A DNA stretch of 64,000 bases from an uncultured Armatimonadetes bacterium (GTDB lineage Bacteria > Armatimonadota > UBA5829 > DTJY01). Under the pieces are notes generated by a model. It did no database searches, was not told the origin of the DNA, and saw nothing but the letters and a program-made list of their open reading frames with translations. Each line of letters opens with the position of its first letter. Position 1 is the stretch's first letter. Position numbers and translations under genes: made by a program. The DNA lies in the NCBI GenBank assembly GCA_963717145.1, contig OY970325.1, positions 4,736,001-4,800,000 on the forward strand, given 5' to 3'. Below are positions 1 through 64,000 of this stretch, piece by piece.

Positions 1-207
1 TCCTGCATAATCGATCCCAGGGGCAGAGTGCTCGAGGGCCTTCCGATATTCGAGCAGGGCTCCATCTCGGCGACAGTGGAGTGCCTCGGTGGGAAGACGT
101 TCTACACGCGGCACGGAGACTGGTTCGCTTACGCGATGCTGTTGCTCGTGGGACTGGCCTGCGCCGTCGCCATCGGAAAGGGCAGATGCCGGGAGGTGAA
201 GCCGTGA
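1..207 (+). CDS. lnt: Apolipoprotein N-acyltransferase, 3' end (partial)
   Basis: Manual frame-1 translation SCIIDPRGRV...TFYTRHGDWFAYAMLLLV matches the Lnt C-terminal pattern (S.IIDP.G.V / TFY.R.GDWF + final TM). Stop TGA 205-207 overlaps the next GTG. Confidence 0.75.
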   Translation, partial: SCIIDPRGRVLEGLPIFEQGSISATVECLGGKTFYTRHGDWFAYAMLLLVGLACAVAIGKGRCREVKP

Positions 208-845
208 GAATCTACGATGTTTCCGTGATCATTTCGGACGAGATGCCGATCTACGGCGACGATCCGGCGGTCGAGATCGAGCTGATCAGCGCCATAGCCA
301 GGGGAGACGGGGCGAATGTCTCCCTGTTGAAGCTCGGATCGCACACCGGCACGCACGTCGATGCGCCATTCCACTTCGTCGAAGGCGGCATGACGATCGA
401 CCGCGTGCCGCTCGATGTGCTCGTGGGAGAGTGCTACGTCTGTGAGATTCCGCCAACATCATCGGGTGGGGGCGCCATCACCGTGTCCGACCTCGAATCG
501 TGCGGCTTGCCTCAGGGATGCCGCAGGATCCTCTTCAAGACCTCCAACTCCCGTCTGTGGGAGGACAACCAGTTCCACACGGATTTCGTGTACCTCGATC
601 CGGACGCCGCGACGTGGCTCGTCGATCGGGGCATTCAACTCGTCGGCGTCGATTATCTCTCGGTGGACCGCTTCAAGTCCGGCACGCACCCCACTCATAT
701 GCGACTTCTTGGATCGGGGGCGGTGGCCATCGAAGGTTTGGATTTGAGGGAGGTGACTCGGGGTACATACTTCCTGGTGTGCCTCCCGCTCAAGATCCGG
801 GAGGGGGACGCCGCTCCGGCCCGCGTGATTCTCATCGAGATGTAG
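204..845 (+). CDS. Cyclase family / kynurenine formamidase-like metal hydrolase
   Basis: HTGTHVDAPFH motif, GVDYLSVD, PLKI..GDAAPAR. GTG start at 204 after GGAGGTG in a GTGA overlap with lnt. Confidence 0.9.
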   Translation: MRIYDVSVIISDEMPIYGDDPAVEIELISAIARGDGANVSLLKLGSHTGTHVDAPFHFVEGGMTIDRVPLDVLVGECYVCEIPPTSSGGGAITVSDLESCGLPQGCRRILFKTSNSRLWEDNQFHTDFVYLDPDAATWLVDRGIQLVGVDYLSVDRFKSGTHPTHMRLLGSGAVAIEGLDLREVTRGTYFLVCLPLKIREGDAAPARVILIEM

Positions 846-942
846 TGGCCGTGCCTCCGTGCCGGCCTTCGGGTATCATTGCCGTGCCTCCGTGCCGGCT
901 TCGCTGTCTTGGATGGCCGGCACAGAGGCACGGCCACTACAT
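840..942. repeat. GTAG-type REP doublet, family A (GTAGTGGCCGTGCCTCCGTGCCGGCC), with a third partial copy at 881-899
   Basis: Inverted arms 840-867 and 915-942. Same unit at 26481-26534, 27096-27195 and 37740-37828. Supplies the cyclase TAG stop. Confidence 0.9.
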
Positions 943-964
943 GGTTGGTTATCAGAGGTAGACA

Positions 965-1519
965 ATGGCAGAGAAGATATGCCTCCAGCCGCTGGGCCGG
1001 GTAGATGACGATGTGCTCGAGAGCATACGTCAGGCGGTCACTAGCGACCTGGGCCTCCACGCGGAGAGCCTGAGCCCATTCGAAGTCCCAAGCCGCGCAT
1101 TCAGCCCCGAGAGAGCCCAGTACCACTCTACGGCGGTGTTGGCATATCTGATGGGGCAAGTCCCGGACGATGCGTTCCGAGTGCTCGGGGTTACAGATGT
1201 GGACCTGTTCGTGCCGCAGCTCAATTTCGTCTTCGGCGAGGCGACGGTCGAGGGCGCCGTCGGCATCATCTCCCTGCACCGCCTCCGTCCGGAGTTCTAC
1301 GGTGAGATCCCCGACGAGGACCTCTTGGGCGAGCGCGCGGTGAAGGAAGCAGTGCATGAACTGGGGCATACCTTTGGGCTCAGGCACTGCTCGGATTCGG
1401 AGTGCGTGATGTACTTCTCGAACACCATAGCGGATACCGACCGTAAGTCAACCTGCTTCTGCGGTAACCACGCTGATCAACTGGCGGACAGGCTCGGGCC
1501 GCTTCGGGCAGCAGCGTAA
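965..1519 (+). CDS. Archaemetzincin family Zn metalloprotease (peptidase M54)
   Basis: HELGHTFGLRHC zinc motif followed by C..M..S and C..C cysteines; DLFVPQLNFVFGEA. Confidence 0.9.
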   Translation: MAEKICLQPLGRVDDDVLESIRQAVTSDLGLHAESLSPFEVPSRAFSPERAQYHSTAVLAYLMGQVPDDAFRVLGVTDVDLFVPQLNFVFGEATVEGAVGIISLHRLRPEFYGEIPDEDLLGERAVKEAVHELGHTFGLRHCSDSECVMYFSNTIADTDRKSTCFCGNHADQLADRLGPLRAAA

Positions 1520-1527
1520 GACACGGA

Positions 1528-1643
1528 CTCCCCTCCTTGATAAGGAGACGTCGGCTTGGCGTCTTTGGCGGTTCCATCTCCGGGTGACACCGCCGTGCAA
1601 ACCCCCTCGGCCGAGAGGCCGGTCCCCCTTCGTAAGGGGGACA
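1528..1643. repeat. Short palindromic REP-like units between convergent genes (CCCCTCCTTGATAAGGAG; GTCCCCCTTCGTAAGGGGGAC)
   Basis: Two purine/pyrimidine-block hairpins at about 1528-1547 and 1601-1643. May also act as bidirectional terminators. Confidence 0.5.
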
Positions 1644-1661
1644 TGTCTCGCCGCAGTCTGA

Positions 1662-3317
1662 CTAAGCGGCCATCGGAAGCTCGTCGTCGGTCGAAGTGTA
1701 GAACCGATCGAGTACCCCCGACGACAGAAGACCTTTCAGCACCTCGACGACCACCGGGTCGAACTCCGACCCCGCTCCTCTGTTCAACTGCTCGACTCTC
1801 TGCGCGGCTGACAGCGCCTTGCGGTACGGCCTGTCGGAACTCATCGCATCGAGAGAGTCCACGGCGCAGATAATCCTCAGCGGCAGAGGCTGCTGGTCGG
1901 ACGGAAGCTGGTCCGGGTAGCCGGTCCCGTTCAGGCGCTCCTGATGGTGTCGGATCAGGAAGAGCGCCTCCTGGCCGAGATCGAGCGGCCGGCAGATGTT
2001 CTCGCCCATGGTCGGATGCGTATGGATGATGATACGCTCCTCGGGGGTGAGCTTGCTCGGCTTCTGAAGCACGGAGTCCGGCACCCCGATCTTCCCGATG
2101 TCGTGAAGAAGCGCCGCGTTCTTGATGATCTCGATCACATGGTCCGGGAGGCCGAGTTCGGTCGCCACGATGCTCGATATCTCGGAGACGCGGTAGGAAT
2201 GGCCCTGCGTGTACGGGTCTCGCGCCTCGAGACTCCTCGCCAATGATTGCAGGACCTTCAGGAAGGTCGATCGCAGTTCGCGGTAGAGATTCGAGTTCAC
2301 TATGCCCATCGATGCATGGATCGCCAGTGTCCGGAGCAGATCGAGGTCCTCCTGTCCGAATACGGCGCCCGCGACGTCGGAATAGACGCTCAGCGTGCCT
2401 ACGATCTTGACGTCGCCGACCCTGCGAGAGCCCACGGCCTGACTCGTTCGCTCGACCAACGGTACGCACATCATCGGCCTTTCGCGAGCGCCCGGCACTC
2501 CGGCCGCCTCCTCCGCCGTCCCGGTCTGCAGCATCACGGCCTGACCCGTTGCGACCACTGAGCGCTCCACCACGAAGTCGTCAGCCTCAGTACCCTCCGG
2601 CACATCGCCGGCCGCGTGTCTTGACACGGACTGGCGAAGCTCTCCCGAGACTGGATCCACCAGGACTATTCCACCGCCGGACGATCCGGTCTCGCATACC
2701 GCGGTATCGAGCACGTGGTTGAGCAACTGATCGAGATCACCCGCTGTGGTGAACTTTGTGCCGCATTCGAACAGGGCCGAGAGCTTTTTCTCCTTCATGC
2801 GCATGTTCTCGTCCTGCCTGCGAAGAGCGATGATGTAGGTTGCCACGAGCGTCGACGCCAGCAGGGCCACCACATCCTGGGTCATCTCGCTGACGAAGTT
2901 GCCCATCATGTGACCGGCGGACAGAGTGTAGAAGACGCAGCCGATGTCAAGCACGAGCGTCCCGACGAGAGCGACCAGAGTTGCCATGAAGCGGTTGTAC
3001 GAGTAGGCGGTCGCGACAATTACGAATGCATACAGCAGGCAGAGGTCCGCGCCGGCGGAGCCGTGCGCGCAGGAGGCCAACGTGATGACGCCCGCATCCA
3101 GCACCCGGGTCACGGGTATCATGGTCCGGCCGTAGCGGATGTAGGCCTCTTTGTCCGAGGCTATCTGCGAGGCGATCGCGTTGTAGACGAACACGCCTCC
3201 CATCACCACGAGGGATGCGAGCTTGAGCGCATGATCATCCACCATGAGCGCGCCGGCGATGAGGACCGCCCATCGCAACCTGACAACGAGAAGCTCTGCT
3301 CTGCGTCTTTCTTCCAT
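1662..3317 (-). CDS. Membrane-anchored GAF + HD-GYP protein (putative cyclic-di-NMP phosphodiesterase)
   Basis: N-terminal TM helices, GAF-like middle, RDPYTQGHS, HDIGK, HHQERLNGTGYP, DRPYRKA. Confidence 0.9.
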   Translation of the reverse strand: MEERRRAELLVVRLRWAVLIAGALMVDDHALKLASLVVMGGVFVYNAIASQIASDKEAYIRYGRTMIPVTRVLDAGVITLASCAHGSAGADLCLLYAFVIVATAYSYNRFMATLVALVGTLVLDIGCVFYTLSAGHMMGNFVSEMTQDVVALLASTLVATYIIALRRQDENMRMKEKKLSALFECGTKFTTAGDLDQLLNHVLDTAVCETGSSGGGIVLVDPVSGELRQSVSRHAAGDVPEGTEADDFVVERSVVATGQAVMLQTGTAEEAAGVPGARERPMMCVPLVERTSQAVGSRRVGDVKIVGTLSVYSDVAGAVFGQEDLDLLRTLAIHASMGIVNSNLYRELRSTFLKVLQSLARSLEARDPYTQGHSYRVSEISSIVATELGLPDHVIEIIKNAALLHDIGKIGVPDSVLQKPSKLTPEERIIIHTHPTMGENICRPLDLGQEALFLIRHHQERLNGTGYPDQLPSDQQPLPLRIICAVDSLDAMSSDRPYRKALSAAQRVEQLNRGAGSEFDPVVVEVLKGLLSSGVLDRFYTSTDDELPMAA

Positions 3318-3351
3318 ACTATCAGTACTTCCTTTCAGCGGGATCCGCCGG

Positions 3352-4464
3352 CTAATCGGTCACAACGACCTGGTTGCCGGCATCCGATGTGTCGGCCGTC
3401 TCATAGCCGGGCAGGTGCATTCGGTACCCGAGGTCCGACGTCTTGTAGTCCGGATCAGCGGTGAACCTCAGCCTTCTCACGCTGCTGAACGAGTCCGCGG
3501 CGAGGCCGCCCTTCCTGAAAGTCATGTCCCAGTCCGCCTTGAACCAGGCCGTTCCCGCGTTGTTGTGAACGAAATAGAACCCATCAACCATATTATTGGC
3601 AATCCTGGTCCAGAGACCACCCGTTATCACCATTGCTAGCTTGTCCGTGGACGAGTTGGCGTAGAGAAGCTCGTCCGTAACTTCGACATTGCCGTTCACG
3701 ACGATCAAGCCTTTGCCCGATATGGCGCCCTTAATAGTCAGTCTGCCGTTGATATAGACGACCTCGTATGGAACGTTGAACGTCAGGCCGCTGTTGAATG
3801 TCTGGTCGCCGTTGAATGTGCGGTTTGCCCGCGAGGCGTAGTACGACAAGTCGACTGATGGAAGCTGGTAGTACCCGCTTACGGTGAGTTGGGATGCGGA
3901 TGCAGAGAGCAGGTAGCTGCTGTAGAGGTAACCTGCTATGCACACTCTTCCGTTCACCGCCATTCCGGCGTTAAGGTCCAGTGAGCCGTTGATGTACACG
4001 TCGCCGTTCTGCCCTCCACTGCCGGTATCGATGGACCACCAACTCGTGTACCCGGAGTCGAGCATCAGCGCCCATTCGGATGGTCGTATGCGACTCCGCA
4101 CGATCCGCTGTCTGCGCTGAGAGAGATTGTCCGACTGGCCGGTGCAGGCGATCTGGACCGTGTCCCGCAGGCCGGCATTGTCGGATATCGTGACGGTGAA
4201 CGAGCCCTTCCCGAGCTGCCTTGTCTCTGTGTAAGGCAGTGTGACGCCGCAGTATCGGTACTTCCAGTATCCATAGTTGATGCCGGCATCTGCCAGGTAG
4301 ATGGCGCGATCTGCATCGACTCTGTTGCCACCCTGGAGCGTTGCCCCGCCAACCATGCGCAAGAGCGCGATGCCGAGCATGAAGCCAACGATCAGAGTGA
4401 TCATCGCCATCAGATACGCGGCGCCGCTGTTCTTATTCCTAGTTGTGATTGCGCAGATAGACAT
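3352..4464 (-). CDS. PilX/GspK-like minor pilin with beta-rich C-terminal domain
   Basis: Basic leader ending SG|AAYLMAMI, hydrophobic helix, AIYLADAGI motif typical of PilX N-termini. Confidence 0.7.
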   Translation of the reverse strand: MSICAITTRNKNSGAAYLMAMITLIVGFMLGIALLRMVGGATLQGGNRVDADRAIYLADAGINYGYWKYRYCGVTLPYTETRQLGKGSFTVTISDNAGLRDTVQIACTGQSDNLSQRRQRIVRSRIRPSEWALMLDSGYTSWWSIDTGSGGQNGDVYINGSLDLNAGMAVNGRVCIAGYLYSSYLLSASASQLTVSGYYQLPSVDLSYYASRANRTFNGDQTFNSGLTFNVPYEVVYINGRLTIKGAISGKGLIVVNGNVEVTDELLYANSSTDKLAMVITGGLWTRIANNMVDGFYFVHNNAGTAWFKADWDMTFRKGGLAADSFSSVRRLRFTADPDYKTSDLGYRMHLPGYETADTSDAGNQVVVTD

Positions 4465-5047
4465 AACGCTTGAGAGTCAGGCTCTCGGTATCCTTGCCGT
4501 GCTTCTGCTGGGCCGTCATCGTCACCTGTACGAGCTTGCGTGTGCCCGAGGTGTAGATCACCTGAAGTGAAAGAGACTGGACCGGCGATACGCGCCCGAT
4601 CCGCGAATTCGGCAGCAGACTCCAGCCTGCGTCAGGACTGCCATTGACGCGCTTCCAAAGGATGTCACCTTTGGTCGATGGTGAACCGGTGTAGTTCGAC
4701 AGGTAGAAGATCACCTCGTCGCCGGTGTGATATCTAAGCTCAGCGTTGCTCTCCCAGCAGGGTAGATAGTCCCCGCCGCTATCCTTGTCCCTCGGGACCC
4801 AAATCTTGAAGGTGCCGTAAATGTCCGTATCGGCATTTGCAGCCAGATCGATCACCTTGCACATGCGAGTCATCCCGAGCGAGGCTGTCATATACGTGCT
4901 GCTTGCCGCCTGTCCCCGGTCCCATAGCTGCAAAGCATACACGTAGACGCCACAGACAGCCGTCACTATGAGAGCCGTGAGTCCGCAGGCGATCATCAGC
5001 TCGATCAGTGTCATGCCGGAGCGATGGTTGCGGCTAGATATCGCCAT
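4439..5047 (-). CDS. Prepilin-type minor pilin (PilW/GspJ-like)
   Basis: Class III signal RSG|MTLIELMIA. Confidence 0.8.
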   Translation of the reverse strand: MAISSRNHRSGMTLIELMIACGLTALIVTAVCGVYVYALQLWDRGQAASSTYMTASLGMTRMCKVIDLAANADTDIYGTFKIWVPRDKDSGGDYLPCWESNAELRYHTGDEVIFYLSNYTGSPSTKGDILWKRVNGSPDAGWSLLPNSRIGRVSPVQSLSLQVIYTSGTRKLVQVTMTAQQKHGKDTESLTLKRYVYLRNHN

Positions 5048-5498
5048 AGGTCATGCTTCCCTCTTTGAAGGGCCTGGCGATCAAGGTACGGTAGACGACC
5101 CTCCCTGCCAGGTACTTGGCTCTGTCATTCCCGGGCCATGAGATCTGGACGGTCACGAGCTTCAGGTACTTGGAGTCGGTTGTCGGGTAGCATTGTACCT
5201 GCACGGTCTTGGAATTGCCCGCAGGAAGCTCGTCCACGGTGTACGTCGTGCTGCCGACCTGGAGGGTGTCGTAAGTGACGGTCATCGCGCCGTCCAGCGT
5301 ACCCTGGGCATCGAGCGATGCGATTCGCTCGTATGTGGCCTTCTTCTGGTAGTTGATCGCTACGGGAAACAGGCTGGCGAGCACGACCACGGCAATCGAT
5401 AGAATGCTTACGGCTACGAGGATCTCGACCAGGGTCATGCCTCGGTTACCGATTGCCCGCCTGGAGGCCTCTGACTCGGGTCTGCTCAGTGGAAGCAT
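5034..5498 (-). CDS. Prepilin-type minor pilin (PilV/GspI-like)
   Basis: NRG|MTLVEILVA and C-terminal VTVQISW. Start chosen at ATG 5498 (uncertain). Confidence 0.8.
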   Translation of the reverse strand: MLPLSRPESEASRRAIGNRGMTLVEILVAVSILSIAVVVLASLFPVAINYQKKATYERIASLDAQGTLDGAMTVTYDTLQVGSTTYTVDELPAGNSKTVQVQCYPTTDSKYLKLVTVQISWPGNDRAKYLAGRVVYRTLIARPFKEGSMTYGDI

Positions 5499-5514
5499 GG
5501 TACCTTCCGTCCAC

Positions 5515-5575
5515 AAAAACAAAGGGGGTCCTGACCGCCGGCACCGACTCGCGGTTCCGGCTGTTCAGGACCCCA
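5515..5575 (-). terminator. Intrinsic terminator after the major pilin gene
   Basis: Minus strand GGGGTCCTGA...TCAGGACCCC long stem followed by TTTGTTTTTG. Confidence 0.7.
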
Positions 5576-5592
5576 CGTCTCACGGATTCAGA

Positions 5593-6030
5593 CTACCAGG
5601 TGTTGTAGTCTGTCCCGTCTGCACCTTTTCCTGTCGCACTCGCCGTGACCTTACCGACCGAGCCGTCTGCCGTGCTGTAAGTGAATGCACTGCCGGACAC
5701 CGGATCGTTCGGGATGGTATCCAGATACGGTCCATGCCAGTCGGTGGCCGTGATGGACTTGGCGGTTCCATCGGCGGCAAGTCCCGATGCTGGGGCGCTC
5801 GTGGCACTCAGGGCCGCGAGGGATGCGGGATGTGCACCTGTGTCTGTGTAGAACAGGGTCACCGCGTTTCGGATCAGCTTGAGGTCACTCCTGAGGGCCG
5901 ATTCCTTGCTCCTCGTGCCTGCGCCGACGAACTTCGGCAGGACTATGGCTGCCAGTACCGCCAGGACGACAATGACCACGAGCAGTTCTACCAGCGTGAA
6001 GCCCTTTCTCGATTTGCGTAAGAGATACAT
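5593..6030 (-). CDS. Major pilin/pseudopilin, GspG-like
   Basis: RKG|FTLVELLVVIVVLAVLAAIVLP; WHGPYL..IPNDP GspG-type motif; RBS GGAGGTG. Confidence 0.85.
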   Translation of the reverse strand: MYLLRKSRKGFTLVELLVVIVVLAVLAAIVLPKFVGAGTRSKESALRSDLKLIRNAVTLFYTDTGAHPASLAALSATSAPASGLAADGTAKSITATDWHGPYLDTIPNDPVSGSAFTYSTADGSVGKVTASATGKGADGTDYNTW

Positions 6031-6136
6031 ACTAACGTTTCACCTCCCCGTCTGAAACGGATTCGCGCTTTCGCGCGAGAGATAGTTTCTGCTGGACTTC
6101 CGTCGTCCTGCAGTGGTAGCAGACCGAACCCCCGGA

Positions 6137-6145
6137 ATTCTACCA
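6137..6145 (-). promoter_or_regulatory. Putative extended -10 promoter for the major pilin
   Basis: Minus strand TGGTAGAAT about 105 nt upstream of the ATG; no clear -35. Confidence 0.4.
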
Positions 6146-6180
6146 GTCTTTATCATTGTCGGTGTTGAATTTTGGATTCT

Positions 6181-6285
6181 GTAGGGGGCCTTCAACGGCC
6201 TCCCGGTGTTTCCATATCCCGGGAGGCCGTTGAAGGCCTCCCCTACGGGTGCGCCCGCCGGGAGGCCGTTGAAGGCCTCCCCTAC
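6181..6285. repeat. GTAG-type REP family B (GTAGGGGAGGCCTTCAACGGCCTCCC), three copies
   Basis: Copy 6181-6204 (one base shorter), inverted copies 6221-6246 and 6260-6285. Another copy lies inside a CDS at 33731-33756. Confidence 0.9.
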
Positions 6286-6287
6286 GG

Positions 6288-7508
6288 TCAGTGTTGCCCG
6301 CCTACGAGCGAGTAGATCGGCGCTATGATCGAGATCGCGATGAACCCAACCAGCGCTCCGAGTATGACTATCAGTACCGGCTCGATGATCGACGTGAGCC
6401 CCTTGATCCGTGCGTCGGCTTCCTGATAGTAGAACTGGGAAACCCTGAGGAGTAGATCGGGGAGCTGGCCGGTGCGTTCGCCTACGGACGTCATCTGGAT
6501 GAGCAGAGGCGGGAACTCCGGGCTCGACTTGAATGCTTCGGCGATCGAGCTTCCGCTCTCCACACTGCTTCTCGTGAACCGGTAGACTGCGCCGATGATC
6601 TGATTCCCGGACGCCTCTGCCGCCGTCTCGAGCGCGACCATGAGCGGCACCCCTCCGTTCAGTAGCGTGCCGAGCGCAAGGAGTGATCTCGATAGTACGA
6701 TCTTCCGCACGAGGTCGCCCGCGGGCGGCGCATGGAGTTTCAGCCAGTCGAGCCATCTGCGCCCGCTCTTGCTGTTCGCCACTACTCTGAGCGCAAAATA
6801 GGCGATCACCACACCGATGATGAGGGCGTACCAGTAGGCGAGCGTGAACCGACTGATCGCGAGAAGAGCTTTTGTCGTAGGTGGCAGTTCGGCGCCCATC
6901 TGCTTGAAGAGTGTCATGAACCGCGGCAGTACGAAGGTCACCAGCGCGACGACTGTGATCAGCGAGGCGACGACGACGATGATCGGGTACATCATCGCCG
7001 ATTTGACCTTGCGGATGATCTCCAGGTTGCTCTCCAGGTACTGGGCGAGCTGGTCCATCACCTGAGCAAGCTCACCGCCGGCCTCAGCCGTCTTCACCAT
7101 GTCCACGTAGAGCTGCGAGAAGACGCTCGGGTGCCGTGCCAGCGACTGGCTGAGGCTGTGTCCCTGGAGCACCTGCTGCCTCAGATCATTGACCACCGCC
7201 TGGAATGAGGGCGTCTTGACCTGCAGTTCCAGCGATTCGAGCGCTTCGATGATCTGCACGCCGGATGCGATCATGATGGCAAGCTGGCGGCTGAACATCG
7301 CCAGTTCTTCCAGCTTGACCTTGGTCTTTCTTGACCTGCGAGCGGCGACCGATCTGTGACGTGACTTCGAATGGGCGGACGAGAGCGATATCAACTGCAG
7401 TCCCATCTCCTGGACGCGGTCGATCGCGGCGGACTCTCCGTCCACCTCCACCTCGCCGGTCTGAACCTGTCCCCCGGCGCCTATGGCTCTATATGCGTAT
7501 GCGGGCAT
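6288..7508 (-). CDS. pilC: Type IV pilus / T2SS inner-membrane platform protein (PilC/GspF family)
   Basis: MPAYAYRA start after GGAGAG; FSRQLA, AEAGGEL, KVKSAMMYP, GERTGQL, IEPVLIV motifs. Confidence 0.9.
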   Translation of the reverse strand: MPAYAYRAIGAGGQVQTGEVEVDGESAAIDRVQEMGLQLISLSSAHSKSRHRSVAARRSRKTKVKLEELAMFSRQLAIMIASGVQIIEALESLELQVKTPSFQAVVNDLRQQVLQGHSLSQSLARHPSVFSQLYVDMVKTAEAGGELAQVMDQLAQYLESNLEIIRKVKSAMMYPIIVVVASLITVVALVTFVLPRFMTLFKQMGAELPPTTKALLAISRFTLAYWYALIIGVVIAYFALRVVANSKSGRRWLDWLKLHAPPAGDLVRKIVLSRSLLALGTLLNGGVPLMVALETAAEASGNQIIGAVYRFTRSSVESGSSIAEAFKSSPEFPPLLIQMTSVGERTGQLPDLLLRVSQFYYQEADARIKGLTSIIEPVLIVILGALVGFIAISIIAPIYSLVGGQH

Positions 7509-7544
7509 ACTCTCTCCTATCTGTGCAGGGTCACCCTTCCACCG

Positions 7545-7611
7545 TGGATGCTGAACCAAGTTCAGCATGACGCTTGCCCGATACGTCATGCTGAACTCGG
7601 TTCAGCATCCA
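7545..7611. repeat. Inverted pair of GTCATGCTGAACT..GTTCAGCATCC palindromic units
   Basis: Arms 7545-7572 and 7584-7611 are near-perfect reverse complements, each self-palindromic. Confidence 0.85.
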
Positions 7612-7635
7612 TGCAGGAGGGTGAACCTGCACAGA

Positions 7636-9348
<1,713 letters not shown>

Positions 9349-9350
9349 CG

Positions 9351-10706
9351 TTACTTGGCCTCCGGTCCTGACCCTGAACTTGATTCAGGGGATTCAGGAT
9401 CGCCTATTATCTGAGGTGTTATGACGATAACGATCTCGGACCTCGTCTTGTTGTTCTTGCGGAACTTGAACAGCTCGCCGAGGATCGGCACGTCGGACAG
9501 GAGAGGGACCCTGGACATGGACTGGATGTCTTCCTCCCTGAACAGGCCGCCGATCGCGATCGCCTCGCCGCTCTTCACTCTGAGCGTCGTCTGGGTTTCC
9601 CGCGTGCTGATCTGAGGGTAGCTCCCGACATCAGTCTTCAGGTAGCCGGTGACCGTGCTGACCTGCGGGTAGATGCCCAGCGTGATGTAGCCGTCCGAGC
9701 TGATCTTCGGGATTATCTGGAGGTAGATGCCGACTTTCTCCTCGGCCTTGTCAAAGATGGGAGTGCCGAGTTGTGTGTAGCCGATCAGAATCGGGTAGAG
9801 CAGCCGGTCACCGATGAGGATGCTCGCCCGCTCGGAATCCATGGCTGACAGACTTGGCTTGGCGAGAAGGCGCGCGTTTCCGTTGGTCACGAGGGCGCTG
9901 ATCGTTGCTTCCAGACTCATGCCCGACCGCGAGAACTTGCCGAACTGCATGACGCCGGGAGCAGGGCTCTCCTCGGTGAGGCCCACTTTGTTCCATGACC
10001 ACTGCACTCCGAGTTCCTTCAGCCCGGTTTCCGTTACGTCGAGTATCATCGCCTCGACGCGAGCCTGGGGGCGGGGCGTATCGAGCCGACGGCAGAGATC
10101 GATCGCCTCCTGCACCTGTGCCTTCGATCCCCTGATGATGAGTGTCTGCGATGCGGACGTATGTTGACTCTGGGCTGCCGAACCACCGGCGGCCGAGTCG
10201 CCGCCCGGATACGGACGGTCCGATCCGGATGCGAGCGTCGGGGTGATCGTGTCCGGCGCGCATGCGACGGTGAGGCCGGATATCATCAAACCGAGGGTCT
10301 CCTTCAGCTTATCAGGGCTGAGATAGTTGGACGTATAGAGCGCCATGACCGGTGGATCCGGCGTCACAGGAGGCGTGACCGCGTCCGGGTAGGCGTTCTT
10401 CAGGCTCTCAGGCTTGGCGACCACATACGCCGAGCCTTCCTTCTGCCAGCCGAACCCCTGCATCTTGACGATATAATCGAGTGCGTTCTCGAATGATACC
10501 TGCTTGAGCTGCACGGTGATCGTGCCCTTGACGTCGCTGCTCACGACGACATTCCGGCCCGACTGCAGTGACAGCGCATTCAGCACGTCGGAGATGTCCG
10601 TGCTGACCGCCTGCACATCGTGAAGCTGATCCGCCCGGCAAAAGCCGGACAGGATGAGCAACGCTACTCCAATGACTATCGAATCCCTGCTACTCAGTTT
10701 TCTCAT
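9351..10706 (-). CDS. Secretin (PilQ/GspD family), short form
   Basis: Signal peptide, N-domain with VKGTITVQLK, secretin core (RETQTTLRVKSGE.IAIGGL, VPLLSDVPILGELF). ATG 10706 after GGAG. Confidence 0.9.
   Translation of the reverse strand: MRKLSSRDSIVIGVALLILSGFCRADQLHDVQAVSTDISDVLNALSLQSGRNVVVSSDVKGTITVQLKQVSFENALDYIVKMQGFGWQKEGSAYVVAKPESLKNAYPDAVTPPVTPDPPVMALYTSNYLSPDKLKETLGLMISGLTVACAPDTITPTLASGSDRPYPGGDSAAGGSAAQSQHTSASQTLIIRGSKAQVQEAIDLCRRLDTPRPQARVEAMILDVTETGLKELGVQWSWNKVGLTEESPAPGVMQFGKFSRSGMSLEATISALVTNGNARLLAKPSLSAMDSERASILIGDRLLYPILIGYTQLGTPIFDKAEEKVGIYLQIIPKISSDGYITLGIYPQVSTVTGYLKTDVGSYPQISTRETQTTLRVKSGEAIAIGGLFREEDIQSMSRVPLLSDVPILGELFKFRKNNKTRSEIVIVITPQIIGDPESPESSSGSGPEAK
9365..9401. 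repeat. CCTGAACTTGATTCAGG-type palindrome inside the secretin 3' end
   Basis: GTCCTGACCCTGAACTTGATTCAGGGGATTCAGGATC, related to the unit at 7545-7611; encodes the DPESPESSSGSG tail. Confidence 0.6.
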
Positions 10707-11298
10707 GTACTCCAGATCCTCTCTCAATACTGAGGATTGAGAACGTGCCGCCATACCGAATGGCGACCGTTCCACTTATGATCTTGGCGACGATGACTCC
10801 GTCGCCGAGTTGATCTCCCTCATGGACAAAATGTGTCTTGCCCGAACCGTCTTTGATGATGGCCAGAGGCGCATCGCCGGATATCACCGCCTGGAGCTTC
10901 CAGCTCGGCGGTTGGGCTCCAGGCTTATCGGACGCCGGCCTCGATGTCTGCCCGGGTGGCAGAGGGTTGATCGGCCTCATCCCCTCGACCTTCAGCGGCG
11001 GCATCGGCAGCAGGTTGCCCGGCGGCAACTGCAGGCCGTTTGGCGCTCCCGTCTGCTTGGATCCCGGCATCGGCGGCGTGAAGAGCACCGGATGCCCGAA
11101 TGGATCTCGCGCGGGCGGGATGTCATCGAGCGCCGGAGCCGACCCGGTCTGCGCGGCCGATTGTGCTTCCTGTACGGCTGCACGGTTGCCGGCGCTGGCT
11201 GCTCCTCCCCTGATGCGCATCCACGTGACCGCCAGTGCTCCGATCAGGATGACGATCAGGGCGATTGTGACCGCGGGATTGTTCTTTGCGTCTTTCAT
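10690..11298 (-). CDS. PilP/GspC-like alignment protein (N-terminal TM, Pro-rich linker)
   Basis: RDPF motif, C-terminal beta domain (LQAVISG..PLAII..FVHEGD); position between pilO and the secretin. Confidence 0.6.
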   Translation of the reverse strand: MKDAKNNPAVTIALIVILIGALAVTWMRIRGGAASAGNRAAVQEAQSAAQTGSAPALDDIPPARDPFGHPVLFTPPMPGSKQTGAPNGLQLPPGNLLPMPPLKVEGMRPINPLPPGQTSRPASDKPGAQPPSWKLQAVISGDAPLAIIKDGSGKTHFVHEGDQLGDGVIVAKIISGTVAIRYGGTFSILSIERGSGVHEKTE

Positions 11299-11900
11299 AT
11301 CGTCTTCCCCCCGGGCTCGATCATGCAGAGCGTCAACGTGAGCTTTGCATCGAGCAGAGCGCGGTGAGTCTTACAGTCGACCGACCGTCGGGACAGCTCG
11401 ATTTGGGTCACTTTCATCACCTTGGGCAGCTTCGAGAGCCCGGCGATGAAATCGTTCACCCCACGGTAATCCGTGAGCATCTCGATGGTGACCTCGATCG
11501 GTTTGTACTTGATCGCCTCCTTGTTCGGCGCGTTCGGATCGGTGATGACCTCGATCGGCTTCGGTTTGATCGTGTTCAGCTTGCACCCCGTTCGGACGGA
11601 CAGGTCGGTGATCTGTCGAATGAAGGTGGACATGAACTTGCCGCCGTCGAGTGGGACCTCCACTGGCATCACGGCCTCGCTCAGGCCTGTGGTTGACGCC
11701 ATCTCGGCAGTCAGGCCCTCGATCGTCTTCGTCTGCTGGGCCATCGCGATCTGCGTGCTTCTGACGCCGGTCACATTCACATAGAACCGGTAGCCGTGAT
11801 AGCAGACGGCGAGCGCCATGGCGAGAATCATCGCCAGTCTCATCCCGCTGAGCACGGATATGTACTGTTTTCCGAAGGAGCACTTGGGAAATCGTCTCAT
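11295..11900 (-). CDS. pilO: Type IV pilus assembly protein PilO-like
   Basis: TM, coiled coil and ferredoxin-like fold (PIEV...DY..VNDFI..LSKLPKVMKV); synteny. Confidence 0.7.
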   Translation of the reverse strand: MRRFPKCSFGKQYISVLSGMRLAMILAMALAVCYHGYRFYVNVTGVRSTQIAMAQQTKTIEGLTAEMASTTGLSEAVMPVEVPLDGGKFMSTFIRQITDLSVRTGCKLNTIKPKPIEVITDPNAPNKEAIKYKPIEVTIEMLTDYRGVNDFIAGLSKLPKVMKVTQIELSRRSVDCKTHRALLDAKLTLTLCMIEPGGKTI

Positions 11901-11918
11901 TCTTCACCTATCCGCCGA

Positions 11919-11986
11919 TGTCATTCTGAGCGCAGCGAAGAATCTGTTTCCCGAGGGCCAGATTCTTCGCTTCGCTCAGAATGACA
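11919..11986. repeat. Inverted repeat GTCATTCTGAGCG.AGCGAAGAATCT ... AGATTCTTCGCTTCGCTCAGAATGAC
   Basis: Arms 11919-11946 and 11959-11986, one mismatch, between pilN and pilO. Confidence 0.9.
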
Positions 11987-11993
11987 GTGATCG

Positions 11994-12560
11994 TTACTTC
12001 TTCTTCGATTTTGCGATCAACGCATAGCAGCGAAAACCGACCGTGGGCAGGCCGTTGATCTCGCCGGCCTGCGTGGATTCGAGCTGTACTGAGCCGAACC
12101 GGGATGATCTCGACAGGTTGCTGATGAGCAGCGCCACCTGTTCCAGGGACATCGCCGTGCCCGAGATCTTCAGACACTCTCCCTTGGGAGTCTTCTCAGT
12201 GACCACCTGGTTCAGAAAGACGCCGTCCGGTGTGCTCCTGCCAAGCGCGAATAACGTGCCACGCCATTGCCTGTTCACCTCTCGAATCTCGACCGCCCAT
12301 TTGAACTCCCCGTATTCTTGAGTCTGGCGGTCCTTCGTCGCCTGCAGGTACTTCTCGCGCTGGTCTAGCACTCGCTTCTGGGCGGTCACTGCCTGAAGTC
12401 GCCCGGCAGCTCTGGCACTCGCCACGTGGAACACTGAAGTCAGAATGCAAGTCAGCAGCACACACGCCAGGCATGTGGCTATGATGCGCATCGCCTGGTC
12501 TCTCAGCGATATGCGCTCGGCCAGCTTATCCTCTATGAGGTTGACGGGTCGCATTGCCAT
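11994..12560 (-). CDS. pilN: Type IV pilus assembly protein PilN-like
   Basis: VNL motif, TM, P.GVFL, ISGTA.S..QVA..ISNL..S.RF..V.L PilN domain. Confidence 0.8.
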   Translation of the reverse strand: MAMRPVNLIEDKLAERISLRDQAMRIIATCLACVLLTCILTSVFHVASARAAGRLQAVTAQKRVLDQREKYLQATKDRQTQEYGEFKWAVEIREVNRQWRGTLFALGRSTPDGVFLNQVVTEKTPKGECLKISGTAMSLEQVALLISNLSRSSRFGSVQLESTQAGEINGLPTVGFRCYALIAKSKKK

Positions 12561-12571
12561 TGGTTAGTGCC

Positions 12572-13696
12572 TCAGGATGCCACGTGAGCGGCGATCAGCC
12601 CCGCGCTGACTATGAATGACATACGCTTTCCATTCAGTCTGTCCAACGCACCGCCGACGTTGCTGAGCGGGAGCGTTGACAGCGGATCGGCGATCTCGAT
12701 AGGTATGTCGAGTTCGCTGGACAGATGCCTGCTGAGCCCGGGAAGGGACGCAAGTCCTCCGCCCACGGACAGCTTCGACACTATCCCTTCGTAGCTGCCC
12801 TCTGGGAAAAGCGATTGATAGTAACTGCACGATCGCCGGATCTCCTGGTCGAGTCGCGCGATTTCGCCGCGCAGGCCCTCCAGCAAGTCCGGCTGTCCCT
12901 GTGATAACATCAGAGCGCCTTCGTCGTCGAAACTCATCAGCGCCAGGAGTTCGTGTTCGTCCATCCGACTGCTGTCCGCGCCGATGTTCTCGGCAATGAG
13001 ACGAGCAAGATTGCCTCCCCCGATCGGAATGCGGCGAGAGAACTCCAGTTCGCCGTCTTTCGTGACATAGAAATCGGTTCCAGCCGAGCCGAGCACCAGG
13101 ACCGCCTGCGGCTGAGTCCCCCATGACAACTCGCTCTTCGGCGCGGATTGTGCGATGGCTCGCACGGCTGCAAGCGGCTCGATGTCCATGCCGGCGGGAT
13201 CGAGTCCTGCCATCTCCGCGGCCTCGAAGCGACTGTCCACAATAGTGCGGGGGACGGCGATCAGCAGCACGCGCATCTTGTCGTCGGCTTGTCTGGCTCG
13301 TCGGCTGAGAATTCGGCAGTCGATCACCGCATGGTCCGCCGAGAACGGCAGATGCTTTCGAGCCTCGAACCGGATCGCCTCCTTGAGGTCCGACTCGGAC
13401 ATCAACGGCATCTCGATCCACTTGAGCGCGAGACTCGGGCCGCCGACCGCAAGGAGCACCCGTCCGCTGCCCACGCTATTGCGGTCGAGTGCCGTGCGAA
13501 GCGCATCCGCGACGGCGTGCTTGTTTTTCACCATGCCGTTCTCGATGGCGCCCTTAGGCGTCGGCCACGAATCTGCGTTGCGCAATATCGGAAGACCGCC
13601 GGTCTGCTCGATCTGCAGCACCTTCAGCGTGCTCGATCCGATGTCCAGTGCCAGTACGGATTTCGGGCCTAGAAACTTGGTAAACAACCCATTCAA
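12572..13696 (-). CDS. pilM: Type IV pilus assembly protein PilM
   Basis: Actin-like fold: LALDIGSSTLK, FEARKHLPF, AGL...MDIEPLA, RRIPIGG, GGLASLPGL. Confidence 0.9.
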   Translation of the reverse strand: MNGLFTKFLGPKSVLALDIGSSTLKVLQIEQTGGLPILRNADSWPTPKGAIENGMVKNKHAVADALRTALDRNSVGSGRVLLAVGGPSLALKWIEMPLMSESDLKEAIRFEARKHLPFSADHAVIDCRILSRRARQADDKMRVLLIAVPRTIVDSRFEAAEMAGLDPAGMDIEPLAAVRAIAQSAPKSELSWGTQPQAVLVLGSAGTDFYVTKDGELEFSRRIPIGGGNLARLIAENIGADSSRMDEHELLALMSFDDEGALMLSQGQPDLLEGLRGEIARLDQEIRRSCSYYQSLFPEGSYEGIVSKLSVGGGLASLPGLSRHLSSELDIPIEIADPLSTLPLSNVGGALDRLNGKRMSFIVSAGLIAAHVAS

Positions 13697-13852
13697 GTGC
13701 GAATACTCCGGGCGGAAGTCTCCGTTGACGTGCTGAGACCGCTGTCGCCGCCATTATCAATTATGGTAGAAATACCTGCCCGGCTTTAGCCGAGCGGATC
13801 GGGTATAATAGGGAGAGTCGGGGCTGAGCGCTCTGACAGGGGGTTTCCGGGG

Positions 13853-14806
13853 TTGAGTTGGCTGGATATCGCCATACCGATCGTGATAGTCCTGTTCGCG
13901 TATCTTGGGACGAGGAACGGCTTCCTTGTGGGCCTGCTGGAGCTTGTCGGACTTGCTGCCTCGATTGCTATCCCACTGTTCACCTATGTACCTGTGAGCA
14001 AGCTTGCGGTCGGTCTGGGCGTGCCCAGGGGCTATGCCGGCGCCGTCACCTATTTCGCGATCTGGCTGATCATCTCGAACGCATACTTCATCCTGGCACG
14101 CCGGTTCTATCGCCGCCTGCCCCGGGGGGTACGTCAGTCGCGCATCAATCGTGCCCTCGGCGTGATTCCCGGCATCGCTCGCGGATTGGTCATCATCACG
14201 CTGCTCCTCGCCGTCGCCTCCACTCTGGTGGTCCCGTTTCTCAGCGACCGGGCCATAGATGACTCGGTGATTGCCCGCCCGCTACTCAGATCAAGTGTTA
14301 TTGTCTCCAAATACGCCATCGATGTCTTCGGTGAGGCGATTCAGTCCGCGTTCGGGTTCTTGACCGTACATCCGGGGTCAGGTGAGATAGTCAAGCTTCC
14401 CTATACGGTCGCGTCCCCCGAGATCGATCCCAGGGCCGAGGTCGAGATGCTTCGTCTGGTCAATAAGGAGCGCGTCAGCAGGGGGTTGGTGCCGCTGAAG
14501 ATGGACACCACGATCCGAGCGGTGGCCCGGAAGCATTCGAGCGATATGTTCAGGCGAGGGTATTTCGCGCACACGACACCGGATGGAGTCGATCCATTCC
14601 AACGCATGAAGCGGGGCAGGGTGCGTTATGCCGAAGCAGGGGAGAACCTCGCGCTCGCACGCAACGTCAAGATCGCCCACGCGGGCCTGATGAAGAGTCC
14701 GGGCCACAGGGAGAACATACTGCACAGGGGGTACCGCAGGATCGGCATTGGAGCGGCCTCCAACCGCCGATACGGAACCATGTTCACCCAGAACTTCGCG
14801 AACTAG
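13853..14806 (+). CDS. CvpA family membrane domain fused to a CAP/SCP domain
   Basis: N-terminal CvpA-like TMs; C-terminal LVNKER..GL..L, ARKHS.DM..RGYFAH, GENLA, LMKSPGHRENIL, FTQNF. Confidence 0.85.
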   Translation: MSWLDIAIPIVIVLFAYLGTRNGFLVGLLELVGLAASIAIPLFTYVPVSKLAVGLGVPRGYAGAVTYFAIWLIISNAYFILARRFYRRLPRGVRQSRINRALGVIPGIARGLVIITLLLAVASTLVVPFLSDRAIDDSVIARPLLRSSVIVSKYAIDVFGEAIQSAFGFLTVHPGSGEIVKLPYTVASPEIDPRAEVEMLRLVNKERVSRGLVPLKMDTTIRAVARKHSSDMFRRGYFAHTTPDGVDPFQRMKRGRVRYAEAGENLALARNVKIAHAGLMKSPGHRENILHRGYRRIGIGAASNRRYGTMFTQNFAN

Positions 14807-14817
14807 CCGCTACGAAG

Positions 14818-16125
14818 TCAGAATGTCACCACACCGAGCGCTCGTTGAAGCCGAGCATAGGCGACGCTGTACTTGAACCGCGACTTATCCAGGTTCGTGC
14901 GAGCCGCCGCCAAGGATGCGAGGGCGTCCGCCACCTCGACCGCCGTGCCGACACCGGCCTCGTACCTGACACCTGAGATGTCGTATGCCTCTTGAGCCTG
15001 GGTCAAGCGCGTCTCAGCAGTGCTGATCGTCAACCGGGCGGTCCGGAGGTCGAGGTACTGCTGCCTGACATCCTGCTCGACTTCGAGGAGACTCTCCTCC
15101 AGGTTCGAGTGCGCCTCGTCACGTGCCGACTTGGCCTTCGAGACGTTGGAGCTGATCCTGCCGCCATCGTAGATCGGCAGGCTCGCGGTTGCGCCGAATG
15201 TCATGCCGGACGACAACACGGGCGATTCCCTGCTGACCTGCTGATAGCTCGCGGTAACGGCGATCCTCGGCCGGCGCTCCGACCTCGCGGCCTCGATCGC
15301 GGCCTCATTGGCTGACAACTGCGCTCGTGCCGCCAGGACCTCCCCTCGCCGATCGAGAGCCTTCTTGACGAGCGCGTCGACGTCCTCCGCGGGGAACGTC
15401 ACCATCGGCGGTTGGACCAGCTGCTGGTCCTGTGCGATCGGCGATGCGATCAGCCGATTGAGATTGAACACCGCCGAACGGGCCTGGCTGCGGGCCTCCT
15501 CGAGGCTTTGCTCGGCCTCGGATACCGTCGTCTGTGCGCGGAGGACGTCGAACCTGGCCGCCGTGCCAACCTCGAACTTGTCCTGTGCGACCTTCAGATG
15601 CTGCCGGGCCGCTGCCAGGTTCAGCTCCTGAGAGACGATCAGGCTCTGGGCAAGCAGCGCGCTGTAGTACGACTCCCGAGTCTGCAGCGCCGTTTGAGCC
15701 TCCGTGGCTGCCAGGCTCTCGAGTGCGACGTCATAGAGAGCGTTCGCCTGCGACGTTCGGTATGCGAACAGACCGCCCGCATAGACCGCCTGGCGCACCT
15801 CGATCGTAGCAGTCGTGTTTTCGGCCGAATAGACGGTGACGGTCTGTGGGGGCACCCCGGGAGCGATAGATGGAATGTCGAATGCCCCGCCTGCCGGATT
15901 GCGCTCATACTCGGCACGCAGCTCGATCGACGGCAGGCGTCCCAAGCGCACGATCCCGATCTGCGCCCGGGCCTGATCGACTCGCTCATGGGCGGCTTGC
16001 ACTGACAGGTTCCGGGCGATGGACTTCTTCACCGCGTCATCGATGGTCAGAGGCTCCTGCGCCATCGATGGCATCAGGAGTATGCATACAAGCCCGAGCG
16101 ATATGCTGATCTTCCGACATGTCAT
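14818..16125 (-). CDS. TolC family outer-membrane efflux protein
   Basis: Signal peptide, two OEP repeats (KFEVGTAARFDVLRA; RYEAGVGTAVEV). Confidence 0.9.
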   Translation of the reverse strand: MTCRKISISLGLVCILLMPSMAQEPLTIDDAVKKSIARNLSVQAAHERVDQARAQIGIVRLGRLPSIELRAEYERNPAGGAFDIPSIAPGVPPQTVTVYSAENTTATIEVRQAVYAGGLFAYRTSQANALYDVALESLAATEAQTALQTRESYYSALLAQSLIVSQELNLAAARQHLKVAQDKFEVGTAARFDVLRAQTTVSEAEQSLEEARSQARSAVFNLNRLIASPIAQDQQLVQPPMVTFPAEDVDALVKKALDRRGEVLAARAQLSANEAAIEAARSERRPRIAVTASYQQVSRESPVLSSGMTFGATASLPIYDGGRISSNVSKAKSARDEAHSNLEESLLEVEQDVRQQYLDLRTARLTISTAETRLTQAQEAYDISGVRYEAGVGTAVEVADALASLAAARTNLDKSRFKYSVAYARLQRALGVVTF

Positions 16126-16146
16126 GTGAATCACCGTCTTGACCGG

Positions 16147-16226
16147 CTATCGTTGGGGATGGAGTTGGACTCCATCCCCCTGGCTTAGTTACCGGGGATG
16201 GAGTCCAACTCCATCCCCAACGATAG
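16147..16226. repeat. Perfect 33-bp inverted repeat of a self-palindromic unit (GTTGGGGATGGAGTTGGACTCCATCCCC)
   Basis: Arms 16147-16179 and 16194-16226 are exact reverse complements. Confidence 0.9.
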
Positions 16227-16250
16227 TTGCGAATCATCATGCAGGACGAA

Positions 16251-17198
16251 CTACCGGGCCGGCTGTTCCGAGTATATGACCTCAGCCACCGTTTCGCCCA
16301 CAATCCGCAGGGATTCCGGGCTGCACTTGTCCACCGTATCCTCGAGCGTATGCCAGTAGGCATAGTCGAAGTCGATGATGTCGATACACGGGATGCCGCG
16401 CTCGATCAGCGGCAGATGGTCGTCCGCGATCGCGTATTTCGGCTTGTCGATGAACTGCTTCTCATAGCCCAACCTGGCCGCGGTCTTCCACACCTTGGTC
16501 ACGATCTCCGGGGCGGACCCATTCGAGTTGCGCTCGCGGTAGATCTGCAGGTCCTTGTCGCCGACCATGTCGAGGAGGATGCCGTACCTGATCCTCTCGG
16601 GCTTATCCAGCTTCGACGCGAAGTACCGCGCGCCGAGGAGCATATCTTTGCCGGTGGGACCGAGATCCTCGCCGTCGAAAAGCATAATAGTGACCGGAAC
16701 CTTGGCGCACTGCTGCTTGAACATCCGCGCGAGTTCGAGAAGGACCGCCACGCCGGATGCGCCGTCATTCGCGCCGATGATCGGTTTCCTCTGATCGGCG
16801 GGATCGAGTTCCTGATCGGCTGTCGGGCGCGTATCCCAGTGGGCGCACAGGAGGATTTCCTTGCCCTCGGTCGGCCCGAACGAGGCGATCACATTCCACA
16901 TCTGGAACTTCTCGTTCCCGCGCTTGTGCTCGAAGCTCTGGACGGCCACGCGGTTGGAACACGCCTTCATGTCTGCGACCAGGCAATCCTTGAGCTTCCT
17001 GTGAGCTTCCGAGCCGGGCGGTCGCGGGCCGAAGTCGCACTGCTTCTTCAGGGCGGCGAAGGACTTCTCGGCGTCGAACTTCGGACGGCTGGTCCCGGCC
17101 GCGCACCCGGTCAAGAGGAGAGTGGTGAGGGCAAAGAGCAGTACCAGTGCCGCGCGCACGCGGATGGTCTGGAGCCGGAAATGAATATGCAAAGCCAT
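16251..17198 (-). CDS. M28 family peptidase / glutaminyl cyclase-like lipoprotein
   Basis: Lipobox LTGC; AHWDTRP, GANDGASG, DGED, LLDMVG, DDH.P, WHT..DT. Start uncertain. Confidence 0.88.
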   Translation of the reverse strand: MALHIHFRLQTIRVRAALVLLFALTTLLLTGCAAGTSRPKFDAEKSFAALKKQCDFGPRPPGSEAHRKLKDCLVADMKACSNRVAVQSFEHKRGNEKFQMWNVIASFGPTEGKEILLCAHWDTRPTADQELDPADQRKPIIGANDGASGVAVLLELARMFKQQCAKVPVTIMLFDGEDLGPTGKDMLLGARYFASKLDKPERIRYGILLDMVGDKDLQIYRERNSNGSAPEIVTKVWKTAARLGYEKQFIDKPKYAIADDHLPLIERGIPCIDIIDFDYAYWHTLEDTVDKCSPESLRIVGETVAEVIYSEQPAR

Positions 17199-17252
17199 TG
17201 ACTGCCCTTTCGATGTTGCGCACAGCAAACCGTTCGTCACCGGTATAAAAGC

Positions 17253-17642
17253 CTACATTCGGCACTGGACACGGACTGCCGCTACGCCATAGGAAGCGGC
17301 CACCCCGCCGACCAATGCGAATGCCCACACCATAATAAGCTTCGATGAAACGTATGGCTCGGTTGCGAACCGGAAGGCGACGTAGCTCATCACGGCCATT
17401 GGCAGCACGTATGCAACTCTGCCGGGGAGCGACCTGCTGCGCCGGATCCCCGCGAGTATAAGCGGCGCCCACCACAGCATTGTAACCACCAGTGGTCCGT
17501 GAAGTGAGCGCTCCGGAGGAGTGCCGACCCTCACGATCACGGAAGCCGCGAAGAAGAGCAGTATCCCGACAGTTGCGCTTATACATCCAAGAGCCAGTGC
17601 TCGGTTGTCCTTTGGAGTAGGGTTTTCGACAGGGTCGTTCAT
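17253..17642 (-). CDS. Hypothetical membrane protein (about 4 TM)
   Basis: Four hydrophobic segments; fills the gap between prfB and the peptidase; no recognisable family. Confidence 0.55.
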   Translation of the reverse strand: MNDPVENPTPKDNRALALGCISATVGILLFFAASVIVRVGTPPERSLHGPLVVTMLWWAPLILAGIRRSRSLPGRVAYVLPMAVMSYVAFRFATEPYVSSKLIMVWAFALVGGVAASYGVAAVRVQCRM

Positions 17643-17722
17643 CTGGATGCCGCATCTCCCGGGCTGAACTACTTGCCGTTCGCTACAATGCAACGTCTCA
17701 TATCACTATACTCCAGATCGAG

Positions 17723-18836
17723 CTATTCGGTTTCAGTCGACAGCCGCCACCGCAGATACGCATCGATGAACATGTCGAGGTCTCCGTCCATGACCGCGAT
17801 GATGTTGCCCGTTTCGGTATCCGTCCGCAGGTCTTTGACCAACTGATACGGTTGGAAGACGTATGAGCGAATCTGACTTCCCCATTCGATCGCCCGCTTT
17901 TCGCCTCTCAACTCCGCGAGCCTGGCCTCGCTCTCACGCCGCTCCAATTCGAGGAGTCGCGCCTTCAGGACCTTCATCGCCACTTCGCGATTCTGGTGCT
18001 GAGAGCGTTCGTTCTGGCAGCTCACGATGATCCCGCTCGGGATGTGCGTGATACGGACCGCCGAGTCCGTCTTGTTGACGTGCTGGCCGCCCGCGCTGCT
18101 CGCACGGTAGGTGTCGATCCTCAGGTCGTCCGAGTTGATCTCGATGTCTTCGGTCTCGGCGATCTCCGGCACGATGTCCACCGACGCAAACGACGTGTGC
18201 CGCCGTTTGTTCGAGTCGAACGGCGAGATGCGCACCAGCCGGTGGACGCCCCGCTCCGACTTGAGGTAGCCGTATGCATTCAACCCGCGCACGGTGAACG
18301 TGACGCTCTTCAGGCCGGCGACGTCGCCTTCCACGGAGTCGATGACCTCGGTCGTGTAGCCCCGACGCTCTCCCCAGCGCAGGTACATGCGGAGGAGCAT
18401 CTCGACCCAGTCGCACGACTCGGTGCCGCCCGCGCCGGAGTTGATCTCGACGATCGCATCCGACGAATCGTGCACCTCGTTCAGCATGGTGGACAGCTCG
18501 AGGTCGTCCATCCGACGCCTGGCAACGTCGAGGTCGTTTCGGATCTCGACCTCGTATTCGCCACCATCCTCTTCGTCGGCCGCCAACTCGACGTATGCGT
18601 CGAGGTCGCCGATCTTCTTCTCGAGGTCGATCCACGGATCGACCGATTGCCGCAGTTGTGTGAGCTGTCGGAGCACGCCCTGCGCCTTCTCCTGGTCGTC
18701 CCAGAAGCCCGGCTGAGCGGTCTGCGCCTCGAGCTTGGTTATCTCATCCTGCCTCTGGGCGAGGTCAAAGATGCCTCCTAAGCTCTTCTGACTTCTCCTT
18801 CAGAGCATCCAGTTCTTTTTTCAGATCTGCTAGCAA
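17723..18836 (-). CDS. prfB: Peptide chain release factor 2 (programmed +1 frameshift)
   Basis: TTG start 18836 after AAGGAG, 23 codons to CTT-TGA-C, then +1 frame DLAQRQ...PGFWDD. SPF and GGQ motifs. About 370 aa total. Confidence 0.97.
18764..18779 (-). promoter_or_regulatory. RF2 autoregulatory +1 frameshift site
   Basis: Minus strand AGGAGG-CAT-CTT-TGA-C: internal SD, slippery CTT and in-frame UGA. Confidence 0.95.
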
Positions 18837-18848
18837 ATCGGTTACTCC

Positions 18849-19067
18849 TTAGCTTCTCCACTCGGAGTCTGGGATCTCCGCATTGGAGAGGATTGCGTGT
18901 AGTGTACCAGCAGGCAAGACGCGTCCCGCATGCTCGGGGACAGTTACCTGCAGATGCCGCGCGGGATGCCGCCACTTGCGATGGCTGCCCTTCTGCGACA
19001 CAAGCCGGAAGTCGTGACGGCGAAGGATAGCCTCGACCTCACGGCTTGTCATGTGCCGGATACCCAT
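18849..19067 (-). CDS. hicA: HicA family toxin
   Basis: QKGSHRKW, VTVPEH, GTLHAIL..A.I dsRBD-like HicA signature. Confidence 0.9.
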   Translation of the reverse strand: MGIRHMTSREVEAILRRHDFRLVSQKGSHRKWRHPARHLQVTVPEHAGRVLPAGTLHAILSNAEIPDSEWRS

Positions 19068-19267
19068 CAGGCGGCGACCTCTCGAATGATCGAGCCAGGT
19101 TCCAGGTCGATCGGATCGGGCTGCAGGTACAGAGCGATGGCCTCCCGGATGTTGTCCATCGCTTCTTCCTCAGTCCGTCCGGCGGACGCACACCCCGGCA
19201 ACTCCGGGACCCAGATCGCCCAGTCGCCGGTCTCGGAATCTTGCTCCAGTACAACTCTCCAAGTCAT
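19067..19267 (-). CDS. hicB: HicB family antitoxin (short)
   Basis: VPELPGCASAGRTEEEAMDNIREAIALYL. Confidence 0.9.
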   Translation of the reverse strand: MTWRVVLEQDSETGDWAIWVPELPGCASAGRTEEEAMDNIREAIALYLQPDPIDLEPGSIIREVAA

Positions 19268-19479
19268 TGTTGCACCTCTTTCCTACTCAGACGGAGGTCT
19301 ATCTCAAAAGGTTCAGCGGTTTCCAGGAACAGCTCAACTGCTTCGTTAAGGTTGCCCTGAGCTTCTTCAGGGGTGCTCCCTTGACTGGCGATATCGAACT
19401 CAGGGCAGAGCGCGACGTACGTATCGCCTTCGCGCTCAATCACCACTGCCAGTTGTCTGTTGCGCACCTCATAGCTCAC
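19264..19479 (-). CDS. hicB: Second HicB family antitoxin (no adjacent cognate HicA)
   Basis: YVALCPEFDIASQGSTPEEAQGNLNEAVELFLE; GTG start in a GTGA overlap. Confidence 0.85.
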   Translation of the reverse strand: MSYEVRNRQLAVVIEREGDTYVALCPEFDIASQGSTPEEAQGNLNEAVELFLETAEPFEIDLRLSRKEVQQ

Positions 19480-19682
19480 AGTCGGCCCGCCTGCTTCAGC
19501 TCGGACTGAACCTCCTCATAGGGCTTCGACCCAGTCGAGGTTCGTCTGGCCTCATCGAGTTCGAGCGCATCCTCCAAGTCCTCCAGGCGTTCCATGAGCC
19601 GGCGGTACTCGCGCACAGGGAGTACCACAGCGGTCTTCCGTCCTCGCTCATCGATCAAGTACTTCTCGCGCACCTTGAGCAT
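19476..19682 (-). CDS. Phd/RelB-like orphan antitoxin
   Basis: YLIDERGRKTAVVLP..EY..LMERLEDLED pattern common to antitoxins that precede RelE/ParE toxins. Confidence 0.7.
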   Translation of the reverse strand: MLKVREKYLIDERGRKTAVVLPVREYRRLMERLEDLEDALELDEARRTSTGSKPYEEVQSELKQAGRL

Positions 19683-19684
19683 TC

Positions 19685-22645
19685 TTACTCTCCCTCATCC
19701 TTCAAGCAGCAGCGTTTGTACTTCTTCCCGCTTCCGCAGGGACACGGGTCGTTCCGGCCGACTTTGGCGCGCGTCTTCATCGGCGCCAGCTTCCTCGGGC
19801 GGGGCAGCCCCTCGTCGAAGTCGCTGTACGGCCCCGGCTCGTCGAACCCCTGGGCCGGAGACGGCGCACCCATCGGTGTCAACTCGCTCGTGTTCATGCT
19901 CACGTTTCGATACGGATTCCGATATGGCTCGTTGACGACCTGCACCTGCACGCGGAACATCCACCGAACGATCTCGTCCTGGATGCCCTGCTGCATCTGG
20001 TCGAACATCTCGAAGCCTTCCTTCTTGTAGGCCATCAGCGGGTCGATCTGCGCATATCCACGCAGGCCGATGCCCTCCAGAAGGTAGTCCATCCCGTCCA
20101 GGTGCTCGAGCCACTTGTTGTCGATCGCGCGGAAGGCGATCTGGCGCTCCAGGTCGCGCATCAACTCCGAGCCGATCTGCTTCTCGCGGTCCTCGTAGGC
20201 CTTCTCCGCAAGCTCGGTGAGCAGGTCCTCGATCTCGAGCCGCCTCTTGCCGTGCAAATCTGTGGCACTGATGTAGAGCGAGAGTGGGAATATCTCGTTC
20301 AGCATCTCGAACAGCGTGTCGGTATCCCAATCGCTCGAACTCTCGGGGCAGTACGTGGCGATCGTGTCGAGCACCGTCTGGTTCAGATAGCTCGTGATCG
20401 TCGGCTTGAGGTCCCTGCCCTCCAGGATCTTCCTGCGCTCGCCGTAGATGATCTCGCGCTGGACGTTCATCACGTCGTCGTACTGGAGGACCTGCTTTCG
20501 GATGCCGAAGTGGTAGGTCTCCATCTTCTTCTGCGTGCGCTCGATCATCCTCGAGAGCAGCTTGGCGTCCATCGCCATCTCCTCCGGCCACGACGCGAGC
20601 CACGGGCTCTGCATCCGATCGCCGAACACCCGCCATAGCTCATCTTCCAGCGAGACATAGAACCGCGACATGCCCGGGTCGCCCTGACGACCGGCACGTC
20701 CTCTGAGCTGATGGTCGATTCGCCGGCTCTCATGCCGCTCGCTGCCCAAAATCGCCAGACCGCCGGTCCCGACGACCACATCGGCCTCGGGATTCCGGCC
20801 GGTCGAGCCCTCGGGCTTCCCGCCGAGGATGATGTCGACGCCACGGCCCGCCATGTTGGTGGCGATCGTCACCGCGCCGAGTCCTCCGGCGTCTGCGATG
20901 ATCTCCGCCTCGCGCTCGTGCTGTTTCGCATTCAAAACGTTATGCCCGATGCCCTGCGAGAGGTTCTCGAGCAGTCTCTCGATCTCCTCAGGCGCATCGA
21001 GTTCCATGATCTTCGCGAGCCGCTTCACGTTATCGTCCCTGAGCATATCGAGCGATGCGCCAACCGACCGCGCGACCTCGGACAGCTTGCTGAGGGTAAG
21101 CTCGCCGAACTTCAGGTTCAGAAGCTGATTGAACTGCTTCTTCATTTCGCCGTCGAAATTCTTCGACTCATCCATCATCGAGCGGAGGACGAAAATCGCC
21201 GCCAGAAGCTGCAGTTTGTCGGCTTCGATCCGCCCGCTCAGGCGTTCCGATGTCTCGATAGAGCGAGTGCCGACCAGTATCGGCTGGAGCTTGCAGTGGA
21301 GCTTCAGGATCTCGAGCGTCAGCCCGCGGAGCTTCGCCTCTTCGGACTTGTAGATCACGTCCGGGTAGTCGGCGCGGACCATCGGCATGTTCGTCGGGAC
21401 GACGACCACGTCGAGGCCGTAGATCTTGCGGAACTCCTCTTCCTCGGTCTTGGCCGTACCGGTCATGCCGCCGAGCTTAGTGTAGAGGCGGTAATAATTC
21501 TGGTGAGTGATCTTCGCGAGCGTCTGGCTCTCGTGCTCGATCTTGACGCCTTCCTTCGCCTCGATTGCCTGGTGGAGGCCGTCGCTGAGCCGGCGTCCGA
21601 ACATCAGGCGGCCGGTGAACTCATCGACGAGGATGACCTGATTGTCGCGCACGACGTAATCTATGTCGCTCTTGAACATCGTCCGCGCCTTGAGGGCCGC
21701 GTTGGCGTGGTGCATCAGGTCCACATCCTCGGTGAGGTTGTCGACGCCGAGCGCCTCTTCGACGCGCCGGGTGCCGTCCTCGGTCAGCATCGCGGTCTTG
21801 GCCTTCTCATCGATGGTGTAGTCGCGCTCGTGCATCAGGCGCGCCACGACCCTGTCCATCTTGTAGTACATCTCGTTCGATTCGGCGGCCTGCCCCGAGA
21901 TGATCAACGGGACGCGCGCTTCGTCGACCAGGATCGAGTCCACCTCGTCGACGATCGCGTAGTTCAACTCGCGCTGAACGAGTTCCTCCTTGGAATGGGC
22001 CATGTTGTCGCGCAGGTAGTCGAACCCGAAGACGTGGTTCGTGCCATAGGTGATGTCGGCCAGATAGGATTCCTGCTTGTCACATCGTTTCAGGTTGCGG
22101 TAGGTCGGCTCGTCCTCGTTGAAGTAGTCCGGGTCGTAGAGGTACGATGCCTCCATCTCGCCGGTCTCGATATTCGACCCCTGGATCGCGCCGACGCTCA
22201 TCCCGAGGAAGTTATAGACGCCGCCCATCCACTGAGCGTGGAATTTGCCGAGGTAGTCGTTGACCGTGATCAGGTGCGCGCCCTTGCCTTCGAGGGCGTT
22301 CAGATACAGCGGGAGAGTAGCCGTAAGGGTCTTTCCCTCACCGGTTCTCATCTCCGCGATACGCCCCTCATGGAGCACCATGCCGCCGATCATCTGCACG
22401 TCGAAATGCCTCTGCCCGATGACGCGTCTGGCCGCCTCCCTGACGGTCGCGAACGCCTCCGGGAGGATGTCATCGAGCGTCTCTTCGTTGGCGAGTCGGC
22501 CCTTGAACTCTTCCGTCTTGGCCCGAAGTTGGTCGTTCGAGAGCGCCTCCATCTCCGGTTCGAGGTCGTTGATCTTCTCCGCGACCTTCCGGAACCGCCC
22601 GACTTCGCGCTCGTTGCTGCTGAAAATCCAGTTTAGAACATTCAT
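19685..22645 (-). CDS. secA: Preprotein translocase subunit SecA
   Basis: MRTGEGKT, DEVDSILVDEA, ATNMAGRG.DI, RGRAGRQGDPG, C-terminal SEC-C CPCGSGKKYKRCC. Confidence 0.99.
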   Translation of the reverse strand: MNVLNWIFSSNEREVGRFRKVAEKINDLEPEMEALSNDQLRAKTEEFKGRLANEETLDDILPEAFATVREAARRVIGQRHFDVQMIGGMVLHEGRIAEMRTGEGKTLTATLPLYLNALEGKGAHLITVNDYLGKFHAQWMGGVYNFLGMSVGAIQGSNIETGEMEASYLYDPDYFNEDEPTYRNLKRCDKQESYLADITYGTNHVFGFDYLRDNMAHSKEELVQRELNYAIVDEVDSILVDEARVPLIISGQAAESNEMYYKMDRVVARLMHERDYTIDEKAKTAMLTEDGTRRVEEALGVDNLTEDVDLMHHANAALKARTMFKSDIDYVVRDNQVILVDEFTGRLMFGRRLSDGLHQAIEAKEGVKIEHESQTLAKITHQNYYRLYTKLGGMTGTAKTEEEEFRKIYGLDVVVVPTNMPMVRADYPDVIYKSEEAKLRGLTLEILKLHCKLQPILVGTRSIETSERLSGRIEADKLQLLAAIFVLRSMMDESKNFDGEMKKQFNQLLNLKFGELTLSKLSEVARSVGASLDMLRDDNVKRLAKIMELDAPEEIERLLENLSQGIGHNVLNAKQHEREAEIIADAGGLGAVTIATNMAGRGVDIILGGKPEGSTGRNPEADVVVGTGGLAILGSERHESRRIDHQLRGRAGRQGDPGMSRFYVSLEDELWRVFGDRMQSPWLASWPEEMAMDAKLLSRMIERTQKKMETYHFGIRKQVLQYDDVMNVQREIIYGERRKILEGRDLKPTITSYLNQTVLDTIATYCPESSSDWDTDTLFEMLNEIFPLSLYISATDLHGKRRLEIEDLLTELAEKAYEDREKQIGSELMRDLERQIAFRAIDNKWLEHLDGMDYLLEGIGLRGYAQIDPLMAYKKEGFEMFDQMQQGIQDEIVRWMFRVQVQVVNEPYRNPYRNVSMNTSELTPMGAPSPAQGFDEPGPYSDFDEGLPRPRKLAPMKTRAKVGRNDPCPCGSGKKYKRCCLKDEGE

Positions 22646-22680
22646 AGTATTAGATCATAGCCTGCTTTCGTAAACGGCTA

Positions 22681-22709
22681 ATTCTACCACTTGAGGGCCA
22701 TATTGTCAA
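22681..22709 (-). promoter_or_regulatory. Sigma70-type promoter of the secA operon
   Basis: Minus strand TTGACA-17 bp-TAGAAT with extended TG. Confidence 0.8.
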
Positions 22710-22718
22710 AGCCGCGAA

Positions 22719-24074
22719 TTGCTTCACGAACGATGTTACCGAAACGGAAACGTTGCCTCAGATAAGAATGTTACCGAAACTGAGGCATGGAGAAGATGAC
22801 AACTGCATCCGTAAGAGAAGTCGTGAGGCGCAAACGCAAAGAATATGGCAAAGCCACCAAATCGGAGAAGAAGCTGGTATTGAGTGAAGTCCAGGGATTG
22901 ACCGGTTACCACAGGAAGTCGCTGGTGAGGCTGTTCGCGAAAGGAGTTCCACCAGCGAGGAGTCCAGTGAGACGCGCAAGGAAGTCGAAATACGAGCCGA
23001 TAGCCCACAAGCTGAAGACACTCTGGGCTGCGAGTTTCTACGCGTGCGGTAAGCGTCTGCAGCCGTTTCTGACTGAGTTTCTACCCATACTGGAGTCATT
23101 CGGGGAGATAACGGTTACACCAGAAGAAGAGAGGCTGCTTAACTCGATCAGCGCGTCGAGCATCGACAGGTTGATGAAGAAGGAGCGGTCTGCCCTATCG
23201 CTAACAGGGAGGACCTTAACAAAGCCGGGGACACTGCTTCGGTCTCAGATCCCGGTGAGGACGTTTGCCAACTGGGATGAAGCTGAGCCTGGGTTCTTCG
23301 AGATGGACTTGGTGGGTCATTGCGGAGGTGACGGGAGCGGAGAGTTCCTGTATACTTTGACTATGACTGATGTAGCGACCGGATGGGTAGCGCTTGATGG
23401 AATGAAAGGCCGAGGGGAGCACGGAACCGTGCTTGCGGTGCAGTCCGCGTCCAAGAGCGCACCGTTTGCAGTCAGAGGCATAGATACCGACAACGGCGGC
23501 GAGTTCATCAACCATCACATGAACAAGTACTGTCGAGCGCACAGGATCACGTTTACGCGCAGTCGGCCTTACAAGAAGAACGATCAATGTCATGTAGAGC
23601 AGAAGAACTGGAGCGTAGTCCGGCAGTTTATAGGTTACCGGCGATTCGAGACGGACGAGCAGCTTGCGGTACTAAAGGCGATATATCCGCTGATCGTGGC
23701 GTATCACAACTTCTGTCAGCCCATGATGCGTCTTAAAGAAAAGGAGCGGATTGGGAGTAAAGTGATCAAACGCTATGAGCCTGCGATGACGCCGTACCGC
23801 AAGCTGATAAGTGTTGAAGGATGGCTTGACGATGAAGCAAAGGATCGCCTCGATAAAGAACGTAGAGCGACGAACCCGGTGGAGCTACTAAGACGCATCC
23901 ACAGGCTATCATCAAAGCTTGACAGGATGCCGAACAAAGACAGATCGAAAGCGAGCAAGGCGCGGCCCTGAGCGGCGATCAAGAGCCGATCTGACATACT
24001 TGAACACACTACTTGGTAACATTATCAATGACGCAACGAATGGCGTTTCGGTAACAAAGTTAAATGAGGCAACA
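22719..24074 (+). mobile_element. Insertion sequence with rve/DDE transposase and doubled subterminal inverted motifs (boundaries approximate)
   Basis: Each end has two copies of about (G)TTGCCTCA-N7/8-TGTTACC(GAAAC): 22719-22745 and 22751-22780; inverted at 24015-24038 and 24045-24074. Lower GC than flanks; no TSD found. Confidence 0.75.
22787..23971 (+). CDS. DDE-type integrase/transposase (rve domain; IS481/ISNCY-like)
   Basis: N-terminal HTH (TGYHRKSLVRL), PGFFEMDLV, DTDNGGEF, RSRPYKKND.CHVEQKN. Confidence 0.9.
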   Translation: MEKMTTASVREVVRRKRKEYGKATKSEKKLVLSEVQGLTGYHRKSLVRLFAKGVPPARSPVRRARKSKYEPIAHKLKTLWAASFYACGKRLQPFLTEFLPILESFGEITVTPEEERLLNSISASSIDRLMKKERSALSLTGRTLTKPGTLLRSQIPVRTFANWDEAEPGFFEMDLVGHCGGDGSGEFLYTLTMTDVATGWVALDGMKGRGEHGTVLAVQSASKSAPFAVRGIDTDNGGEFINHHMNKYCRAHRITFTRSRPYKKNDQCHVEQKNWSVVRQFIGYRRFETDEQLAVLKAIYPLIVAYHNFCQPMMRLKEKERIGSKVIKRYEPAMTPYRKLISVEGWLDDEAKDRLDKERRATNPVELLRRIHRLSSKLDRMPNKDRSKASKARP

Positions 24075-24138
24075 CGAGCCGACCGCCTGTGCCACATGCT
24101 TATCTACGCCTGGTGGTACCGTCCGGTTCCACCGTGTG

Positions 24139-24259
24139 CCGGGCGACTGAAGTCACGGCTACAAGAGCACGAAGTGTCCCTGCGGACACTGGAGACAGGG
24201 GACACCAGTCCGCGGAGGTGGCCTTCGTGCACTTGTTGCCGCGGTTTCAACCGCCAGGG
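24139..24259. repeat. Degenerate composite REP (GGCGACTGAAGTC.CGGCTACAA..GCACGAAG ... CTTCGTGCACTTGTTGCCGCGGTTTCAACCGCC)
   Basis: Imperfect long inverted repeat with nested hairpins. Confidence 0.65.
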
Positions 24260-24306
24260 ACCTGATGCCGTACCTGTACTATATGACACGCGAGCCCGAC
24301 GTTTGG

Positions 24307-24334
24307 TTGACATTACCCAGAGCGGATGTATAAT
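24307..24334 (+). promoter_or_regulatory. Near-consensus sigma70 promoter of the adenylyltransferase gene
   Basis: TTGACA-16 bp-TATAAT. Confidence 0.75.
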
Positions 24335-24371
24335 GGCTGAGAAGCCGTGCAGGAAGTGTGAGGTAGGGAAG

Positions 24372-25334
24372 ATGCGATCTGACTACGAGAATGCAATCAT
24401 CCGGAAGTTCATCGAGTTTGGGGAGAGGAATGATCCGGTCAGGGCCATGGTGCTGACCAGCTCCCTCTGCAATCCCAATGCGCCTGCCGACATACTCTCG
24501 GACTTTGATATCGAGATCTTTTTCGAGGACCCAACGCCCTTTGCTGAGAGAGACGACTGGATCGAAGAGATGGGTTTCGGCCCCATCATGGCTCTCTGGC
24601 ACTTTCCGAACGAGTGGGACTGGGAGCCGGGCAACGGCCGCCACTGGATGCCCATGTGCTACTTCCAGGATGGCACGAAGATGGATATCTGTCTGGGATA
24701 CCTGGACGACCTGCGCGCGATCGCCAAGGCGGATTCTCTACCCAAGGGCTATGATGTCGGCTACGAGGTGCTGCTGGACAAAGACGGCGTGACCCAGGGC
24801 ATGAAGCCCCCGACCTTCACGGCATTCATCCTGAAGCCTCCCTCCGAACCTCAGTATCAATCGAGAATCGAGTCGTTTTGGATGGATTCCACTTATGCTG
24901 CGAAATACCTCTGGAGGGACGACATCGTGGCCGTGAAGTTCAGGTTGGGCTTCCCGGACAACAAGTTCGGCGGTCTGGCAGGTTACGTCCGCGAGATGCT
25001 CGAGTGGTCAGTCGGAGCGGACAGCGGCTGGACGTGGAAACCGAAGTCATGCGGCAGACACCTGGACAAAGCGCTGGATGCCGAGATGCGCCGGGAGATG
25101 ATAGCCACCTATGCCGGCGGAGACATGGATGAGCTGTGGGAGTCGCTTTTCCGCACGACCGCGCTCTTCCGCAAGGCAGCCATCAAGGTCGGGGAGCACC
25201 TGGGATACACCTATCCCCATGACCTCGACCGCCGGGTCTCTGCCTTCCACCAGACGCTCAGAGATCTGGACAAGTCTGCCACGAGAGAGGAACTGGCCGA
25301 CCTCCTGTCTGCAAGTTACGAGAGTCGCCGCTAG
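24372..25334 (+). CDS. Aminoglycoside 6-adenylyltransferase family protein (AadS/AadK-like)
   Basis: VRAMVLTSSL.NPNA..D.LSDFDIE nucleotidyltransferase motif, DGTKMD, VLLDKDG, AKYLWR, MLEW, LGYTYP..LD. Confidence 0.85.
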   Translation: MRSDYENAIIRKFIEFGERNDPVRAMVLTSSLCNPNAPADILSDFDIEIFFEDPTPFAERDDWIEEMGFGPIMALWHFPNEWDWEPGNGRHWMPMCYFQDGTKMDICLGYLDDLRAIAKADSLPKGYDVGYEVLLDKDGVTQGMKPPTFTAFILKPPSEPQYQSRIESFWMDSTYAAKYLWRDDIVAVKFRLGFPDNKFGGLAGYVREMLEWSVGADSGWTWKPKSCGRHLDKALDAEMRREMIATYAGGDMDELWESLFRTTALFRKAAIKVGEHLGYTYPHDLDRRVSAFHQTLRDLDKSATREELADLLSASYESRR

Positions 25335-25435
25335 CGCCCGTTGCATCCACGCACTCGTTCCGCTATACTGGATCCCTCGAAGGCGGTGGCACGCATGAAC
25401 GCACTCATCGCGGCCGGGCTGTTCGCGATCATCGC
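25333..25435 (+). repeat. Direct repeat copy 1 of a promoter + RBS + first ~14 codons block
   Basis: Similar to 26007-26108; contains TTGCAT-17-TATACT (25341-25369) and ATG 25395 MNALIAAGLFAIIA. Confidence 0.85.
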
Positions 25436-25481
25436 GACAGGCGACACATCATCTCGTCGAATCCGTATCCGAGGTAGCCTG

Positions 25482-25925
25482 ATGGAGCGAAGCTCGCGAA
25501 CAAGTCTTGCCCAACTCGGTCTCGATGTGCTCATTCTGCTGCTGGCCGTCTGCGTCACGGCGGGCACGTCACTGGCGGTCTATATCGTGTTCGATCTCAT
25601 CGCGAGTGGGCGGGACGGCTCGTGGGAGGGCCTGTTGCTGTCACCTCACCTGGAGTTGTGGATTCTGGGGAGTGTGCTCGTGGGGCTGCTCGCAGGTGGA
25701 TTTGTGCTTGGCGCATATGCCCGACGCCCGTGGCTTCTGGGGACGATGCTTCCAGTCGCGTTCGTGGCGGCGGTGCTGCCATTCGCGCTGCCGGTCGTCA
25801 GACACCCCGACTTCATTGGTCTTCAGCCGGTGACCTGGGTTGCTGGGTTGGCCACCATTCCATTTGCCGGCTTGGCGGGCGTCGCTCTGGCTCGACGGCG
25901 TGACAGAACGGCTGTCCAGAAGTGA
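25482..25925 (+). CDS. Hypothetical membrane protein (about 4 TM); alternative in-frame start at 25395
   Basis: Four hydrophobic helices; GAGG RBS before ATG 25482. Confidence 0.6.
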   Translation: MERSSRTSLAQLGLDVLILLLAVCVTAGTSLAVYIVFDLIASGRDGSWEGLLLSPHLELWILGSVLVGLLAGGFVLGAYARRPWLLGTMLPVAFVAAVLPFALPVVRHPDFIGLQPVTWVAGLATIPFAGLAGVALARRRDRTAVQK

Positions 25926-26006
25926 TAGCCATGCAGCCCCTCCTGCTCCCTTCGCTCTTCCGTCTCACACGCCCCCCATTCGAGTACGATTAGGAGTACG
26001 AGCACG

Positions 26007-26108
26007 AGCGCCCGTTGCATCAACATCCTCGTTCCGCTATACTGATTCCCTGGAAGGCGGTGGCCCTATGAACATGCTCATCGCGGCCGGGATACTCGCG
26101 ATCATCGC
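26007..26108 (+). repeat. Direct repeat copy 2 (native promoter and 5' end of the gluconolactonase gene)
   Basis: TTGCAT-17-TATACT (26015-26043), GAAGGCGGTGG, ATG 26068 MNMLIAAGILAIIA. Confidence 0.85.
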
Positions 26109-27087
26109 AGCGGTCCCGGCGACTAACGATAATAAGGAAACCAAGCCCATGCTGGATGCGAAATCCCCCGAGTTCTGGAAACTCGTCCCCAAGGACGCCG
26201 TGGTCGAGAAGGTCGCGGACGGATTCCATTTCACCGAAGGCCCGCTCTGGAGCAAGGCCGGATTCCTGGTCTTCAGCGACATCCCCGGCGACAACATCGT
26301 GAAGGTTACGTGGGACAAGGCCGGGAAGCCGGAGGTCGGCGTCCACCGCAAGGTGAGCGGCAACTCGAACGGCCTGACCTACGACATGCAGGGCCGCCTC
26401 GTCGCCTGCGAGCACGGAAACCGCCGGGTCACGCGCGAGGAGAAGGACGGCACGATCACCGTCCTCGCGTCGCACTTCGAGGCCGGCGCAGAGGCACGGC
26501 CACTACAGGCCGGCGCAGAGGCACGGCCACTACAGGGGAAGCGGCTCAACAGCCCGAACGATGTCGTCGTGAAGTCCGACGGCAGCATCTACTTCACCGA
26601 TCCGCCCTACGGATGCCCCGATCCTCAGCGCGAAATCAAGTTCCAGGGCGTCTTCCGCCTCTCGCCCGACGGGAAGCTCACCGTCGTGGCGGACGACTTC
26701 GACCGTCCGAACGGCCTCACGTTTTCGCCCGATGAGAAGACGCTCTACATCGCAGATTCGTCCTCCCGCCTGCATATTCGCGCGTTCGACGTGAAGCCCG
26801 ACGGCACGCTGGCGAACGGCCGCGTCTTCGTCAAGATGGATATCGGCGAGCCGGGCGGCCCCGACGGCATGAAGGTCGACGAGAAGGGCAACCTGTGGAC
26901 GACCGGCCAGGGCGGGGTATGGGTGCTCGACCCCAAGGGCAAGCTGCTCGGCATCATTCGCGTGCCCGAGTTGCCGGCGAACTGTGCGTGGGGCGACAAG
27001 GACGGAAAGACGCTGTATATGACCGCGCGCACCGGCCTGTACCGCATCCGAACGAGCGCGAAGGGCGTCAGGCCGTGGATGAAGTGA
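26068..27087 (+). CDS. SMP-30/gluconolactonase/LRE family protein (secreted) with an 18-aa REP-derived insert
   Basis: FTEGPLW, SNGLTYD, GKRLNSPND, PNGLTFSPD, PDGMKVD, ANCAWG. Confidence 0.92.
   Translation: MNMLIAAGILAIIAAVPATNDNKETKPMLDAKSPEFWKLVPKDAVVEKVADGFHFTEGPLWSKAGFLVFSDIPGDNIVKVTWDKAGKPEVGVHRKVSGNSNGLTYDMQGRLVACEHGNRRVTREEKDGTITVLASHFEAGAEARPLQAGAEARPLQGKRLNSPNDVVVKSDGSIYFTDPPYGCPDPQREIKFQGVFRLSPDGKLTVVADDFDRPNGLTFSPDEKTLYIADSSSRLHIRAFDVKPDGTLANGRVFVKMDIGEPGGPDGMKVDEKGNLWTTGQGGVWVLDPKGKLLGIIRVPELPANCAWGDKDGKTLYMTARTGLYRIRTSAKGVRPWMK
26481..26534. repeat. Two tandem 27-bp family A REP copies in frame inside the CDS
   Basis: GGCCGGCGCAGAGGCACGGCCACTACA x2 = AGAEARPLQ x2. Confidence 0.92.
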
Positions 27088-27095
27088 GACGCCCT

Positions 27096-27195
27096 CAAAC
27101 CCGTTGGGCCGATGTAGTGGCCGTGCCTCCGTGCCGGCCAGTGGCGTCGCAGGCCGGCACGGAGGCACGGCCACTACATCGGCCCAACGGGTTTG
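27096..27195. repeat. Family A REP doublet with extended arms (44-bp perfect inverted repeat, REPIN-like)
   Basis: Arms 27096-27139 and 27152-27195 are exact reverse complements, including flank beyond GTAG. Confidence 0.92.
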
Positions 27196-27215
27196 GATTG
27201 TCCAGGAGTGATCGG

Positions 27216-30038
27216 ATGCGTTTGATACTTATGCTCGCATTGTTCGGCCTGTGTGCCGGCCGCGCACTCACGGAGACCACCATAGTGAACCCACTCATCA
27301 CGATCCCCAGGACATCGTCCGCGCCGACCGTCGACGGCAAGCTGTCGGAAGGCGAGTGGACCTCGGCCGCCTTCATCCCGTACTTCGTCACCGTGGGCGG
27401 CGAAGCGCCCGATCAGGCGACGACGGCCCGCATCTGTTACACCGACCGCGCGATCTACATGTCGATCGTCTGCCATGAAGACCTGATGTCGAAGCTCGTG
27501 GCGGAGGAGGAGGAGCACGACGGCATCGTCTGGCGCGATGACTGCGTCGAGTTGTTCATCCAGCCCGGCAGCGACCTCCCGTACTACCACATCGCGATCA
27601 ATGCCCTCGGGACGACCTACGATGCGTCTTACGCGAAGGTGCTTGAGCCGGACACTTCATGGAATCCGGCGCTCAAAGTCGCAGCTTCGAAGCGCGCGGA
27701 TTCATGGTTCGTCGAGATCGAGATGCCGATCAGCGCCTTCGGCATAGAATCCGTCAAGGCGGGGGACGCATGGCGACTGAACATCTGTCGGGAGAGGAAG
27801 CCGTGGGTCGAGAACAGCTCGTGGTCGCCGCTGCTCTTTGGCGAGAGCACATTCCGCGATCCCGAGCGCTTCGGGACGATGGTCTTCGGCGATGAATCCG
27901 TTCCCCTGGTCGATGTGACTCAGTTCCTGGGCCTGCCAAATGGGATCATCAGGCGATCGGGCCAGGTGCGCAATCCCTCGGGTCAACCCGTCAACATATC
28001 GCTCAACACGCTGATCGTGGGGGGAAAGAGCAAACCGATCGCTCGCCCCATGACTATCGACGCCGAAGAGCCGCTGGCGTTCGACCTCGTGGACAGCATT
28101 GCCGATGAGGGCGCGCTCACCGCCGTTCTCGAATGCTCGGTCGCGGGCAAGACGGTCTACCGCGCGGTGCGACCGTTCTACGTGCCCCCGGTCAGGTCGC
28201 GGCTCCGGGAACTGACCGCCAGACTCGAGTCGGTCGAGGCATCAGTCGCCGGCGTGCCGGAGGACTCGGCGTTGGCGCACTCGGTCCGGTCTCTCAGAGC
28301 CGAGGTCGACCTGGTCGCGAGTGGAATCGCTACGGCATATCAGCACGCGCCTGAGCGGGTGGGGCAGATGATGCGAACGCTCGCGGAGATCGAACGCGGC
28401 ATTCTCGCCGCGCGGGTGGCGTTTGAGATGGACCCCAAGGGCGGTCAGTCGCCGGCGTTTGTCGTATGGGCGACCGATCCCTGGGTGCAGTTGAAGCCCG
28501 GCGACCTCCCTCCGCAGGGTCGGCTTCCGGGTGAGACTTGGGCGATCGCATACCGGGGCGAGAGGGCCTACGCCGCCGTGAACGTCACCAATCTGAGCGG
28601 GCGCACCCTGGACCTCCGCATTGTCCCCGGCCCGTTCGCGAGAAAAGGCGGAGGGATCCCGCCGGGCCAGGTCGAGCTTCACACCTGTGCATTTGTGCCC
28701 GAGGAAGCCGGATCGAGCGATCTCATCGGCGACGCGCTTCCTCTGTCCGACAGTGCGGGCAGGGAGGTTGTCCCGCCCGGCGAGACGCGACAGGCGTTCG
28801 TCGTCATCCGAACCGAGGGCCTGCAGGCCGGGGACTACTCGGGCTCGGTCAAGGTTGGTCCGACGAACGGTGGCTCGGCCCAGGAGGTCGCCCTCCACGT
28901 CAAGGTCTATCCGCTCGACCTGCCCGATGAGCCGAAGCCCTGGATATGCACGTGGGGCGGCCTGCTCAACATGCCGTGGACCAGGCCCAGTAGCCGCGCC
29001 TACTTCGAGGATGCGCTCGATCGCGGGGTCAACGTATTCCTGATGAACCCGGCCTCGGTTGCGCCGAAGCTCGATAGAAACGGAAACTTCAAGTCGATCG
29101 ACTACTCGGACCTCGACCGTCAGTTCCGCGAGCATGAGGGGATTTCGTTGGCGATCGGCGCATACAATATCTCCATCCAGTACTCCGACTGGGCGAAGGA
29201 CGCCGGCATCGCGTACATGAGCGATGCCTACCGGAAGGGGTTCATCGCCTGGATCCGCGACTGGGTACGTCACCTCAAGAGCCTTGGTCTCTCGTATGAC
29301 GACTATGCCTTCGAGCTGGTCGATGAGCCGGCGCCGGATGAGAAGCTTCAGATGCACATCGATACCGGCAGATTGATGCGCGAGGCCGACCCGAAGGCCC
29401 GCATCGTTACTACCACCAACTTCATCGAGCCGGACAAGCTCGAACGGATCAGCCCTTACGTCGATATCTGGGTCCCTCAGAGCAGGGTACTGGAGGATGC
29501 CGCCGCGCGGGAGTTCATGAAGCGGACCGGCAAGGAGATGTGGATGTACGTCTGTGCGGGCGACTCGAAGCGCCTCAGTCCGATCGCATACTATCGGGTC
29601 CTCCCCTGGCAGGCATTTCGATATGACCTCCAGGGCTGGGGATTCTTCGCCCATATGTGGCCGGGTGAGGACCCGTGGGAGTCGACCAACATGCGAGGCA
29701 AGTATCTCGGTACCTATTCGACCATCTACCCCGGCGTGAATGGCCCGGTAACGTCGCGCCGGTGGGAATGCTATTTCAAAGGCCATGAGGACTTCCGCGC
29801 GCTCCATCTGCTCAAGTCGCTCGTCGCGCGCGCAGAGAAGGCGGGGCTCAGTGTATCCGAGGCCCGCTCCGTCCTGAAAGAAGCCGTGAATGGGAGCGCG
29901 GGCCTGCAGGAGATGACGAAGAACAACCGGACCGCCGCCGAGGAGTCCGCATTTCTGACCGACATCCGCCGCAAAGTCGCGGAGGCGAGCATCAAGCTAT
30001 CGAGTGCTTTGTCTAGTAAGCAAGACCGTCAGTCCTGA
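27216..30038 (+). CDS. Secreted carbohydrate-active protein: CBM9/DOMON-like sugar-binding domain + glycoside hydrolase-like catalytic domain
   Basis: Signal peptide; APTVDGKLSEGEW, DDCVELFI, W.VEIEMP, WRLNICR (CBM9-like); DEP motif, DIWVP, MWMY.C, YPG..GPVTSRRWE in the C-terminal barrel. Confidence 0.75.
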   Translation: MRLILMLALFGLCAGRALTETTIVNPLITIPRTSSAPTVDGKLSEGEWTSAAFIPYFVTVGGEAPDQATTARICYTDRAIYMSIVCHEDLMSKLVAEEEEHDGIVWRDDCVELFIQPGSDLPYYHIAINALGTTYDASYAKVLEPDTSWNPALKVAASKRADSWFVEIEMPISAFGIESVKAGDAWRLNICRERKPWVENSSWSPLLFGESTFRDPERFGTMVFGDESVPLVDVTQFLGLPNGIIRRSGQVRNPSGQPVNISLNTLIVGGKSKPIARPMTIDAEEPLAFDLVDSIADEGALTAVLECSVAGKTVYRAVRPFYVPPVRSRLRELTARLESVEASVAGVPEDSALAHSVRSLRAEVDLVASGIATAYQHAPERVGQMMRTLAEIERGILAARVAFEMDPKGGQSPAFVVWATDPWVQLKPGDLPPQGRLPGETWAIAYRGERAYAAVNVTNLSGRTLDLRIVPGPFARKGGGIPPGQVELHTCAFVPEEAGSSDLIGDALPLSDSAGREVVPPGETRQAFVVIRTEGLQAGDYSGSVKVGPTNGGSAQEVALHVKVYPLDLPDEPKPWICTWGGLLNMPWTRPSSRAYFEDALDRGVNVFLMNPASVAPKLDRNGNFKSIDYSDLDRQFREHEGISLAIGAYNISIQYSDWAKDAGIAYMSDAYRKGFIAWIRDWVRHLKSLGLSYDDYAFELVDEPAPDEKLQMHIDTGRLMREADPKARIVTTTNFIEPDKLERISPYVDIWVPQSRVLEDAAAREFMKRTGKEMWMYVCAGDSKRLSPIAYYRVLPWQAFRYDLQGWGFFAHMWPGEDPWESTNMRGKYLGTYSTIYPGVNGPVTSRRWECYFKGHEDFRALHLLKSLVARAEKAGLSVSEARSVLKEAVNGSAGLQEMTKNNRTAAEESAFLTDIRRKVAEASIKLSSALSSKQDRQS

Positions 30039-30134
30039 GTTCGCCGGTGAATGACGGCGCGTAACGAAGGACGGGTCATTGCACGCAAGGCCGTCCTTCG
30101 TTACGCGCCGTCATTCACCGGCGAACTCAGGACT
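30031..30134. repeat. 44-bp perfect inverted repeat with 16-nt loop (MITE/REPIN-like)
   Basis: AGTCCTGAGTTCGCCGGTGAATGACGGCGCGTAACGAAGGACGG at 30031-30074 and its exact reverse complement at 30091-30134; contains the upstream TGA stop. Confidence 0.92.
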
Positions 30135-30153
30135 AGCGGTTGGAGGTGTGCCA

Positions 30154-31242
30154 ATGAACGCGCGGGAACGATTCCTGAAAGTATGCAAGTTCGAGCCCGT
30201 CGATCATCCGCCCTACTGGGACTGCCTGGGGTTTTGGGGGCCAACGATCGAGCGCTGGCGGCGCGAGGGCCTTCCGCCGGATGTTCCACCGGAGGAGCAT
30301 TTCGGGATGGACATGTGGCACATGCTGCGCGTCGATTCCGGGATCACCCATGTCCCCTACCGACCTCCCTTCGAGCACAAGATCATCGAGGAGGACGAGC
30401 GAACGGTTACCTACCGAGATGGATGCGGCATCACCAAGCGTGACAGGAAAGACCGGCCGGAGCTGTCGATGTCGCAGTTCCTCGACTTCCCGGTCAAGTG
30501 CCGCAAGGACTGGGAGGATCTCAAATGGCGGCTCGACCCATCCGATCCGGGCCGATACCCCAATTGGGAGGAGACCCGGGAGCAGTTCGCCCACCGCACG
30601 ATGCCCCTCAGTCTGTACATATGCGGCGGTTACGGTTGGCCGAGGAACTTCTTCGGCGAGGAGCATCTCGCGTACATGTACTACGACGATCCGGGTCTGA
30701 TGCACGACATCATGCGGCACTGGATGGAGTTCTACAAGGGCATCTGCGATGCCACGCTTCCGAACATCGACCTCGATTTCATCTACATCTGGGAGGACAT
30801 GGCGTTCAAGAACGGCCCACTGATCGGCCCGAACCTGTTCAGGGAGTTCATGCTCCCCTACTACAAGGAGGTCGTCGGCTGCATGCGGGGACACGGCGTC
30901 GAAAACATAGTGGTGGACTCGGACGGCGACAACCGCCCGATCTTCGACCTGTTCATCGAGGCCGGGGTGAACGTCTTTCTCCCGCTCGAGATCGCGGCGA
31001 ACATGGAGCCGGTCGAGATCAGGGAGAAGTATGGCCGGAAGCTCGTTCTCTGGGGCGGAATCGACAAGCGTGTGCTCTCGAAGGACAAGGCGGCGATCGA
31101 GCACGAACTGATGCGCAAGGTCCCGCAGATGATCGACTCCGGCGGATTCATCCCCGCGATCGATCACTCCGTTCCGCCGGACGTCCCGTTCGAGAACTAT
31201 GTGTTCTATACGAAGCTTCTTCATGAGCTGGTGCAGAGGTAG
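30154..31242 (+). CDS. Uroporphyrinogen decarboxylase (URO-D/MtaA-CmuA) family protein
   Basis: MNARERF start, WEDMAFKNGPLI.P..FREF..PYYK, DSDG, WGGIDK, GGFIP..DHSVPPDVP.ENY. Confidence 0.85.
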   Translation: MNARERFLKVCKFEPVDHPPYWDCLGFWGPTIERWRREGLPPDVPPEEHFGMDMWHMLRVDSGITHVPYRPPFEHKIIEEDERTVTYRDGCGITKRDRKDRPELSMSQFLDFPVKCRKDWEDLKWRLDPSDPGRYPNWEETREQFAHRTMPLSLYICGGYGWPRNFFGEEHLAYMYYDDPGLMHDIMRHWMEFYKGICDATLPNIDLDFIYIWEDMAFKNGPLIGPNLFREFMLPYYKEVVGCMRGHGVENIVVDSDGDNRPIFDLFIEAGVNVFLPLEIAANMEPVEIREKYGRKLVLWGGIDKRVLSKDKAAIEHELMRKVPQMIDSGGFIPAIDHSVPPDVPFENYVFYTKLLHELVQR

Positions 31243-31248
31243 GCTCTC

Positions 31249-32985
31249 ATGTCAGTTGTAGGAAAGGGAGCAACAGTAGTGGCGGACTCTGCAGATATTG
31301 GGCACACGCGCGTTCGTGATCTCCAGGCGATCGGTATCATCGCGGCTGTCTGGATCGCAATGGTGATTATCACAGATCCGATCGGCGAGTTTCCGCTGAA
31401 TGATGACTGGTGCTATGCGGTATCTGTCCGGTCGCTCGTCCAGGAAGGAGCATTTCGCCTCGTCTCCATAGTTACGATGACTCTTGTGACGCAGGTGTTC
31501 TGGGGCGCCTTATTCTGCCTGCCGTTCGGTTTTTCCCACAACGCGTTGAGATTCTCCGGACTGGCCGCCGGCTTCCTTGGGTTGATTGGTACCTATCTTC
31601 TCCTGAAAGAGCTTGGCGCCAGCCAACGAATCGCTCTCATAGGCGCCCTTTTGGTTGCCGTCAACCCGATTTACTTTGGCCTCTCGAATACCTTTATGAC
31701 CGACGTGCCGTTCTACACGCTTGCGGTCTTCGCCATCTATGCGGCCGTCCGCGCCCTGAACCGCTTATCAAGCACGTACTACGCGGCGAGCATAGTGCTG
31801 GCGGTCCTTGCGATCCTGCTCAGGCAATCAGGCCTGGCGCTTCCTATCGCATTCGGCGCCGCGTATCTTGTCAAGGACGGCCTACGTCTTCGCGCAGTCG
31901 TGAAAGCCGGACTGCCGCTGGTTCTTGGAGCAGGTGCTCTGATAGCATACCAGTCCTGGCTGAACTCGCGGGGCAATCTCTCGGAGACTTTTGGGCTTCA
32001 AGTAGGGATGGCACCCAAGTTTCTCGATTACGGACCTGGTCCGATGGCACTTGCGGTATATACAGTCAGCCTGACGGGGCTAGTCTATCTGGGCCTCTTC
32101 CTTTTTCCCCTGTTAGTTCCAGCGTTTCTCAGCCGCTGGAAGTCCCATCCTTCTGTGCCGAGAGCCATCGGTCTTGCGGTCTTGACGTTCACGATCTATA
32201 TGCTGGGTCGCACGTTTGGCTGGATGGGAGGCATGCCACTTAGTCTTCATATCGGGGATATCATGACTCCGTTCGGGATGGGGCCGATGACGCTAAGCGA
32301 TGTTGTCGTCATGAAGCTGTTCAGCTTTACGCCTCTCCCCCAGGCATTCTGGTCATCGGTCACACTCGTATCCGTTACCGGCGCGGGCCTGCTGGTGCTT
32401 GAGGTTGGTTCAGCTGCGGTGGTGTGTCTTCGAAGGTGCCGGGGCAGCTGCAATCCGGCGAGACCGCTGCAGGCTATGATGCTTACAGGCGCTCTCGCAT
32501 CACTCGTACCTATAACCGTGCTGTTTTATTTCGCTTACTTTGACCGTTATTTCCTGGCATTGATTCCGTTTCTCGTCGGTTCAGTTGTGCTGGCCGGACG
32601 ACCCTTGATCACAAGAACGCGGATGGTCGTTATTGTTATTGTGCTCCTGCTCGGAGCCGTCTTCAGTGTCTGTGCGACGCACGACTACCTGGCGTGGAAT
32701 AGGATGCGGTGGGCCGCCCTCAACCATCTGACCATCGACAAGCGTATCCCAGCCTCCAAGATCGACGGAGGTTATGAATTTAATGGCTTATACAATTACG
32801 AGTCCAGGATGGAGCAGGGCATGTGGCATGAGATTGTCGAGGATTACGCGGTGACTTTTGCGCCGATTGATGGTTACGAGATTGTGGAACAACGCTTCTC
32901 ACGACGCTGGATGCCCTATGGACCGCAGTGTATCTATGTGCTTAAGGCGTGGGAATACTCGCCAGAATCCCAAACTACCCACTGA
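31249..32985 (+). CDS. GT-C fold membrane glycosyltransferase (ArnT/PMT_2, GT39-like)
   Basis: PLNDDW.Y acidic motif after TM1, FMTDVP, RQ motif, more than 10 TMs. Confidence 0.75.
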   Translation: MSVVGKGATVVADSADIGHTRVRDLQAIGIIAAVWIAMVIITDPIGEFPLNDDWCYAVSVRSLVQEGAFRLVSIVTMTLVTQVFWGALFCLPFGFSHNALRFSGLAAGFLGLIGTYLLLKELGASQRIALIGALLVAVNPIYFGLSNTFMTDVPFYTLAVFAIYAAVRALNRLSSTYYAASIVLAVLAILLRQSGLALPIAFGAAYLVKDGLRLRAVVKAGLPLVLGAGALIAYQSWLNSRGNLSETFGLQVGMAPKFLDYGPGPMALAVYTVSLTGLVYLGLFLFPLLVPAFLSRWKSHPSVPRAIGLAVLTFTIYMLGRTFGWMGGMPLSLHIGDIMTPFGMGPMTLSDVVVMKLFSFTPLPQAFWSSVTLVSVTGAGLLVLEVGSAAVVCLRRCRGSCNPARPLQAMMLTGALASLVPITVLFYFAYFDRYFLALIPFLVGSVVLAGRPLITRTRMVVIVIVLLLGAVFSVCATHDYLAWNRMRWAALNHLTIDKRIPASKIDGGYEFNGLYNYESRMEQGMWHEIVEDYAVTFAPIDGYEIVEQRFSRRWMPYGPQCIYVLKAWEYSPESQTTH

Positions 32986-35515
32986 CCTCTTTCGTCGCCT
33001 TTGCGAGGTCGAGGCGGCTGAGGTAGCGGATTCCGGGGACCTGGGAGATCAGGACCGCCGCGAGGATTCCGACGATCGTCCATGCATAGGTCTTCGGCAG
33101 GATGTGCGTCTGCATGTGGAACGACTCGCTGACGTAAAGCTTCACGAACTTGTCGGCGAGCCAGTTTCCGAGCGGAAGTCCGATGATTGTGCCGACGATC
33201 CACGTGCTGAGGTTCTCGATCGTTACCATCAGCGCCACCCGCCGGCCGCTCACTCCGAGCGCGCGCATCGAGGCGATCTCCCTCGTCCGCTCCAGGATGT
33301 TCATCGTCGTGGCGTTGAACACGATGATGATCGCCAGCGCCATCGCAAACCCGAGCATGACGTTGACGAAGGTCGTGAACCCCTTGATCATCTCCTCGAC
33401 CTGCTGCCTGGTGTCCGTCATGTTGATCACGGCGACCACTCCGGGGATGTCGTACAACTGATCGGCGACCCAGTCCGCGTGCCGGATGTCCGTCCGCACC
33501 ATGATCCCGCTGATCGCGTTCGGCGGAAGCTCCATCGGTCGCCCGTAGATGCGCCGCACCTCGTCGATGTTCATGATCGTGGCGTTCCCGATCGGCTGGA
33601 AGAGCGTCCGGACGATTGGGACCTGCTCCTCCATCTCGACCTCCTGCAGGCTCCGGCTCAGGGCGACGACCTCCTTCCGGAAGCGCGCGGGCGGGCGTGG
33701 AAGCACCGCCCCTACGGAGTCCGAGGGCCCGTAGGGGAGGACTTCAACGGCCTCCCGCTCCGTCGGGGATATGTCCGCCAACTCCGGGATCGTGTTCTCC
33801 GGGAGCGTGAGCGTGACCCGGCGGCCCATCGAGAGGCCGAGCGCCTGGATTGTCGGCGTTCCCATCGCGATCCCCTTTCTGGGCACGGAGAACGTGCTGC
33901 CGTCCGGAGCGGTCAGGCTCAACAGGCGGCAGTCGAGCGGGATGCCGTAGATGACGGTCGTCTTCTCCAAGCCGCCGTTCACGAGCTTGACCGGCACCTC
34001 CATGATCGGCTCGGCGCGCTCGACGCCCTTCCAGGTCCGCACCTGGCCGATGACGGACTCGGTCTGTGGGTGAAGGAATCGCGCGAAGACGTCGTACCGC
34101 TGGACCTTGTCGAAGTAGAAGAGCACCGAGTACTGCGACGAGTCGATCAGCCCCGATGAGACGAGGATCAGCGTGATGGCGGAGGCAATTCCGGCGATCG
34201 TGGAGAACGTCCGCTTCGGATTGCGGAACAGGTTGCGGAATGGCAGCCGCCAGGTGTAGGTCAGCTTCCCAATCATCGGGAGCGCCCGCTCGACCATCGG
34301 CACGCGGTGACCGCTCGGGACGTCGGTGCGGATCGCTTCGGCGGGGGTGAGCTTCGCCGCTGAGAAGGCGGGGAGCATCCCTGCGACGAGCGTGACGACG
34401 AGCGCGATCCCGACTCCGAGCGCCATCGGCCCGGGACGCGGATGCATGTCGTAGAATGGCACGTTCACCATCCGCGTATACAGCATCGTGATGTAGATGC
34501 CCATGCGGTACCCCAGGAGACTTCCGATCACCGAGCCCAGGATGCCGATCAGCACCGCGAACCCCATGTAGTGGTGCAGCACGGCGGCCCGGCTGTATCC
34601 GACCGCCCGCATGAACCCGATCTGCGGGCGCTGAGCATAGACCATCCGGCTGAGCAGGTTGTAGACGCTCAACGAGGCGATGCTCAGGAAGAGGATCGGG
34701 AAGAAGATGGCAAGGCTCTTCAGGGCGATGAGGTCCATGTTGAGCATCTCGTAGCCTGCCTGCTTCTCCATCGGAAGCGGATCGTCCGCGCCGTATGACC
34801 TGAGCACCTGGTGGACGGCCTGCATGACGGCCTCCCTCCGGACGCCCGGCCGGATCGTCACCTGCACCTGGTTGATCGCGCCGGATGTGCCGAACAGCCG
34901 ATCGACCATCTCTTTGCGCATGAACATCACGCCGAAGTGCTTCGGGCTGGGCATCGGCTGGTCGCGGCTTCTGAGGACCACGATGTATTCCGGCGACTTG
35001 ATGATCCCTGCGATCCGGAACCTGATCTCATCGCCGCCGACGACCGGGTACATGAAGTCGCCCGGCTCGTAGTTGTTCCGCCTTGCGAACCCGGATTCGA
35101 GGAGCAGCTCGCGCTTGTTTCCGGCGGAGGGCATCTTACCTCGAATGATCTGAAGTTGGTTCACCGCCGGGAGACTCTTGTCGGGGATCGAGATGATCCG
35201 CCCGCTCACGCGCTTGGGCACTATATTCTTCTGCTCGGCTTCGAGGTCTTCGATCAGTCGCCCCTCGGCCTGCATGACTCCCGGGATGCGGAGGACCCGA
35301 TCGACGACCTGCTCCGGCGCGGACTGGGTATCGATGGTGAAGTCCGCCATGTGGAGCTTCCGGTACGACAGGTTGTACGACCTGTCGAGGTTCAGATAGG
35401 CGAGATATGTGGCGTCGAAGAGCGCGATCCCGGCTGCGACCATCAGCACGACGCCGATGAACAGCCAGGGCGAGAATCGTATGTCACGGATCAGTTTGAG
35501 GTTGATCTTCAGCAT
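32975..35515 (-). CDS. FtsX/MacB-like ABC exporter permease (two FtsX domains)
   Basis: QRPQIGFMRAVGYS and ERTREIASMRALG; two periplasmic domains; REP-derived insert near 33689-33756. Confidence 0.9.
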   Translation of the reverse strand: MLKINLKLIRDIRFSPWLFIGVVLMVAAGIALFDATYLAYLNLDRSYNLSYRKLHMADFTIDTQSAPEQVVDRVLRIPGVMQAEGRLIEDLEAEQKNIVPKRVSGRIISIPDKSLPAVNQLQIIRGKMPSAGNKRELLLESGFARRNNYEPGDFMYPVVGGDEIRFRIAGIIKSPEYIVVLRSRDQPMPSPKHFGVMFMRKEMVDRLFGTSGAINQVQVTIRPGVRREAVMQAVHQVLRSYGADDPLPMEKQAGYEMLNMDLIALKSLAIFFPILFLSIASLSVYNLLSRMVYAQRPQIGFMRAVGYSRAAVLHHYMGFAVLIGILGSVIGSLLGYRMGIYITMLYTRMVNVPFYDMHPRPGPMALGVGIALVVTLVAGMLPAFSAAKLTPAEAIRTDVPSGHRVPMVERALPMIGKLTYTWRLPFRNLFRNPKRTFSTIAGIASAITLILVSSGLIDSSQYSVLFYFDKVQRYDVFARFLHPQTESVIGQVRTWKGVERAEPIMEVPVKLVNGGLEKTTVIYGIPLDCRLLSLTAPDGSTFSVPRKGIAMGTPTIQALGLSMGRRVTLTLPENTIPELADISPTEREAVEVLPYGPSDSVGAVLPRPPARFRKEVVALSRSLQEVEMEEQVPIVRTLFQPIGNATIMNIDEVRRIYGRPMELPPNAISGIMVRTDIRHADWVADQLYDIPGVVAVINMTDTRQQVEEMIKGFTTFVNVMLGFAMALAIIIVFNATTMNILERTREIASMRALGVSGRRVALMVTIENLSTWIVGTIIGLPLGNWLADKFVKLYVSESFHMQTHILPKTYAWTIVGILAAVLISQVPGIRYLSRLDLAKATKEVSG
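33689..33756. repeat. Two back-to-back GTAG REP units in frame inside the permease
   Basis: 33731-33756 GTAGGGGAGGACTTCAACGGCCTCCC (25/26 identical to family B); minus strand 33715-33689 GTAGGGGCGGTGCTTCCACGCCCGCCC. Confidence 0.85.
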
Positions 35516-35538
35516 CTGAGTCGAAAGCACCGCAATGT

Positions 35539-35608
35539 GTAGGGAACGGTCGCCGTCCCGTTCCGCCGGTGAACGCTATCACGGAACGGGACGGCGACCG
35601 TTCCCTAC
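35539..35608. repeat. GTAG-type REP doublet family C (GTAGGGAACGGTCGCCGTCCCGTTCCG)
   Basis: 27-bp perfect inverted arms 35539-35565 and 35582-35608; supplies the TAG stop of the ATPase gene. Confidence 0.9.
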
Positions 35609-36315
35609 CATCTCAAGCTCTCCGGGTCGAGCGGCTCGGCGTTCTCCTCGACGGAGACGACCTCGCCGCTACGGAGGCGCACAGTCCGGTCCGCAAGCTC
35701 ACCGATCGCCGAGTTGTGCGTCACCAAGACGATCGTGATATCCCTCGCCCGGTTCACGTTCCGCATCAGCTTCAGGATCAGTTTCGCAGTCTCGTAGTCG
35801 AGGTTTCCGGTCGGCTCGTCGGCCAGGAGCAGTGTGGGATTCTTCACGAGCGCGCGGGCGATCGCGACCCTCTGCTGTTCGCCGCCCGACAGCTCGGACG
35901 GGAAGTGGTCAGCTCGCTCACCGAGGCCGACCTCGGCCAGCACCTCCATCACATCAGCCGGGCTGTCGACCAACTCGGCGACGAACTCGACGTTCTCGCG
36001 CGCGGTGAGCGTCGAGATGAGGTTGAAGAACTGGAAGACGAATCCGACGCTTCTGCGGCGGTACTCGGTGATCTCAGCCTCGGCCATGTGGGTGATGTCT
36101 CGGCCATCGAAGTAGATCTTGCCGGACGTGGGGCGGTCGATCCCGCCGATGAGGTTGAGCAGCGTCGTCTTACCCGAGCCGCTCGGGCCGAGCATCACGA
36201 GGAACTCGCCCGGCCTGATCGCGAGGTCCGTCGGCTTGAGCGCGGGCACGGTGACCTCGCCCATGAGGTAGGTCTTCTCCGCTCCCTCCAGGCGTATCAG
36301 ATCAGCGGGATTCAC
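35605..36315 (-). CDS. ABC transporter ATP-binding protein (LolD/MacB-like)
   Basis: [34 protein letters not shown]. Confidence 0.95.
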
Positions 36316-37729
36316 CGGTCGCCCTCACGATCTTGACCCGCATGCCGTCCTCCATGCGGTCGGGCATCGAGACGGCGACGACATCCCTGGGCTCGAGTCC
36401 GCTCAGCACGGCGGTCTGCTCGTAGTTCGATGGGCCGGTTGTGATGAACTGGTGATGCACCCGCCCGCCGCGGATGAGGTAGACCTGCTGCCGGTCGCCG
36501 ACCTGGATGAGCGCCTCGTTCGGCACGAGGACCAGATCGCTCCCGATCTTCTTCCGTCCGGTGATATCGACCTCCATGCCCGGTTTGAGCGGGAATGAGC
36601 TGGACTCCACCTCGATCTTCGCGCGCACGATCTTGGCGCGGACTCGGCCGACCGCCTTCGGTTCGGCGATCGGCGACACCTGGATGATCCGTCCCTTCGC
36701 GGACCGGCCCGGATACGCGTCGGTCGTGATCCCGACCTTCTGGGCCATGTCGAGGGATGCCAGGTCCTCCTGGTCGACCTCGGCGGTCACCCACGTCTTC
36801 TGGATCGGCGACAGCGTGAAGATCGGGTTCTGCGGGCCGGCGACCTCTCCGACCTCCATGTGCTTCCGCGCAACGACGCCGTTGAACGGGCTGCGGACGA
36901 CGGCGTAATCGAGTTGAGACTGAGCGGCCCGGAGTCCGGCGGCGGCCCGAGCGACCTGCGCCGACGCGGTGTCCGCCTGACGTTCGGTTACCCGCACGCC
37001 ATCCTTCGATGCGAGCGCTTCATTCACAGCGGCCTTCGATTCGGCCAACTGCGCCTTCGCGGCCCTGACGGCGTCGGGTCGGGCGCCTTCTCTGAGGAGT
37101 GCGAGCTGTGCCTGAGCGGTCCGGTACGCGGCGGTGGCGGAATCCGATGTCGCCTTCGCGGCGTCGCGCTGCTGAGCCGGGATCGCGCCCTTTGCGAGCA
37201 ACTTCTCGGCGCGTTCGAGGTCGGATCTGGCGCGTTCCATCTGGGCGCGTGCCTGCTCGGCGTTCTGCTCAGCCTGCTCGATCTCCTGCGATCGCGCGCC
37301 GCTCTGCAGGTTGGCGAGTTGAGCCTCCGAAGCGCTCACTCCGGCCTCGGCTCTCTTGATCGATGCGGCGCTCTGCTTGCGTTGAGCCGTGACAGAGGCC
37401 TGCGCGCGTGAGAAGTCGGCCTCGGACGCCGATACGGCGGCTCGGGCCTCGTCGACCTGCGAGCTGAGGTTGGCGTTGTCCAGGAGTGCGATCGTCTGGC
37501 CGGCGGATACCATGTCGCCCTCCCGGACGGTCAGCGACTTGATCCGGCCGACCATCCTCGGTGCGAGGTCCACGAGGTCGGCCTCGACGACGCCGGTCGT
37601 CGAAAGCTCCGTCTCGAGGTTGGCGCGGGTGACCTCGGCGACCTCCACCTTCGGCAGCCTTGGCATCAGAAGGTAAGTGACCGCGCCAATGACCAATATG
37701 ATTGCTATCCAGGTTTTCGGGTTGCGCAT
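36302..37729 (-). CDS. Efflux RND/MFP periplasmic adaptor subunit (HlyD/MacA-like)
   Basis: N-terminal TM, lipoyl halves (VREGD.V.AGQ; VRSPFNGVV), long coiled coil, LKPGM.V. Confidence 0.92.
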   Translation of the reverse strand: MRNPKTWIAIILVIGAVTYLLMPRLPKVEVAEVTRANLETELSTTGVVEADLVDLAPRMVGRIKSLTVREGDMVSAGQTIALLDNANLSSQVDEARAAVSASEADFSRAQASVTAQRKQSAASIKRAEAGVSASEAQLANLQSGARSQEIEQAEQNAEQARAQMERARSDLERAEKLLAKGAIPAQQRDAAKATSDSATAAYRTAQAQLALLREGARPDAVRAAKAQLAESKAAVNEALASKDGVRVTERQADTASAQVARAAAGLRAAQSQLDYAVVRSPFNGVVARKHMEVGEVAGPQNPIFTLSPIQKTWVTAEVDQEDLASLDMAQKVGITTDAYPGRSAKGRIIQVSPIAEPKAVGRVRAKIVRAKIEVESSSFPLKPGMEVDITGRKKIGSDLVLVPNEALIQVGDRQQVYLIRGGRVHHQFITTGPSNYEQTAVLSGLEPRDVVAVSMPDRMEDGMRVKIVRATGESR

Positions 37730-37739
37730 ATTCAGTCTC

Positions 37740-37828
37740 TCGTAGTGGCCGTGCCTCCGTGCCGGCCTTCCGGGTCAGGCGAGTAAGGTCGGAAAGGGAA
37801 GGCCGGCACGGAGGCACGGCCACTACGA
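37740..37828. repeat. Family A REP doublet
   Basis: 32-bp inverted arms 37740-37771 and 37797-37828; supplies the TAG stop (37823-37825) of the permease. Confidence 0.92.
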
Positions 37829-38896
37829 CGCTCTCCTTAACAGATACAGAAAGAACGGTGCGCCGAGCAGGGCGGTGATGATCCCCACCGGGATCTCACC
37901 CGGGGCCATCACCGTGCGCGCGACCGTGTCCGCCGCGATCATCATCAGAGCGCCGAGCAGGGCCGAGCATGGAATCAGTATCCGATGATCCGGCCCGACG
38001 AGCCGACGCGTGATGTGCGGCACCATCAATCCTACGAATCCGATTGTTCCGCTAACGGATACCGCCGCCGCCGTGAGAAGCGCTGTTGCGGCGATCAGCT
38101 TCCTCTTCAGCGACTCGGTCTCGATCCCGAGATGCCTCGCCGATTCCTCACCGAGCGCGAACAGGTTCAGGTCGCGGGCGTAGGCATACAACACGAACGA
38201 GCCCACGACCGTGAATGGAAGGATCACCAAGACTCGCTGCCAGGGATCCGATCCGGCGAAACTGCCCATCGTCCAGAAGACGATCGTCTCCAGGTTCTCG
38301 CTGGAAAACGTCATCAGGAATGTCAGCACCGCCCACATGAACGAGCCGACCACAACTCCGGCGAGCAGGAACGAGAGCACGGAGACCTTGCCGGCTCTCA
38401 TCGCCAGACCGTAGACGATGCCGACCGCGATCAGCGCGAAAAAGAACGCCAGAACAGGGATGCCGAAGCCCATCATCCAGCCCTGAATCCCCAGGATCAC
38501 TCCGATGCCCGCGCCGACCGCCGCGCCCGACGAGACCCCTATCATGTATGGGTCCGCGAGCGGATTCAGCAGCAGGCCCTGGAGCGACGCTCCGGCCACC
38601 GCGAGCGACAGCCCGACGAGCGCGGCCAGAAGCGTCCGTGGGACGTGGAACTGCCAGACGATCGAGTCTACTCCCTCGGGCAGGCGGAAATGCACGGCTT
38701 TGCCTATGATCGGAAGATGATTGACGACGGTCTTTGCCACATCGGCCAACGGGACATTGACGGCTCCCAATCCGGCGCTGACGATGACGGCCGCGACCAG
38801 CAGCACCAGCAGGATCGCCGATGCGCGCAGGAGTCTCGCCGTCAGATTGAGCCTGACCTGGGGTATGTGCGCCGTTTCAGAGTTTGCCGAAGACAT
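37823..38896 (-). CDS. FecCD/BtuC family ABC importer permease
   Basis: PRTLLAALVG, LQGLL.NPLADP, GEESARHLG, IGFVGL.VPH, EIPVGIITALLGAPFF. Confidence 0.93.
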   Translation of the reverse strand: MSSANSETAHIPQVRLNLTARLLRASAILLVLLVAAVIVSAGLGAVNVPLADVAKTVVNHLPIIGKAVHFRLPEGVDSIVWQFHVPRTLLAALVGLSLAVAGASLQGLLLNPLADPYMIGVSSGAAVGAGIGVILGIQGWMMGFGIPVLAFFFALIAVGIVYGLAMRAGKVSVLSFLLAGVVVGSFMWAVLTFLMTFSSENLETIVFWTMGSFAGSDPWQRVLVILPFTVVGSFVLYAYARDLNLFALGEESARHLGIETESLKRKLIAATALLTAAAVSVSGTIGFVGLMVPHITRRLVGPDHRILIPCSALLGALMMIAADTVARTVMAPGEIPVGIITALLGAPFFLYLLRRAS

Positions 38897-39758
38897 CGGG
38901 ATGGATCAGTCTCGCGATCGCTTTCAGGCCGTCGGTCAGTCGCGGACCGGGCCGGACGAGGAGATCAGGATCGACCGCGTGCACTCGCTTCTTCTTTGCG
39001 GCGCTCGTGCCGGCCCAGAGCCCCTTGGAGAAAACTTTGCTGTCGCCGGCTGTAGTATATATGATAACGTCCGGCTTGCGCCAGACCGCCGCTTCGGCGG
39101 AGAACTGATTGAAGCCCGTTTTCGCGTCCGAGGCGAGGTTCGTCCCGCCGGAGAGCCGGATCATCTCATCGATGAAGGTCTTCGGGCCGGCCGCCCAGAG
39201 CGGGTCGCCCTGGACCGCGACCAGCACCTTCGGCTTGGCCTTGATGCCGGCGGATTTCTTCTTGATCAGCGAGATCGTCGATTTCATGTTCGTGACGATC
39301 TTCACCGCCTGCTTCTCGCGGTTGGTCATCAGCCCGATCGTCCTGATGTCGCGCATCGCTTCGTCGAGAGTCTTCGGATCGAATGCGACCACGACGATCT
39401 TGTGCTTCTCGAGCGACCGGACCGCCTCGTCGTTCAGGAATCCGTGCGCCAGCACGAGGTCCGGCTTGAGGGAAACTACCTTCTCGACGCTCGTCGTCAG
39501 GTCGCCGACCTGAGTCTTCTTCTTCGCGGCGGCGGGGTAGTTGCAGAACTTCGTCACGCCGATGATCTGCTTGTCGAGCCCGAGCGCGAAGAGGATCTCC
39601 GTGTTGCTCGGCGCGATCGACACGATCCGCTTCGGCTCGCGGACGATCTTGATCGCCTTCCCCCGGCAGTCCTTCACGGTCACCGGGTACTTCGTCGCCC
39701 CCGCGACACACGGCAGCAGAAACAGGGTCAGGAATATGGTAGCCAATCTTCTTATCAT
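38877..39758 (-). CDS. BtuF/HutB-like substrate-binding protein (cobalamin/iron chelate)
   Basis: YPVTVKD, PKRIVSIAPSNTEILFALG, RPGPRL; signal peptide. Confidence 0.9.
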   Translation of the reverse strand: MIRRLATIFLTLFLLPCVAGATKYPVTVKDCRGKAIKIVREPKRIVSIAPSNTEILFALGLDKQIIGVTKFCNYPAAAKKKTQVGDLTTSVEKVVSLKPDLVLAHGFLNDEAVRSLEKHKIVVVAFDPKTLDEAMRDIRTIGLMTNREKQAVKIVTNMKSTISLIKKKSAGIKAKPKVLVAVQGDPLWAAGPKTFIDEMIRLSGGTNLASDAKTGFNQFSAEAAVWRKPDVIIYTTAGDSKVFSKGLWAGTSAAKKKRVHAVDPDLLVRPGPRLTDGLKAIARLIHPDVFGKL

Positions 39759-39774
39759 AAGTCTCATTTCTGTG

Positions 39775-39877
39775 GAACACAGATGACACGGACGGGAAGG
39801 GATGATGGGGATGGTCTCAGATTGACCAAATCCCATTCAATCCATTCCATCGTCTGCAATCTGTTTTATCTGTGTTC
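39775..39877. repeat. Empty periodic inverted-repeat element (GAACACAGATGACACGGA ... ATCTGTTTTATCTGTGTTC)
   Basis: Terminal 10-bp IR GAACACAGAT/ATCTGTGTTC and purine-rich versus pyrimidine-rich halves; same style as the arms flanking the GxxExxY gene. Confidence 0.7.
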
Positions 39878-39886
39878 TGACAGGGT

Positions 39887-40612
39887 CTACGATGCCATCG
39901 AGAGCAGCTCCTCGACCTCTTCGGGCTTGAGGAAGCGCCACTCGCCGGGACGCAGGTCGCCGACGGTCAGGTTGCCCAGCTTGATCCGGGTCAATCGTAT
40001 CACGGGATGGCCGACTGTGTCGAGCATTCGGCGGATCTGACGCTTCCGACCCTCGTGGATCGTCAGCTCGATGACGCTCGTCTCCCTGAGAGTGTTCACC
40101 CCGATCAGCCGCACTTTCGCCGGCGCCGTGATGCCGTCGTCGAGGACAACTCCGGTCGCGAGGTGGTGAGCCGTCTGCTCGGCCACCAGACCCCGCACGT
40201 CCGCGCGGTAAGTCTTCGGCACCTGGTGGCTCGGGTGGGTCATCTTGTAGGTGAAATCGCCGTCGTTCGTGAGGATGAGAAGGCCCTCGGTGTCCACATC
40301 GAGCCGGCCGACGGGGTAGAGCGAGGCGCCGATATCCTTCACCAAGTCGACGATCACGCGCTTGGCATGGGGGTCCTGAGTGGTGCTGGTGTATCCTCTC
40401 GGCTTGTTCAGGAGGACGTAGACCTTCTCCGGATGCAGGGCGATGGGCTTGCCGTCAACGGATAGGGTTACCTCGTCCGGATCGACCTTCGTCCAGAGTT
40501 CAGTGACCACCTGCCCGTCGACCGCGACGCGTCCCGCCCTGATCAGTTCCTCAGCTTCCCGCCGCGACGCGACGCCTGCGGCGGCGAGCAACTTTTGCAA
40601 CCGCTGTTCCAT
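39887..40612 (-). CDS. rluB: 23S rRNA pseudouridine synthase RluB/RsuA family
   Basis: S4 domain RLQKLLAAAGVASRR, LNKPRG, PVGRLD, EGRKRQIRRM; downstream of scpAB. Confidence 0.92.
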   Translation of the reverse strand: MEQRLQKLLAAAGVASRREAEELIRAGRVAVDGQVVTELWTKVDPDEVTLSVDGKPIALHPEKVYVLLNKPRGYTSTTQDPHAKRVIVDLVKDIGASLYPVGRLDVDTEGLLILTNDGDFTYKMTHPSHQVPKTYRADVRGLVAEQTAHHLATGVVLDDGITAPAKVRLIGVNTLRETSVIELTIHEGRKRQIRRMLDTVGHPVIRLTRIKLGNLTVGDLRPGEWRFLKPEEVEELLSMAS

Positions 40613-41768
40613 AAGACAGAAATGCCGCCAATCCGAGTGCCGACACGGCCAGGAAATTCCGAGTCCATACCCACAGGCCGAAGGCGAATGTCCGTTTCAC
40701 GCCGGACGCCGCAACCAGCGGAACGGATCCGAGCTTCTCGCCGTTGATATACCCGACCAGCGCGCAAACCCTCTCGCCATCCTGCACGGGAGCGGTGATA
40801 CGAGACCCATCGATCTCATACTTCGTCTCCACGCGGGCAGTGCTTCTAACGATCTTCCCGAGGCTTTGCGTCGGAATCAGGTCCACGCTGCGCTCGACTC
40901 CGCCGCGGACCGGCAGCCTGGTCGCCACCATTCCCTTGTGGGCAAAGCAGACGAGCTTGTAGTTCGTGAAGCCATGATCGAGCAGCGCGGTGCTGTCGTC
41001 CATCGTCTTCGCACTCTTGAGGACGACGCTGATCAGTCGCCAGCCGTTCCTGGTGGCCGATCCCACGAAACAGTGGCCGGCCTCCTTCGTGTAGCCGGTC
41101 TTGATGCCGTCCGCCCCGTCGAACTTCCAGAGCAGCCTGCCCGTGTTCTTGAGAGTGACGTCGAGCGTGCTGATCGATCGCGTGATCCGGTAATGCTTCG
41201 TGCCGACGATCTCGTTGAACTCGGGCATGGCCGCAGCATATCGAGCGATCAGCGCGAGGTCATAGGCGGTGGAATAGTGCTTCGGGTCGTGAAGCCCGTG
41301 CGGATTGACGAAATGAGTGTCCTTCGCGCCGATCTCCTTCGCCTTCTCGTTCATCATGGCGACGAACTTCGGCTCGGCGCCGGCGATGTGCTCCGCGATG
41401 CAGACCGCCGCGTCGTTTGCAGATCGCATCAGGAGCGCGTAGAGCATGTCCCTGAGCGTGATCTTCTCGCCCGGCTTGACGTGCAGCGAACCGAAAGGAG
41501 TCTTGGAGGCACAGGCCGAAGCGGTCAGCACCTCGTCGAGGTTGCCGTGCTCGAGAGCGAGGATGGCGGTCATCATCTTGGTCGTGCTGGCCGGCGGACG
41601 GCGCGCGTGACACGCCTTCTGGGAAAGGACCGTGCCGGTGGTCGCGTCGACGAGGATCGCGGATTCGGCCGTGACCTCAGGCGGCGCCAGAGCATCTGAC
41701 GCATATGCGCCGAATGAGATCAGAAGCGCGCACAGAAAGAGTGTCGCGAGCCTTGCTATTCTGATAAT
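40551..41768 (-). CDS. D-alanyl-D-alanine carboxypeptidase (peptidase S11, DacB/DacF-like); apparent non-canonical start
   Basis: PASTTKMMT (SxxK), SANDA (SxN), IKTGYT (KTG), signal peptide, C-terminal TM. Start probably ATT 41768 or ATC 41765. Confidence 0.88.
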   Translation of the reverse strand: MIRIARLATLFLCALLISFGAYASDALAPPEVTAESAILVDATTGTVLSQKACHARRPPASTTKMMTAILALEHGNLDEVLTASACASKTPFGSLHVKPGEKITLRDMLYALLMRSANDAAVCIAEHIAGAEPKFVAMMNEKAKEIGAKDTHFVNPHGLHDPKHYSTAYDLALIARYAAAMPEFNEIVGTKHYRITRSISTLDVTLKNTGRLLWKFDGADGIKTGYTKEAGHCFVGSATRNGWRLISVVLKSAKTMDDSTALLDHGFTNYKLVCFAHKGMVATRLPVRGGVERSVDLIPTQSLGKIVRSTARVETKYEIDGSRITAPVQDGERVCALVGYINGEKLGSVPLVAASGVKRTFAFGLWVWTRNFLAVSALGLAAFLSYGTAVAKVARRRRRRVAAGS

Positions 41769-42361
41769 GCCACCTCCTCCATCTGAGGCGACTCCTCTAC
41801 CTGCACCAGTTCCAGCGTCTCCGGCGTCTGCTCCGGGAGCACGACGTCCTCCAAGTCCGGCAACTGCGTCAGGTCGTTGAGGCCGAAGTGGTTCAGGAAC
41901 TCCTCGGTCGTTGCATAGAGCATCGGTCGCCCGGCGGTCTCTCTGCGACCGACCTGCTTGATGAGGTGGCGCTCCATGAGAGTCCGGACGACTCCGTCGG
42001 AGTTTACGCCTCGGATCGCCTCGATCTCGGGCTGAGTGATCGGCTGACGGTACGCGATGATCGCCACGGTCTCGAGCGCCGCACGGGAAAGCTTCATCCG
42101 CTCGGGCTTGAGGAGCTTCGACACGTGATCTGCGTACTCGGGCCGCGTGCACATCTGGTACCCCCCGGCGATCCGGAGTATCTGCAGCCCGCGACCGCCG
42201 TAGTCGAGCCGCAGTTCGTGGATCGCCGCATCGACGACCGCCTCGTCGATCTCGAGCGACTTGGCGACATGAGCCGTCATCAAGGGCTGCGGAGACACGA
42301 ACAACATGCACTCCAGCACCGGTTTCAGGTTTACGTCAAGTATGCTAGTATCTTCGCTCAT
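41756..42361 (-). CDS. scpB: SMC-Scp complex subunit ScpB
   Basis: LSRAALETVAIIAYRQPIT..EIEAIRGVNS, GRPMLYATT..FL.HFGL. Confidence 0.95.
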   Translation of the reverse strand: MSEDTSILDVNLKPVLECMLFVSPQPLMTAHVAKSLEIDEAVVDAAIHELRLDYGGRGLQILRIAGGYQMCTRPEYADHVSKLLKPERMKLSRAALETVAIIAYRQPITQPEIEAIRGVNSDGVVRTLMERHLIKQVGRRETAGRPMLYATTEEFLNHFGLNDLTQLPDLEDVVLPEQTPETLELVQVEESPQMEEVALSE

Positions 42362-42374
42362 GATTTCAAATGCA

Positions 42375-42907
42375 GAACACAGAAACACGGAAGGACACAG
42401 AAATACAGAAGGGTTAGGGAATTCTCTCTTTGTTGCCCAAGCGCTTGATCTCCAGTGTAGGCCTGCCGAAGTTCAGGATCAGCGCGACCTGCTTCTCAGT
42501 AGCCTTCAGGTAAGACAGAGTGGTAGCTTTATCAGCCTGGCATATCTGCTCTTTGGCTTTCAATTCGACAATCACCTTGTCATCCACCAGCATGTCAAGC
42601 CGATGGACCCCCACTGCCTGTCCTTCGTACAGCAAGTCGATGGTGATCTGGCGGCCGAAAGGGATCTTACAGGCTTGGAACTCGATTGCCAAAGCGTTCT
42701 CATATACTGATTCCAGGAAACCCGGTCCCAGTGTCTTGTGCACTTTGATGGCGCAGCCAAGAATCCGATCCGTCAACTCCTTGTACAGCCCGTCGAAATC
42801 CACATCAGGCTGTGGCACAAACGGCATCTCCCTCGTGTCCTCCCGTCCCAATATACTTCTGTGTTTCCTATCCTTCCGTGCTTCTGTGTTCTTCCGCCCT
42901 GTGTTCC
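42375..42907 (-). mobile_element. GxxExxY gene bracketed by periodic inverted repeats, between scpA and scpB
   Basis: Left arm GAACACAGAAACACGGAAGGA... (42375-42411) matches the reverse complement of the right arm (42856-42907) at 20/21 nt in the core. Confidence 0.65.
42414..42827 (-). CDS. GxxExxY protein (PD-(D/E)xK nuclease-like)
   Basis: VHKTLGPGFLESVYE, RLDMLVDDKVIVELKA, LILNFG. Start ATG 42827 or TTG 42851. Confidence 0.92.
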   Translation of the reverse strand: MPFVPQPDVDFDGLYKELTDRILGCAIKVHKTLGPGFLESVYENALAIEFQACKIPFGRQITIDLLYEGQAVGVHRLDMLVDDKVIVELKAKEQICQADKATTLSYLKATEKQVALILNFGRPTLEIKRLGNKERIP

Positions 42908-43650
42908 TCCGGCGCCGGTTTGATGCAGATGTCGCCGAGGGCTTTCTTCTGTTGCAGGCGGATCTTCCTCAGGCGCAGCAGTTCGAGTATCGCCAGGAAT
43001 GTGATCACTATATCCACCCGCGTCGGCGGCCCGATGAACAGGTCGCGGAAGCCGAGGCCATCGGGATGCGCGCGGACGTGCCGCCAGACCTCGCTCATCT
43101 TCATCCTGAGTGTTATCTTCTGCCGCTGGAGGCTCGTTACCTCTTCCGTGCCCTCGCCGACTTCCTCCAGCATCTGCTGGAGCGCGAAGAGCAGGTCCAT
43201 CGCCTGCGCGTTCATCGGAATCACCGGCGCATCGTAGCCGGCCAGCTCATCCGTGACGCGCCAGTACGTCGTCCGCCGGTCATCCTCGGACTGTTTGAGT
43301 GACTCGGCCGCGTACTTGAACCGCTCGTACTCCAGCAGCCGTTCGACCAGTTCCGCCCGCGGGTCGATCCCTTCCTCGCCTTCCTCATCGCTCTTCTCGA
43401 TCGGCAGGAGCAGCCGCGACTTGATCTCCAGCAGGGTCGCAGCCATGACGAAGAACTCGCCGGCGACGTTCAGATCGAGCGATTCCATGAGCTGGAGGTA
43501 GTGCAGGTACTGATCGGTCACTTCCGCGATCGGGATGTCGTAGATATCCACCTTGTGCTCGCGGATGAGGTGCAGGAGTAGATCGAGGGGACCCTCGAAC
43601 GCCGGGAGCTTGATCGTGTATCCGGGTTGTGGTGGGGTCTGTACTGACAT
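42868..43650 (-). CDS. scpA: Segregation and condensation protein ScpA
   Basis: FEGPLDLLLHLI, DIYDIPI, MAATLLEIKSR.LLP, TFLAILEL. Confidence 0.95.
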   Translation of the reverse strand: MSVQTPPQPGYTIKLPAFEGPLDLLLHLIREHKVDIYDIPIAEVTDQYLHYLQLMESLDLNVAGEFFVMAATLLEIKSRLLLPIEKSDEEGEEGIDPRAELVERLLEYERFKYAAESLKQSEDDRRTTYWRVTDELAGYDAPVIPMNAQAMDLLFALQQMLEEVGEGTEEVTSLQRQKITLRMKMSEVWRHVRAHPDGLGFRDLFIGPPTRVDIVITFLAILELLRLRKIRLQQKKALGDICIKPAPEEHRAEEHRSTEG

Positions 43651-43657
43651 GATAGTA

Positions 43658-43732
43658 TTTCAGTTTTTCAGTTCGTCAGTTTGACAGTAGATCAGGTAGC
43701 TGACTGACAAACCGAGATACTGACCGGCTAAC
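43658..43732. repeat. Degenerate 8-mer periodic inverted repeat (TCAGTT units versus ACTGAC units)
   Basis: TTTCAGTT TTTCAGTT CGTCAGTT TGACAGT ... CTGACTGAC AAACCGA GATACTGAC CGGCTAAC. Confidence 0.6.
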
Positions 43733-43801
43733 AGAGTATTCGCGCTCGATGGGGTGCAGTTCCTCCCCGCATCGGGGGTTGTCTGCACGAAATCAGGGCT
43801 C

Positions 43802-44437
43802 TTAGTAGGGTATGCCGGTCAACAACGCGAACAGGATGCGCAGCGGGGGTCGGATCATGTCGCCCACAATTCCCGTGAACAACAAGCCGAGGAGAACGAG
43901 CATCCCGAACTTGCCCATAAAGACATCGTAACGCCGGGCCTGGTCGTAAGGGAGCAGGCTCGAGAGAATGTGCGATCCGTCGAGCGGCGGGACGGGGATC
44001 ATGTTGAACAGAGCCAGCATCAGGTTCAGTTGGATGCACGTTGCCACGAGTCCGAGGTAGTTCATCCCTGCTACCTGATGGACCATGAGCCTGAGGAGGA
44101 CGGAGAGCGCGCACGCGAACAGAATGTTGGAGAACGGTCCCCAGAGCGAAACCTTCAGGTTGCCCCATCTCGGGCTCTTGAAGCGCATCGGATTGACGGG
44201 CACCGGCTTCCCCCAGGCGATACCGAACCCGCCGAGCATCATGAAGACGAACATGATCGTGCCCAGCGGATCGAGGTGATCGATCGGATTGAACGACACC
44301 CGCCCGGCGCGCTGAGCCGTGTCGTCGCCCTGAGCGAGGGCCGCCCGGGCGTGCGCATACTCGTGGACCGTCAGTGCCGTCAGGAACGCCACCGCCATTA
44401 TCAGCATTTCCTGAACGCTCGGAATATCTCGAAACAT
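43802..44437 (-). CDS. Site-2 protease (peptidase M50)
   Basis: HEYAH, GDDTA..AGR, GPFSN, FNMIPVPPLDGS. Confidence 0.93.
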   Translation of the reverse strand: MFRDIPSVQEMLIMAVAFLTALTVHEYAHARAALAQGDDTAQRAGRVSFNPIDHLDPLGTIMFVFMMLGGFGIAWGKPVPVNPMRFKSPRWGNLKVSLWGPFSNILFACALSVLLRLMVHQVAGMNYLGLVATCIQLNLMLALFNMIPVPPLDGSHILSSLLPYDQARRYDVFMGKFGMLVLLGLLFTGIVGDMIRPPLRILFALLTGIPY

Positions 44438-44451
44438 CTAACTCCTCAAGT

Positions 44452-44578
44452 TGGTGGGGAATGGTTGATGGGAAATGGTTGATGGTTCATGGCTGATGGT
44501 TGATGGGGGCCGGTCCTTCATTCCCCATTAGCCATCAGCCATGAACCATTTCCCATCAACCATCAGCCATCAACCATT
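44452..44578. repeat. Heptamer-periodic inverted repeat (GATGGTT/GATGGCT versus AACCATC/AGCCATC)
   Basis: About 7 units per arm around a short spacer; overlaps the lysA stop. A second copy is split by IS481 (46173-46191 + 47264-47331). Confidence 0.88.
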
Positions 44579-45898
44579 CAGTTTCTCAGGGATGACGTCG
44601 TTCTTGACAACATCATCGAGCGTCTCGCGCTTCACGATGACGTCGGCCTGTCCGTCGGCGACGAGGACCACCGCCGGGCGCGGGAAACGATTGTAGTTGC
44701 TGGCCATCGAGTAGTTGTACGCGCCGGTGCACAGGACCGCGATGATGTCCCCGGACTCGACGGGCGCGATCGTGGTATTCGCGATCAGCGTGTCCGTTTC
44801 GCAGTGTTTCCCTGCAATGGTGACGATCTCCGACGCAGCCGCGTTCGCCCTGTTTGCGATGAGAGCCGTGTAGACCGCCTGGTAGAGCCCCGGACGCGGA
44901 TTGTCCATCAACCCGCCGTCGACCGCGACGTAGGTCCGATGCCCGGGATCCTCTGTGATCGGCACCGTCTTGATCGGGCCGACAGCATAGAGAGTCGTCC
45001 CCGCCGTGCCGACGATCGATCGCCCGGGCTCCTGGATCAACTTCGGCTCGTGGCTGATCGCGGACTCCTTCAGGCATCGGATGAACGTGCCGACCACCGT
45101 CGCCGCGAACTCGTCGATCGTCGGTGGGATCTGCTCCTCCACATATTGAATGCCGAGCCCACCGCCGGTGTTGACCTCCTCGACCTCGTAACCCGTCTCG
45201 TCGAGGACCTGCTTGATGAACTCCACGAAGATGCACACCGCGCCACTGTGGGCCTCGGTGTCGAGAAGCTGCGAGCCGACGTGGCAGTGGACCCCCCAGA
45301 GCCTGATGCCGGGGCATTCGAGCGCGCGTCTGACCGCGGTCATCGCCGTGCCGTCCTCGATGTTCATCCCGAACTTCGTGTCCGCCTGGCCGGTCCGGAT
45401 CAGCTTGTGCGTGTGCGGATCGATGCCGGGAGTGAGTCGGAGCAGGATGTCCGCCTTCTTCCTCGCCGCCACCGCCAGCGAGTTCAGAAGCTCCAACTCG
45501 CGCAGGTTATCGACGACGATTCGCCCGACGCCGTGGTCGAGGCCCATCGAAAGCTCGCCCTCGGTCTTGTTCACCCCATGGAAGTAGATCCGCTCGACCG
45601 GGAACTCGGCCTTGAGCGCCGTATACAGTTCCCCGGCGGAGGCGACATCGAGCGACATCCCCTCCTGGTCGAGGATCCGGCACATAGCGGTGTTCAGGAA
45701 CGCCTTGCCCGCAAAGGCGATGTCGGTGTTCGGGTAGCGCTTCCTGAAGCTCTCGAGGTATTCGCGGCAGTTCTGTCGAACGAGCGCCTCGTCCATCACG
45801 TAGAGCGGCGTCCCGAAGCTCTGCGCGAGTTCGACTGTGTCGCATCCACCGATCTCGAGGTGGCCTCTTGAGTTGATCTTCTGCGTCCCGAAAAGCAT
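44570..45898 (-). CDS. lysA: Diaminopimelate decarboxylase
   Basis: FGTPLYV, AGKAF (PLP Lys), HCHVGSQ, GGGLG, EPGRSIV, GKHCE, GAYNYSMASNYN. Confidence 0.95.
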   Translation of the reverse strand: MLFGTQKINSRGHLEIGGCDTVELAQSFGTPLYVMDEALVRQNCREYLESFRKRYPNTDIAFAGKAFLNTAMCRILDQEGMSLDVASAGELYTALKAEFPVERIYFHGVNKTEGELSMGLDHGVGRIVVDNLRELELLNSLAVAARKKADILLRLTPGIDPHTHKLIRTGQADTKFGMNIEDGTAMTAVRRALECPGIRLWGVHCHVGSQLLDTEAHSGAVCIFVEFIKQVLDETGYEVEEVNTGGGLGIQYVEEQIPPTIDEFAATVVGTFIRCLKESAISHEPKLIQEPGRSIVGTAGTTLYAVGPIKTVPITEDPGHRTYVAVDGGLMDNPRPGLYQAVYTALIANRANAAASEIVTIAGKHCETDTLIANTTIAPVESGDIIAVLCTGAYNYSMASNYNRFPRPAVVLVADGQADVIVKRETLDDVVKNDVIPEKLNG

Positions 45899-45983
45899 CT
45901 TCCGACTCCTCGCCCGGGTCGTGTCCCGAGACATATAAAAAAGGAACCAGTGGGCCGCAGAACACGCGGACTGGTTCGCCCAT

Positions 45984-46012
45984 AATCTACCAGAATTCCG
46001 CCCCGATGTCAA
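45984..46012 (-). promoter_or_regulatory. Sigma70-type promoter of the lysA operon
   Basis: Minus strand TTGACA-17 bp-TAGATT with extended TG. Confidence 0.7.
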
Positions 46013-46055
46013 ATAGCACCAAGCGCGAGGTGTCCAAGCGAGGCCTGTCTCGCAC

Positions 46056-46084
46056 TTGACACAGTTCTTGAGCAGTGCTAATAT
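46056..46084 (+). promoter_or_regulatory. Divergent sigma70-type promoter facing the EPS locus
   Basis: TTGACA-17 bp-TAATAT with extended TG. Confidence 0.65.
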
Positions 46085-46191
46085 CGGGTCAATTGTGCAG
46101 TACTGAAAGCGCCTGTCCCAGCAGGGCAATGCGTTCGAGCGCATGCTTGCCGGGCCGGGCGTTCCTGTGTCGGAGATGGTTGATGGTTGAT

Positions 46192-47263
46192 TGTCAAGTC
46201 CCACCACGTTGTGAACGGTAGTTCAGTAAGTCGGTAGGCTCTTTGATAAACAGATCTGGTCTTTGCGCGTACCAGTCGCAGACCTTCTCATAGGGTGTCT
46301 TGCCACCGATCGCGCTGTGCTGTCTCCTTAGATTGTAGATGGTCAGCCACTGGTGGAGTCCATCTATCAACTCCGGATATCCAGGATATCTGTGCATCTT
46401 GTACGTGCCCTCCTGGATCAGTCCGTTCATGCGTTCCACCAGACCGTTGGTCTTTGGTGTATACGGCCGGGTGAGCCTGTGTTCAATACCACAGGCTGAG
46501 CATACTTCATCAAAGAAGTGAGGTCTCTTCGCCGGACTGCCCCAACGGCTCCAATTGGCCAGAGTGAACTCTCTACCGTTGTCTGTCAGGATCTTGTGGA
46601 TCATGAACGGATAGAACCACATGCACAGTCCAAGGAAGCCCACTGCGGATTCCTTGGTTAGGTTGTCGTACACCTGGAGGAAGGCTAGCCTTGTTGCTCT
46701 GTCTACCGCAACGAAGCAATACTTCCTCTTGCCCCCGATCTTGGGCAGGTAGAAACAGTCTATGTGAAGGTATCCAGGCAGATACTCTTTGAACTTGCCT
46801 GGACTTTCTCTCTTTTCTTTTTGGTACTGGGGGAGTCTGCTCACCCCTTTTCTGCTCAGTAAGCGATGTATACTGGCGCGTTCTGCATTCGGCAGAACTG
46901 TGACTACTGCACGCACCAGTGCATCGAGTGCTAGACCTTTGTCCCGGAGCGAGAGGATGATCTCCTCCTCTTCGGGGCTGAATGCATAATGGATCTTCCT
47001 GGGCCGACTGCTGCGGTCTTGCTGGTCACCCCGGGCCTTCCATTTGCAGACTGTTGCCGGCGATACATGGCAGATATCTGCGAGCTTTCTGCAGCTCTTG
47101 GGACTCTGCCTGAAAAACCGCCGTTGCTTCATATTGCTGGTTGCGTTAGAATGGATCTGCATGCGAGTGGTCTCCTTTTTTGGTTTGGCGATCATCAAAG
47201 AGACTACCGCATGCACCTCCTTCTTTTCAACCCACGGTGTTCATAATGTCATGAGACTGGACA
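46192..47263 (-). mobile_element. Complete IS481-family insertion sequence
   Basis: TGT...ACA ends; 25-bp imperfect IRs (TGTCAAGTCCCACCACGTTGTGAAC versus TGTCCAGTCTCATGACATTATGAAC, 19/25); 6-bp TSD GTTGAT at 46186-46191 and 47264-47269. Confidence 0.95.
46194..47162 (-). CDS. IS481 family transposase
   Basis: MQIHSNA start, DRSSRP, PGYLHID, ILTDNGREF, TRPYTPKTNGLVERMN, YN..R.HSAIG. Confidence 0.93.
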   Translation of the reverse strand: MQIHSNATSNMKQRRFFRQSPKSCRKLADICHVSPATVCKWKARGDQQDRSSRPRKIHYAFSPEEEEIILSLRDKGLALDALVRAVVTVLPNAERASIHRLLSRKGVSRLPQYQKEKRESPGKFKEYLPGYLHIDCFYLPKIGGKRKYCFVAVDRATRLAFLQVYDNLTKESAVGFLGLCMWFYPFMIHKILTDNGREFTLANWSRWGSPAKRPHFFDEVCSACGIEHRLTRPYTPKTNGLVERMNGLIQEGTYKMHRYPGYPELIDGLHQWLTIYNLRRQHSAIGGKTPYEKVCDWYAQRPDLFIKEPTDLLNYRSQRGGT

Positions 47264-47345
47264 GTTGATGGTTAATGGCGGATGCGGATCCCTTCCCCAT
47301 TAACCATCAACCATTCCCCATCAACCATCTCCCCGAAAGGATGCT

Positions 47346-48281
47346 ATGAGCGTATACGTCGTGACCGGCGGAGCCGGTTTCATCGGATCGCACCTGGTCG
47401 ACCACCTGGTGGACCGGGGAGAGGATGTCCGCGTCCTCGATGACTTCTCGAGCGGCAAGATAGAGAACATCCGCCGGCATCTCGACAAGATCAGCCTCAT
47501 CGAAGGCAGCGTCGCGGACCCCGAGACGGTTCGCAAGGCCACGGAAGGCGCCGACTACGTGCTGCATCACGCCGCCATCGCCTCGGTCATCAACTCCATC
47601 GAAGACCCTCTCTCGTCCAATGACGTCAACCTGACCGGCACACTGAACGTCCTCATCGCCGCCAGGGATGCGGGCGTCCGGAGAGTGGTGCTCGCCACGT
47701 CGGCGGCGGTCTACGGCGATCTGCCCGGTCTCCCCAAGACGGAGGGCATGCCGACCGACTGCCTGTCGCCGTATGCCCTCACGAAGCTCGCCGGCGAGGA
47801 GTATTGCCGCATGTTCACGAGGCTCTATGGCCTCGAGACTGTGGCGCTCAGGTACTTCAACGTCTTCGGCCCGAGGCAGGATCCGAACTCCCAGTACGCT
47901 GCTGTGATCCCCAGATTCCTGACCAGAATGCTGAACGGCACGCCGCCGACCATCTTCGGCGACGGCCTGCAGTCTCGAGATTTCACTTATGTGTCCAACA
48001 ACGTGGACGCCAATATGCTCGCCTGCCGAACGCCGGGCATCGCCGGCGAGGTGTTCAACATCGCCTGCGGGGAGAGCTTCAACCTGCTCGATCTCGTGGC
48101 CGGGCTGAACGACGTCCTGGGCACGAGCATCGAACCGGTCTTCGAGCCGGCGAGGTCCGGAGAGTTGAAGCACTCCGTGGCTGGCATCGACAAGGCCCGG
48201 AAGCGGCTCGGATTCCCGCCGTCCATCGGATTTCGGGAAGGTCTCGAGAAGCTCGCCGCGTCGTTCAAGGATGGGCAGTAG
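47346..48281 (+). CDS. NAD-dependent epimerase/dehydratase (UDP-Glc/GlcNAc 4-epimerase-like SDR)
   Basis: VTGGAGFIGSH, YALTK, LRYFNVFGPRQDP, GDGLQSRDF. Confidence 0.93.
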   Translation: MSVYVVTGGAGFIGSHLVDHLVDRGEDVRVLDDFSSGKIENIRRHLDKISLIEGSVADPETVRKATEGADYVLHHAAIASVINSIEDPLSSNDVNLTGTLNVLIAARDAGVRRVVLATSAAVYGDLPGLPKTEGMPTDCLSPYALTKLAGEEYCRMFTRLYGLETVALRYFNVFGPRQDPNSQYAAVIPRFLTRMLNGTPPTIFGDGLQSRDFTYVSNNVDANMLACRTPGIAGEVFNIACGESFNLLDLVAGLNDVLGTSIEPVFEPARSGELKHSVAGIDKARKRLGFPPSIGFREGLEKLAASFKDGQ

Positions 48282-48540
48282 TTTTCGGTGCGTCATCGTC
48301 CCCGGTTCGACGACCCAGCAGGAATACAAGGAACCCTGGGACGATGAGTTGCGTAAATTCAAGTGAGCATTCTGCAGATTCAAGGCACTCAGTTCTCCAG
48401 CCAGAGTCAGGAAAGGCCATAATGTTTATAGAGAAAGCCGGTATATTTACCAGGATGTCCGCCGTTCCATCTCGTACAGGTACAGCGGATGTCTCTTTCC
48501 GGCTGTGCTGCCTCGTGTCTCCTTATTCGGAGGGAGTCGG

Positions 48541-49548
48541 ATGATGAAACGCATATCTGTCATATCGCTTTTACCTTTATTGCTGCTCGCACTGGTCGCG
48601 GGGGCGTGGGCGCAAGATGAGCCGTCGATGGCTACGACGCCGATGGCGATCGAGCCCTCGGCCGAATTGCAGCCAGTGCAAGAGTCGCCGACACCTGTGA
48701 CCGAAGCGCTTCCCGTCCAGTATCGCCTGCAGACCGAGGACATTATGAGGATCACGGTCTGGGGCGAGCAGAACCTCACTGGAGAGCACATGGTTGACCC
48801 GGAGGGCAATATCAGCCTTTCGCTGCTGGGCCAGGTGCATGTGGGCGGCTTGACCGTGGCTGAGCTGGTAGACACACTTCGTAAGGGGCTCGACACCTGG
48901 CTGGTAGATCCCAAGATCGAGATCACGATCACCAAATTCCGACAGCCGAAAGTCCACGTGCTCGGCGAAGTCAACAGGCCGGGCGTCCACGAGTTCAAGA
49001 TGGGCGACAGGGTCATGGAAGCGATCGCGCTGGCGGGAAGCTTCCGGGAAACGTCTTACCTCAAGGGCGCCACACTGACCCGCAAGGGCCAGATCGATTC
49101 GGTGCCTCTCGATCTTCATAGCCTGTTTCTTGCGGGCGACATGTCGAAGAACCTGGAACTCAAGGATGGGGACGCCATCTATATCCCCGAGGACACTACC
49201 AACAAGTTCTATGTACTGGGTGAAGTGCAGCGTCCCGGTCAGTTCAAGCTCAAGGAGAACATGACCGTCATGGATGCCATCACAACTGCAAGCGGCCCGA
49301 CTCCGAGAGGGATATTGAAAGGCACCGTCGTGATTCGAGGAGGTATTGATCCCTCGAAACCGTCTGAGCGCATCAAGCTCGATCTGGGGAAGTTCATCGG
49401 CAAGGCTGATCTGACTCAGAACATCAAGCTGCTTCCGGGCGACGTAGTGTATGTCCCGGAGACTACCAAACCTGACTGGAGCAAGGTATCTCAGATCATC
49501 TCCGCCCTTTTCAACTCCAGCTACCTGTTCCGCATGCTGGGGCTGTAA
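48541..49548 (+). CDS. Polysaccharide export protein (Wza/OPX family, SLBB repeats)
   Basis: Signal peptide, poly_export domain (YRL..ED...ITVWGE, VDPEGNISL), two VLGEV.RPG SLBB repeats. Confidence 0.9.
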   Translation: MMKRISVISLLPLLLLALVAGAWAQDEPSMATTPMAIEPSAELQPVQESPTPVTEALPVQYRLQTEDIMRITVWGEQNLTGEHMVDPEGNISLSLLGQVHVGGLTVAELVDTLRKGLDTWLVDPKIEITITKFRQPKVHVLGEVNRPGVHEFKMGDRVMEAIALAGSFRETSYLKGATLTRKGQIDSVPLDLHSLFLAGDMSKNLELKDGDAIYIPEDTTNKFYVLGEVQRPGQFKLKENMTVMDAITTASGPTPRGILKGTVVIRGGIDPSKPSERIKLDLGKFIGKADLTQNIKLLPGDVVYVPETTKPDWSKVSQIISALFNSSYLFRMLGL

Positions 49549-49584
49549 GCAGGGTTGCGATCCTGTAAGTAGGAGGAAGCTCGA

Positions 49585-51744
49585 TTGGAACTCTGGCAAT
49601 ATTATAGGATACTCCGGAAGCGCAAATGGCTGATCGTCATCGGCACATTGATCTGTGTCGGGATCGTCGTGGTGGCCAACCACTTCACGCCTCAGATGTG
49701 GGAAGCCTGGACGACCGTCATGGAGAAGATGCCGGGCGATGACAAGGTTTCCATCTACAACGCGCCGTATGCCATACAGATGGACCCGAAGATGCGTCTA
49801 TCCAACCTGGGCCAGCTCGTCAAGAGCCAGACGGTCATGCAGCGATCAGTGGAAACCCTCTACCGCCTCGGGATTGTCGCGAAACCTGAGTCGGTTGTCG
49901 GCACACTGGATGTGACGCCTGTGCTCGATACGGTGATGCTCCGAATCATCGTTCGGTCGGATACTCAGGCAGAATCAGAGGCGACGGCAAACGTCGTCAC
50001 TGCTGAATTCGTCAAATTCTATAATGAGATGAATTATGGGGGGACAACCCACACGAAGCAGTTCATCAAGCGCGAGTTGCCGAAGGTCGAGAAGCGACTG
50101 ACGGAAGCTCGGGAAGCCAGCCGCAAGTACAAAGAGGACACCGGCGCTGTCATGCTGACACAGCAGACCAGCACCCTGATCCAGAAGCTGGCGCAGCTCG
50201 AGACACAGCTATCGCAGTACCAGGTGCAGTCCGTGCAGGCGCGCGGCAAAGCCGAGAGCCTTGAAAAAAAGCTCGCGGATCAGAAGCAGTTCCCGGCGCT
50301 TCGAGATGCTCAGACGACAGTGGCCAGCAATCCGGTCTGGCAGTCGCTCAGGATCGAGCTTTCCAAGCAAGAGATCGAGATGCAGAAGATGCTGCGCGAT
50401 CGGAAGCCGGCTCACCCCGAGGTCATGGCTCTTCAGAATGCGATTGATGAGAACAAGAAGAAGCTGGTAGAAGCGGGGGAAACGGCTCTCAGCAGCACGG
50501 TCACCGCGAACAATCCTGTATACGACAGTCTCATCCAGAACTATGTAGCGGCTGCAGCGGAAGCGATTGCGATGGAAATGGCTCGGGTGGCTGCGGAGGG
50601 GGAGATAGCGGTCGTAAAACCAAAGCTGCAGAAGCTTCCCGCCGAGGAAGCCAAACTCGCTCAGTTGACTCTCGATGAGGACGCTGCCAAGAACACATAC
50701 ACCCTTCTGCGACAGAAGCTCGACGAGGCAACTATCAGAGAGCAGGAAGCCGCAAATGTCACTTCGATCCAAGTTGTGGACCAGGCGCGATCGGGCCCGG
50801 CTGATCCTCGTAAGACGCTGAAGCTGCTCCTGGCCTTACTCCTGGCTCCGATCCTCTGCGCCGGCATAGCGTTCCTTATGAACTACCTGGACAATACCGT
50901 TAAGACACCCGAAGAAGCAGAGGCTTTGCTCAACATGCCGGTTTTTGCGGTAGTCCCGATGGCCAGGTCTCATTCACTGTCCGATAGGAAGCACGTGTCG
51001 GCAGTGATCGGTTCTTCTTACCAGATGCTCTCCACCAATCTCTGGATAAGTCATGCGGAGATGCAGGGACACACAATCCTGGTGGCGAGCGCCGAGCCGG
51101 ATGTCGGCAGATCGACTACGGCCGCGAATCTGGCCATCTCGCTGGCCAGAGACGGCGCTAGAGTCATCCTGGTAGACAGTGACCTCAGACAGCCGTCGCA
51201 GCATGAATTCTTCGAGGTGGTCAACGAGAAGGGACTCAGCAACATCCTGGCCGGTCAGTTGGCCCTCAAGGATGCCCTGCAGCCGACTTCCGTGACGGAC
51301 CTGCTGTTGATTCCCGCTGGGCCGTTGCCTGCGAACCCAGTCAGGATGTTCCGCTCGCCTGAGATGGCGAGATTCGTCAAAGAGATCAATGAACTGGCCG
51401 ATTTCGTGATATTCGACAGCCCGTCGGGCGCAGCATTTGCCGATGCCACCCTGCTGGCAGTACTGGTCAAGAATGTCGTCATCGTCCATGCCGCTGGGAG
51501 TGTGCCGAGAGGTGCGGAGGCGGAGTTCAACGCCCGACTGGCACAGATAGATTCGAACCTCCTCGGCGCCGTGTTGAATATGGTCAAGCCGGAGGACAGT
51601 CACGGCTACTACCACTTCAAGGCAGCTTACGAGGAGACCACTGGCAATGGCAAGCATGCTGGCGCTCTGCCCCTGGGGCGTATCTCAGAAGTGGCCGATG
51701 ATTCCCCGAAGCAGGAAGTAGGGGCCGGCAATACCGAGACGTAA
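49585..51744 (+). CDS. Polysaccharide co-polymerase / BY-kinase (Wzc-like) with variant Walker A
   Basis: Wzz-like N-terminus, coiled coil, TM, YLDNTV, kinase domain AEPDVGRST / VDSDLR / FDSP, few C-terminal Tyr. TTG start with AGGAGG. Confidence 0.9.
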   Translation: MELWQYYRILRKRKWLIVIGTLICVGIVVVANHFTPQMWEAWTTVMEKMPGDDKVSIYNAPYAIQMDPKMRLSNLGQLVKSQTVMQRSVETLYRLGIVAKPESVVGTLDVTPVLDTVMLRIIVRSDTQAESEATANVVTAEFVKFYNEMNYGGTTHTKQFIKRELPKVEKRLTEAREASRKYKEDTGAVMLTQQTSTLIQKLAQLETQLSQYQVQSVQARGKAESLEKKLADQKQFPALRDAQTTVASNPVWQSLRIELSKQEIEMQKMLRDRKPAHPEVMALQNAIDENKKKLVEAGETALSSTVTANNPVYDSLIQNYVAAAAEAIAMEMARVAAEGEIAVVKPKLQKLPAEEAKLAQLTLDEDAAKNTYTLLRQKLDEATIREQEAANVTSIQVVDQARSGPADPRKTLKLLLALLLAPILCAGIAFLMNYLDNTVKTPEEAEALLNMPVFAVVPMARSHSLSDRKHVSAVIGSSYQMLSTNLWISHAEMQGHTILVASAEPDVGRSTTAANLAISLARDGARVILVDSDLRQPSQHEFFEVVNEKGLSNILAGQLALKDALQPTSVTDLLLIPAGPLPANPVRMFRSPEMARFVKEINELADFVIFDSPSGAAFADATLLAVLVKNVVIVHAAGSVPRGAEAEFNARLAQIDSNLLGAVLNMVKPEDSHGYYHFKAAYEETTGNGKHAGALPLGRISEVADDSPKQEVGAGNTET

Positions 51745-51756
51745 TCGGAGCAATAC

Positions 51757-52455
51757 ATGAGCTTAGGATCGGAAGAACAACGTTCCATGAATAAGGCGGT
51801 TGCACAGTCTGCCGACGAACCGAGGGCAGTTCTGCCCGTACCACACTTGTCGATGTACGAGCTTGCGGTCAAGCGCATGATCGACATCGCAATATCACTG
51901 GTCGCGGTGTTGGTCTTGATCCCGCTGGCCGCGGTGGTCGCCGTCGCTATCAAGCTGGACTCCAGAGGGCCTGTGCTCTTCAAGCAGGCGAGGGTCGGTC
52001 GGAATGGTAGACTGTTTACGCTCTACAAGTTTCGATCGATGCACGAGAATGCGGACCAGATCAAGCAGAGCCTGGGCCACATGAATGAAGCCGAGGGTCC
52101 AGTCTTCAAGATCAAGCGTGATCCCAGGATCACGAAGATAGGGGCCTTCATTCGGAAGTTCAGCCTGGACGAGTTGCCTCAGTTCATGAATGTGCTGAGC
52201 GGCGAGATGAGCCTGGTTGGTCCGAGACCGCCGCTTCCCCAGGAGGTCGAGAGGTATACCGACTACCAGAGGGGACGCCTCGCCGTGAAGCCTGGGCTAA
52301 CCTGCCTGTGGCAGGTGCAGGGACGGAGCAGCGTATCATTCGATCGCTGGGTCGAGCTTGACCTGGAATACATCCGCAGGCAGTCCCTGTGGCTGGACCT
52401 GACGATCATGCTGAAGACGATACCCGCAGTACTGAAGGGTACAGGGGCTTGGTAA
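51757..52455 (+). CDS. Priming undecaprenyl-phosphate sugar-1-phosphate transferase
   Basis: KRMIDI, GPVLFKQ.RVG, KFRSM, DPRIT, SLDELPQ, MSLVGPRP, KPGLT. Confidence 0.95.
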   Translation: MSLGSEEQRSMNKAVAQSADEPRAVLPVPHLSMYELAVKRMIDIAISLVAVLVLIPLAAVVAVAIKLDSRGPVLFKQARVGRNGRLFTLYKFRSMHENADQIKQSLGHMNEAEGPVFKIKRDPRITKIGAFIRKFSLDELPQFMNVLSGEMSLVGPRPPLPQEVERYTDYQRGRLAVKPGLTCLWQVQGRSSVSFDRWVELDLEYIRRQSLWLDLTIMLKTIPAVLKGTGAW

Positions 52456-52533
52456 GCGTGAGTTTTGTTGCCTGCTCGATTGAGCGATCCTGGGCCAATG
52501 GGGTGTATCGGCCCGGGGTGGAGAGGTATCCGC

Positions 52534-53451
52534 ATGACAACCACTGATTCCATTAGAGGTATAGGTAAAGAGGAGCATTCACCCGAACGGGAGGCCACGA
52601 TCAGCAGTCTCGGCCGGTTGGACTACGTCATCGTGGCTGTGCTTGCAGGACTGGTCGCCTGGATCTACATGCCGAGCTTCAGATGGTGGTATGACGCATG
52701 GATGGCCAAGGAGAGTTCATACTCTCACGGCATACTTATCCCCATTATCGTGGGCTTCATTGTGTGGCTCAAGAGGAAGGCTATTCTGGCAACTCCGGTC
52801 AAGCCGTGTGCGTGGGGGTATGCGGTACTAGTGCCTGCGTTGTTCCTGGTGCTCTTCTCGGCTGTTGCCAACTCAGCAAGCGTTCGAGGCCTCTTATTCC
52901 CCATCGTGATCGGGGGGCTGGTACTGGTGTTGCTGGGGAAAGCAATGTTGAAGCAACTCGTGTTCCCCATATTCTACCTGTACTTCATGTGTGTACTGCC
53001 TGGTCACCTGTTGGCGCCCATGTCATTCCGCATACAGATGCTCTCCACCGCCGGGGCCGCTATGATCCTCAAAGGAATAGGACTCGGTGTCACTCAGGCC
53101 GGCCAGATCATAACGATGCCGAATGGAGTCGAGGCGCAGGTCGCAGAGGCATGCAGTGGCTTCCGTCTTCTCATCTCGCTCTTCGCGTTTTCAGTCTTGT
53201 TTGCGTTTCTGAAAGAGGGGCCGTTGTGGGGACGGCTCTCGCTCATCGCGGTGACGGCGCCGCTAAGTCTCGTGGCGAACTCAGTAAGGATAGCGCTGGT
53301 ATGCATGGTCGGTGAGTATGGGGGAGTGGATGCGATGCATTCGTTTCACGACTACTCAGGCTATCTCGTTCTGCTGCTGGCCTTCATTGTTCTTCCCCAG
53401 ATCGCGAGGTTGGTGAAATGTCAAAATTTCAACTCCATGCTCTCATCATGA
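52534..53451 (+). CDS. Exosortase (EpsH family)
   Basis: YSHG, VAEACSG (catalytic Cys), ANSVR (Arg), FHD (His); about 8 TMs. Confidence 0.92.
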   Translation: MTTTDSIRGIGKEEHSPEREATISSLGRLDYVIVAVLAGLVAWIYMPSFRWWYDAWMAKESSYSHGILIPIIVGFIVWLKRKAILATPVKPCAWGYAVLVPALFLVLFSAVANSASVRGLLFPIVIGGLVLVLLGKAMLKQLVFPIFYLYFMCVLPGHLLAPMSFRIQMLSTAGAAMILKGIGLGVTQAGQIITMPNGVEAQVAEACSGFRLLISLFAFSVLFAFLKEGPLWGRLSLIAVTAPLSLVANSVRIALVCMVGEYGGVDAMHSFHDYSGYLVLLLAFIVLPQIARLVKCQNFNSMLSS

Positions 53452-54077
53452 TCGTCCTGTGTGCCCTGACTCTTGCCGGCACGAAGGCAGTCGCTCCGAC
53501 GAAGACAGGTAGGGTTACCACCGATTTCTCTGCGATTCCGTTCGAATTCGCCGGTTGGACTACCCTGGACGATCCCGGTTTCGACGACGAGTCGAAGCGG
53601 CTGCTACCGTCCAGTAGCCTGATGCGCCGCTTCTACGAGCATTCCGATTACGATGGCGCCGTTGAGCTTGCCATAGTCTACGGAGCGGATCTGGGCAATT
53701 TCCATCAGCCCGAGATATGTCTCGAAGGACAAGGTTGGCGTGGTCAGTCGAGCCGTATGGTGCGAATCAAGAATACCGACGGATCATCATTCGATGCAAT
53801 GAGCCTGATCATGACACACGAGGCGCAAGGCAGAACGGCCTTTCTGTACTGGTTCATGTCCGAAGGTACGATCTCAACTTCTCTCGGGAACTACAAGACG
53901 AAGGTATTGGTCAATCGTCTGATGCTGCGGGAGGTTCATCCCTCCGCCATGATCAGGCTGTCAGCCCCTGCGGCCAACGGCGATGAGGACGCGACGAAGC
54001 AGCTCATCGGTTTCGCAGATGCGGCACTGCCATTCCTGAAGAAGGAATTCGTGCGACCGACTGTGGGCATGGACTGA
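53418..54077 (+). CDS. Exosortase-associated EpsI family protein
   Basis: IP..F.GW, HQPEICL.GQGW, LYWF; overlaps the exosortase gene. Confidence 0.88.
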   Translation: MSKFQLHALIMIVLCALTLAGTKAVAPTKTGRVTTDFSAIPFEFAGWTTLDDPGFDDESKRLLPSSSLMRRFYEHSDYDGAVELAIVYGADLGNFHQPEICLEGQGWRGQSSRMVRIKNTDGSSFDAMSLIMTHEAQGRTAFLYWFMSEGTISTSLGNYKTKVLVNRLMLREVHPSAMIRLSAPAANGDEDATKQLIGFADAALPFLKKEFVRPTVGMD

Positions 54078-54217
54078 TGCCGTGGATCTGAAGTCCGCGA
54101 TAGATCATCGTTCCGTGAGTTGACGAGGGGCTCTCATCAGCAGATATGGGTGAGGCAGAGTCGCCTGTGGGCGATGCGGAATGAGCGCGTGGCGTAACAA
54201 TCGGAGTTGCCAAACCT

Positions 54218-56077
54218 TTGAGTGTCAAACGATTTCGAGCCCGAAGAGCCTGGCATAGAAGGCTTATTCGGAGAGTGCTCAATTTCATATGGGTCAGGAT
54301 TGTTGTAGCGGGACGATTCATCGCTGGTTCCTCTCTTGTTCGTCGGATCGTTCGGCTGCGTGCAGTTCGTGTTGTGCGATGGCTGCTGGTCTTTCTGTGG
54401 AGTCGGCTCATGTGGCCGGCTTGGCGATGGTCCTCGCGGTCGATAGGCTTGGCACGTCGCTCTCTGGGCAAGCACGAGGTATGGTACTGGCTGGTTGCCT
54501 GGGCCTGCTGCGGCGGTCTTGCGTACGCGATTCTGCAGCTACCCCCGACCAAAGTGTTCACACTCGTATTCGGCCTCATTGCCTTGGCGGTTTTCGTACG
54601 GCGATTAGAGTTGGGGATAGTTGCAGTGATGGTTTTCGTCGCCAGTTTCATCCACCATGCTTCCCTGCCGAAACTCGCACTTGGCGGAATGGGTCCTAAT
54701 TCACCCGAGTTACTCGTCATCATCATGCTCGGCATCGTATTCCTCCACTCGTGCAGGCACCGCAAGGTTCGGCTGTTCCAGAGCCCGATCACCCTGCCGC
54801 TCCTTCTGCTATATGTAGCTGTTATGATGTCTATGGTCGAATCATTCAGGTTATTCAAGACCAGAAATGAGGCGGACCTCTTCTCACTCAGCCAGATCTA
54901 TAGCAACGCTCGCCCGATGTTCTACTATGCTTTCTTCTTTGTGGTTGCATTTGGGATACAGACTCAGCGACAACTCAGATTTGTGCTCAGGACCGTCGTC
55001 TGGATAGGCGCGATCGTTTCTGTGATGATAGTTCTGCAATCCTATCTGGGGCCACACGGCAAGAACCTGTTCATTGGCGGACAATTTCAGCAATCATACA
55101 CGGAGTCCTTTTCACCTGACCAGCAGGAGATAGCTCGCTCGATCCCCCCTGGGCTAGCACCCATATGCATCTTTTTCCTTGTTACCATAGCGGCTGCCGG
55201 ATATCAGAAATCTCGCGCGGCCATTATCAGTTCTATGGCGGCGGTTATTCTCGGCGTGGGAGTCATCTTCAGTTTCTACAGGAGCTTCATGATCAGCAGT
55301 CTGCTGGGGATATTTATCATGTGGCTGGCATCGGGCGCCGAGGCAAAGCGCCGGTTGATGGTCTATGGCACAGTAGTGGTACTTGTGACCGTGTTGGGGA
55401 CGATCACGATTGGGACATTCGTCCAAGCGGGCACGGGATCGAAAGTAGTGAGCTTGGTTACCTTGAGATTCGTCTCCCTCTTCACAACGGAGACCTACGC
55501 TGTGGACGAGTCGTATCGGAACCGAGTGCGGGAGGACCGTGAAGCGATTGAGAATATCAAGCGGAGCCCCATCATCGGTATCGGCTCCGGAACGCCGCGT
55601 CAATACCTTCACTGGACTCGGCCGGGCACGTATACCCAATTATTATATCCAATCTTTTATATCCATAACAGCTATCTGGAGTTGTGGGAGATATACGGTC
55701 TCCTCGGAATCGTCAGCTTCCTCTGGATTTCCATAGCCTTTCTGATAAGGTCGTTCGTCGTGTTCAGGCGTGTGCCGCACCCGTCATGGAAGGCGGTTGC
55801 CATCGGATGCTTCGCGGGCTATATCGGGTTCCTGATCAGGTCGATCACGCAGCCTCATATCATGCACGACGTCTACTACATCGTGACGGCCGCTCTGGTG
55901 TGGGGGATCATAGAAGTAATCTCACGGTTGCACGACGAAGGTCAGCTCACGGAAGGGAATGAGGATCCGGTCACGTCCGCATCCAGCGAGGTTCCGGCGC
56001 TTCCGCGGCCCGGCGCAAGGCTCAGAGGCCGGGTAGGCCTCCCGCAACGCGCTTTCATGCGAGGCCGTAGCGCGTAG
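54218..56077 (+). CDS. O-antigen ligase/polymerase (Wzy/WaaL) family
   Basis: Many TMs, SFYRS, S...R..E, PIIGIG.G, HNSYL...GLLG. Start uncertain (Arg-rich N-terminus). Confidence 0.85.
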   Translation: MSVKRFRARRAWHRRLIRRVLNFIWVRIVVAGRFIAGSSLVRRIVRLRAVRVVRWLLVFLWSRLMWPAWRWSSRSIGLARRSLGKHEVWYWLVAWACCGGLAYAILQLPPTKVFTLVFGLIALAVFVRRLELGIVAVMVFVASFIHHASLPKLALGGMGPNSPELLVIIMLGIVFLHSCRHRKVRLFQSPITLPLLLLYVAVMMSMVESFRLFKTRNEADLFSLSQIYSNARPMFYYAFFFVVAFGIQTQRQLRFVLRTVVWIGAIVSVMIVLQSYLGPHGKNLFIGGQFQQSYTESFSPDQQEIARSIPPGLAPICIFFLVTIAAAGYQKSRAAIISSMAAVILGVGVIFSFYRSFMISSLLGIFIMWLASGAEAKRRLMVYGTVVVLVTVLGTITIGTFVQAGTGSKVVSLVTLRFVSLFTTETYAVDESYRNRVREDREAIENIKRSPIIGIGSGTPRQYLHWTRPGTYTQLLYPIFYIHNSYLELWEIYGLLGIVSFLWISIAFLIRSFVVFRRVPHPSWKAVAIGCFAGYIGFLIRSITQPHIMHDVYYIVTAALVWGIIEVISRLHDEGQLTEGNEDPVTSASSEVPALPRPGARLRGRVGLPQRAFMRGRSA

Positions 56078-56195
56078 GAGATTCGGAATCACTCCTACAC
56101 CGGGTGGTTTTGAGCGATGGAACAGCGCCCATTGGGCCCAATGTCCTCGAATCCACCACACTTGGCATACAGCCATAGGATACGGTCACACAGCC

Positions 56196-57647
56196 ATGGG
56201 TAAAGACGCCCGAAGCGTTCTGAAGAACTCGGTAGCCAGCATTGCGGGGCAGATGGTCACCCTCCTCGTCGGCATCGTATCGAGCGTCTACGTCGCGCGG
56301 ACCCTCGGGAAAGATCAGTTCGGCATGCTCAGTTGGGCGCTGGGACTCGTCATGATCGTCCGGGCCATCGCGACGATCGGACTGGACAATGTCATCACGC
56401 GTGACGCTGCGCAGAATCGGGAGAAAGCTCCGGAATATCTGCTCAGTTCGTTTGTCCTGAAGCTGTTCTCTGCCAGCCTGTGCTACGCGGGCATAGTCGT
56501 ATACCTGCGGATGAGAGGCTATGGGGGACTGCAGATCGCAGTAGGGTACATTCTGTGCTCGATGGTTCTATTCGAGACGCTGGATTCCAGTTGCAGAGCT
56601 GTGTTGATCGGGATCGAGCGGCAGGACGTGTCCGTCGGAGTGGCGGTGGTGACCAATATAGTGAGAGTCGCCGCCGTCGTCATCCTGATCTACCTGGGCT
56701 ACAACGTGATCGCCGTAGCCTGGGTCACCATAGGTGCGGCGGTTGTGACACTTATCCTGCACTTCGTGGCCATTCACCGGCTGCTGGGCGGTGTGTGGCG
56801 GCCCAGTGTGTCGGCTATGAAGCACATGTTGCTCGTCGGCTCCACGTTCTTCGCATCCTATTTCTTCGACAAGGTCTTCGACCGCGCTGACTATGTCATG
56901 CTCGACTGGTTCAAGGGTGTCGGCGAGGTGGGCGTTTACTCGGCGGCATATCGCATAATGGACGTTGTGACGATGGTCGCCTGGAGTAGTAGTGTTGCTC
57001 TGTACCCGATAATGTCCAGAAGGGCGCAGGGTTCCAAGGACGCCTATGCGCGTGCCATCGAGAGGTCCACGAAGTATCTGACCATGCTCGGCATCCCCCT
57101 GTGCTTCGGCATATTCTTGCTGAGCCATCCTCTCATGGTCCTGCTATACTCCAGCAAGTTCGCCATCTCCGGATCGTGTCTGGCCATTCTGATCTGGGGC
57201 AGGGTGCTGTCTTTTGTCATTTTCCCGGGTCTGCAGGCCGTCCAGTCGAGGAATGCCCAGCTCTGGCTTGTACCACCTGCGGTGATCAGGGTGTTGATCA
57301 ACTTGGCCATGAATCTGTACCTGATCCCCAGGTACGGTTGCATCGGGGCCAGTATCGCCATGCTTGTTACGGAAAACGTGTATTTCATCCTGCTGTACGT
57401 GATTGCCTTCAGGGGACCTGAGCGCTTCAACTGGATTGCCCTGCTGACTCGTCCGGTATTGGCCGGATTGGTGATGGCAGGGGTGGTGCTCTTGGTGCGT
57501 CCCCTTGGCATCGTGGTGGCCACCGCAGCAGGAATGATCGCATATGTGCTGGCACTGCCAGCTTTGGGCGCCATAGACTCGGATGATAGAAGACTACTGG
57601 CTGGTCTGGTTAGCGACTTCCGGAACCGACGCCAGAAGGCGGCTTGA
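56196..57647 (+). CDS. Wzx-type flippase
   Basis: VARTLG..QFG, D.VML, VGVYSAAYRI, NLYLIPRYG.IGA; about 14 TMs. Confidence 0.92.
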   Translation: MGKDARSVLKNSVASIAGQMVTLLVGIVSSVYVARTLGKDQFGMLSWALGLVMIVRAIATIGLDNVITRDAAQNREKAPEYLLSSFVLKLFSASLCYAGIVVYLRMRGYGGLQIAVGYILCSMVLFETLDSSCRAVLIGIERQDVSVGVAVVTNIVRVAAVVILIYLGYNVIAVAWVTIGAAVVTLILHFVAIHRLLGGVWRPSVSAMKHMLLVGSTFFASYFFDKVFDRADYVMLDWFKGVGEVGVYSAAYRIMDVVTMVAWSSSVALYPIMSRRAQGSKDAYARAIERSTKYLTMLGIPLCFGIFLLSHPLMVLLYSSKFAISGSCLAILIWGRVLSFVIFPGLQAVQSRNAQLWLVPPAVIRVLINLAMNLYLIPRYGCIGASIAMLVTENVYFILLYVIAFRGPERFNWIALLTRPVLAGLVMAGVVLLVRPLGIVVATAAGMIAYVLALPALGAIDSDDRRLLAGLVSDFRNRRQKAA

Positions 57648-57725
57648 GAAGCCATGTGGTACACGGGCGAGCGCAACCGTCACGGCGGTTGCCGAATTCT
57701 AACACACCAAGATGGAGGCTGAATT

Positions 57726-58490
57726 GTGGATCTAGTCAAACGAGGGTTACTGCGAGTTCTGATTGCTTTGAGAGTCTACCCAAGTAGGTATTTCTTGCCG
57801 TCACCCAGAAAAGCTCACGAGTTCACTGAACTTCTGCGGGGAGTGAAGTTCTCCGGAAATGAGTCCGTCCTGGACTTCGGCTGCGGGGCTGGTTTACAGG
57901 CCTTTCTTATTGGAACAAAATGCGCTAGCATTCTTGGTCTGGACCTATCCGACAACCTGACAACGAGGGCAAAGCCAAAGTCGGAACTCCTGAGAGGACG
58001 GATCAACAGCAAGTTTCATCATGGACTGATCGAGGAGGCGGGGCTCGAAGATGAGTCGTTCGACAAGGTCTTCAGCTTTTGTGTGATCGAACATGTGCCG
58101 AACTACGAGGAGGTGCTCCGTTGCATCTACCGCATAATGAAAAAGGGTGGCGAGTTCATATTCGACGTCGATTCTCTGGAGAGCATCGATGATCCGAAGC
58201 TCATCGAGAAACACAGAGTTGACTGCTATATCGAGAGGTATTTCCGAGAGGACGACCTCAGGGAACTACTCGAGCGAGTCGGGTTTACCGATATTCGGAT
58301 TAGCCCGCTATTAAGAAGCGACTATGCCAAGCAGGTATTCATCGAGGGGCTTGTCGAGGGGAGATTTGCCTCTGGATTTGTCAAGACGTTCTTTGGATAC
58401 ATCCGCCTGAAGCGCGAGGAGAACCGCAGCAGATCCAAGACAAAGGGCTTATTCCTCATGGCAAAGTGTCGGAAGCCTGCGGTGGGTTAG
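57726..58490 (+). CDS. Class I SAM-dependent methyltransferase
   Basis: VLDFGCGAG, DESFD.VFS..VIEHV, MKKGG. Confidence 0.9.
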   Translation: MDLVKRGLLRVLIALRVYPSRYFLPSPRKAHEFTELLRGVKFSGNESVLDFGCGAGLQAFLIGTKCASILGLDLSDNLTTRAKPKSELLRGRINSKFHHGLIEEAGLEDESFDKVFSFCVIEHVPNYEEVLRCIYRIMKKGGEFIFDVDSLESIDDPKLIEKHRVDCYIERYFREDDLRELLERVGFTDIRISPLLRSDYAKQVFIEGLVEGRFASGFVKTFFGYIRLKREENRSRSKTKGLFLMAKCRKPAVG

Positions 58491-58532
58491 ATGTTCGGCT
58501 GTCGTGAACATGCAAGATAAGGAGGTTGTCAA

Positions 58533-59682
58533 GTGAGATCTGAGAGTGAAGATGCGAGTAGGCTGAAGATAACGCATGGCGCTTACTGGTTTGCTACAGC
58601 TACCCTTCATCTGGCGAATGAGCAAGTCAAGCGCCATGATGTCATGGTGATCACGACACGCAGGGCGGTGGAGTGGATAGTCGAAGACGGTTGGCGAGAA
58701 CTCTATGATCCGCGCGTTCGCCTCAGGGTCGAGCGAGACAGGGCGCGCAGAGATCCACTGTACTACACGGATCGGATCATCGGTTTCTGGAAAGGCGTGC
58801 ATCAGTTCAAACCTGACGTGCTCCACATCCAACAGCCTTCCGACCACTTCCTGAACCATCTGTTCGTCCGATTGGACCGTCTTCCCATAGTCCTCACGGT
58901 GCACGATCCTGCACCCCACCTGGGTGACAAGATACTGGATTTCCGTCGGAAGGAGCCCTTGACCCGGGAACTCCAGCGGCGGGCTGACTGGATCATCGTC
59001 CACGGCCAGGGAGTCAAGGACCAGCTTCTGGAGGTCAATCCCGATCTGGATCCGGAGCGAATCTCGGTCGTACTGCTTGGAGCATGGCAGTACGTGCTGA
59101 CATGGAAGAAGCCGGAGTACCGGGAGCGTCCGAAGTCCGTTCTCTTCTTTGGACGGATCAACGCCTACAAGGGGCTCTGGGGTTCTTCTCGATGCCTGGG
59201 AGCATGTTCGCCGAGCTTCACCGGAGGCGCGGCTCGTCGTCGCCGGCACGGGATACGACTTGCCGAATCATCGAGACAGGATACTGGCGGATCCGAGCTG
59301 TGAGTTGGTCGACAGAGTTGTGTCAACACCGGAGATGTCCCGATTATTCGCGGAGGCAAGCATCGTTGTCATGCCGTATATCGAGGGCACGCAGAGCGGT
59401 CCACTGTCCGTATCCGTGGCGTTCGGAAAGCCGGTCGTGGTGACAAATGTTGGCGGCCTCCCGGAAATGGTGGACGAGAATCGGAGTGGACTCATCGTAC
59501 CGCCAAAGGATCCGGAAGCTTTGGCCGATGCGATCGTCCGATTGCTGGAGGACGAGCCGCTTCGGCAGAAGCTGGCACAGGGGGCGACGGAGCTAAGCCA
59601 GGGCAGGTTGAGCCCGGCTGTTCTGGCGGTGGAGACGGAAGACGTCTACCGCCGGGCAATCGATTTCCATAAGAGTAAGTAG
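58533..59682 (+). pseudogene. GT4 glycosyltransferase split by a +1 frameshift near 59178
   Basis: Frame 1 ends ...FFGRINAYKGL; next frame continues GVLLDAW...MPYIEGTQSG...GKPVVVTNVGGLPE. Removing T59178 joins them. Confidence 0.8.
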
Positions 59683-59687
59683 AGCTT

Positions 59688-60847
59688 GTGACTGACAAAG
59701 ACACTATGAGTGAAGCCAAACCGCGAGTCTGTCTAGTCTCGACATCTCAGATACTCAGCAATCTGATGTTGGACCAGAGCTATAAGTACGTTGGCGGCGC
59801 CGAGGTGCAGCAGACTCTCATCGTGCAGATGCTCAAGGACATCGGCTGCGAGGTCAGCGTTCTGGTTCACGATCTTGGTCAGCCGGATGAGGTGGTTACC
59901 GAGGAGGGGGTGCGTCTCATCAAGGCATACAGAGCGCGCAGGCGGCTGAGCGATCTGGTTCTCTTCTGGCGACATCCGCTCTGGAAAGCAATGAAGCGGG
60001 CCGACGCCGATCTGTTCTACCAGCGCGCTACCGGTACTATGACGGGTATCCTCTGTATCCTGTGCAAGCTGTTGGGCAAGCCCTTTGCTCATGCCACATC
60101 CATTGACCTGGATCTGGACGGCACCAAGGAAGCGGGGCTGAATCCTGTCAAGCGCGTGGTGTACAGATATGGTATCCGCAACGCCACCGCTGTAGTCGTA
60201 CAGACGGATAAGCAAGACTCGGACCTGCGGAAGCGATTCGGCAGAGAAGGGTTCATCGTACGGAATACATTCGTGTGCCCGCCGAGAGTTCGGATCGCGA
60301 GCGGCGATCCGTCATCTGGGTGGGCAGCTTCCGCGATCACAAGCGTCCGGAATGGTTCGTGGAGCTTGCCAGGAGCTTGCCCGAACAGGAGTTCCTGATG
60401 GTTGGCGGCCCGTTCTATAGCCATCCGGAGTTGTTCGAGGAGATCAAGAGGCGGGCCGATGAGATCCCGAACTTGAAGTTGACCGGCATGGTGCCTTTCA
60501 AAGAGGTCGGGGAGTACTTCCGAAAGGCCAGGCTGCTGGTGTGTACGTCGATCATGGAAGGTTTTCCAAACACGTTTCTGCAAGCCTGGAGTCTCGGCGT
60601 ACCGGTTGTATCTACCTTCGACCCGGATGGGACTATCGAGAAGTACGGGATCGGGCGGCATTGCACCACCTTATGTGATATGATAGAGGCGGTCCGTGAT
60701 CTGCTCTCCTGCGGCAGCTCGTACGAAGAGACCAGCGGGCGCTCGATGGAGTACGTCAAGCAGAACCACAGCCCAGAGGTCGTCAGCGCTCGCTATCGCG
60801 AGTTGATCGAGCGCCTGACGTACAGCGCGAGTGATGCGAATGCATAG
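59688..60847 (+). pseudogene. GT4 glycosyltransferase split by a frameshift near 60273
   Basis: Frame 1 GGAEVQ...IVRNTF; second frame VIWVGSFRDHKRPE...EGFPNTFLQAW; junction near TTCGTGTGCCC. Confidence 0.8.
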
Positions 60848-60879
60848 TGTCAAAGATTGCCTGGAAGGAGTCGATTGGT

Positions 60880-61623
60880 ATGGAGCGTAGCTCACTGGTC
60901 AGCAGATACTTCGATGTGGTGCGGGAACTCGGTCTTTATTCCTCTTCGGACAGGTTGAGGGTGTATGTCGCCCATGTGTTTCAGGACGCCGATCTCAACG
61001 GCGTGGCCATGCTGGATATCGGCTGTGGAGTGGGCCTGGTCAGTATCTACGCAGCATGTGCCGGGGCTCGCAAGGTCGTCAGCCTGGAACCCGAGGCCGC
61101 AGGCTCCACCGCGGGCGTGACGAGCAAGTATCAGAAGCTGGCCGACAGCCTGAACCTCGAGAACGCGACCCTGCATGGTGTCACTTTCCAGGAATTCGAT
61201 CCAGGTGACGAAAAGTTCGACGTGATCCTCCTCGATGATTCCGTCAACCACCTGGATGAGGAGGCCTGCATCAACCTGCAGCACGACCAGGCGGCCATCG
61301 AGAGTTACGCCGAGATCTTTCGCAAGATACATGCTTTGGCGGCGGATGGCGCCAAACTGATTATCACTGACGCATCGAGGTATAACTTCTTCGCGATGCT
61401 CGGCCTCAGGAATCCGCTGGCTCCGACTATTGACTGGAGTGTGCACCAATCACCGACGTACTGGGTGAAGCTGCTGTCGGACGCCGGGTTCTCCAGGCCG
61501 ATTATCCGGTGGAGATCGTTCAACCGATTAGGCCGGATCGGCAGTCTGCTGCTTGGAAACAAGGCTGCGGCTTTCTTCCTCCGGAGCCGCTTCTGCCTGA
61601 CCATGGAGAAGAAGGCAGACTGA
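60880..61623 (+). CDS. Class I SAM-dependent methyltransferase
   Basis: MLDIGCGVG, VVSLEPE, KFDVILL. Alternative GTG start at 60847. Confidence 0.85.
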   Translation: MERSSLVSRYFDVVRELGLYSSSDRLRVYVAHVFQDADLNGVAMLDIGCGVGLVSIYAACAGARKVVSLEPEAAGSTAGVTSKYQKLADSLNLENATLHGVTFQEFDPGDEKFDVILLDDSVNHLDEEACINLQHDQAAIESYAEIFRKIHALAADGAKLIITDASRYNFFAMLGLRNPLAPTIDWSVHQSPTYWVKLLSDAGFSRPIIRWRSFNRLGRIGSLLLGNKAAAFFLRSRFCLTMEKKAD

Positions 61624-61682
61624 AGAGATACAACGGATGATCTGTGCCAGTCCCAAAGAATGAGCTATATTAGGACGACCGA

Positions 61683-62744
61683 ATGCCTTCTAAGATATGT
61701 CTATATGTATTGCAGCTGGAGCCTCCGTATGACGAGGGCTTCAAGAATTTCACCTACAACCTTTTGAGGGAAGCTGCCTCCAAGCGCAAAGCCCTGCGTC
61801 TGGGTCACGGCGACCCGGAGGTCATCGACGTCCAGATCGGTGTCAACCGATTGGGTGTCAACAGGGCTCTGCGCGATGCTTTGCGCGGCTATAGACCTGA
61901 GGCGATAGTATACATTCCGGCCGGGCCCGTGACTCTGATGAACTTCATCCGGGCCAAGATGCTCAGGTGGTATGCAGGGGATGCACCCTTGGCCATGATC
62001 TGCCTGCAGCCGCCTCGAAGCTCAAGGTTGCTGCTCCGGATGCTCCGGACGATCGCGCCCAACGTGATCTATGCGCAGTCAGAGTCCGGAAGGAAGGTTC
62101 TGCAGGAAGTCGGCTACAACGCTCGGATCATACGCAGTGGCGCCGACTCGAATCGATTCCGTCCGGCCGATCCGGATGAGAAAGCTCGACTTCGAGCGGA
62201 GTATGGGATCGATCCATCAGCCTACGTCGTGCTTCACGTCGGCCACATAAACGAGGGTCGAAACCTGCGCATGCTCGGCGAAGTAGCCTCCGTGCCAAAT
62301 GCTTGCCCGGTGCTGGTGGGCAGTACGAGTACCGCTCAGGATGCGAGTCTGGCGACATGGCTGAAAGGGAAGGGCGTCAGGATACTCGATAGCTTCATCG
62401 AGCGGATCGAGGACGTGTATCGGCTAGCGGATCTCTACCTGTTCCCTGTCATTGACCACGGCCATGCGGTGGAAATCCCGCTCTCCGTGCTGGAGGCGAT
62501 GGCCTGCAACCTCCCGGTGGTGACGACTCGGTTCGGTGGGCTGCCGGAGTGCTTCCAGGAGGGAGATGGTCTGTACTTCGCAAACTCATCCGCTGAGATG
62601 TTGGAGAAGATCGAGACCGCAAAGGAAGCCGGTATGGCGCATACCAGGCCGAAGATGGCCGACTACACCTGGAGCGCAGTAGCCGAGGAGTTCTTTGCGG
62701 AGGTGGACGAGCTGGCTGAAAGAGGACGTAACCGTCAGTCGTGA
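61683..62744 (+). CDS. GT4 glycosyltransferase
   Basis: VLHVGH, ADLYLFP, PLSVLEAMACNLPVVTT.FGGL. Confidence 0.9.
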   Translation: MPSKICLYVLQLEPPYDEGFKNFTYNLLREAASKRKALRLGHGDPEVIDVQIGVNRLGVNRALRDALRGYRPEAIVYIPAGPVTLMNFIRAKMLRWYAGDAPLAMICLQPPRSSRLLLRMLRTIAPNVIYAQSESGRKVLQEVGYNARIIRSGADSNRFRPADPDEKARLRAEYGIDPSAYVVLHVGHINEGRNLRMLGEVASVPNACPVLVGSTSTAQDASLATWLKGKGVRILDSFIERIEDVYRLADLYLFPVIDHGHAVEIPLSVLEAMACNLPVVTTRFGGLPECFQEGDGLYFANSSAEMLEKIETAKEAGMAHTRPKMADYTWSAVAEEFFAEVDELAERGRNRQS

Positions 62745-62791
62745 CGGAAACAATCATAGCGATCGTTTCTCGTGAAGACAAGGAATAGAGG

Positions 62792-63502
62792 ATGATTTCG
62801 AAGTCCGGCAGTACGGCAAAAGGGATGTTCATCTGTTTCACAGGCATTGACGGTTCAGGCAAGACTCTCCAGGCAGAGCGTCTGGTCGAGAACCTGAAGG
62901 CCCGAGGGATTCCGTGTACCTACACCTGGTGCAGGTATGCCCCGCACGTTCTGAGGCTGCTCAACCAGTTGGCGAAACTCCTGATCGGCCGCAGGAAGGG
63001 GGGATCGGAATACGCCGGGTATACGTCTTCAAAGAAGGGCATTTTCCGGAAGCCCGTGATTGGATGGATCTGGCTGAATATCAGCCTGTTGGAGTACCTG
63101 ATGCAGGCCGGGTCGTGTATCAAAAAGTTGAGGAGAGGAGGCGCGACGCTGGTGTGTGACAGGTATCTCTATGATATGATCGCAGATGTGGCTGTCAACT
63201 TCGATCACCAGGACGACGAGCTTCTCCGTCTAATGCGTCATCCGCTGGTGCGTCGCTTTCCCAAGCCGGACATAGTCTTCTTGCTCGATGTGCCGCCCGA
63301 TGTAGCCTGGGCGCGCAAGATGGATCCCGTCCTCAAGGGCCAGCAGTATGTGGAGGATCGGGCGAAGGTGTACTCGATCCTGTGCGACAATCTGGGCTTT
63401 GCTCGGATAGACGGCACCAGGACCATAGAGGAGATCGCGGACACTGTTCTGGAACACTGCGCCAAGTACTTTCAAGGCGATGCTAGCGAGGCCAAAAGTT
63501 GA
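62792..63502 (+). CDS. Thymidylate kinase-like P-loop kinase
   Basis: FICFTGIDGSGKT, VCDRYLYD, PKPDIVFLLDV.P.VA..RK, IDGT. Confidence 0.85.
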   Translation: MISKSGSTAKGMFICFTGIDGSGKTLQAERLVENLKARGIPCTYTWCRYAPHVLRLLNQLAKLLIGRRKGGSEYAGYTSSKKGIFRKPVIGWIWLNISLLEYLMQAGSCIKKLRRGGATLVCDRYLYDMIADVAVNFDHQDDELLRLMRHPLVRRFPKPDIVFLLDVPPDVAWARKMDPVLKGQQYVEDRAKVYSILCDNLGFARIDGTRTIEEIADTVLEHCAKYFQGDASEAKS

Positions 63503-64000
63503 GCCGTGTAGTAGTCTTAGGGATGGATGGACTGGATCCTGACCTCCTCGAAAGATGGTCGGAGGAGATGCCCAATTTCCGCCGTCTGTTGGAAGAAGGA
63601 TGGTATCGGAGGGTCGATTCGGTGTTCCCGCCGGATTCCATCCCTGCGTGGGCATCTATCTACACGGGTGCGACGCCTGACCACCATGGCATACTCGATT
63701 CCGTGGATTACCTGGATGCGAGCAAGCAGGTGATGAAGTGCGATACCTCCGGCCTTCAGGGGAACTGCTTCTGGGATGCGGCCAGCCGAGGTGGAAAGCG
63801 GGTCTGCGTCGTCAACCCGTTCATGGCATACCCGGTCTGGCCGGTGAACGGCATCATGGTCAACGGTCCGGTGTTCGTCACCGGGGAGATTCAGGCCTAT
63901 CCCGAGTGCTTGCTCGCAGAATACGATGTGCCGGAACTCGGCGGAATGGTGGATCAGCCGACGAAGAAGACCCTCGGACCGTTTGCGGAGAGAGCCAGGA
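63499..64000 (+). CDS. Alkaline phosphatase superfamily / type I phosphodiesterase, 5' part (runs off the window)
   Basis: Manual translation from TTG 63499 (TTGA overlap): MSRVVVLGMDGLDP...SVFPPDSIPAWASIYTG..P..HGI...FWD...VNPFMAYPVWPVNGIMV; open to the window end. Confidence 0.85.
   Translation, partial: MSRVVVLGMDGLDPDLLERWSEEMPNFRRLLEEGWYRRVDSVFPPDSIPAWASIYTGATPDHHGILDSVDYLDASKQVMKCDTSGLQGNCFWDAASRGGKRVCVVNPFMAYPVWPVNGIMVNGPVFVTGEIQAYPECLLAEYDVPELGGMVDQPTKKTLGPFAERAR

What the first reader, a model, noticed from the sequence alone, without database searches (positions are those of the whole stretch)
26481..26534. Intergenic REP unit inserted twice, in frame, into a gluconolactonase beta-propeller
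Seen: two exact tandem 27-bp copies of the window's family A GTAG REP sit inside the CDS and add AGAEARPLQ-AGAEARPLQ. Deleting the 54 bp cleanly gives SHFEGKRLNSPND, the usual SMP-30/gluconolactonase motif. Known: coding-sequence invasion by palindromic repeats is described for Rickettsia palindromic elements, whereas GTAG REPs are generally extragenic. Inference: this REP family can enter genes and create new loop peptides, because its 27-bp length and this frame are stop-free.
Basis: partly seen in the sequence, partly recalled or inferred. Interest (0 to 1): 0.8.

Follow-up and report, generated by a model that had tools for sequence, protein, structure and literature searches.

The report
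REP repeat doubled inside lactonase gene
Two head-to-tail copies of a small mobile DNA repeat sit in frame inside a sugar-lactonase gene and add an 18-residue floppy loop; this is a clean new example of a behaviour already described for such repeats.

Summary
Window 26481-26534 holds two exact tandem 27-bp units in frame in an SMP-30/gluconolactonase (SGL) gene (26068-27087, +). They add AGAEARPLQ twice. None of the 18 aligned orthologues has these 18 residues, and two related genomes have an uninterrupted empty site.

The unit belongs to a GTAG-tagged REP family with 305 copies in this 5.37-Mb genome. Most copies are inverted pairs (REPINs). The family has its own REP-associated tyrosine transposase (RAYT) gene, flanked by REP arrays.

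This genome carries more such inserts. Six other genes hold family-A REPINs in frame, each checked against orthologues. Other repeat families give dozens of unverified candidates.

Di Nocera et al. 2013 (PMC3733652) already catalogue GTAG REPs inside genes, and earlier notes of this scan report three more cases in this genome.

Three things are particular here. The insert is a gap-free head-to-tail pair of single REP units. Every junction is a C|T, the dinucleotide RAYTs cut in vitro. The insert lies 8 residues before a conserved Asn that I recall to be a metal ligand.

The source reads were not found, so the copy number rests on the assembly alone. Verdict: real, a new member of a known kind, moderate interest.

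The parts
26068..27087 (+). SMP-30/gluconolactonase/LRE-family (SGL) gene, 339 aa including the insert; six-bladed beta-propeller with a hydrophobic N-terminus
   Evidence: ORF and translation. Pfam PF08450, E 5.6e-53. AF2 model with mean pLDDT 85.1. Best PDB folds are 3e5z and 3dr2, both gluconolactonases. dN/dS is 0.15 against the G006 orthologue and 0.25 against the G001 orthologue.
26481..26507 (-). REP unit 1. Its GTAG-reading strand is the window's minus strand. It encodes AGAEARPLQ on the plus strand.
   Evidence: It differs by 1 mismatch from the commonest family variant. It forms a small hairpin of -7.4 kcal/mol as ssDNA.
26508..26534 (-). REP unit 2, identical to unit 1, head-to-tail with no spacer
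   Evidence: It is the only '++' cluster with a gap of 0 among the 156 family-A clusters in the genome.
26534..26536 (.). AGG (CCT on the GTAG strand), repeated at 26480-26482 and 26507-26509. This is the 3-base junction redundancy, and it contains the C|T dinucleotide at every junction.
   Evidence: TRF extends the periodicity to 26480-26536. Read laying reports 3 bases that fit both sides of the 54-bp skip. The minus strand was read. The empty site in G001 is TTCG|AGGGCAAG.
27096..27195 (.). Family-A inverted pair (REPIN, cores 27114-27177) starting 9 nt after the stop codon of the same gene, nested in a longer perfect palindrome
   Evidence: Hairpin of -47.9 kcal/mol, z -14.9. The outer flanks are complementary over 12 of 12 bases.
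841..941 (.). Intergenic family-A inverted pair with a 47-bp spacer
37741..37827 (.). Intergenic family-A inverted pair with a 33-bp spacer

Best explanation
This is a real and recent insertion of two head-to-tail copies of one GTAG-tagged REP unit into a lactonase gene. The unit is a 26-bp conserved core plus one base.

Shown:
- The family has 305 copies. Most are inverted pairs.
- A cognate RAYT gene is flanked by REP arrays.
- Relatives have an uninterrupted empty site.
- The insert is in frame and stop-free, and every residue that is invariant in the alignment is kept.
- The 18 added residues are predicted to be a disordered loop between the last strand of one blade (130-134) and the first strand of the next (166-168). 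The insert ends 8 residues before Asn164.

Inferred:
- The unit was placed by the RAYT acting on single-stranded DNA. On the GTAG strand the locus reads C|T-unit-C|T-unit-C|T, and the empty site has one C|T at the same spot. C|T is the dinucleotide RAYTs cleave in vitro.
- The second copy arose either by a second insertion at the regenerated C|T or by slippage between the flanking CCT triplets.
- The loop peptide is most likely a tolerated passenger, not an adaptation. Insertions that are out of frame or carry a stop would have been purged.
For: Family and transposase:
- There are 305 copies at up to 4 mismatches, in 156 clusters. Of these, 118 are inverted '-+' pairs, mostly with a 13-bp spacer.
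- The conserved core is 26 bp and ends in CTAC.
- A Y1_Tnp match lies at G000 3783917-3784243. Its ORF scores 101 bits against NCBIfam NF047646, REP-associated tyrosine transposase, cut-off 80. It lies between a run of 5 direct copies and a 4-copy array of this family.
- At up to 2 mismatches the family has 314 copies here, against 8 and 9 in the two nearest genomes.

Insertion:
- 18 of 18 aligned orthologues lack the 18 residues.
- The empty sites are TTCGAA|GGCAAG in G006 and TTCGAG|GGCAAG in G001.
- Contigs from three public runs of three studies skip exactly these 54 bp.
- The two copies are identical, and they differ by 1 base from the commonest variant.

Junctions:
- The minus strand reads TTCCC C|T GTAG...GGC C|T GTAG...GGC C|T CGAAG.
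- 286 of 305 copies have CA or CT at the 3' edge of the core.
- RAYTs cleave at C|T or C|A, 5' or 3' of the REP (passages of PMC8266576).

Tolerance:
- pLDDT is below 50 for residues 141-155, in a model with mean pLDDT 85.
- dN/dS is 0.15 and 0.25.
- 5 of 6 frames of the unit are open.
- Six other genes carry in-frame family-A REPINs that are missing from orthologues: PFL-like, NurA, peptidase M16, IorA-like, and two without a Pfam match.
Against: - No reads or contigs of the filled allele were seen. The best public run holds 0.20 of the sampled words, and what was laid from the four runs comes from relatives or from other copies of the repeat. The insert, and above all its copy number of two, therefore rests on one assembly.
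- The family's usual form is the inverted pair, and this site has none. Bertels and Rainey 2011 (PMC3116915, passages) hold that single REPs are immobile remnants.
- Only 28 of 305 copies have CT directly 5' of GTAG. The 5' C|T seen here is not the family rule.
- A 3-base junction redundancy also fits microhomology-driven slippage or template switching.
- This segment has a constant length in 90 of 92 homologues and is close to a conserved Asn. Harmlessness is assumed, not shown.
- No expression or protein data exist.
Confidence: 0.75

Rival explanations
1. A route that does not use the transposase. One REP copy was written into the gene by microhomology-mediated template switching or gene conversion from another REP locus, and was then doubled by replication slippage between the flanking AGG/CCT triplets. 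The RAYT plays no part.
For: There is 3-base redundancy at all three junctions. The two copies are exactly identical, as expected after a slippage duplication. Each unit forms a small hairpin that could stall a fork. One other exact copy of this variant exists, at G000 1399768, as the arm of an ordinary pair.
Against: The boundaries coincide with the edge of the conserved core, and with the C|T or C|A site found in 286 of 305 copies. Random template switching would not be expected to respect that edge. Three bases of homology are few for slippage.
Confidence: 0.25
2. An assembly artefact. The 54 bp, or the second copy, are not in the organism's DNA.
For: The source reads were not found. Consensus calling can miscount short tandem repeats. 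One earlier scan note calls this assembly rich in frame errors (e1-7282440, unchecked).
Against: The insert is an exact member of a 305-copy family, and it is in frame with clean flanks. Six other genes show the same kind of in-frame insert. An error would not be expected to favour multiples of three.
Confidence: 0.06
3. The loop has been put to use. The 18-residue insert acts as a lid or a new binding surface near the active-site face of the propeller and is kept by selection.
For: The insert ends 8 residues before Asn164. Asn164 aligns with Asn134 of the solved gluconolactonase 3dr2, which I recall to be a metal ligand. A relative seen in run X2 carries a different insert of about 72 nt at the same spot.
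Against: The two copies are identical and nearly the same as the master sequence, so there has been no time for selection on the peptide. The model predicts disorder. The same REP-coded peptides occur in unrelated proteins. No relative shares the peptide.
Confidence: 0.08
4. The gene has been inactivated by the insert and is on its way to becoming a pseudogene.
For: The segment has a fixed length in 90 of 92 homologues. The insert is recent, so decay would not yet show.
Against: The frame is open over 339 codons, and every alignment-invariant residue is kept. The propeller is predicted with confidence on both sides of the insert. dN/dS of 0.15-0.25 mostly reflects the time before the insertion, so it is weak evidence here.
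Confidence: 0.1

Closest known systems
Intragenic GTAG-tagged REPs as catalogued by Di Nocera, De Gregorio and Rocco 2013 (PMC3733652). I read the abstract, passages and part 1 of Additional file 3.
   Same: A short hairpin repeat with a terminal GTAG, present in high copy number and linked to a RAYT gene flanked by REPs ('REPtron'). Some copies lie wholly inside ORFs of known proteins and encode 7-30 residues, as single units, dimers or groups. That paper also defines head-tail (HT) dimers.
   Different: The lineage and the REP sequence family differ. The host gene (SGL lactonase) is not in their table: a search of the supplements found 0 hits for gluconolactonase or SMP-30. Here the filled site and its empty counterpart can be compared to the base, which that paper did not do for its cases in the parts I read.
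REPIN-RAYT systems (Bertels and Rainey 2011, PMC3116915; abstract and passages)
   Same: The family is mainly inverted doublets that fold into long hairpins (118 of 156 clusters; -47.9 kcal/mol), with a RAYT gene present.
   Different: That model takes the doublet as the replicating unit and the singlet as a dead remnant, and describes extragenic elements. This site is built only of single units in direct orientation, looks recent, and lies inside a gene.
Rickettsia palindromic elements (RPEs), as summarised in PMC3733652; the original papers were not read here
   Same: Palindromic repeats inserted in frame in genes that probably stay functional, adding surface peptides.
   Different: According to PMC3733652, RPE-4 and RPE-6 belong to the CGTC class, for which no dedicated transposase is known, and RPE-1 is much longer. 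The element here is GTAG-type, has a 27-bp unit and has a RAYT.
TnpA-REP (RAYT) biochemistry (Corneloup et al. 2021, PMC8266576, passages; Ton-Hoang et al. 2012, PMC3333891, search listing only)
   Same: Cleavage of single-stranded REP at C|T (or C|A), 5' or 3' of the hairpin, with GTAG acting as guide. The junctions at this locus are all C|T on the GTAG strand.
   Different: Those are in vitro reactions with proteobacterial enzymes. Integration into a chromosomal target has not been shown there, and nothing was tested for the enzyme of this genome.

Membership tests
GTAG-tagged REP / REPIN-RAYT system | Conserved GTAG tetranucleotide at one end of the unit | tested here: met
   CTAC (GTAG on the other strand) is kept in at least 301 of 305 copies at each of its four positions, and in both units of the insert.
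GTAG-tagged REP / REPIN-RAYT system | Short imperfect palindrome next to the tag that folds as single-stranded DNA | tested here: met
   A 5+2 bp stem; -7.4 and -6.4 kcal/mol on the two strands; z -2.6 and -2.2. The stem is short compared with the 6-9 bp usual in PMC3733652.
GTAG-tagged REP / REPIN-RAYT system | High copy number, dispersed over the genome | tested here: met
   305 copies in 156 clusters over 5.37 Mb.
GTAG-tagged REP / REPIN-RAYT system | Inverted doublets forming a long hairpin (REPIN) | tested here: not met
   Met for the family (118 of 156 clusters) but not for this site, which is a direct head-to-tail pair with no inverted partner within 150 bp.
GTAG-tagged REP / REPIN-RAYT system | Cognate RAYT gene flanked by the same REPs | tested here: met
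   PF01797 match. NF047646 at 101 bits, cut-off 80. The ORF shows an HLH motif and a conserved Tyr region. REP arrays lie on both sides.
GTAG-tagged REP / REPIN-RAYT system | Mobilisation by the RAYT | not testable with these tools
   The only support is indirect: C|T at all junctions and CA or CT at the core edge in 286 of 305 copies.
SMP-30/gluconolactonase/LRE (PF08450) lactonases | Match to the family profile over its whole length | tested here: met
   180.5 bits, cut-off 26.3, profile positions 1-244 of 246.
SMP-30/gluconolactonase/LRE (PF08450) lactonases | Six-bladed beta-propeller fold | tested here: met
   AF2 model with pTM 0.84. Foldseek hits 3e5z at E 1.6e-25 and 3dr2 at E 2e-23.
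SMP-30/gluconolactonase/LRE (PF08450) lactonases | Conserved metal-binding Glu/Asn/Asn/Asp | tested here: inconclusive
   E57, N164, N215 and D266 are invariant in the 19-sequence alignment. E57 and N164 align with E48 and N134 of 3dr2. That these four residues are the ligands is recalled, not taken from a call.
SMP-30/gluconolactonase/LRE (PF08450) lactonases | Lactonase activity | not testable with these tools
Rickettsia palindromic elements | Membership of the RPE sequence families (CGTC-type RPE-4/6 or the long RPE-1) | tested here: not met
   The unit is GTAG-tagged and 27 bp long. The RPE classes are as given in PMC3733652. It behaves like an RPE but is not one.

The most novel reading that the evidence does not exclude
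The single REP unit, 27 nt bounded by C|T on the GTAG strand, is itself a mobile unit. The RAYT pastes it into a C|T target, and can paste it again into the C|T that it regenerates, giving gap-free head-to-tail arrays. If so, this locus and its base-exact empty site in relatives are a natural record of RAYT integration in vivo. [quoted passage not shown] It also offers defined donor and target oligonucleotides for a first integration assay.
Probability: 0.3. Interest if true: 0.55.

Novelty: new member of a known kind. Interest (0 to 1): 0.35.

Why it matters
REP and REPIN elements are among the commonest bacterial repeats, yet how they are inserted has never been shown in a cell. Most copies are old and their empty sites cannot be reconstructed. 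Here the insert is young: the two copies are identical, the flanks are untouched, and relatives keep the empty site. The junctions can therefore be read to the base, and they match the C|T cleavage known from test-tube work.

The genome as a whole is a heavily decorated one. Seven genes were verified for one family and dozens of candidates exist for others. That makes it a good place to ask which protein sites tolerate 9-30 added residues, and whether some sites are hit repeatedly.

On its own, the lactonase case adds an example and does not establish a new principle.

Tried and rejected
- **Ancestral loop lost in relatives.** Rejected: 18 of 18 aligned orthologues and 90 of 92 measurable homologues have the short form, and the extra DNA is a member of a 305-copy repeat family.
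- **Reads of the source.** The look-up of sequencing runs gave 24 rows, none holding more than 0.20 of the sampled words. Laying X1-X4 showed only relatives and other copies of the repeat; no piece spans the filled site. This says nothing for or against the filled allele.
- **Recovering the different insert seen in run X2.** A second protein search limited to residues 96-200 listed 120 proteins. None of them except P0001 matches as if it carried the insert: the next best scores 163 bits against 230. The first metagenome pattern scan gave 0 stretches. The second gave 1 stretch, L127, a distant paralogue in which the left anchor sits earlier in the gene, so it is not a filled site.
- **Naming the lineage from the lactonase.** The nearest titled record in genome contigs is an 'uncultured bacterium'. 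The nearest named protein hits are Armatimonadota MAGs at 60-63% identity, which is too weak for taxonomy. Earlier scan notes say Armatimonadota five times and verrucomicrobium once (unchecked).
- **Other family-A candidates.**
  - GHMP-kinase-like gene (L026) and a DUF6259 protein (L023): orthologues align straight through with similar length, so insertion versus replacement could not be decided.
  - L025: no usable orthologue.
  - L027: the REPIN lies between two genes that are separate in relatives, so it is a read-through fusion and not an insertion into a domain.
- **First coordinates for the ORF.** They were one base off and gave stop codons; corrected.

Full report
**The observation.** Window 26481-26534 consists of two identical 27-bp units, GGCCGGCGCAGAGGCACGGCCACTACA, with nothing between them. 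Tandem Repeats Finder reports 26480-26536, period 27, 2.1 copies, 100% matches. The units lie in frame in an ORF whose likely start is the ATG at 26068 and whose stop is at 27085-27087. The protein has 339 residues, and the insert reads AGAEARPLQAGAEARPLQ at residues 139-156. Pfam PF08450 (SMP-30/gluconolactonase/LRE-like region) covers residues 55-320 at E 5.6e-53.

**It is an insertion.**
- A search of the large protein collection gave 7999 relatives at E <= 1e-20, of which 120 were listed. The five nearest are 321-322 residues long, 17 or 18 fewer than the query.
- In an alignment of the query with 18 of the 119 listed relatives (chosen down to 55% identity), all 18 have a gap of exactly 18 columns between ...HFE and GKRLNSPND.
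- Over all 120 sequences, both flanking motifs could be located in 92. Of these, 90 have a spacing of 24-25 residues, the query has 43, and one value is a regex artefact in a fused protein. Only the query contains EARPL.
- At the DNA level, the two nearest genomes held (same family, different genera) read CACTTCGAA|GGCAAG and CACTTCGAG|GGCAAG where the window has 54 extra bases, and the flanks align without any other gap.
- Contigs of three public metagenome runs from three studies join 26479 to 26534, skipping exactly 54 bases, with three bases that fit either side.

**What the unit is.**
- The whole genome is one contig of 5,366,867 bp at 60.6% G+C. It holds 305 copies of the 27-mer at up to four mismatches, in 156 clusters.
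- 118 clusters are inverted pairs with the GTAG ends outward, mostly with a 13-bp spacer. 24 are single units. The rest are small groups.
- The lactonase site is the only direct pair with no gap.
- Conservation is sharp over 26 bases, GGCCGGCACNGAGGCACGGCCACTAC, and stops at both edges.
- One unit folds into a small hairpin (-7.4 kcal/mol). The inverted pair just after the lactonase gene folds into a 74-nt hairpin of -47.9 kcal/mol.
- The genome has seven matches to the Y1 transposase family PF01797. The one at 3783917-3784243 lies between a run of five direct copies and a four-copy array of this same repeat. It scores 101 bits against NCBIfam NF047646, REP-associated tyrosine transposase, cut-off 80.
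- This is therefore a GTAG-tagged REP/REPIN family with its RAYT.
- The family is greatly expanded here. At up to two mismatches there are 314 copies, against 8 and 9 in the two nearest genomes, 2 to 22 in four others, and none in 24 of the 30 relatives searched.

**Other genes in the genome are affected too.**
- I looked for stop-free frames spanning a family-A copy with at least 60 codons on each side. That gave 70 ORFs.
- I kept those in which a codon-usage score made that frame the best of six on both flanks: 17 ORFs.
- Eleven were fetched and scanned together with one weaker candidate, and ten were compared with five related genomes.
- In six of them the orthologue is continuous where this genome has the REPIN, leaving 23-36 extra residues:

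| Gene |
|---|
| pyruvate-formate-lyase-like enzyme |
| NurA-domain protein |
| M16 peptidase |
| IorA-like oxidoreductase |
| protein without a Pfam match (L020) |
| protein without a Pfam match (L024) |

- Two cases stayed ambiguous and one had no usable orthologue.
- In one case the REPIN sits between two genes that are separate in relatives but are read as one frame here.
- The same alignments showed inserts from two other repeat families in the PFL-like and IorA-like genes.
- The codon-usage filter alone gives 22 of 78, 14 of 87, 8 of 85, 1 of 103 and 0 of 83 clusters as in-frame candidates for five other families. These are unverified.

**How the insert got there.** On the strand that reads GTAG (the window's minus strand) the locus is TTCCC C|T GTAG...GGC C|T GTAG...GGC C|T CGAAG. 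The empty site of G001 is TTGCC C|T CGAAG. Each unit is thus bounded by C|T, and the target has a C|T at the point of entry.

RAYTs of Escherichia coli, Stenotrophomonas and Marinomonas cut single-stranded REP DNA at C|T (one of them also at C|A), 5' or 3' of the hairpin, with GTAG acting as guide (passages of PMC8266576). In this family, 286 of 305 copies have CA or CT exactly at the 3' edge of the core, which fits a cleavage site there. Only 28 of 305 have CT directly before GTAG, so the 5' junction seen here is not typical.

I infer that the RAYT pasted a single unit into the C|T. The second copy came either from a second insertion into the regenerated C|T or from slippage between the CCT triplets. 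A route by template switching without the transposase fits the three-base redundancy equally well, and I rank it second. None of this was tested.

**What it does to the protein.**
- The AlphaFold2 model (19-sequence alignment, mean pLDDT 85.1, pTM 0.84) is a propeller. pLDDT falls below 50 only at residues 1-25 and 141-155.
- The insert lies between strand 130-134 and strand 166-168.
- The best solved folds are the gluconolactonases 3e5z and 3dr2. In sequence alignments to both, the insert is unmatched.
- Asn164, eight residues after the insert, aligns with Asn134 of 3dr2, and Glu57 aligns with Glu48. I recall these to be metal ligands of that enzyme; no call showed it.
- From the usual topology of such propellers, I infer that the link from the outer strand of one blade to the inner strand of the next runs over the face that bears the active site. 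The loop would then sit at the rim of that face. I could not read coordinates to check this.
- All columns invariant in the alignment are kept in the window's protein.
- dN/dS against the two nearest orthologues is 0.15 and 0.25, though this mostly reflects time before the insertion.
- The unit is open in five of six frames.
- The most likely reading is a tolerated passenger loop. The fixed length of this segment in the family means that some cost cannot be excluded.

**What is already known.** Di Nocera, De Gregorio and Rocco 2013 (PMC3733652; abstract, passages, part 1 of Additional file 3) sort REPs into GTAG and CGTC classes and describe head-head, tail-tail and head-tail dimers. They list REPs lying wholly within ORFs in many species, most of them in Opitutus terrae and Rickettsia conorii, encoding 7-30 residues or more. 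Their supplements contain no gluconolactonase.

Bertels and Rainey 2011 (PMC3116915; abstract and passages) argue that the doublet is the replicating unit and that singlets are defunct.

Earlier notes of this scan, on other windows of the same genome, already report in-frame REP-type repeats in a DinG-like helicase gene, in iorA and in hemA. I confirmed the iorA case independently and did not check the others.

The phenomenon is therefore in print and has been seen before in this genome. The lactonase case is a new member. Its particular points are the gap-free head-to-tail pair of single units and the junctions readable to the base.

**Limits.**
- No public run holds the filled allele. The presence of the insert, and especially its copy number, rest on the assembly.
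- A contig of run X2 carries about 72 other bases at the same spot. I could not read them.
- The lineage is not settled by my calls.

Noticed in passing
window 26475-26542, as seen in run X2: A 654-nt contig of a close relative replaces these 68 bases by 86 other letters. That is about 72 bases more than the empty site and is in frame: a different insert at the same spot of the lactonase gene. The letters were not shown and could not be recovered.
   Followed up: partly
window 33700-33760, minus strand, in ORF 32975-35530: An 851-aa membrane protein (unnamed here; no family scan was run) contains two GTAG-type units of two other repeat families, tail to tail, read as ...EREAVEVLPYGPSDSVGAVLPRPP.... 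Orthologues in four related genomes are 18-20 residues shorter overall. The position of the gap was not seen.
   Followed up: partly
window 27096-27195: The inverted pair after the lactonase gene is nested in a longer perfect palindrome, CAAACCCGTTGGGCCGAT ... ATCGGCCCAACGGGTTTG, starting 9 nt after the stop codon. About 10 of the 118 family-A pairs have unique outer flanks complementary over 8-12 bases or more, including the one inside the IorA-like gene, where neither flank exists in orthologues. The insertion seems to carry or create an inverted copy of flank.
   Followed up: partly
L021 (G000 1279732-1282380, minus strand): The pyruvate-formate-lyase-like glycyl-radical enzyme gene carries four repeat insertions in one open frame of 883 codons, against an open frame of 803 in the G006 orthologue. 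They are a family-A pair, a single family-B unit and two copies of a GGTTCTGGAG...CTCCAGAACC palindrome.
   Followed up: partly
L027 (G000 3773951-3775297, minus strand): Two siroheme-decarboxylase-like genes (NirD/L or AhbA/B type) are separate in four relatives, each with a stop between them. Here they are read as one 449-codon frame through a family-A inverted pair: a possible gene fusion with a REPIN-coded linker.
   Followed up: partly
G000 3783598-3784515 (L004): The RAYT gene of family A has five direct REP copies with a 38-bp period on its left and a four-copy array on its right. The first ATG of the listed ORF lies inside a REP, so the true start is probably the second Met. Six further PF01797 matches in the genome were not examined.
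   Followed up: partly
window 25341-25925 and 26068-26160: The ORF upstream of the lactonase and the lactonase itself begin with near-identical hydrophobic N-termini, MNALIAAGLFAIIA and MNMLIAAGILAIIA.
   Followed up: no
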